Source of the DNA: Saccostrea echinata
Taxonomy: Eukaryota
Assembly (NCBI RefSeq): GCF_033153115.1
Contig: NW_026889835.1
Span: forward strand, 3,224,001-3,288,000
DNA: 64,000 nt
Reading direction: 5' to 3'
Below are positions 1 through 64,000 of the stretch, piece by piece. The notes beneath the pieces were generated by a model. It was not told the DNA's origin. It saw only the letters and a list, made by a program, of their open reading frames with translations, and ran no database searches. The stretch's first letter is position 1. Each line of letters begins with the position of its first letter. The position numbers were made by a program, and so were the translations under genes.

Positions 1-556
1 TTTGGCTTATATAGTAATATTTTTATTAATTATTATTAGTTCAGACCATGCGAAATTCTATGAGTATAAAATATATATTTTTCTTTGTATTATACCAGAG
101 AGTTTTAACGTGAAAGTCATACCAGTCCGTATTGCCGAGCCGCTGTGGGTTGTCGACATCGTCCTCACTTGAGCCATCAGATTCACTAGAATCACTCGCC
201 TCAGGTTCAAATCGATAAGGGGCTACATTCTGGAAATGTTCTTCTTGTTCTTCGAAGGATGAGGCCTCAAACGACATATGTAGGTCGATATCGGACGCAG
301 AATCGGAGGCTTCGCTGTTGTTGTTTGTACTCGCCATTTTGAACTTGATGTGATGTGACGTCATGCGGGGTTTTTCGCTATTTATGGTAAAACCGGAAGT
401 AGCGTTGATTGGTTTTAGACAGGTGCGAGAACCGCCTACTTTAACCCGGAATATCTCCGTTATCGTTGCGAATCTGACTGTAAAACTTACGGAATGTTTT
501 TATTATACAATTCTACGTATTTTAAAACTAGCATTGTTTCATACTTCCCAGACACT
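1..556 (-). mobile_element. Terminus of a probable Kolobok DNA transposon carrying the KolX/P2X7-like ORF
   Basis: GC-richer segment ends ...CATACTTCCCAGACACT|TTAA (TTAA 557-560), consistent with Kolobok RR..YY termini and a TTAA target. The other end is not in the window. Confidence 0.5.
123..337 (-). CDS. First coding exon of a P2X7 C-terminal (ballast)-like / KolX-like protein; gene continues beyond the window start
   Basis: AAAATGGCG start at 337. Reads MASTNNNSEASDS...VAPYRFEPEASDSSESDGSSEDDVDNPQRLGNTD(W), then a donor TG|GTATGA at 122. PYxFEP, an acidic stretch and RLGNTDW form the typical N-terminus of invertebrate 'P2X purinoceptor 7-like' proteins (recognised from memory, not by search). 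The Cys-rich continuation is outside the window. Confidence 0.7.
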
Positions 557-2107
557 TTAATGCCTTATGACTGTGATTAGGGGAAGGTGTAATATATTAT
601 GTAACCTCATTCTGTGAATGTAAACGTAGAAAAATGGGACAGGATATGATATGTTTGATAATAAAAAATGGAATTTTTTTTCGATTTTGTAAAGAGTATT
701 GTTTTTCTCGGTCATCTTAATGAATATGAGAATGGTTTATTAAACACACACCCTCACACAGTAGATTGTTTTCCACCATTTGGATGTTTCTGATCCATTT
801 CACGCCTCTAAGGCGATCAAAAACAAATTCAAAGATCATTTTGCATATATAAACATAATAGAATGAGAAAATTTATCATTTAATGAAAATAAAATTTATT
901 GAAATCTTAAAAATAGAATTTGTTCATGAAATTTATATAATTTATGAACGGACATTCAGGAGTTGGGTTGTTTGGAGTTGTCATACACACCAACAAATTT
1001 CGAGGATGAATGTGCAAAAGTCACCAAAATTTTGCATATTCCGCATATTTTTCATGGACTATTGATCATACATATTATTCTGGAGAAGTGGACAGACATA
1101 ACTTATATGGAACATACCCTGTACTTGATCAGTAAAAGTCATGCCTTTTTGGCATCATCGACACAAGTAAATCTAATATGCCATCTTGCCAGTGCAGTCC
1201 AATTTGTCTATGTTATGGTGTCAACACAAGACCCTCAAACGATCTTGCACTCCGCAAACCAATTGCGCCCCCCCCCCCCGATACGAAGTACAGGGACCAG
1301 AAGCGTAGATAGCATAATACATGTCTTAATTCATTAACACCCCCCCCCCCCCACACACACACACACACACATAACTAACTACCAAAATATAACGAGTTTC
1401 TTTTTTCTCGGAAAAAGAACTTTGAGTCATATTGAGATACACATGTACATGAAATAAAAATTCATTTTGCTAGAAAAGATTTCAATTTCAAGCTACAATT
1501 TGAGACTTTTTTAATTAAAGAGCTATCTTTCCTGCAGGCTGAGGAGCGGATATCCTTAGAGAACACTGATACACTGCAACGACAAAAGGCAGACTTCGTA
1601 GTGTAGATAGAAGTCTTACGCCAAACTGACCTTTGGAGAGAAAGTTCGAATCATATGTGAAGCTCTTATTTTTTTCTTTTCACATACCTGTAAAAAATAA
1701 CTAAAAAAATTATTTATCAATAAGTTTTTTAATAAAATAAATGAATCAAATGATTGACAATACAGTTTTTAAAAATATATATATAACTTCTTTAACTTTT
1801 AGAACTAAAAAGTGTCTTTTCTCAAGGCGGGGTGGGGGGGGGGGGATTGCACCCCTCCTTTTTTATATACTTCCATGAAGTGTGATCATAACTTTCAGGC
1901 ATTTTCTATGAAATCTTTACGCTTCATTTAACATTACATTCATTAATCAGTTTGGGTATGTAATGCCATGCTTTCAAATAAGGGAACGTATTCATTATGA
2001 ACAAGTTTTGAAAAGATCGATATTATAATTTTTGTATGATGGTGCGTTAGCAATTTTATCTAATGTACGGTATACCAATGTACACCCTGAACTGTGTTCA
2101 ATATTAT

Positions 2108-2254
2108 ACAAATGTATCCCTTGCTTGAGGTCGATCCATACATATACGGACTTCACAGAAAAGCATATCGACCGAGCTCAAAGTGCGAGGTCGATATGCT
2201 TTTCTGTGAAGTTGATATATCTGTGGATTGACCCCATGAAAGGGCTACATTTGT
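2108..2254. repeat. 147-bp imperfect palindrome (MITE-like hairpin)
   Basis: 66-bp arms. The inner 24 bp ACTTCACAGAAAAGCATATCGACC (2150-2173) is perfectly inverted at 2189-2212 around a 15-nt loop. Confidence 0.85.
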
Positions 2255-2868
2255 CATTATTTTTTTTTAACAGAGATTGCCAAAACAAAGTTTGATAATA
2301 ATGGGAATAAGCCACCAGTTTTCTCTCTCGTCTTTTTTAAACACATAGAAACTAGAGATCAAAATAAATTAAGCTGTTTAATGTAATTGTGTTTCCTTTA
2401 TGATGCAGAATTTTAAGTATTATTTTCATTTTTTATTGGATTTTCAGTATATCTATTAGTTTTAAATATAAAAGTAGATCCTCAATCAAGGCATTGTTAC
2501 GTCTTATCAATTATTATCAATTATGAATAGATAGGAGATGAAGTTTAATATTTTTTTTCACAAACGTAAAGTCATATGAACTATTGTGAAGTCAGCACTA
2601 TGAAGATATTTCCACTTTTAGAAACATCAAGTCATTGTGCGTTTCAGAATCTTTAAATAAGACAAGTCTAAATGCTGTTATATTCTTGATCATGTGATCA
2701 AGTTTGAGCCAATCAGAGAGCGTGGAATAATAGTAACAAAAATGATGGACGAAGTATTTTTTTTAAAACGTACATAGTAGGTGATATCTTTGGGAGACGC
2801 GTGCTTTGGTTTGGATATTTTTTAGCTGAATAAACAAGTCTTGAAGGGGGCATCAAAGTTCAATAAAA

Positions 2869-3703
2869 AACAAGATGTGTTTGTGAAACACTGATGCCCC
2901 TGTATGGCAACTTATAGCAAAGGTTAAACATTCTCATATGCAAATCAAATATGTTGCTACCCAAAGTAAGGTCTTGTCTTGAGGAATATACCTGTGAAAT
3001 ATGAAAGCCCAAGCAGCAACAATTGAATGGATATGGAAAAGGTTAAAGTTTTTCAAAAGTTAGTCAAACATCAAGGTCAAGAGGTCAAAATTAATGGTGC
3101 CCAAGGAAAGGCCTTCTCAAAAAAAAATACACATGTGAAATATGAAAGCCGTAGCATCAATCGTTCAAAAGTTATGGCCAAGGTTAAAGTTTTTCAAAAG
3201 TAGATCAAACTCCAAGGTCAAGGTTACAATTGCAATTACAATTACAATCCAAAGGAAGGTCTTGTCACAAGGAATAGACATATAACATATGAAAGTTATA
3301 GCACCAATTTATCAAAAGTTATGGCAAAGGTTAAGGTTTTCCAAAGGTAGGTCAAACCCCAAGGTCAAAGGGTCAAAGTTGTTGATATCCAAAGGAAGGT
3401 CTTGTCACAAGAATTACATATGCGAAGTATGAAAGCCCTAGCACCAAACGTTCAAAAGTTATGGCCAAAGTTAAAGTTTTTCAAAAACTCCAAGGTCAAG
3501 GACAAAAGGTCAAATATGATAGTACTCAAAGAAAGGTCTAGTTACAAGGAATACACATGTGAAATATGAAAGCCATAGCTCCAACCAATCAAAAGTCATG
3601 GGCAATGTTAAAGTTTTTGCGGACAAACACAGAGCTAGACAGACAGACGGACGGTAAGGGCAAAAACTATACACCTCCGAATCTTCGATACGGGGGCATA
3701 AAA
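2869..3703 (+). mobile_element. Pearl/HINE (Helentron-associated)-like non-autonomous element with ~140-bp internal tandem array
   Basis: Starts AACAAGATGTGTTTGTGAAACAC (short palindrome) plus ATGCCCC. Carries ~5.5 copies of a unit with GTGAAATATGAAAGCC...GGTTAAAGTTTT...GGTCAA (anchors ~2995, 3136, 3287, 3424, 3560), an (ACAG/ACGG)n microsatellite near 3636, and ends GGGGCATAAAAA (inverse of ATGCCCC). Confidence 0.8.
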
Positions 3704-4680
3704 ATATTTTTGAAATTCGATCATAATAAAGTTATAACTTTCTGACAGGAACAGTAGGTAAATTTTGATTTCTTTACCCAGTGCCATTTTGAGATCGCCA
3801 CTGTTCCTGTAGAGTAGGCTTTTCCCTTTCAAATCTTTCCCCCGGAAAACTGGCTCCAGAGTAGACCCCCCCCCCCGGGGAAAGGGCTCTAGAGTAGGAT
3901 TTCCCCTACGAATATCCCACATCAGATTCAATTTTCCGGGAAGAAATCCTGTGTAATAGTTATAAAGTGCGATTTTCCCCCAGAGCCGATCCTATGTGCG
4001 AGGGGGGGGGGGCATTGTTACAAGTATCCCTTCTTTAAAATGGCGACCATGCAGTTCCATTGAAACATACGAAGTATGGAAATTGAACATATTTAAATCT
4101 CATTTTTCTCAGCGACTGTCCAATCAATCCTTTTGAAGCATTAGAATTTATTCTTTTCATCTGGTCAAACTGGTGTCTGAAAAAAAAGTACAATGTAATC
4201 GGTTGGACAAATTTTTAACTGTATCCATGGAAACAAAAAAGAACTTTTTTCTCTCCAATTGTATTTTAAAACTACCAAAGCCCATTGAGCTCATTTTTGT
4301 TGGTAAACTTTTTTCTGAACCTGGACATCAAGAGTTAAACTGTTGGCATGATTATTATGAGCAGTGAGCCTTAACTAAACTAAACTTGTGAAACTCACGG
4401 CCTCCTGTTCAAACCTCATAATGGGTCAATAAGTTGGTTGTATATTGAAAGTACATCTGTGAAAATCTTAACCCATAGACATCCAGCAAGCAAATTGTTT
4501 GCATGATTATAATGAGAAATTACTCCTTTACAAAAATGATTTAATTCATGCAGGCCCGTAGAACGCGAGGCCGCCCCCTTTTTCTGAGTATAGTACTTTT
4601 TTATAGTAAATTTTCATTTAGATGCTGCTGCCCCCCCCCCTCCCGGCCCCCAACACACACACACACACACACTGTTTCTT

Positions 4681-5161
4681 GCGGTAAGGTCGGGCACTGG
4701 CAAATTCCAAGAATTCAAAAAAAAAAGATGTACAAAAAGTAAGAGAAAGGTCAAACCCCCCATCCCTCCCCCATGAAATAGAATTTTCGAGTCTGGTCAG
4801 TTTAGTTTTTTTTGAGGGGGAGGGGTTCCCCCCTTTTTGAACTTTTTTTGCGGTAAGGTCGAGCACTGGCAAATTCCAGGATTTAAAAAAAAAAAAAAAG
4901 ATGTACAAAAAGTAAGAGAAAGGTCAAACCCCCCATCCCTCCCCCATGAAATAGAATTTTCGAGTCTGGTCAGTTTATTATTTTTTTTTTTTGAGGGGGA
5001 GGGGTTCCCCCCTTTTTGAACTTTTTTGCGGTAAGGTCGAGCACTGGCAAATTCCAGGATTTCAAAAAAAAAAAAAAAAAAAAAAGATGTACAAAAAGTA
5101 AGAGAAAGGTCAACCCCCCCCCCATCCCTCCCCCATGAAATAGAATTTTCGAGTCTGGTCA

Positions 5162-5198
<37 letters not shown>

Positions 5199-5228
5199 GG
5201 AGGGGTTCCCCCCTTTTTGAACTTTTTT
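4681..5228 (+). repeat. Three near-identical ~170-200-bp tandem units with variable homopolymer tracts
   Basis: Unit GCGGTAAGGTCGAGCACTGGCAAATTCC...GATGTACAAAAAGTAAGAGAAAGGTCAA...GAGGGGGAGGGGTTCCCCCC starts at 4681, 4850 and 5028. Flanked by CCCCCAA(CA)n near 4647 and 5261. Confidence 0.9.
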
Positions 5229-6367
5229 GCTTATCAGATTTGTTTGGGAGGTTGCCCCACCCCCCAACACACACACACACTTTGAAAACCGACAAACCGG
5301 GTCTGTCATGTCCCCCCCCCCCCCAGCTAGTGAATAGGCCTCAAGGCGAAACTAAGTTGGTCGTGTTAAAATTTATTATACAGCGTTCCATATCATCTCC
5401 ATACAGCGTTGTATATCATCTCCATACCTTAACTTCTGGAAGACCAATTTTATGAATATGAAAGTGCTTATGATTAACGAGTCTGAACCCTTAGAATTCG
5501 AGTATGAGTTTTGGGACAGGGGTTCCTGTTTGTTTCTTCTTATTTTTACTCCATTTCATGGTAGTCTCCTTTCATGATCGTACAAAAATGGTATAGAACT
5601 CGATTGAAAAATCATTGAGAAACCAAATTATAAATTCTCTTTACTGTAACATAAACCAGTGGGAATACCCATCTTTATAAGAGCAATTGTGTTATTGGGA
5701 CGATTGTAAAGACATTCCGCACTGATTGCTAATTGGAAAATTTAAATAACCTTGTTGATATCATATATCAGGCCCATTGATTTCAGATCAGTAGGAATTC
5801 ATTGGACACAACAAAACGGGGGCTATGTGACACCGTCCTGTTGTCAGTTCGACATAGATCGCTGATTGGAATAAGTGTTTATTTTTACATCAGATCCATT
5901 TATTTAATGAATGAGATAAGAATGATATATCAGGGCAGTCAATCGTGTCCCTTTTGCCCAGTGTTAAATTGTAGAGGTAGAGCCCGACCTCTTTTTAAAG
6001 GCTTTTGAAAAATTAGACAAAAGAAAGATGTACGTGTAGGAGAAATTGTGGAACTCTTACATACACTATGAATAGGAATTTATAGACTGTTTAAAAATCC
6101 ATACAACGAAGAATTATGCGTGGAAAAGACGGATTTAAATACGTTTATCTGTGGGACATGTTTGTGCTGGTATAGGAGAAGTTTAAAAGGAAAATATGGG
6201 TCATTATTGACTTTTTTCTTTGTGAAACACTGCGCAAATGCATCAACAATTTCAGGTATATGCCCCGTTGATTCATGGAACATTTCAAATGTAGTCGTGC
6301 TTGGGTATCTGTGATCTTTTTGTGGTGAATGTAATTCTTTTGCTGGTCAAGTTCTTGAGTATGAGAT

Positions 6368-7442
6368 ATGGCGACATCGCAAAATCAGGAACCGGTCTCA
6401 AACGGATTCCAGAATGGCAATAGTCTCACAGAGCGTATGAATAAATACAAAGTAGATGATGAAAAAGATACAACAGAAAGTAATTCTTCCGGGGAACAAA
6501 GTTCGCCTCTCTTTAAGGATGAAGCAGAAAGACTGAAACATTTACAGAAGATCCGAGCTTCCCCTACCAGTTCCGCGGCTTCCAGGATTAAAAATAAGAC
6601 CCGAAGTTATGAAGTTCTGAATCTTCCAAATGGAACGCCGACGTACGACAATCTTCGAGTGTAAGTATTGGGTTCATTTAAAATTATTTAAGTAGATGAT
6701 TTGCTAATGAACTTGGTTCTTTGACATTTGATTTCAATGAAAGATCGGTCATTATTCGACATTTTTAAAATATATGGTACAAAGATTTTAAGATCATGTC
6801 AAATATTAAAATTAAATATTAACTTCTATCCAATAGATTCGGCATGAATACAAATAATGAAGAAGTCGACGACATTTTCAAACATTTTAAAATGTTTTGT
6901 GCCCTATTTAAGATTGTTAAGATTGTCGTCAATTTCATAAGTTTTAATATATTTTCTGAAGTCCTATAAATTATCAATTACAGGGTCCAAAGTTCAGCAC
7001 CAAAGATCCCAGCAAGGGCAGCAGCATTAGGTAGGCAAAAAGTCTGATCATCATAATCTTTAAGTTGATTTATTTTTTTTTTTTAAAAGACGAAAATACA
7101 TTATTTCCAAAATAAAGCTTTTATCAGTTGCTATTTTAAGAAACTTCGCAGATTATATTACATTACTCAGATGAGTTTCTTTCATTTACAGCCGATCTTC
7201 CCCCATTAGTTATTCCAAAGGACGGGAACCTTCAGAGTTTCAGTGTAGATGAAATGGCTACATTTTTTAGATACATGAGGGTTAATGAGGAAATAGTTCA
7301 GAGACTTCATCGAAAGGAAATGGATGGTAGGAAGTTCGGGAAACTCAAGGACAAAACTCTGGAAGACTTACAAATCAAAAACCCCATCCTGCTTCATTTC
7401 AGGGACAGATCGAGCAAAGATCGAATCGGTTTCATGTTATAA
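6368..7442 (+). CDS. Pro/Tyr-motif adaptor with C-terminal GAREM-like SAM domain, paralog 1 (~196 aa)
   Basis: Exons 6368-6660, 6984-7030, 7192-7442 (GT-AG, phases 2 and 1; 591 nt in frame). Contains PTYDNL and APKIPAR, then IPKDGNLQSFSVDEMATFFRYMRVNEEIVQRLHRKEMDGRKFGKLKDKTLEDLQIKNPILLHFRDR, which aligns by eye to the GAREM SAM pattern (DLSGLSIEEV...LRFIGLSEDVI...EKIDG..L..L). AATAAA at 7555. Confidence 0.8.
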
Positions 7443-9938
7443 TGCTTTTTACTGGAATGGAAGTGATTAGGACAAATCAATACGTGATATTCTCATAGTG
7501 CCTGATATTATTGCAGATATTTACATTAATAATCATAATATATCATTCATTAACAATAAAATTAAATACTGCATTAAAAAGTTCTGCTGAGGGGCGATTT
7601 TCTGCTTTACGGTGACAATATCGGAGTTCTGAGAGAGGTGAACAAAAGTTTGAATTAAATTCAATTGTATAAGAATGTCCCTTGCTCTAAATTTCTTGTA
7701 TCAATATTTGTTGTATTTATGTACCCATCATTTTTGTTCTATTGGGGGAGGGGGTTATCATTTTCAATGCTCGCAGCATCTCTCGTTTATATTGGTGTGT
7801 GTGACTTGAATGTTATTTACTTTAGTTATATACTGTACCTGCAGTTTTACTTTTAAGGTCCTTCAACATACTCTGTCTATTATTTTACGTCTTTGTGTTC
7901 ATATCCATTATCCATATGTTGTTCGACTTTCTTTCACAAAGAATAATTTCTGCGGGAATGTTCTTTAATAAATACCTCCGGTAAATGCATAAAATTCTAA
8001 TCACACGATCATTAGCAAGAAAAGCTCTTGTCAGTACAATCTTTCCCAAAATATCATCTGCAGATCAGATTTCATCCTTTCATGTTGAATTAAAATGCTT
8101 TTTTAACAATTTTATTTCTTGTTTCAAAACAGACAACATTTCTTTGTATAGCCTTTCAAATAAAACGCAGGTTTATATGATGATGTATAGATTTTTGTCT
8201 TGTTTTGATGAAAGATAATGCATATTTCTTCAAGCGATGAATTTGTTTCACCACTGAAATTCTGAAGTGTCCATGTTTTTCTTCAATTTCTATTTGACTC
8301 CCTGTTAAATGGATTAAAATGTTAGATTTCTATATAAAGAATAGGTCTTTTAGAAATACTTAGGGTAAAAGACTGGCAAATAACTGAAACAGATTGATTC
8401 AAAAAATATCAATAATTAAGTTTTAAATTCTAGAAACATTTGTTTTTGCAAAGAGACATTAGCATTCTTTAATTCCTCAGTTATCCAAATTCTGCAAATC
8501 ACGTTGTCACTTGATGTGCTCATTTTTAACACGTTGACTGTCTGAATGCCCGAGGGTAGTTTTCTCCAATGTTGGTCCTATAATCCTCGTAATCTTGAAT
8601 GTGCTTCCCCCTCATTCTATAGAAGTGAAAACAAGTTTTTGTGGTGAACAATGACAAGAATGTTGAAAGATAAAGAAACAAATACTTAGTCTATTGTTCA
8701 TAAATCGTTTGTGTGTTTGTGAAGTCTATCTTTTAACCAAATAATTGGAATGAGGTAAAGATAATTCCCAAATTTTCCCTCAGTTTAGTAGAAATCTGCA
8801 CATTAGGGTGTAACAGAGTTCTTAAAGAATACGCACTGTAGAACAAACTCCTTTAGAAATTTAACATTCATTTTTTACGAATATCGGTCAGCCATTGTAA
8901 ACTTTTGTTGCGAAACAAATCATCTGTAAATACAAAGAAATGTGAACTTTTTAAACAAGATTTATTCAAATGTTTCAGAATAAATAGGTTTAACAATTGA
9001 TCTACAATTCCTTTAAATTTTTATATTAAACTGTTAAACTTAGACGCAATTTTTTAACAAATGCAAATTACACTTTCTTTGGTGCTGATATAGCTTCTCA
9101 AAATACAATTGAAAACCTCGGTACAAACTGTTGCAAGAAGCTGATTATTGAAGTATGAATTTTAACTTAATAATGTTTTATCAATTAATGAGTTGCAGAA
9201 GTTTATTTCCTTTAGGCTCTATGGAACAGAAGATTCGGACAGACATACGTGTACTACCAGAGTGTGTCCAAACTGTCTGTTTATTTCTAATGTCAAGACG
9301 GTACAGTACAGTGTACCAAGAAGAAAACTTGTTTTCCTATCCCCTTCTTTTTAGATGTGTCGATCTGCAAAGTATAAGAATCAAAATAAACAAAACAAAA
9401 AAAAAAAGAAAAAAAAAGAAAAATGGCCAAAAAAGAAAATAATTTCTCTGATGATCTTTCACGGATTGACCTGTTTCTGGCAAAGCTTCCAAAATCACAT
9501 TGTGATCCCTGCCTCACAAATAAATGAAAAGAAACTCATGCAATGTTTCATGTTATAATTAAGCACAAGAGTTACTAAAACCTTGGGTCTTATAATACGT
9601 GTATTGATAGCTTTTTGTGGTTGAAGTCTATTTTACTCGCTGAACTTTTTTGTTTTATTTTAAAACTTTTACCCATTTGCCACAGTTCTCCGATGACTAA
9701 GTTGATACCCGCCTTCGCAAATCGGTGTGTCATAACAAATGTCATGAGAAGTTCCTCGAGTAAATCCAAACACAAAAGAAACCTACACTTATTAAAAACT
9801 GACCTCGTTTCTTGAATGGTTTTCAGGCCTGACTGACTGCTTTCACGCATGCTTGGGCATGAATTCAGGTTGAACGAATTTTCGTCACAATAACACGACA
9901 GTCCTATATGTATAAATAAGACCGGTAATTGAAGTAAA

Positions 9939-12900
9939 ATGGCAGAGTATGAAAGAAGTGCACCCCATATGAACGGACACGTTAACGGAGCGATGACCAA
10001 CGGACACTCGGATACAGAGACGGACAAACAGAGCGAGAGCTCTACAACATCATCAACACGTAACCTCACCAGGTAAGACAGCACACCTGCGCACGTGCAG
10101 TGGTATTTTGTTTTTCTGAGACAAAAAGGATACTTTGGTACAATGTATCTATAACTTAGTTTTACTATTTCTATACGAACCTGAAAACAAACACAAAAAA
10201 TAAAATATATTTCAATCGATTTTTTGTACTAGGTGATTTGCTTTATCGCTGTATTTTATCTTTTTGTGATATAAATATTTAAACTTTCATATTTTATAAA
10301 ATCTTTCATCCTACATTTTCCTATTTGGAAATTCAAATTGTTCAAAATCAGTGAAGCTGTATTAGACCAGATCGGAATCCAGCTAGACAGGTTCTATCTC
10401 TGAGGACCACTAATGGATTATTTATAGTTTTCAATACACATGCAAATATGGCTGGACGGGTATGCAGATGGTGTGTACAAAAGAAAAGGACAATATTTGT
10501 ACATGGCTCTTTACTTTTTTTTTTTTTGGTTCGTAAAAAATGCACTTACTCACTGCGTTTACCCCAACAAAGAACGGATTGGATGTCGTCTGTACCTGAA
10601 TGAGACACGGGTACAGTGTTAATGGCGTACAATAACACCTTATTCTACACCTGTTTTATTTCAGAAACAACCTGTCTGTCACCTTGACGTAATCAATGTC
10701 ATCTAAACCCACCGACAGACGATACTAACTGATCACAAAGCTCTATCTTTTCTTCATCTTTTTCTTTTACCAAAACGCAAGAATCAGCTAAATAAGTAGT
10801 AAAATTCGCCACATTGAAAAGGGGAGATATATTTCCTCTGTCAGTGTCTGTGGTTCATCGTTCATTGTCTTGTCCAATGAATCTCTCGTTAAACATTTTT
10901 TAAACTAAAAATGTCTTAAGCTAAAGAATTTCAACGTTAAAATAAACACAGCTCATTCCATTTCCTAAGAAATCAAATCTTTCTAATTTTCGAGGATACT
11001 CTATTTAAAATTTACTCAACTCTTGTACTGTTTAACATTTCTCACGCTTTCATTGCCAAAAATTCTCCTCCAGACACCCACTTGATTACTTTTAAGTCAT
11101 AAAGCTACTTTAAATTAATCAAGTTATACCGAACAATAACTTTTTTAAAAGCATTTAAAAATGTTAAGATTAATGCAGTCTACTACAGGACCCTTTATCT
11201 AACCATATGGATTGGTTACTTTTCATTTTACTGTGTAACCAACCGTTGACTTCATTATTTCAATCATTTGTAATTTAGTTTGTCCCTTTATGTTTGTCAG
11301 TGTTCATATCATTGCCTTCGGACCTAGAATTAGACCATAGTATTGGAGATCTTGAAGTTGCACCTATTTTTTTCAGGAACACGGTATCATTTTAATAAGT
11401 AATATGCAAGCATATCCTAGTGCAGTTTTATGTTCTTGAAAACCTTCCGGGGGAGGGGGGGGTAGGTAACGCAGGGTTAAAATGTGATTATTTGAAGGCG
11501 TGATGTTTTGGAAATCCCAGAATAAAGTACCCACACAATTTGGACACCATTGATTACTAGATTAAAGATAACGAAGATTGTAAAGTCATGTTTATTGTTT
11601 AACTTTATTGTGAAACAAATAGATAGGTGCAGTAGATTGTCGTACGTTTACCACGATAATGCCTCCCTCACTAATTATTCGCCACTATGTAATTAAGGAA
11701 TGTCATTTAACTTATGCATACCACCTGTCTTTTATTTTCCTTTTTGGTTTTGTTATTGTTAGAATTACTCGTGAATGAACGCATAACGACACAACCCACA
11801 GGAATTGGATTTCGAAGGCGTAATTCAAAAGCCATACTGTAAAAATTCAAGAGTTAAGATAAATAGACGATAGCCAAAGGATGTTTGTTTACAAATAGCT
11901 TTAAAACTTGTATGAAACGGTGTGCTTTTGACATGCTGTACTTGCAATTAGCATAAATGATTGATAGAAATCCTTTTTAAGCGAAGTTAAGAAAATGAAA
12001 CATTTACATTTATAACAAGCAGATAATAAGTTGATATTTCCCAGGGATTTATCAGCCTATTTTGGGAAACACCATTTTTGGGGAATTGGGAAAAAATTAT
12101 CGGCTTTTTGATGAAATTGGGAAAAATTAAAAATGTTGCTTAAATCATGTATTCAGGCGTAATTCATTTAACATTTCAGCATGAACTCTAATTTGGGCAG
12201 CCAAACAGACAATTATATATATGATCCAACTTCATACAAGATCAATTATGAATAACAGACTAATAAAAGTAAAATTGACTTCATTGAGTATGAAGTGTTT
12301 ATACAACTTAGGGTAGTACATGTGTGTATGAGATTCCAATTTAGGTCATTACAGAATCTGTTTCTGGAAAATATAAACCTCCTGCAAGTGTATATTTTCT
12401 CAAAGTCCTCTTTTAATATGTATTAATGCATTGAAAATATATTTTTCTATTTGAAATAATGCCTACAGTCCTTACCATTCATTCGTAGATCAATTGAGTA
12501 TGTAGAAATAACTTAATCAATCTATATAATTACACAATATCACCATTTTCAGAAAAACGGAGGAAATTCGGATTAAAAGTTGGCGATGTTTTTACAGTGT
12601 TTTTCAGAAATTTTCTTTAAAAATGGCTCCAAATGGTGCATTTTCCAGCATTTTAGATTGAATTAGTTTTTGGCCACTTTTTTCCTAGTTGTTTTTCAAG
12701 ACCGACCTACCCAAATTTTCAAGAAATTGAACAAAAAATTAGAATTTTAGGATTATTTTTAACTTCCATATTAACTTGGAAAATGAGACTTTTCTAAAGA
12801 AAAAATTAAATGTAAAATCTGACAAAATTAGAAATATCGCCATTTGCTATATAATAGGGTATCCAATTCTTCATTTTAAAATGCACGTCCAACACAGTGT

Positions 12901-15900
12901 CGCATGTGAAGCTTTGCCTACCAAAATACAACTGCATGATGTGCAATTTTCCAACACTTAGAATATTCGAATTCTGTGTAGAAACCCTAATTACTCTTTT
13001 CAACTACTTGACTATACTGTTCATATAATTTTTAATATAAACACATAATGATATTTCATATTGAAGAATAAATATAAATTATTTTGGAAATAATTGGAAT
13101 TATTGCTTATTCATTGGGGGGGGGGGGAATTATAATTTCTAACATAAATGCACTCTTTAATTCTATTTTTTTTTACCCACTTACCTGCCCTGAATTTGAA
13201 AAAAATCCTTGAAAAACAATCAATAAAAAAGTGGCCAATTCTTGTTTTGACAGAACCTCTAATTTATACGTATTAGTTTTACCACAATTCATTATACAAA
13301 GTTGTAACCGTTAGTTGGGTTTTATTCAACAACATTCAACTGTAATTTAAAAAAAATGCAGATCTTTTGCTTTTTAAAATTGCATTGTAACTTCCTTCTA
13401 CAAAAGGAATACTTTCAATGTGCTTTTTGGTACAGGTCACAACGTATTTCAACTAGTATACATCCCTGATGTATTAATTCATCCCTGATGTATTAATTAA
13501 TTTTTTCTTCTATTAAATAATAATCACAGTTTATTCATGTAGTTCAATAAAGAAAATAACATTCAATTATCGAAGAAAGAAGAAAATTCTCCAAACAATA
13601 TTAATTTAGCCAAAACAAAACCGTAATAACTATGTGCAGTTTTGGTTGTTAGTGTATGATGTTGCGTCATCACTAGCTGCACGGACTATCATGATCTCTG
13701 CATGTACAGTACTGTTGATTACCTGTATATTGTGTGCGCTCAAGCGGAAAGGGATTTCGCATGGTGACTGTTTATTTCACCTCTTTGTATAAAACAATGG
13801 GCTTGGATAGAGTCGCATTTATGCAATATATTGTTAAAATGACACTTGTAAAAAAAATTTTTTTTGATCGGGCGGGGGGGTTTTCCCGAACCCCCCCAAA
13901 ACCCCCTGAATCCGCCACTGTTTTTAAACGTGTTATGACTGTAGTTTTGCTAAATGACTTAAATAGATGAAAATTACAGACAATCTGACAATTTTCCTTG
14001 TGTTTTTCCAAGATAATTAAATATAAAAGCATTGTTCACCAATTGGGAAAAAACACTGCCAAATTGGGAAAAACTGAACTCATTTTCAATTGGGAATGGG
14101 GCCGTATTTCGGCCCCTGAGAAGGTACTGATAAATCCCTGTTTCCTCTTTTTATGTTTTGCATTGAGTACAAGTATATGTTAGATTAATTATTCTTAAAT
14201 GTTTGCAGTAGAGATCTACCTCCAGTTCCAAAAATAGAAAACCCGCCCCCGCTCCCCAAGGATCCTCCTCGAACAGAAAAGCTACCACCTAGAATACGAA
14301 CTAGCAGACCACCTACCAACAGTAAGTGCCATAGCAATTGTGTAATTTTCGTTTCTTGCCCCGGATTTTGATCCAATTTGTTTGCGATGATGGGTGTGCG
14401 TACACGAGTCTTTCGTCTCAAGAAGCAGTTTAGATCGATCTGTAGAAACATTTTTATCTCAAGAAAACACACACGAAATTTTACCAAATAGTTTTGAAAT
14501 ATCTTAACATTGAATTTCTTTAAAACATAACTCATAGAATTTAAATTTGATCCACTAATTGTGGAGATCCTTTACATTTCTTTTTAACTTTTACCAATAT
14601 ACAGCTAGAAATGTTTGCTATATTTAACATATACTGGTAAAGGGAAAGGGTGGACTAAGTTTTCAGAACTTTTGCCAGATCCCAGTTCCATATGTTGTAG
14701 GAAAAATTTGTTCAAACCAAGCAAACGTACATAATACTAAATCCAAATTTATTTTCCTCGTTTTTTATTACAGACATATATTTTACTGACAATATGTCGA
14801 AGGGATTGGACATAAGTTCCAAAAAACTTTGGTAGTCTTCTCCCCATATATACAATCTGAATAACCATACAACATTTACAAAGATTTATAATGATATACA
14901 TATGTATACAGTGTACATTAAAAAAAATCATTTTATAGTTACTGAATATCAATTAATGGGTGCATTACATTAGTGCCACTTTTTTCAAAATAGTCATTAC
15001 CGCTACATACTTATTACCGCTACAAAATACTAGTAGTTTGTTTACATTACCGCTACATTTATAAGTATGCATTACCGCTACAATGCTTAGAACTGTTAGC
15101 CAGTGCTTAATGCAGATACAGATACAACGCATACATGCATTAAGACCCGTTTCCCCTTCTCACCACGGGGAGGTCAAAACAGGATCTTGAACAGGGGGGG
15201 TTTATTAAATTAATTATTTTTAAAGCCTTAGCCATTTTGTAAAAGACACATTTTTTGGTGTTTCATCTCCATATAGAATTTTTTAACGTCCCATAGTATT
15301 TCGACTACAGGCTGAACGAATTACAACTTTAATTGTTTTTTTGTTTTGTTTTTTTTTTTACTGCATTGTAAATGAATTATTATAGAATAGAACTTATATT
15401 AAATGTACCATCGCTGGCAGATTCGAGTATGTACTATGTAGTGGTAATGAATTGTAGTCGAAAATCGTCTTCTTGATAAGATATGATAACGGTAATGAGC
15501 ACCCGAAATTTAGATGAAGAATTTGAATTTTTTCCAATGTAGCGGTTATGTTGAATCATTAATGATAGTGATGATTATAATGACAATGCTAATAGTTTCA
15601 AAAGAGGTAATGACAAATTAATATAACATAAAACAAATGCATACCTAAGCTGTTTATAATTTAAATTGATCTTATTAGATACTATATATGAAGAATACTT
15701 TTTTTCAGCGGTGACAAAATTTATCCCCGAAAATGAAATAACGATACCAAAAGACGGAAACCTGTCGTCCTTTAATACAGAAGATATGGTGACCTTCTTC
15801 CGCCACATGGGGGTCGAGGACAGAATTGTGAATCATTTACAGAGAAAGGGACTCACTGGGAAAAAATTCTCCTCCCTTAAAGACGCTGACTTGGAAACAA

Positions 15901-15980
15901 TTGGAATCAAGAACCCGATTGTGTCATATTTCAGGGACAGGAGCAAACCCAGCAAAAAGAATGTACCTTTTATACTATAA
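9939..15980 (+). CDS. Pro-rich adaptor with C-terminal GAREM-like SAM domain, paralog 2 (~172 aa)
   Basis: Exons 9939-10072 (MAEYERSAPHMNGH...), 14209-14321 (DLPPVPKIENPPPLPKDPPRTEKLPPRIRTSRPP) and 15709-15980 (IPKDGNLSSFNTEDMVTFFRHMGVEDRIV...KNPIVSYFRDRS...PFIL*). Same intron phases (2,1) as paralog 1 and a clearly homologous last exon. Extra internal exons in 10073-14208 cannot be excluded. Confidence 0.75.
12042..14140. mobile_element. 2.1-kb non-autonomous TIR DNA transposon, 5-bp TSD (hAT5-like)
   Basis: Perfect 14-bp TIR CAGGGATTTATCAG (12042-12055) / CTGATAAATCCCTG (14127-14140), flanked by TTTCC on both sides. Subterminal TTGGGAA repeats at both ends. No transposase ORF. Confidence 0.85.
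14955..15645. mobile_element. Degenerate MITE with subterminal CATTACCGCTACA repeats
   Basis: Four direct copies of (C)ATTACCGCTACA at ~14996-15081, with inverted copies (TGTAGTGGTAATG ~15437, TGTAGCGGTTATG ~15538) on the right. Ends approximate. Confidence 0.55.
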
Positions 15981-17080
15981 AAGAAAATTGTCAAGTCAAT
16001 GAATATCCTTGTATAATATCGGCACTAGAGAAATATGAAGAAGTGGGTACGGCATCCTAACTTATGGTGCTTTCTTTAATTCATGACGAAAAATCTTCAT
16101 TACATCAGAAGATTCACAGTGATATGATATTAACATATTCCAGGATGTGCAATTCCAGATGGTATGCAATACGTTATTAGGATATATAGTAACAAATGCT
16201 GTCTTTTGAAATCTACAGACAATATTGTGTAAATTCTATATTTTGGTGATGTCCATATTTTTGTAATGTCCATTGATGTTATGTGCCAAAGATTTGTATA
16301 TAAACGAAATTCTTTTCATGACAGGAAAGGGACAGTTAAAGCATAAATATACTCATTATATACATGTAGACAGTAGGCACAAAATATAGAAATGTTTTAC
16401 AACAATAAGCAAGGGATTTAAGTCTTTTTAACCATGTAATTAATTGGCTGAGTTGTACTATATTCTGAATGGTGTGGAATTAACAAGATTTAATTAATTC
16501 CTTGATTACATTATAATACGACACAGAACTTCCATGTCTATAGCCTTTTAACTACATGAATAACTTATGCAGCTGTACATTTTTCAGAAAAATAAATGGG
16601 ACTAGTTTAATTTCTACACTGGTGTCAATATTACAAAAAAATAAGGAATTTCTATCGAACTAATGTCCTTCCAATACCCAGGATGCATCTGGTAAACGTT
16701 TCCTGTGCGAAATCCGGCTGTGATACCTCAACTATACAATAGCGTTATGAAAGAAAGTGATGTGATTCTTGTTAAATATACTTATATATAAATTTGCTCA
16801 TTGTTTACATGTATGATTATGTATACATTCTTTTGTATCTTATATAACCACGTGATGTATTCTCATTATATAATTATTTTATTTAAAAAATAAACGACAA
16901 ACAATGCAGAATTGGGTTTTGAATCCTGTCTTGGTTCTGTAAGACTTGACTTGGTACTACAGCTGAATCAGTTGCAGTAGGCCGGTACGGCACGTCAGAG
17001 TGTCAGCCTTCCTGCTTGTTTGATCAGGGACCCAGGTCTAAACTCGTAAACTTCTCGACTCTGTGTCACCTAGCTGCAAT

Positions 17081-17142
17081 AATGTAGCCCTCTCCGGTTT
17101 TTTTTTTTTTAAACCGGATATTTTCAGGAGAGGGCTACAATT
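17081..17142. repeat. Short nested hairpin sharing termini with the 2108-2254 palindrome
   Basis: TGTAGCCCTCTCC ... GGAGAGGGCTACA arms enclose an inner CCGGTTT/AAACCGG pair. AATGTAGCCCT matches the terminus of the 2108-2254 element. Confidence 0.65.
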
Positions 17143-18405
17143 CCACTGCATCTCCGTAATGGTGCAAATATATTTTTTAGATACGGGCGACTGCAGGCAA
17201 AATAAATGTTTTTGCATTCAACTTACTTCCAATGAGACGAAATTTTTATTCACTATCAACATCATAGCCCTTTATACGCGAAAACCAAGTAAAATAAATC
17301 TGCGTGTTTACTAGTCGTTCTCCTGAGCAGCCATGACAGTTCTCGCGTGATGTAATGAGACTTGCGCTTGAAATTTAGAAATACTTGATAAAGTAAATGT
17401 CGGTATTGATAAATGTTTGTGTTGTGTGACATCACTAAACATCGATAAATAAAAGCATTCCATGGGATATTTTTTTTTCATAAACAGTGATATTTATGCT
17501 TAAAATAAGGGAAATCCTAAACGATCCACTCCCCTAGATCCCGTACATAGTACATAAACGTTGACAATTTAAAGTTGCAGGTGTAAAACACTGAAGATAT
17601 GGAAACATTTATTTCTAGTCGGTATTAGTAGATTTTATCTTCAATTTTTGAGGATTTCCCATCGAGGTGCAAAAGTCTGTCGAAGTTGCCAACCTTGTTC
17701 TCTTTTAGTATTTTCATAAAAGGTTAGTTTTAGGTTATATTACGAATTTTCAATTGTAAATTACAATACTTTGTGAATGTATGATAGAAAAATATTTTAT
17801 ATATAAAAAAAAAAGTCGAAGAACGATTGGGGTACGGAACTCGGAAGGGGGGGGTCTTGTCCCCAAGCACCTGTGTTTCGAATGAGATAATGAATGTATC
17901 TTCAAATGCTTTCGTCCAACCTCTTCCTTTTTTAAGAAGTCTGAATGCATCGGTCGGTAAAATTATTACAACACCCTAGCTCTATTTTAATGACTAAATG
18001 CACTGTTCAAGGCTGAAAAAAAAAAAACACGTGGAATTTATGGAAATACGAGTATTTTATATACGTATAGTATATTATTACATATATATGTGTATATTAT
18101 TAGTATTTTATATACGTATAGGAATACGTATAGTTTATAATATTGTAAGTCTTGCCTTAACGTGTGGACATGAGAGCCGTAGGGTCTGCAAATACGTAAA
18201 GTTTTAGACTTGTACATGTATAAGGCAACCTTACCGTATGTACCGGCCCAACTTAAAGAATTTCAACAATGGCTCAATGGCTTTTCTACTTATCACTACA
18301 TTATTATATATTACTGGTATTTCAAAACTATTTTTCAACAGCACTTACAATGTAATTTATCAAGACAGAAAATATGCAAGTCCGTACTCTTTCCTGATGG
18401 AAATA

Positions 18406-18631
18406 CAGGCCCGTAGGAAGCAAATTCAGTGGGGGGGGGGGGGGGGGCACAGCCATACATTTTCAGTTGACAGTTGAGGGGGCACTACCAAAAATTTCCT
18501 GACAAGCAAAAAAAAGTCATTTTTTATTGAGGGGGCACAAGCATATAGTATCTATGTTTACTATAGTAATCTATATATCGGCAAAATTAGGGGGGCACCC
18601 CCCCCCGTGCCCCCCGATTCCTACGGCCATG
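18406..18631. mobile_element. 226-bp G/C-run MITE with 5-bp TSD
   Basis: TIR CAGGCCCGTAGGAA / TTCCTACGGCCATG, flanked by AAATA (18401-18405 and 18632-18636). The same terminus CAGGCCCGTAG also occurs at ~4551. Confidence 0.75.
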
Positions 18632-19000
18632 AAATACACGTCATTAAATCCCTGCCAGAGAAGGGAAAGGTGTATAATGTAAATAAATTAAATCAATGAA
18701 AAGGAAAGGGATTGGATTATCTCAGCTGGACACCCCTACCACAGAAACTGAAAAGTGGTACACCGGATTTTAAAAAAGTTTGAGTTATGACCAGTCACGT
18801 ACGTTGACTGAACAACGTAAATACTAATTCCAACTTTTGAAACTGAATTTTTGGCGCCTTTTATCCAGGAGCTAGATTTGCTATCGTGTTTGATGCATGA
18901 CTGGTGACATGTCGCCTGTTGTCACTTCATAGTTAACGATGGATATTGAAACATATCGTCAAACCGGATACATTACAAAACAGGTCAAGCAAAGCTTGTC

Positions 19001-21745
19001 ATGGATACCCCGCGACCATGTTCAAAAGAAGAATTCAGAGTGAAAAACTTTCTTCTGGATTATGATCATCCGCGTGATTTTGTCAAGTTTCAGGTAAGAA
19101 ACATACAAAATCAGCTGTGTTCACCAGTCTGATTTATAAGTTCATGGGTCAATACTTTGTTTACTATAAAGAAAGAGACACTGATTGCAGAGAAATGTAG
19201 TTTTCTGTCTAAACGAGAATGCGTTCATTATTTATCGAGTGAAGGTAAATACAGAATTTAATACATAATAAGCTATCCTGTAAATTTTATATATACTCCA
19301 CCTAGCAAATTAAAAGTTCACACTTAATAATATCGATGTCTGATTACTGATGCATGAGGTAACTCCGAAACCAGATTAGCAATTCTAAGGTTTAAGAAAA
19401 GCAAATCAGCCTATGGTTATACAACATCAACAATAAGAGATCTTGAGTGATCGCTAGGATTTTTTTTCGCTTGAGGATACTCTTTCCATTTAAATATATT
19501 AGTATATAGTTATAGAGATGAAGGATGATGTTTTCTCTGTGGAAACTATACATTCAGTTCAGGATAAGGGAAATTTATTCCGGAAGTAGACACTTTTGTT
19601 CCTATCTTTCGCTCGTATGTAATAGTTGGGTCTGTTCATCCGTTTGTTTCTTTTTTAAACAGTTTTGTTTCCAGACAATATCAGAAGAAAATCCTTTATC
19701 TTTTTATCGTAACTCCTTATGACTTAAAGAAGACCCCTATTGATTTTGAGGCCAAGGGTCAGAGGGCAAGCCTGAAGGTCAGAAATTCATATATAGCATA
19801 AAATAGTTTCCAGATTATGGCAGGTAATGACTTAAGTTCTCTATTCAACAAAAGCTTTTTGCAATGAAAATTTTATATCTTAACTTCCTATATGATTTTA
19901 GAAAATTTCTAAGGTCAAAAGCCATGGTCGGAAAATCGTACTTTGCATAAAATGCTTTCCAGATGCTAATGGAGCTTTTGCATTGAAAAAGGATGATTAC
20001 TCTCTCAGCTTAAGAGAGACCGGAGTGACCCCTATTGATTTTAAGGCCAAAGTGTGAAAGGTCAAAGTCACAAAGTTGTATATGGCAGGAAATTGTTTCC
20101 AGATTCATTACAATACTTTCTGTAACCAAAACATGACCCCTGTAGATTTTGAGGGAAAAGGGTCAAGGTCACAAACTTGTATATTGTTACAGACTGTTTT
20201 CAAGTTATATCACAACTTCTGTCCTTAAGTTGAGGACATAAATTTCTTGAATTGCCTTGTATTAATACTCAGTAGCACCAATATCAGCAAGGAAAAAAAA
20301 CATACAAACGTTAAAAGTTTGGTGTTAGAACATCTGAGCTGAGGGCTCCATAAGGTTCTTCATAACATTTTCACGATTTCAGTCAATTTGTCAAATTAAT
20401 AGCCAAATATTACCTGTATTTAAGCCAATATTGTCAGCGAATTTTTCAAATTCCACCATTAAAACAGCAACACCATTTTGATGTTATATGTATATGTATC
20501 TACATGTTTATTTTAAAATTGGACAGAAGTAATATATTTTACCATTTCTATATCTAAGCACTGTGAGACAATACTACCTTATCTTCTGTGGCGACTGTTC
20601 TGGGCTGTATACCACTTTGTCTGTATCATACTGACCGGGGTCTATAGCTGGCAGTGGGCAGGCGATGACCCTCAACAACAGGTCAAATGGTTCATCTACC
20701 TTACAGACTGGTGCTATTTTGTCCTCACCGTCTCGACGCTTGTGGATGCAGCCTGCGTCATTTACGTTTACTTTTGCCGAGTGGACATTAAAAATGGTTT
20801 AGAATATAATACAACCTCCTTTAAATTGATTTACATGTACATTGTTCTTATGAAGACATTTTGAGTTTTTCTTGTGATATAGTTAAGTGCTCATAAAAAT
20901 TTTGGCCCACTCCACACATACTGAAATTAGTTCTTTTTTAATTCTGTTGCTATCAGGTATTTCAAATGGCATGACATGGTACTTAAAGACGAACTGGGTT
21001 ATCTTCAACTTCGCAAACTCTGCTGCTATTGTTGTGACATTAATGTACTGGGGACTTGTCTACAGTGGTAAGAACCTCCTTTCTAGATCAGCCCTCGTTT
21101 GCGAGTCTTTCCTGTATATGTGCTCCTTGTGATATAAAGAAAAATGTAAAAACAACAAGAAAATGCATTCTAATTATGGTCATTCAAAAATTATAGGTAT
21201 ATTTTTGAATATGTAAGTCTGAAATATTTTTTGTAATTTCTCGTTCTCATCGGGAAAAATTCCCCGTGTGCATATCGCCAGCATTAGATGTCGATAACTT
21301 GCCTTTTTTCGATTTACTACTGCCCTCTCTACATAAAGTGAAATTTTTGAAAGATTCTTACAGATGATCATCTATTTTTATTTTTGCAGGAGGATCGGTG
21401 ACTGTCATAGACACATTAACACACGGAGTGAACGCGGTCTACGTTCTTGTCAACGTCAGCGTCTCGGCCATTCCGATCCGAATCTATCATTTCTTCCACG
21501 GTGTGGTATTCGGAGTAACGTATGTCATTTTCACTGTGATATACTATGCAGCTGGAGGGACTAATCACCAGAATAAATCTTACATTTACTCTGTGTTGGA
21601 TTGGGATGATCCGGGCATTACTCTAGCGTACTGTGCAGCAGTTGGACTTGTTGCCATGCCCCTTTGCCATCTTATGATTTACGGCATTTACGCTTTAAGG
21701 CGATGTCCATGTAGAAAAAACAAAGAGACTTCACAACCAGTCTAA
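19001..21745 (+). CDS. rost: Protein rolling stone-like (FAR-17a/AIG1 superfamily) multi-pass membrane protein (~265 aa)
   Basis: Exons 19001-19093, 20559-20796, 20957-21067, 21390-21745 splice in frame (798 nt). Hallmark motifs KWFIYLTDW, VTLMYWGL, LTHGVNAV, PIRIYHF, YVIFTVIYYAAGG and YIYSVLDW; about six hydrophobic segments. Confidence 0.88.
19620..20235. repeat. Degenerate satellite-core (HINE-like) repeat in rolling stone intron 1
   Basis: Recurring GACCCCTATTGATTTT(G)AGG...GGTCA units at ~19733, 20027 and 20135. Confidence 0.55.
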
Positions 21746-23581
21746 ACATTTTTAACAAATTAGAAAAAATTCTAGTTAAGGAAGCTCTAAACACTGCACA
21801 CTAAAAAGTTCTATTTGTAGGGTAGTTTTATTGAGTTAGAGTGATCTGCCCTTAAAAGAAAATTAGAATAAATGGGAAACTACAGTTAATGACACAATTT
21901 CTTATGAATTAAAGTATTCTTAATGTTATGTTAGACCAAGATTAAGTAATTGAATACATTATTTCCATTAATTTTCCCGATGCAAGTAAACAGCAGTGAT
22001 TTCTGTTCAAAAATAGTTCATTGTCTTTGAACATTTTTTCTGCAGAAATAAGGCAGGCACCCTATGTTGAAAATGAACTAGATATACTGAATATATGAGC
22101 ACCTTTATATGATATATTTTTCTCGAAGTCCAAAAAGCATTTTTCATTAGTGTTTAGAGTTTCCTTAAGGAGAATCAGGTTCTTGATATACTAGTATTCA
22201 ATTAGATAGATTTCCTTCGTAACACTGCTTTGCCTCAAAATGAATTTTATTGACAAGCCAACAATCAAATCATCAGACGATATTTTTGATCAGACACAAC
22301 CGTAAATAAGCATGTTTTCTGTCTTATATATGGTAAATGTTGACAAAATACATTGTAATTGGGGGTAGGGGTACGAACCCCTGTGCTCCCTTCCAGTTAC
22401 TCAGGGCTTATGGTATGCATTGGCTTTTATTTCAAGTGGATCACCATTTTCTGTCAGAAATATACAGTGTATTATACTGGGTATTGGTATCCCCTCTTTT
22501 AAATGAAATCGCAACCCAGGAATCAAGTACTATATTAATTGCAACCAGACTGAATTAATTTTATTAACCTTTTAAGGGTATCGTTCTAAAAATATATGAA
22601 TACAATGACAGTTAATGCAATGAAAGACAATTCAAAATAAAGTTTACTTTTGTATTATTCATGTCTTATTTCTTAAAATTATAGCCATATTACATTTGTT
22701 ACATGTTTAATGAAACAAATAAATAGTTTCATGATGTTCAACAATACGTTACTTTTCATTATGCACCAAAATATTTATAAATATCAATAATTATGATAGG
22801 CCTACATATTGACACAAAAATAAAATGTATACAATACACATTTATTGAGTGGGGTCGAGGGCAAATGCGTTTTGTCGGGCCCAAGAACCAAACTGTTTGA
22901 CTGAGGCCAATAGTTAAAAATATTGAGTAAAGGATGACTGCACTTAACGCCTATTTTTGGGTCTTTTTCGGTTGCTTCTGTTGCTTTTATATCTAAACTT
23001 TATTTCACTTTTGTATGTTTATGAAAGAATCCTGTCAATTTGGAACCAAATTTAAATCTTAAAATGATTGTAGACTGTGATACAATAAAATGATTCAATG
23101 TTTTTTGTCCTTACTGCTTTCCAAATATAGTGACTTTACACTTACCTGCCCTTGATTGAACATTAGATATGCATGAGAGGTGGAGCTAACATTGTAAGAA
23201 TGGCTCTAAAATTAGACTTGATAAATAACAATGACATGTTTGGAAAAAAGAACGTGATCACTCTTTCCAATCTCCCTCTCCATTCTGTATGGCACAAATA
23301 CACTTCTGACAAAAGCTTCAAAACAAAATTAACAATATGAGCATGTCAATGTAATTAAAGCAGATTATATCTCAATGCCAGATGATTTAATGTGTTCGAA
23401 CACAATGTCCTAGTTGGCACAAACATGCTACCTTACAAGTCACGTGACGGAATTTAGTATTCACAAAGTTACCTGAGGTAAGAAATCACGTGGAGAATTA
23501 TAATATTCAACATGTCAGAATCCAGAATCAACACAGAGAGCGAATGTAAGAAGAAGCAGTTTTTTTCTCTTTTTAACCATG

Positions 23582-23677
23582 AGCGCATGTTTGTCTATTA
23601 ATCTCCTTTTGACATATTATTATTTATGCAAATATACAACTACTGTTAAAACGTAGAACAATAGACAAACATGCGCT
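23582..23677. repeat. Small hairpin element
   Basis: Perfect 18-bp inverted repeat AGCGCATGTTTGTCTATT / AATAGACAAACATGCGCT. Confidence 0.75.
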
Positions 23678-24413
23678 GACTATGTATAAAGTCAGTAAAA
23701 AAGTGGGCGTCCTCATTATCGAACGGAGATTCAAGAAATTGTGATGACCCCTGCCTTTGAAAACAGATTCGAACTTCGTAAATACACACTTTTATTAAAC
23801 GTAATTACATAAAGTTGTAGATTGGATGTTGACCATTCTTGCAATGAAAAGAAAAATTCATGTTTTGAAAGTTTATTTTGTCGCAAATTTCGTATGTCCT
23901 TAAGTGCAGTCATCCTTTGGTCAGGAATGAGATTCATGTGTACAACTTTGGGGTTAAGATTAATGAAATTCCAGTAAAAAACGATTATGGTACAATACGG
24001 AATTCTGAATATTAAGTAGTGCGAAATTCACTTGTACTGGTATCGTAGGACGTGTATAGGACACCTAACTGGATTGTAACAAAGTTCTATTACAATTATT
24101 TTTTTAAATAACTCTTGCATTTTTTGTATCTTAGATTTAATATACTCAGAGTGAATAATATCTCATTCAATTAATAATAAACTTTTGCCAGACATGGCAC
24201 CTATTTATAACCCCGCCCCTTCAATGAAACAAGATTATTTTCCATTATGCGTGATTAAAGGCAAGTAAAACACCATTGATTTTAATCTTACTCCATGTGG
24301 GAGAAAACAAGATAAGTTGTGACCTTGACTGGAAATGACATGTTAGGGCTAAATTACACATTCCAGGTGTACGCTTATCGCCCCAGGTATATACTGTCAG
24401 AGTAAAAACAAAA

Positions 24414-27400
24414 ATGGCGGCATCCGAAGAACAAATGATGTCGTCTGGGGTTGTTGTGTTACAGGAATTCGTGGAGATGTTTCAGCTTCCAAAAATTAGT
24501 CAGGTAGTGGGTGGACAAGGGTTAAAAGATGCCCCGTTCGGTGTGGGAGAGGCGCTAATGTTGAGGACGCTGGCAGTGGAAAGTGTGGGCTTCAGATTTT
24601 ATGATGCGGATGCAGGCTCACGGCGCGAGGTCAGAGTGCCCGTTGACAACAACTTCAAATTTCATGTTGTGCAGGACTACAATTCACCTACTCCAAAGGT
24701 TTATCCGACTGTAGCAGATTTGTTGGAAGACTGTCCGACAGTTTTCAGGGCGAATACGGAAGTTATGACCAAAAATGGTAGAACATTGCAATGTGGGAGT
24801 GTATTGAAATTTGTTCGGAAAATACGGTCCATTATCGATAGAAGTCTTTGTTTAGAGTGTAAAGATTCTGCTGGAACAAATCATAGTTTACCATTGACTT
24901 CTCAAGGAAACTTTACGGTTACACACGACCCATCATCATACACTCTACAAGATATTATCTCTCTAGGTGCAGTGGAAAGAACTTTAAGACTTTCTAATGA
25001 AAATAAGAAATTTGCTGTCGTCCGGGACAGTCGTAGTACTGAAAATGACGTCACGAGTCATTTACCGGTTTACGACAATGTTCAGACCAAAGATGCTGCA
25101 CTGTCACGAATAACCGGTCTACCTCTTACATTCAAAGGCAATATTTACATGCAGCGGCCGGAGCTATTTCTTCTTGCCTCTCCCGCCGATGATTTCGAAG
25201 TGAGATGGAAAATTGCATTAGATTCAGGACTACATTTCACAATTCCTGAAGAGGAGAAAAATGTTGACTACGAAGAACCAATCAAACCAGAATTAGTGCT
25301 AAAACAATTTGTTGAAGAATTTGAACAAGATTTTCCTGTAATAGCAAGAGTTGGCAGATGTGATCATCTACACGAAAAATTTCAAAATTATTTGACAGAA
25401 AACTTAGAGGTGCTTGTTCACCGAGTTGACAAGGTTGAGAAATTATTGTGTAGTATTTCTGATGAAAAATTTTGCATTAGTGAAAGAGTTAAAGGCAGAT
25501 TGCGGAAGTCTTTGACGCGGTTTCAGTCACTGTCAGAGCTGATGTCAATGGATTTGACAGAGGAGGAAGTCAAGATAAAAATGATGGAGGACATAGCAGC
25601 CGACGTACCTGTGCATTTCTCTCTAAAAGCAGGTGATATTATCATCTTTAAGAATTTCCATGTCTTCACAGTGAACGTAAAACTTGGAAAAAAGTCGTAC
25701 GGGAAATTTGAAGTTGTTTCTTGTGAAAAAATTCTTGAAGATGAAACAAAACAAAAACTGCAGCTACCGTTGGATCTTGAAGCAGATTTCATTAAGCTTC
25801 CAAAACTTGGTGAAGAATCTGGATTTGACATTAATATGGTTTTCTCGAAATCTATCAATTTACCATTAACTGTTGATTTTATTCCCACGTGTAATACAGA
25901 AAAGTGCTTTCTACCAACCGATCAAGATATGACGATAGAAAACTTGGTAATCGATTCTGTCGCGGTCATTTCACCAATGCCTCGTAGAGAAAACGGGCGG
26001 GAATCTGCGCTTAGCGCGCGATTAAAATTCTGTCTTTTGCTTCCACTGAGAAGTGACATAAATCTAAGATTAGAGGAGAGGTTGCAATTTCCACCAAATT
26101 ATTTTATATTCCCAAGAAGACACACATGGATAGAAGAGGACGTTGAAAAACTGTCGGAGGGTGAATACGGGTTTTTGACAAAATATAACGATAGTGCGTA
26201 TGAGGACTATTCATTTCGACAAGCTTTTTCTGAATGTGATCTCAAAGGCTATAATGATTCACAATCGTAAGTACCCAGTAATATAAAGCTAATATATGAC
26301 AGATGATTTCAAGTTCAACTCTTGTTCACTTTTGAATTGCATGCTTCTAATGTATTTCCAGTGAAAAATCGACAAAGAAAAGTAGTAAAAAATTAAAGAA
26401 AAAAGTTCGCTCTGCAACAGAGCTCCAACTAGACAAGATTGACCTTGATAAAGTGACCTCTCAAGGTCGATCGAGAACTGGAAGTGAGAGTGATCTCGTT
26501 ACACATGCTGTCAGACAGGATATTGATGGTAGGATTTTGATCAAAAATTGAATATTTATAAATTGTTTGCGAATTTTTACAGAACTATCTAACTTAATTA
26601 AAAATCACCCCAAGGGAAAACTAAATGTGCTTCATTTTAACTTCTGAACTTTAGGTTTAACTATTAAATATTACCATTTGCAGATGAAAACATATACGAG
26701 ACATTTGAACCTGGTAAAAGGAGAAAGGAGCGGAGAAAATCAGGTTTGGAAATTAAGTCCTCAAACTGAAAACATTGATGATAATAGAACTTTAGTGTAA
26801 TGCTTAAATATTTCCTGTATTAAGTATGGTACGGGCCATTAATTTTTCATCTGTGGTATACTTTACATAACAGTAATAAATCCATAATTATCCTTCAATG
26901 TATGCACCAGTTGCATGGTTGCTGCATATATCAGGTGATGTGTATCCACATAATTTGAAGCAGGATTTGTCTATTAATACCAGCTAACTGCTTAGCACAA
27001 TAGGTACATGTATCCCCACCAAACTTGAATGCTTTCCGAGAAGTATGCTTGTTAAGCTCATTGACAAACATGCTCCAGTCATTGACTGTTTAAGCATAGC
27101 ATTCCCAACATCAGACTCGATGGGCATTTTTAAAAATCTGTATCTGACAGTATACTCCATATAGCAAGGCCTAGATTCATGTTTATCTTAACAAAAATTT
27201 TAAGAAATATTTTATGCTCTTTTTAGTCAAACCTCATTATATTGTAAGGATGGAACCAAGAAAAACTTTCAAGACATTCAGTATTCCCAATACTGAGGTT
27301 AAAATTCATAAATGTAGTTAGGACTTCCAACTAACTTTGAGATATCCATGGTATTTAAGATAACGAAGTTCAACTTTATATTTTTTTTTTCAGAAACATC

Positions 27401-27443
27401 ACTCAAAAGTCGGATCAAGAGAAGAGTGTCAAAAATCTTCTAA
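24414..27443 (+). CDS. Tandem CABIT-domain (THEMIS-like) protein, ~709 aa
   Basis: Exons 24414-26266, 26362-26528, 26684-26743, 27394-27443 (2130 nt in frame). Two repeats start LQEFVEMFQLPKISQV and LKQFVEEFEQDFPVIARV. Each has the CABIT signature phi-x-C-x(n)-LP-phi-xxx-G-x-F: LECKDSAGTNHSLPLTSQGNFTVTHDPSSYTLQDII (compare THEMIS VSC...[26 protein letters not shown]) and VSCEKILEDETKQKLQLPLDLEADF. Basic, Tyr-motif tail ends ...RRVSKIF*. Confidence 0.82.
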
Positions 27444-27648
27444 CAAGCTAGTCTTGAAGGCTCCAAATAAAATATTTATTTCTATTTACTCATTGATTCC
27501 AGAAGTCTGGCATATTTGTGGAATTATTTTGATGTACCAACTCACAAAAATAAAAACAACCGAAACAAATTAGTTAATTTATTGGATTTATGTTTATAAA
27601 ACAGTCTTTTCCCTCATATAACACAACTTCACTTCTAGTTTTCCTCCT

Positions 27649-27685
<37 letters not shown>

Positions 27686-27923
27686 AAAATTAATATATTT
27701 CCCCAATGCAAAATCATCTATACTAAATAAAACATACAATTTTTAACACTTTTGAACTATTGCTTAAAAATTTTTTTGATTAAAAAAGAAAGAACAATAA
27801 ATTTGTATATTTGTCTTCTATCTACAGAGAAATTGAAGTATTGTCCTCAAACAGTTGTACATTACTATTCACATACAATTCAAAAGAACTCGGATCAACT
27901 ATAGAGTTTCACTTACTTTGAAA

Positions 27924-30900
27924 TCATTCATCTGACCATGTAACTGTGCCATCTGGAGTAACTATGGTAAATGCTCCATCTTTGATGAGCTTTTGTTCTA
28001 GTTCATAGGGGTCTGTTTTGCTGAAAGATTTATAAAGAAGTTGTTATAAAACCAACATATGTAATCATGAGCTCCTCAAATGACTTTTTGATGAGATCTT
28101 CAATAGAAAATAACTAAAAGTGTGTATACAAAGTGTACAGATTGTTTAAGAATAGTGCAATTTTAAACAAGAAGCTAATGAGCCTTGACAGTCACCTGAG
28201 TATCCCAAGTTTTTATGACCAGTTTGGACACACCTGGAATTGATTTGGACTTGCATCACAAAAATTTCACAGTCTGGTGAGGACTTTATCAGTATTATTT
28301 TCATGACCCTGTAATCATTATTTTATATTCATGCACATTGCACCTAATCTCCTAGAAGTTCAAAAGAAGAAAAAGGTACACTGAATGATAAAATTCCAAT
28401 ATCCTAGCCCAAACCTGAGGCTTGATCCAGAGGGATAATTTTTGAAATTTTTTGTACAAGGTTAGGTGCTCATTACAATCATGCACAGTCCATGAGTAAT
28501 GAAGAAAATTTCAAAAATGTATTTTATTTTCAATATAAGAACAGCTTAGCCACACCCTGGAGCCTGAATGTGCCAGGGGCCATGAATTTCATTTTTGGTA
28601 AAGTGCTTAGTGTAATTCCAGCAGTTCGTCTGCCAGCTAGATGTCCGTGAGTAAATAAGATTTTCAAAGGTGTGGTGTATTTGACCAGCTAAGCCCCATC
28701 CTGAGGCCTAAATAGTGGACCAGCAGGCATTAATTTTATAATTTTGGTAAAGGGTTAGTAATGTTTGAAATCTTGCAACCAGTTGTGCTGGAAAAAGACG
28801 GTTTTTGCATTAATTCTGATGGTTTTGGACATACCTGTCTGCCCCCAAGAAGACCAAGACAAATGAAAGGATGTATTCATTATTACAAAAGAATTGACCT
28901 ATAGGAGAGAACAATTTCCCGGAAAAAGTGACATTTAAAAACCAATCTTTATTTGTTGTTTTCTACCGTATATATGTCTAAATTTTTCAAATTTGAATTT
29001 TACAACTAAAATTTATTATTTACAACTTCACAATAAACCTCCAAAGTTGGCCGAAACACCATTTTGTCCGTTAAAGCGTTGATTTTTGCATAAATTTTGG
29101 CCTAGAAGTCCTTCAGGGCAGGCCTGCCCCTAAATAAAATTGTGATATTTTGATAGGTTGGGATGTAAGGAATAATTTAAGATAGGATTTTTTTAGGGGC
29201 ACCCCTGCCCTAGGGTCGAAATTCACAAAAAACCTACAAAAATAAGTAAACTTGATTTTGACAATCTGCTTCAAATTTATACTGTTAAATCTTGTAGTCA
29301 GAATAGCTCATTTGATATATACGCTGACTTTTATATCGTGGGTACTTTATTTTTAAAGTCGGGGGTTCGAATCCACCTATTGCCACACTTTTATAGTTTT
29401 AAATTTTTGCCTTTTCAAAGACTATTTTAATTTTTTATAGGCTTGTGTATGTTTCTTCAATTATCTATCCTTTATGCATTCCCATTTTTGATATAAGAAA
29501 CACTAGAGAGAGAGATTAAATCATAACAATTCATTGTACAGTTGTCAGTCAGGCAGAACAACTCTCAGTATAGCACACTTTCTCCGAGGACAAGAATAAC
29601 TCGCTCTGTGTTACTCGATACAGGTATTCTCGGCAGCATTGAGCTGCGATGAATTTCAATTGTATATATTCCTTAGAATTTAATCACATTGCTTTTATTC
29701 TGTCTGTGCTACTAATGCATGGGTTACATGTAGTACATGAATGTTACGTATTGCTTGAATTATTTGAGCTTAATATATTTAGAATAACATACATGTACTT
29801 TTGTTTTCAGTCAATGTTTTAAGATCTTAAGTTTTGAAACAGTAGGACTACATATATCTGTAACTGTACTCCCTTGGATTTCATTTAGGCCCATATGATT
29901 TGCACACATTAATTGCATGTTTTTTTTATATCCAACTGAAATGTGTTGTAAAATAAATAGCCTAGACATAAAAAATAGAGTTCCAGAGACAGTAGACATT
30001 ACCATTATGTACAATGAGAAGTAAAGAAAAATATCAATTATTACATTTGGAGATAAACTCAGAATATCAATGAAAGTGTTCCTCCTACCTCTACTCACTG
30101 AAATAAAGATTTATGAAAAACAAATTGTTACATGTATTCAGCCTAATGTCATTAATCGGAACGGAAATCGACAAGCTTTTTGTAGAGAAAAAACCAAGCC
30201 TGGCCCTATAGGTCAGATCCCTATTTATACAGAAGTGAACCTTTGTAATTTTTGTTCCCCTTTACTCACAGATAGTATTGACCAAACACTGGTTGATGGT
30301 TGAATTGGTTCAACTGTTACAAAATGCCCAAAAGTTTATGACTGTAGCACAATGAATGAAGGGGCACAAAACAGATGGCAACAGGTCACCTGTGTTACTC
30401 AGGTGACCTGAAAAGTGAAATTCTGTACTGATCTGGTTATTAGAGAAATAAAACATAGATATGTCAACAATTTACTTATATGATTTAAGTATTGTCTGTG
30501 CAGTAACCAATTTATTTATTTATTTTTTCTTGCATACAAATTTGTTTTATACTGGGTAGATCCTTTTTAGGACATTGATATTGTGTATGCACTCATTCTC
30601 TGTACTTTCAAAATGCTGGATACATGTATATGCATTATAATTTAAAATTATTTGCAAAAGTATATTTGTGAATATGAAACGCTAATGTAGAGCAAGGAAG
30701 AATTTCACTGGTGAAGGAGAGATAACCTCAACATCACTGAAGAAACTGCAACATAATGATAGCCGACTCACTGTTTAGCTACTCATAGTATTTTAAGGCA
30801 TTCTTTTTCTATATGAGTTATACGTACATACACAATTCTCATACCAACTGAAATACATTGACATAAACATGAATGTTGGGTAAATTTTCTTCATGTCACC

Positions 30901-32723
30901 TATTTATAAGCAGTATCAAGATTCTTAACAATAGCATGTACTAGTTCACCATAGTTTTCATTATGCAGAGGTTCATAGCTAAATATCTTGCTTACTGACA
31001 TCAGAATCTGAAAGTTAATCTGTTCCATTATAAGCATAAAAGTGAAAATGTCCTTCACAACTATGGAAAATGTGACAATACATGTCATTCAAACAATAAA
31101 CATTTATTAGTTATCAGAATCTAAAAATTATTGTGGAAAAAGGTTGCAAACCAAAATATCAAAAAAATTATACTGTAATATATGAAGTATGAAAAGACCC
31201 TAGCAAAACAGTAACCCTAAATATACCCTAAACTTTATGGAGAAGCTTGAATATCATTGGGAGAATCTAGCATTGAAGCTTCTTCAGACAAGTTTTACTT
31301 ATGATTCATCAGTTTGAAACTCCATCTGTGGCTATTAATTTTTGCAAAATGAAATGAGGAAATACTCTTCATAACTAGATGTGATTTTACAGTACATTTA
31401 AGTTTTGATTCCATGAAATTGTGACCCCATGGAAAGAAAAGTACGTTTACAGAAGTTATTTCCCATAAAAACCTCCCTAACACTTGGGAATGTGGTGAGC
31501 TGTAAAAAATATTCAATGACAAGATTTGCATATTTAGAAAAGGGACTTTACAGGGATCGACATTAACGGTTGTCCGATTGCCCGAGACAAGTAAATTCTC
31601 AGTCGGGCAAGTGAAACTGTCAACTTACTTGTCCGATCGGGCAAGTGAATTTTTCTGATAGAAATGTATATTGGTATCTAGTTTACATTAATTGTAAATA
31701 AAACAATAGATTGAACACGAGATTTCCGCCAGATACGTGACTGACATTGCTCCCTTGGATTTCTAGATTATATTGTTCATTAAAAATCGGGTTCGTTATT
31801 CTTTTTTATTTCATGTTAAGTACGCTCTACATATTACAACTTTGTTAACTACTTAATTCATTCACACTGACAGAATATAACATGACCTATCCTGATCAAG
31901 ATATGTATGTTTCATTGCAACTATCTTCCTTAGCGTTGCATCAATCAAAATTCACAAAACAAAACGATCCTACCCAAAATGATTTTTTATTAAAAAGGAA
32001 ACAGATGGTTATTGATGCATTGCAGTGTGTGTTTACAGATTAAATTGACAAGGAAAGTGGCAGTATACATTTATGTCCAAACGTACCATCTAAATTTTTT
32101 CAGGTACCTCAACTTGCCAGATTTATAGTAGTGTATCTGTTCACACTTTTACATATCATAATATGTACGGCAATAAATTATTTTCCTATTTGGGCAACCA
32201 AGTTTTGCATTCGGACAAGTCAAAATTTCAGATCGATTGCCCGAAGGGCAAGTGAATCTGAAAGTTAACGTCTATCCCTGCTTTATGTCATGAAACATTG
32301 TGAATTCTCGTAAATTTCCTCTAATTCGTGTATCCCCAAGTTTAAACTCCATGTTCCAGGAGCATAAAACTTAGATGAGCTCACTTTTCATCTCTGTCTC
32401 ACTTTTTCACAATAAATTCCTTTTATAAAAGTGAGACTAAAATCAAAAAAGAGTATGTCTAAGTTTTATGGCCCCAGAGCAAAGTCTTCAACCATTTGCA
32501 TATTTAGGAGTTTGAACACTTTTTGTAGTAAATTATCTATATACTGTATTTTTTAATATCTTTACCTGAAGTAGTCAAGATGTTTGTTTTTAATTTGCCT
32601 GACACCATAGTAGTACACTGGAATTGTTCCCAAAAATGACAGACCAACAATGACTGCCATCCTCTTCTTGACATAATCAGCAAATAAATTTCTAAGTTGT
32701 GGTTTGGGTAGTCGGGCAGCCAT
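27924..32723 (-). CDS. COX6C: Cytochrome c oxidase subunit 6C (84 aa)
   Basis: Coding exons 32723-32566 and 28020-27924 give MAARLPKPQLRNLFADYVKKRMAVIVGLSFLGTIPVYYYGVRQIKNKHLDYFSKTDPYELEQKLIKDGAFTIVTPDGTVTWSDE*. LPKPQxR, a single TM helix and a D..E....G.F tail fit COX6C. Probable non-coding exons at ~35420-35331 (donor GTGAGT) and from 27646. Confidence 0.85.
28166..30414 (+). mobile_element. Old HINE/Helentron-like element with nested insertions in a COX6C intron
   Basis: Start AACAAG...GTCACCTGAG (28166-28200) pairs with end CAGGTCACCTGTGTTACTCAGGTGACCTGAAAA (30382-30414). Decayed ~150-bp repeats at 28380-28800; unrelated sequence in the middle. Confidence 0.55.
29318..29380 (+). mobile_element. 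tRNA-derived SINE-like head remnant
   Basis: B-box GGTTCGAATCC at ~29364 with an A-box-like TAGCTCA at ~29304. No intact cloverleaf. Confidence 0.35.
31551..32280. mobile_element. 730-bp non-autonomous TIR element, 5-bp TSD (hAT5-like)
   Basis: TIR CAGGGATCGACATTAAC / GTTAACGTCTATCCCTG, flanked by CTTTA on both sides. Subterminal GGGCAAGT / ACTTGTCC repeats. Confidence 0.85.
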
Positions 32724-33918
32724 CTTAAAAAAAAAAGGAAATATCAATAAACTTACTGATAAACTGAAATTTAAACTTACTCAAGATACTACTGTATTTC
32801 AATCAATTATTTTCTTCTTCCCACAAAGAGCTTGCAAAATGCAAACCACAGTTACATGAATATGGTCACTGTAACAAACTCAAAAAAAAAAAAAAATGTG
32901 TTTCTAGACATATCTTCACCACAGAACACCTCCAATATAGATGCACTGTATCAAAACATAAAAAATCTGTCCTATATAGATTTTGTGGAATATAAGCTAA
33001 GTTATACTAATAATAAGATTACATACTCTCTTAGTCTTTTAAATATTGCTGAGAGTGTTTATGCATTGCAACTAAATAAGTAATCCACACAATCACTGAA
33101 TAAAAACTATAACACATTTTCTCAACATTATTTTTTCTAACTTGAAATTTATCCACATTATTGAAATTTAGAATTTTGCAAAATGTTCATGGTGCACATG
33201 TAGAACAGCCAGTCCCTGTTTATTTTGCTGCATCACAAATACATGGAACCAACCTTTATTGTGAAACAGTGAACTATGTCAATACAATGTATTACTTTTA
33301 AAAACAACAAGCACTAACTGTAACAGGGATCGTTACAGATGTTCCCCAAATGGCTCCTCTGCTCCCTTGTGGTGCCCCATTCTGCCACTCCCTTCAACTT
33401 TCAATGAATTTGGCAATACTTTTTATAATAAACTTTACTTTATTTTCCAAAGTACTATTTTTGAATAACAATGCAGATAAGTACATGTTGCCATATATAT
33501 GAGTATTAGGCAATCAGATTATGCATGTTTTCAAGAATTGTCATTTATATATCATCTTATGTTATTAAATAGGACTACGTCTCAAATTTCAAAGAATTTC
33601 ATTGAAAACCAAGAAAGATAAAAAAAAAAAATAACCATAAAAAAACTTCTTACCCCCTAAAATTGTTAAACATTACCCTAGGGTCATCATGATGCAGAAA
33701 AAATACGAAACAAATTTTAAAAATCAAGTCCATTGTTGTTGCCCTGATAGAGTTTATTAACTCACATTGGAACTTTCTAGGAATAAATCATTGTTTTAAT
33801 TTCCAAGTGGCAGTAATTGGAATTTCAACGTCAACAATCTATTAAAATTTTTTGAAAAATCCATCCAATTCTTAACAAAACAGGAAGTCTGAATAAAAAA
33901 TATCTGACATGGCATATT

Positions 33919-34926
33919 GGGAGCCAGTCAATGCGCCCCCTAACAAAACTGTTCCGGTCAAAGCGCCCCCTAATTTTGGTCAAAGAGCCCCCTGATTTTA
34001 GTCAAAGTGCCCCCTAAAATTTTTTTACAGTAAACCGCCCCCAAATATTGGTCAAAGCGTCCCCTAATATAAATTTAGCTGGGCAATGGTATCATTCTTT
34101 TTTGGGTGGGTGGGTGGGTGCTTTTTGTTAATTAAATGATACCGGCGAACATTCTCAAAAATTTCTTGTATGATAAAAGCATTTCTGTTCTATATTAAAA
34201 TAAATCAAACAAACAAAAGTCAACCCTAATTTGGAAATGTTTCTGAGAGATTATTGAGAAGGCATCCAAGTGGCAAGAGTTGGGTAACGGTATCCATATT
34301 TTTTTAGGGGGGAGGGGGATAATTAAATGATACTGGCAAACATTCTCATTTCTTTGGAAATGTTTTCTATAAGATTATTCAAACTTAATATTAATCTATT
34401 AAATATTTCATGGGTCACACTGAACAAACAAAAGAACTAAATAGCATAAATTAGTAAAGAGACCAAATTTAGGGGGCTTTTTGCAAACGAACATTCTATA
34501 AAAATATCTAAGGGGTGCTTTGACCAAAATAATGGGGCGCATTGACCAAAATCAGGGGGTGTCCATTGCTAAGTGACAGTTTCGAAACGGAGTTTTTCTA
34601 TAGAATTATATTAGGGGGCACTTTGACCAAAATCAGGAGGCGCTTTGACCAAAATCAGGGGGTGCTTTGGCCAATACTTGGGGGCAGTTTTGTAACATCG
34701 TTTACTGTAAAATTCCTTTAGGGGCGCTTTGACCAAAATCAGCTGGGGGTGCTTTGACCAGAATCAGGGGGCGCTTTGACCAATATTTGGGGGCGGTTTT
34801 GTAACATCATTTTACTGTAATATTTCTTTAGGGGGTGCTTTGACCAAAATCAGGGGGCTCTTTGACCAAAATCAGGGGGAACTTTGACCGGGATGGTTTT
34901 GTTAGGGGGCGCATTGACTGGATTTC
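33919..34926. mobile_element. 1.0-kb foldback-like element with 8-bp TSD and ~20-bp subterminal repeat arrays
   Basis: TIR core CCAGTCAATGCGCCCCCTAACAAAAC is inverted at ~34896-34921. GGTCAAAGCGCCCCC repeats on the left and GGGGGCGCTTTGACCAAAATCA arrays on the right. TSD GGCATATT at 33911-33918 and 34927-34934. Confidence 0.88.
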
Positions 34927-35330
34927 GGCATATTTATGTCAGATTGGCTTTGTCAAAAAGGCTAATGATGGTAATAAAAAGGTGAGTGAAGCTCAAATCA
35001 TTAATAAACAGTTTTGTAAACTGTTTATCAAACAACTTTCACATCTTTCATTGACATGTATTCCGTGAAACCCAATTGGAGGAATCCGTAAAATGTGTAA
35101 ATAAAAGAAGTACAATTATAGCGAGCGCAGCGAGCAGCGCGAAGCGCCGCTCGTCACTGCGAGCTCTAACGACAACGCCTGGGCGAAGAGAAAATTCGGA
35201 CTACTGCACATTCATTCAATAGAATTTTTTTCCGCAGTAATTCTGACCCACAATGCATCGCTTCTTGTTCTCGCTGCTAACTTCGTTCACGCGGTGACAA
35301 CAACTAAAAATTCACACAAAATAAACTCAC

Positions 35331-35530
35331 CTTAAGTTAATGGATATTGCATGCAGATAGTAGATTAAACGTTCTTTGTTAAAATATTTGCACTTTTTAA
35401 ACTTTGTTTATGGAAATGCAGCTAACATAGGACGTCATGTGACGTCACAGTCTAGACGTTCCAAATGTCTCGTGCGGTTTGAAGAGGCGGATCATAATAA
35501 TGAAGTGAACACTGCGCTCGCCCCAACGGT
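35331..35530 (-). promoter_or_regulatory. Probable COX6C promoter and non-coding first exon
   Basis: Minus-strand donor AAG|GTGAGT at 35331/35330. Palindromic CRE/ATF site GTGACGTCAC at 35439-35448 with an adjacent GACGTCA. Locally CpG-rich. The coding exon begins directly after an acceptor (TTTTTTAAG|ATG), which requires an upstream exon. Confidence 0.6.
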
Positions 35531-36311
35531 CGCACCGTCAACATATTATTTTACTTTCATTTTTAAAATATCAAACCTAATATACGAACTGAAAGCAAAA
35601 CCAGAATATATTTTGACCCTCAAAAATTCTCTTTCACTCCCAAAAGTTTAATTCGAAGGGTCATAGTGACCCTTGGTTTTCAAAGTTAGCGGAAGCACTG
35701 CATTATGTATATTTTTTTCATTTCCATACAAAAATTGCTATATTAAAACTACGAAAAATGATTTAAGTGACAGATACACAATCGAGGAAATTCAAAACTA
35801 TTCCGTTTGATTTATTCAGTTTACATTTAATGCAAAGAAAATCCTCGACCGAAAAAAGTTTTTGTGACATTTGAAGAAAGGTAATTTTTATTTAGACAAC
35901 AAGATTAAACTTTACTAGGATTGCTGAACAAATCAAAAGAACTGTAAATCACGTTACCTTTCCTTTGACTTGGTTTGAGGAACCCAAGGTCGTACGGGTG
36001 TAAGATAAGTCGTACAAAGAAATTCATGAGGAATAAATTAATTCGTACGGAAAAAGTAAACATCAGGGAAGAACACTAGTACGGAAAGCAAATTTCTGCC
36101 CTCACTTGTCAGAAATACGCCATCTCACCATAAGAAATGTTCATGACTTCAATTTTTGAGAGCATCGCAAAATTTATTGTATGATAGTTGATACAAAAAA
36201 GGAACATCAAAGTGATCAAAATCCCATCACTTCTCACTTTGTAAAGTCACCCACTGACAATTTTGCAAGATATTCTTGATTTAAATTCATAGTACTATTA
36301 CATGTTCTTAA

Positions 36312-64000: not shown

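Follow-up and report, generated by a model that had tools for sequence, protein, structure and literature searches.

The oyster Saccostrea echinata carries a gene for a protein with two CABIT domains in tandem, whose family is most likely orthologous to THEMIS, and the tandem itself very probably goes back to a single ancient origin. A joint reading that we consider quite probable is that the tandem descends from a duplication older than the split of protostomes and deuterostomes, and that the product serves as a non-catalytic, phosphotyrosine-switched scaffold.

Within the window (the whole 64,000-nucleotide stretch of DNA analysed), the domains lie on a single long forward-strand open reading frame from ATG 24414 to TAA 26270, with 618 stop-free codons, to which the first 618 residues of the RefSeq protein XP_061168104.1 (709 aa, Saccostrea echinata) are 100% identical. 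The in-frame TAA at 26268 is inside intron 1, the last 91 residues of the RefSeq protein are encoded by three downstream exons, and the four exons of Table 1 together give its exact 709-residue translation. A first-pass annotation had proposed one exon of about 1.85 kb carrying both domains, which holds, except that it is the first exon of a four-exon gene. All three introns are GT-AG, with phases 2, 1 and 1, and all three are spliced in contigs from 4 of 4 runs (three studies; we assumed these runs to be RNA), though in one run the first splice joint lies five bases earlier, with five differing letters in between. A run of A occurs at about 27651-27681. Multi-copy repeats flank the gene on both sides (23000-23918, ~27320-27400 and ~27450-28150), where many divergent short contigs are stacked. 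Also on the forward strand of the window, a short way upstream, lies an exon that belongs to the rolling stone (Rost) gene family (21368-21745; Pfam PF21534, E 5e-19); a further exon, at ~50174-50465, is followed by a probable splice donor, has no Pfam match and in our view resembles the N-terminus of a NOL4-type protein; a run of N at ~54390-54590 marks an assembly gap.

Table 1. Features of the tandem CABIT gene, in window coordinates
Feature	Position	Strand	Details and evidence
Coding exon 1	24414..26266	+	1853 bp, codons 1-617 + 2 bases; contains both CABIT domains; joint 26266>26362 in contigs
CABIT repeat 1 (aa ~12-290), THEMIS CABIT1-type	24447..25283	+	Pfam 42.9 bits alone; half-profile scores
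Predicted SH3-like head, repeat 1 (aa ~94-171)	24693..24926	+	Model
Signature Cys149 (LEC), aligned with THEMIS Cys152	24858..24860	+	Profile alignments
Inserted loop of low confidence within repeat 1 (aa 201-227), with Y220-D-N (25071-25079), candidate GRB2-SH2 site	25014..25094	+	pLDDT <50
CABIT repeat 2 (aa ~292-593), THEMIS CABIT2-type	25287..26192	+	Half-profile scores; second Pfam stretch in whole protein
Predicted SH3-like head, repeat 2 (aa ~382-464), long hairpin	25557..25805	+	Model
Signature Cys437 (VSC), aligned with THEMIS Cys413	25722..25724	+	Profile alignments
YEDY motif (aa 596-599), position of THEMIS proline-rich sequence	26199..26210	+	Alignments, motif count
Intron 1	26267..26361	+	GT-AG, phase 2; contig joints
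Exon 2	26362..26528	+	Low-complexity basic tail; RefSeq match and contig joints
Exon 3	26684..26743	+	Encodes ENIYE (26686-26700, Y678) and basic cluster; RefSeq match and contig joints
Exon 4, coding part up to stop	27394..27443	+	3' UTR to 27638 in one contig

The presence of two CABIT domains, as proposed at first pass, is borne out by Pfam, by the homology of the repeats and by colinearity with THEMIS. On the whole reading frame the Pfam CABIT model (PF12736) matched in two stretches with 65.7 bits (E 5.6e-18; cut-off 24); when the halves were searched separately, repeat 1 scored 42.9 bits and repeat 2 had no Pfam match at E<=1. Profile–profile comparison based on 48 homologues found the two repeats to be homologous (97.2%, E 3.4e-11; 95.3% in a second comparison), with the Cys, LP and Gly columns of both lining up. 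The two signature cysteines claimed earlier (LEC and VSC) do align with those of THEMIS, and the LPLDLEADF noted in repeat 2 is present. The earlier end of repeat 2, at residue 555, is too short; about residue 593 fits instead, in agreement with the span to which THEMIS CABIT2 has been revised (267-550). Neither repeat matches the strict core motif wXCX7-26wXLPwX3GXF (PMC9250082): in repeat 1 a His occupies one of the hydrophobic positions, and repeat 2 has Ala for Gly. Among the homologues the strict form occurs in 14/48 first and 0/48 second repeats, and a relaxed form in 38/48 and 6/48. Each repeat is predicted to adopt a CABIT fold with an SH3-like head: the oyster model has two heads, and the structures it partially matches are those that THEMIS CABIT2 also matches, with no THEMIS chain among the fold-search matches listed. 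The pTM of 0.46 means that the relative arrangement of the two domains is not fixed in the model.

When 1.84 billion representatives were scanned in full, 49 proteins reached E<=0.001. Named members of the family come from bivalves (Saccostrea, Ostrea, Crassostrea, Pinctada, Pecten, Mizuhopecten and Ylistrum), other molluscs (the gastropods Lottia, Gigantopelta, Babylonia, Physella and Elysia, the cephalopod Argonauta and the chiton Liolophura), annelids (Owenia, Capitella and Paralvinella) and the hemichordate Ptychodera; below, “bivalve-type” and “annelid-type” denote groups by sequence similarity. Databases already label members automatically as CABIT domain-containing or THEMIS, with entries such as LOC133177035 (the gene studied here), LOC125670644 (Ostrea), LOC111122096 (Crassostrea), LOC117325235 (Pecten), LOTGIDRAFT_232294, CAPTEDRAFT_210308 and an Elysia marginata “protein THEMIS”, though our literature searches found no functional or evolutionary account of these entries. 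For alignment, full-length versions were preferred, and 11 fragments or partial proteins were left out together with near-duplicates. The resulting 48 proteins all have the repeats in the same order; both repeats are complete in 40, the repeat 2 head is missing from 7 and one is short at the C-terminus. In the seven (P0075, P0078, P0080, P0083, P0086, P0087 and, from Owenia, P0088/P0103) the second CABIT lacks the equivalent of oyster residues ~368-466, which hold the SH3-like head and the Cys. The profile of this head-less form aligns to THEMIS in two pieces, and the best model of a head-less protein has pLDDT 78.5 (58-78 over five models); a natural head-less CABIT2 core is compatible with the insertion origin that has been guessed for the head in print. 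Three short oyster-like fragments (P0073, P0076 and P0084) show one-directional changes, many from Pro, Ser or Ala to Leu, Phe or Val, a bias that suggests C-to-T-converted reads or decayed copies.

The relationship to THEMIS emerges when profiles are used. The oyster sequence alone matched no PDB chain at E<=1, and a 31-row family profile matched three chains, all human THEMIS, each in a single colinear stretch over residues 2-550 (E 3e-46 to 4e-47). An independent 18-row profile of annelid-type proteins gave the same colinear picture on a THEMIS chain (78-529, E 6e-26). We then scored the halves with separate profiles of 8 rows each, made of the oyster half and seven other invertebrate proteins, the two sets being disjoint and without Ptychodera. 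The repeat 1 half-profile (A3) scored 54.0 bits on THEMIS CABIT1 versus 21.0 on CABIT2, and the repeat 2 half-profile (A4) scored 91.5 bits on CABIT2 versus 7.1 on CABIT1. Since a resemblance of the GAREM core to CABIT2 is reported, some of the match of repeat 2 may reflect a retained ancestral state, which makes the 33-bit preference of repeat 1 the more telling half.

Trees of the repeats point in the same direction. With 29 of the 48 proteins (58 repeats), a single branch parts the first repeats from the second (SH-aLRT 98), and a more careful tree built on 17 proteins (34 repeats; 14 of these proteins belong to the 48, the others being those of Capitella and Paralvinella and a longer Owenia form) supports this split at 100/99 and recovers the mollusc and Capitella-Paralvinella groups in both halves. 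The trees hold no THEMIS, GAREM or Serrano sequences, the link to THEMIS being by profile scores only, and the repeats of Ptychodera, the only named invertebrate deuterostome in the set, form long branches. The first-pass annotation had left the choice between a deep pre-vertebrate tandem and an independent duplication, and had named clustering of repeat 1 with repeat 2 as an argument against orthology with THEMIS. Such clustering was rejected for the mollusc-type repeats as one clade (p-AU 2e-21), for the Saccostrea pair (p-AU 0.0014) and for the Ptychodera pair (p-AU 0.006). A duplication inside molluscs or oysters would agree with a literature in which, as reported, the double form is described only for vertebrate Themis, but the first two of these tests, the reciprocal matching of the halves to THEMIS and the tandems of Capitella, Paralvinella and Ptychodera make it exceedingly improbable. 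The profiles and trees thus uphold the deep tandem, and the reciprocal half-profile matching together with the split by repeat favours one duplication before the protostome–deuterostome split. The earlier description of double-CABIT proteins as a jawed-vertebrate family was too narrow, as a lamprey homologue of THEMIS1/2/3 is reported (PMC11372201).

The halves would likewise match reciprocally, and the tree would likewise divide by repeat, if pre-existing single-domain genes of CABIT1 and CABIT2 type had repeatedly fused in the same order, and the CABIT2-like single domain reported for GAREM means that a single-domain form of at least one type exists. However, the alignment with THEMIS is colinear through the linker, where a Tyr is nearly invariant (Y286 in oyster, Y259 in THEMIS), the order of repeats never varies in the 48 aligned proteins, and among the longer proteins searched no stand-alone gene of CABIT1 type was identified. 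We therefore find convergent fusion quite unlikely, and prefer the single ancient tandem.

The large exon raises a separate question, namely whether the tandem could be a recent retro-duplicate, an intronless copy of an mRNA, as the first-pass annotation had suggested from its lack of introns. The 1.85 kb without an intron would fit, as would the introns reported within CABIT1 of vertebrate Themis2 (PMC4082722), CABIT1 of the oyster having none. Against this, the oyster gene has three spliced GT-AG introns, all downstream of the tandem, and both repeats also share one reading frame in 3 of 4 annelid-type loci (contigs with non-coding flanks). In two of these three the frame closes with a phase-2 donor that lies 31 or 35 codons past a conserved Glu, compared to 39 codons for the phase-2 intron 1 of the oyster; the surrounding region cannot be aligned, and the intron is likely the same. 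Moreover, exon 4 of Themis2 is reported to start in the C-terminal part of CABIT1 and to span all of CABIT2 (PMC4082722), so that CABIT2 sits on one large exon in both genes. Together, the downstream introns, the annelid-type tandem exons and Themis2 exon 4 leave a recent retrocopy unsupported, and we regard it as highly improbable. Rather than a recent retrocopy, the large exon represents a long-standing trait of lophotrochozoans, possibly through an ancient intron loss in a lophotrochozoan ancestor.

The oyster protein shares with THEMIS, THEMIS2 and THEMIS3 (PDB IDs: 9i3p; 9iaz; 9uou) a pair of CABIT domains in matching order, colinearity over ~550 residues and both signature cysteines, as well as the predicted SH3-like heads and a disordered tail with a tyrosine motif. 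It differs in the extra YxN-bearing loop of CABIT1, in the Ala for Gly of its second core motif and in YEDY, which replaces the proline-rich sequence. THEMIS is reported to clamp the C-terminal SH3 domain (SH3C) of GRB2 via a PxRPxK motif and the hotspots R544/R545 (PMC13381594), and to bind SHP1 through phospho-Y34. The 709-residue oyster protein has no PxRPxK, and none of the 48 rows has one within 50 residues after repeat 2, though many rows stop at the intron. At the positions of R544/R545 the oyster has T589/K590; across the alignment the 544 column is Arg in 0/48 and the 545 column Lys or Arg in 22/48, and THEMIS Y541 aligns with oyster G586. The region of Y34 is an insertion of THEMIS relative to the profile, and the oyster has no Tyr before residue 63. 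The basic NLS of THEMIS (345-349) aligns with RLRKS in the oyster, a partly basic stretch. Thus “THEMIS-like”, as the protein was first described, is apt for its domains but not for the elements by which THEMIS binds GRB2 and SHP1, and as judged from its residues the oyster protein is not a strict THEMIS. To our knowledge, the oyster host also has no lymphocytes, unlike the hosts of THEMIS.

Among 37 scanned tails, two do contain PxRPxK: P0102, directly after CABIT2 (PSRPPK), which suggests an old motif that oysters have lost, and the scallop protein P0098 (PPRPKK), far out in the tail, so that proline-based binding may persist in some bivalves. The comparison with GAREM1/GAREM2 (FAM59A/B) and Drosophila Serrano was by description, not sequence. 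The oyster protein has the CABIT domain in common with them, but two copies versus one, and it has neither SAM (Pfam finds only CABIT on its entry, P0002) nor proline-rich sequence. Some invertebrate tandems do have a SAM-like C-terminal domain like that of GAREM, for instance Capitella P0142 (SAM_1, E 0.002, below the cut-off) and, by eye only, P0102, P0091 (Ptychodera) and P0103 (Owenia). The ancestor may perhaps have been CABIT-CABIT-PRS-SAM, a bridge between THEMIS and GAREM.

Lacking the GRB2- and SHP1-binding elements of THEMIS, the oyster protein has conserved tyrosine motifs (YxN, YEDY and ENIYE) in its disordered regions. The variable loop of CABIT1 contains YxN in all 16 bivalve-type proteins, which are related rather than independent (32-80% identity to the oyster protein), and in none of the 32 other rows; 11.6% of shuffled loops contain it. 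In the tail, [NC][IL]YE occurs in 17 of 18 full sequences, Ptychodera included, with ENIYE at Y678 in the oyster. GRB2 is reported to read pY-X-N with its SH2 domain, ENIYE to be a known substrate motif of SFK, Abl and Syk kinases, and Y660 of Themis2, within YEEI, to recruit Lyn. By analogy, we think it reasonably likely that Y678 and Y596/Y599 would be phosphorylated by a tyrosine kinase, probably a Src-family member, and would then offer docking sites to SH2 domains in the manner of Themis2 Y660. Tentatively, GRB2 might be recruited inducibly by its SH2 domain at the candidate site pY220-D-N, rather than constitutively by SH3C and a proline-rich motif. More tentatively still, the scaffold might, like mammalian CABIT proteins, tune a phosphatase of SHP type; GAREM, for its part, is reported to be a tyrosine-phosphorylated adaptor.

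The same ancestry could also go with another job that involves no phosphotyrosine docking, for example that of a nuclear or polarity factor acting via the basic tail and the CABIT surfaces. Serrano has a role in planar polarity, the basic clusters encoded by exons 2-4 look like signals for targeting to the nucleus or membrane, and the proline-rich sequence, R544/R545 and Y34 are all missing. THEMIS itself is reported to enter the nucleus (PMC3931654). However, the tyrosine motifs are nearly invariant within disordered and otherwise unalignable regions, with ENIYE-like forms from oyster to hemichordate, which makes another job unlikely and argues for the phosphotyrosine-switched scaffold.

The CABIT family is reported to reach back to cnidarians, with three Themis proteins having two domains (PMC4082722, PMC3931654, PMC9250082), and one preprint states, giving no detail, that THEMIS is conserved across metazoans (further sources on CABIT and THEMIS: 2024.10.01.616165, 2026.06.24.734275, PMC2903609, PMC13729540, PMC3593179, PMC6916515). 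We found no paper on invertebrate tandem CABITs in the full-text literature, a scope that mostly excludes subscription papers; the founding paper of 2009 may show some. The surprise is a moderate one, as the family is known metazoan-wide and databases already label these proteins.

THEMIS has been treated as a protein of T-cell selection, and the action of its CABIT domains on SHP1 is disputed. The widest reading of our results, which we hold to be doubtful as a whole, is that the tandem of THEMIS was a phosphotyrosine scaffold already in ancestral bilaterians, older than adaptive immunity and undescribed outside vertebrates. In bivalves, a constitutive SH3-proline clamp on GRB2 would have given way to an SH2 site that works inducibly (pY220-D-N), placed in a new CABIT1 loop, the scaffold would set signalling thresholds via an SHP-type phosphatase, possibly in haemocytes, and the sister lineage without the CABIT2 head would amount to a dissection of the fold by nature. 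Should the tandem be bilaterian, what it does at its core predates lymphocytes, and the invertebrate tandems, with neither the proline-rich site nor R544/R545 and Y34, would be ready-made variants for testing the CABIT pair alone.
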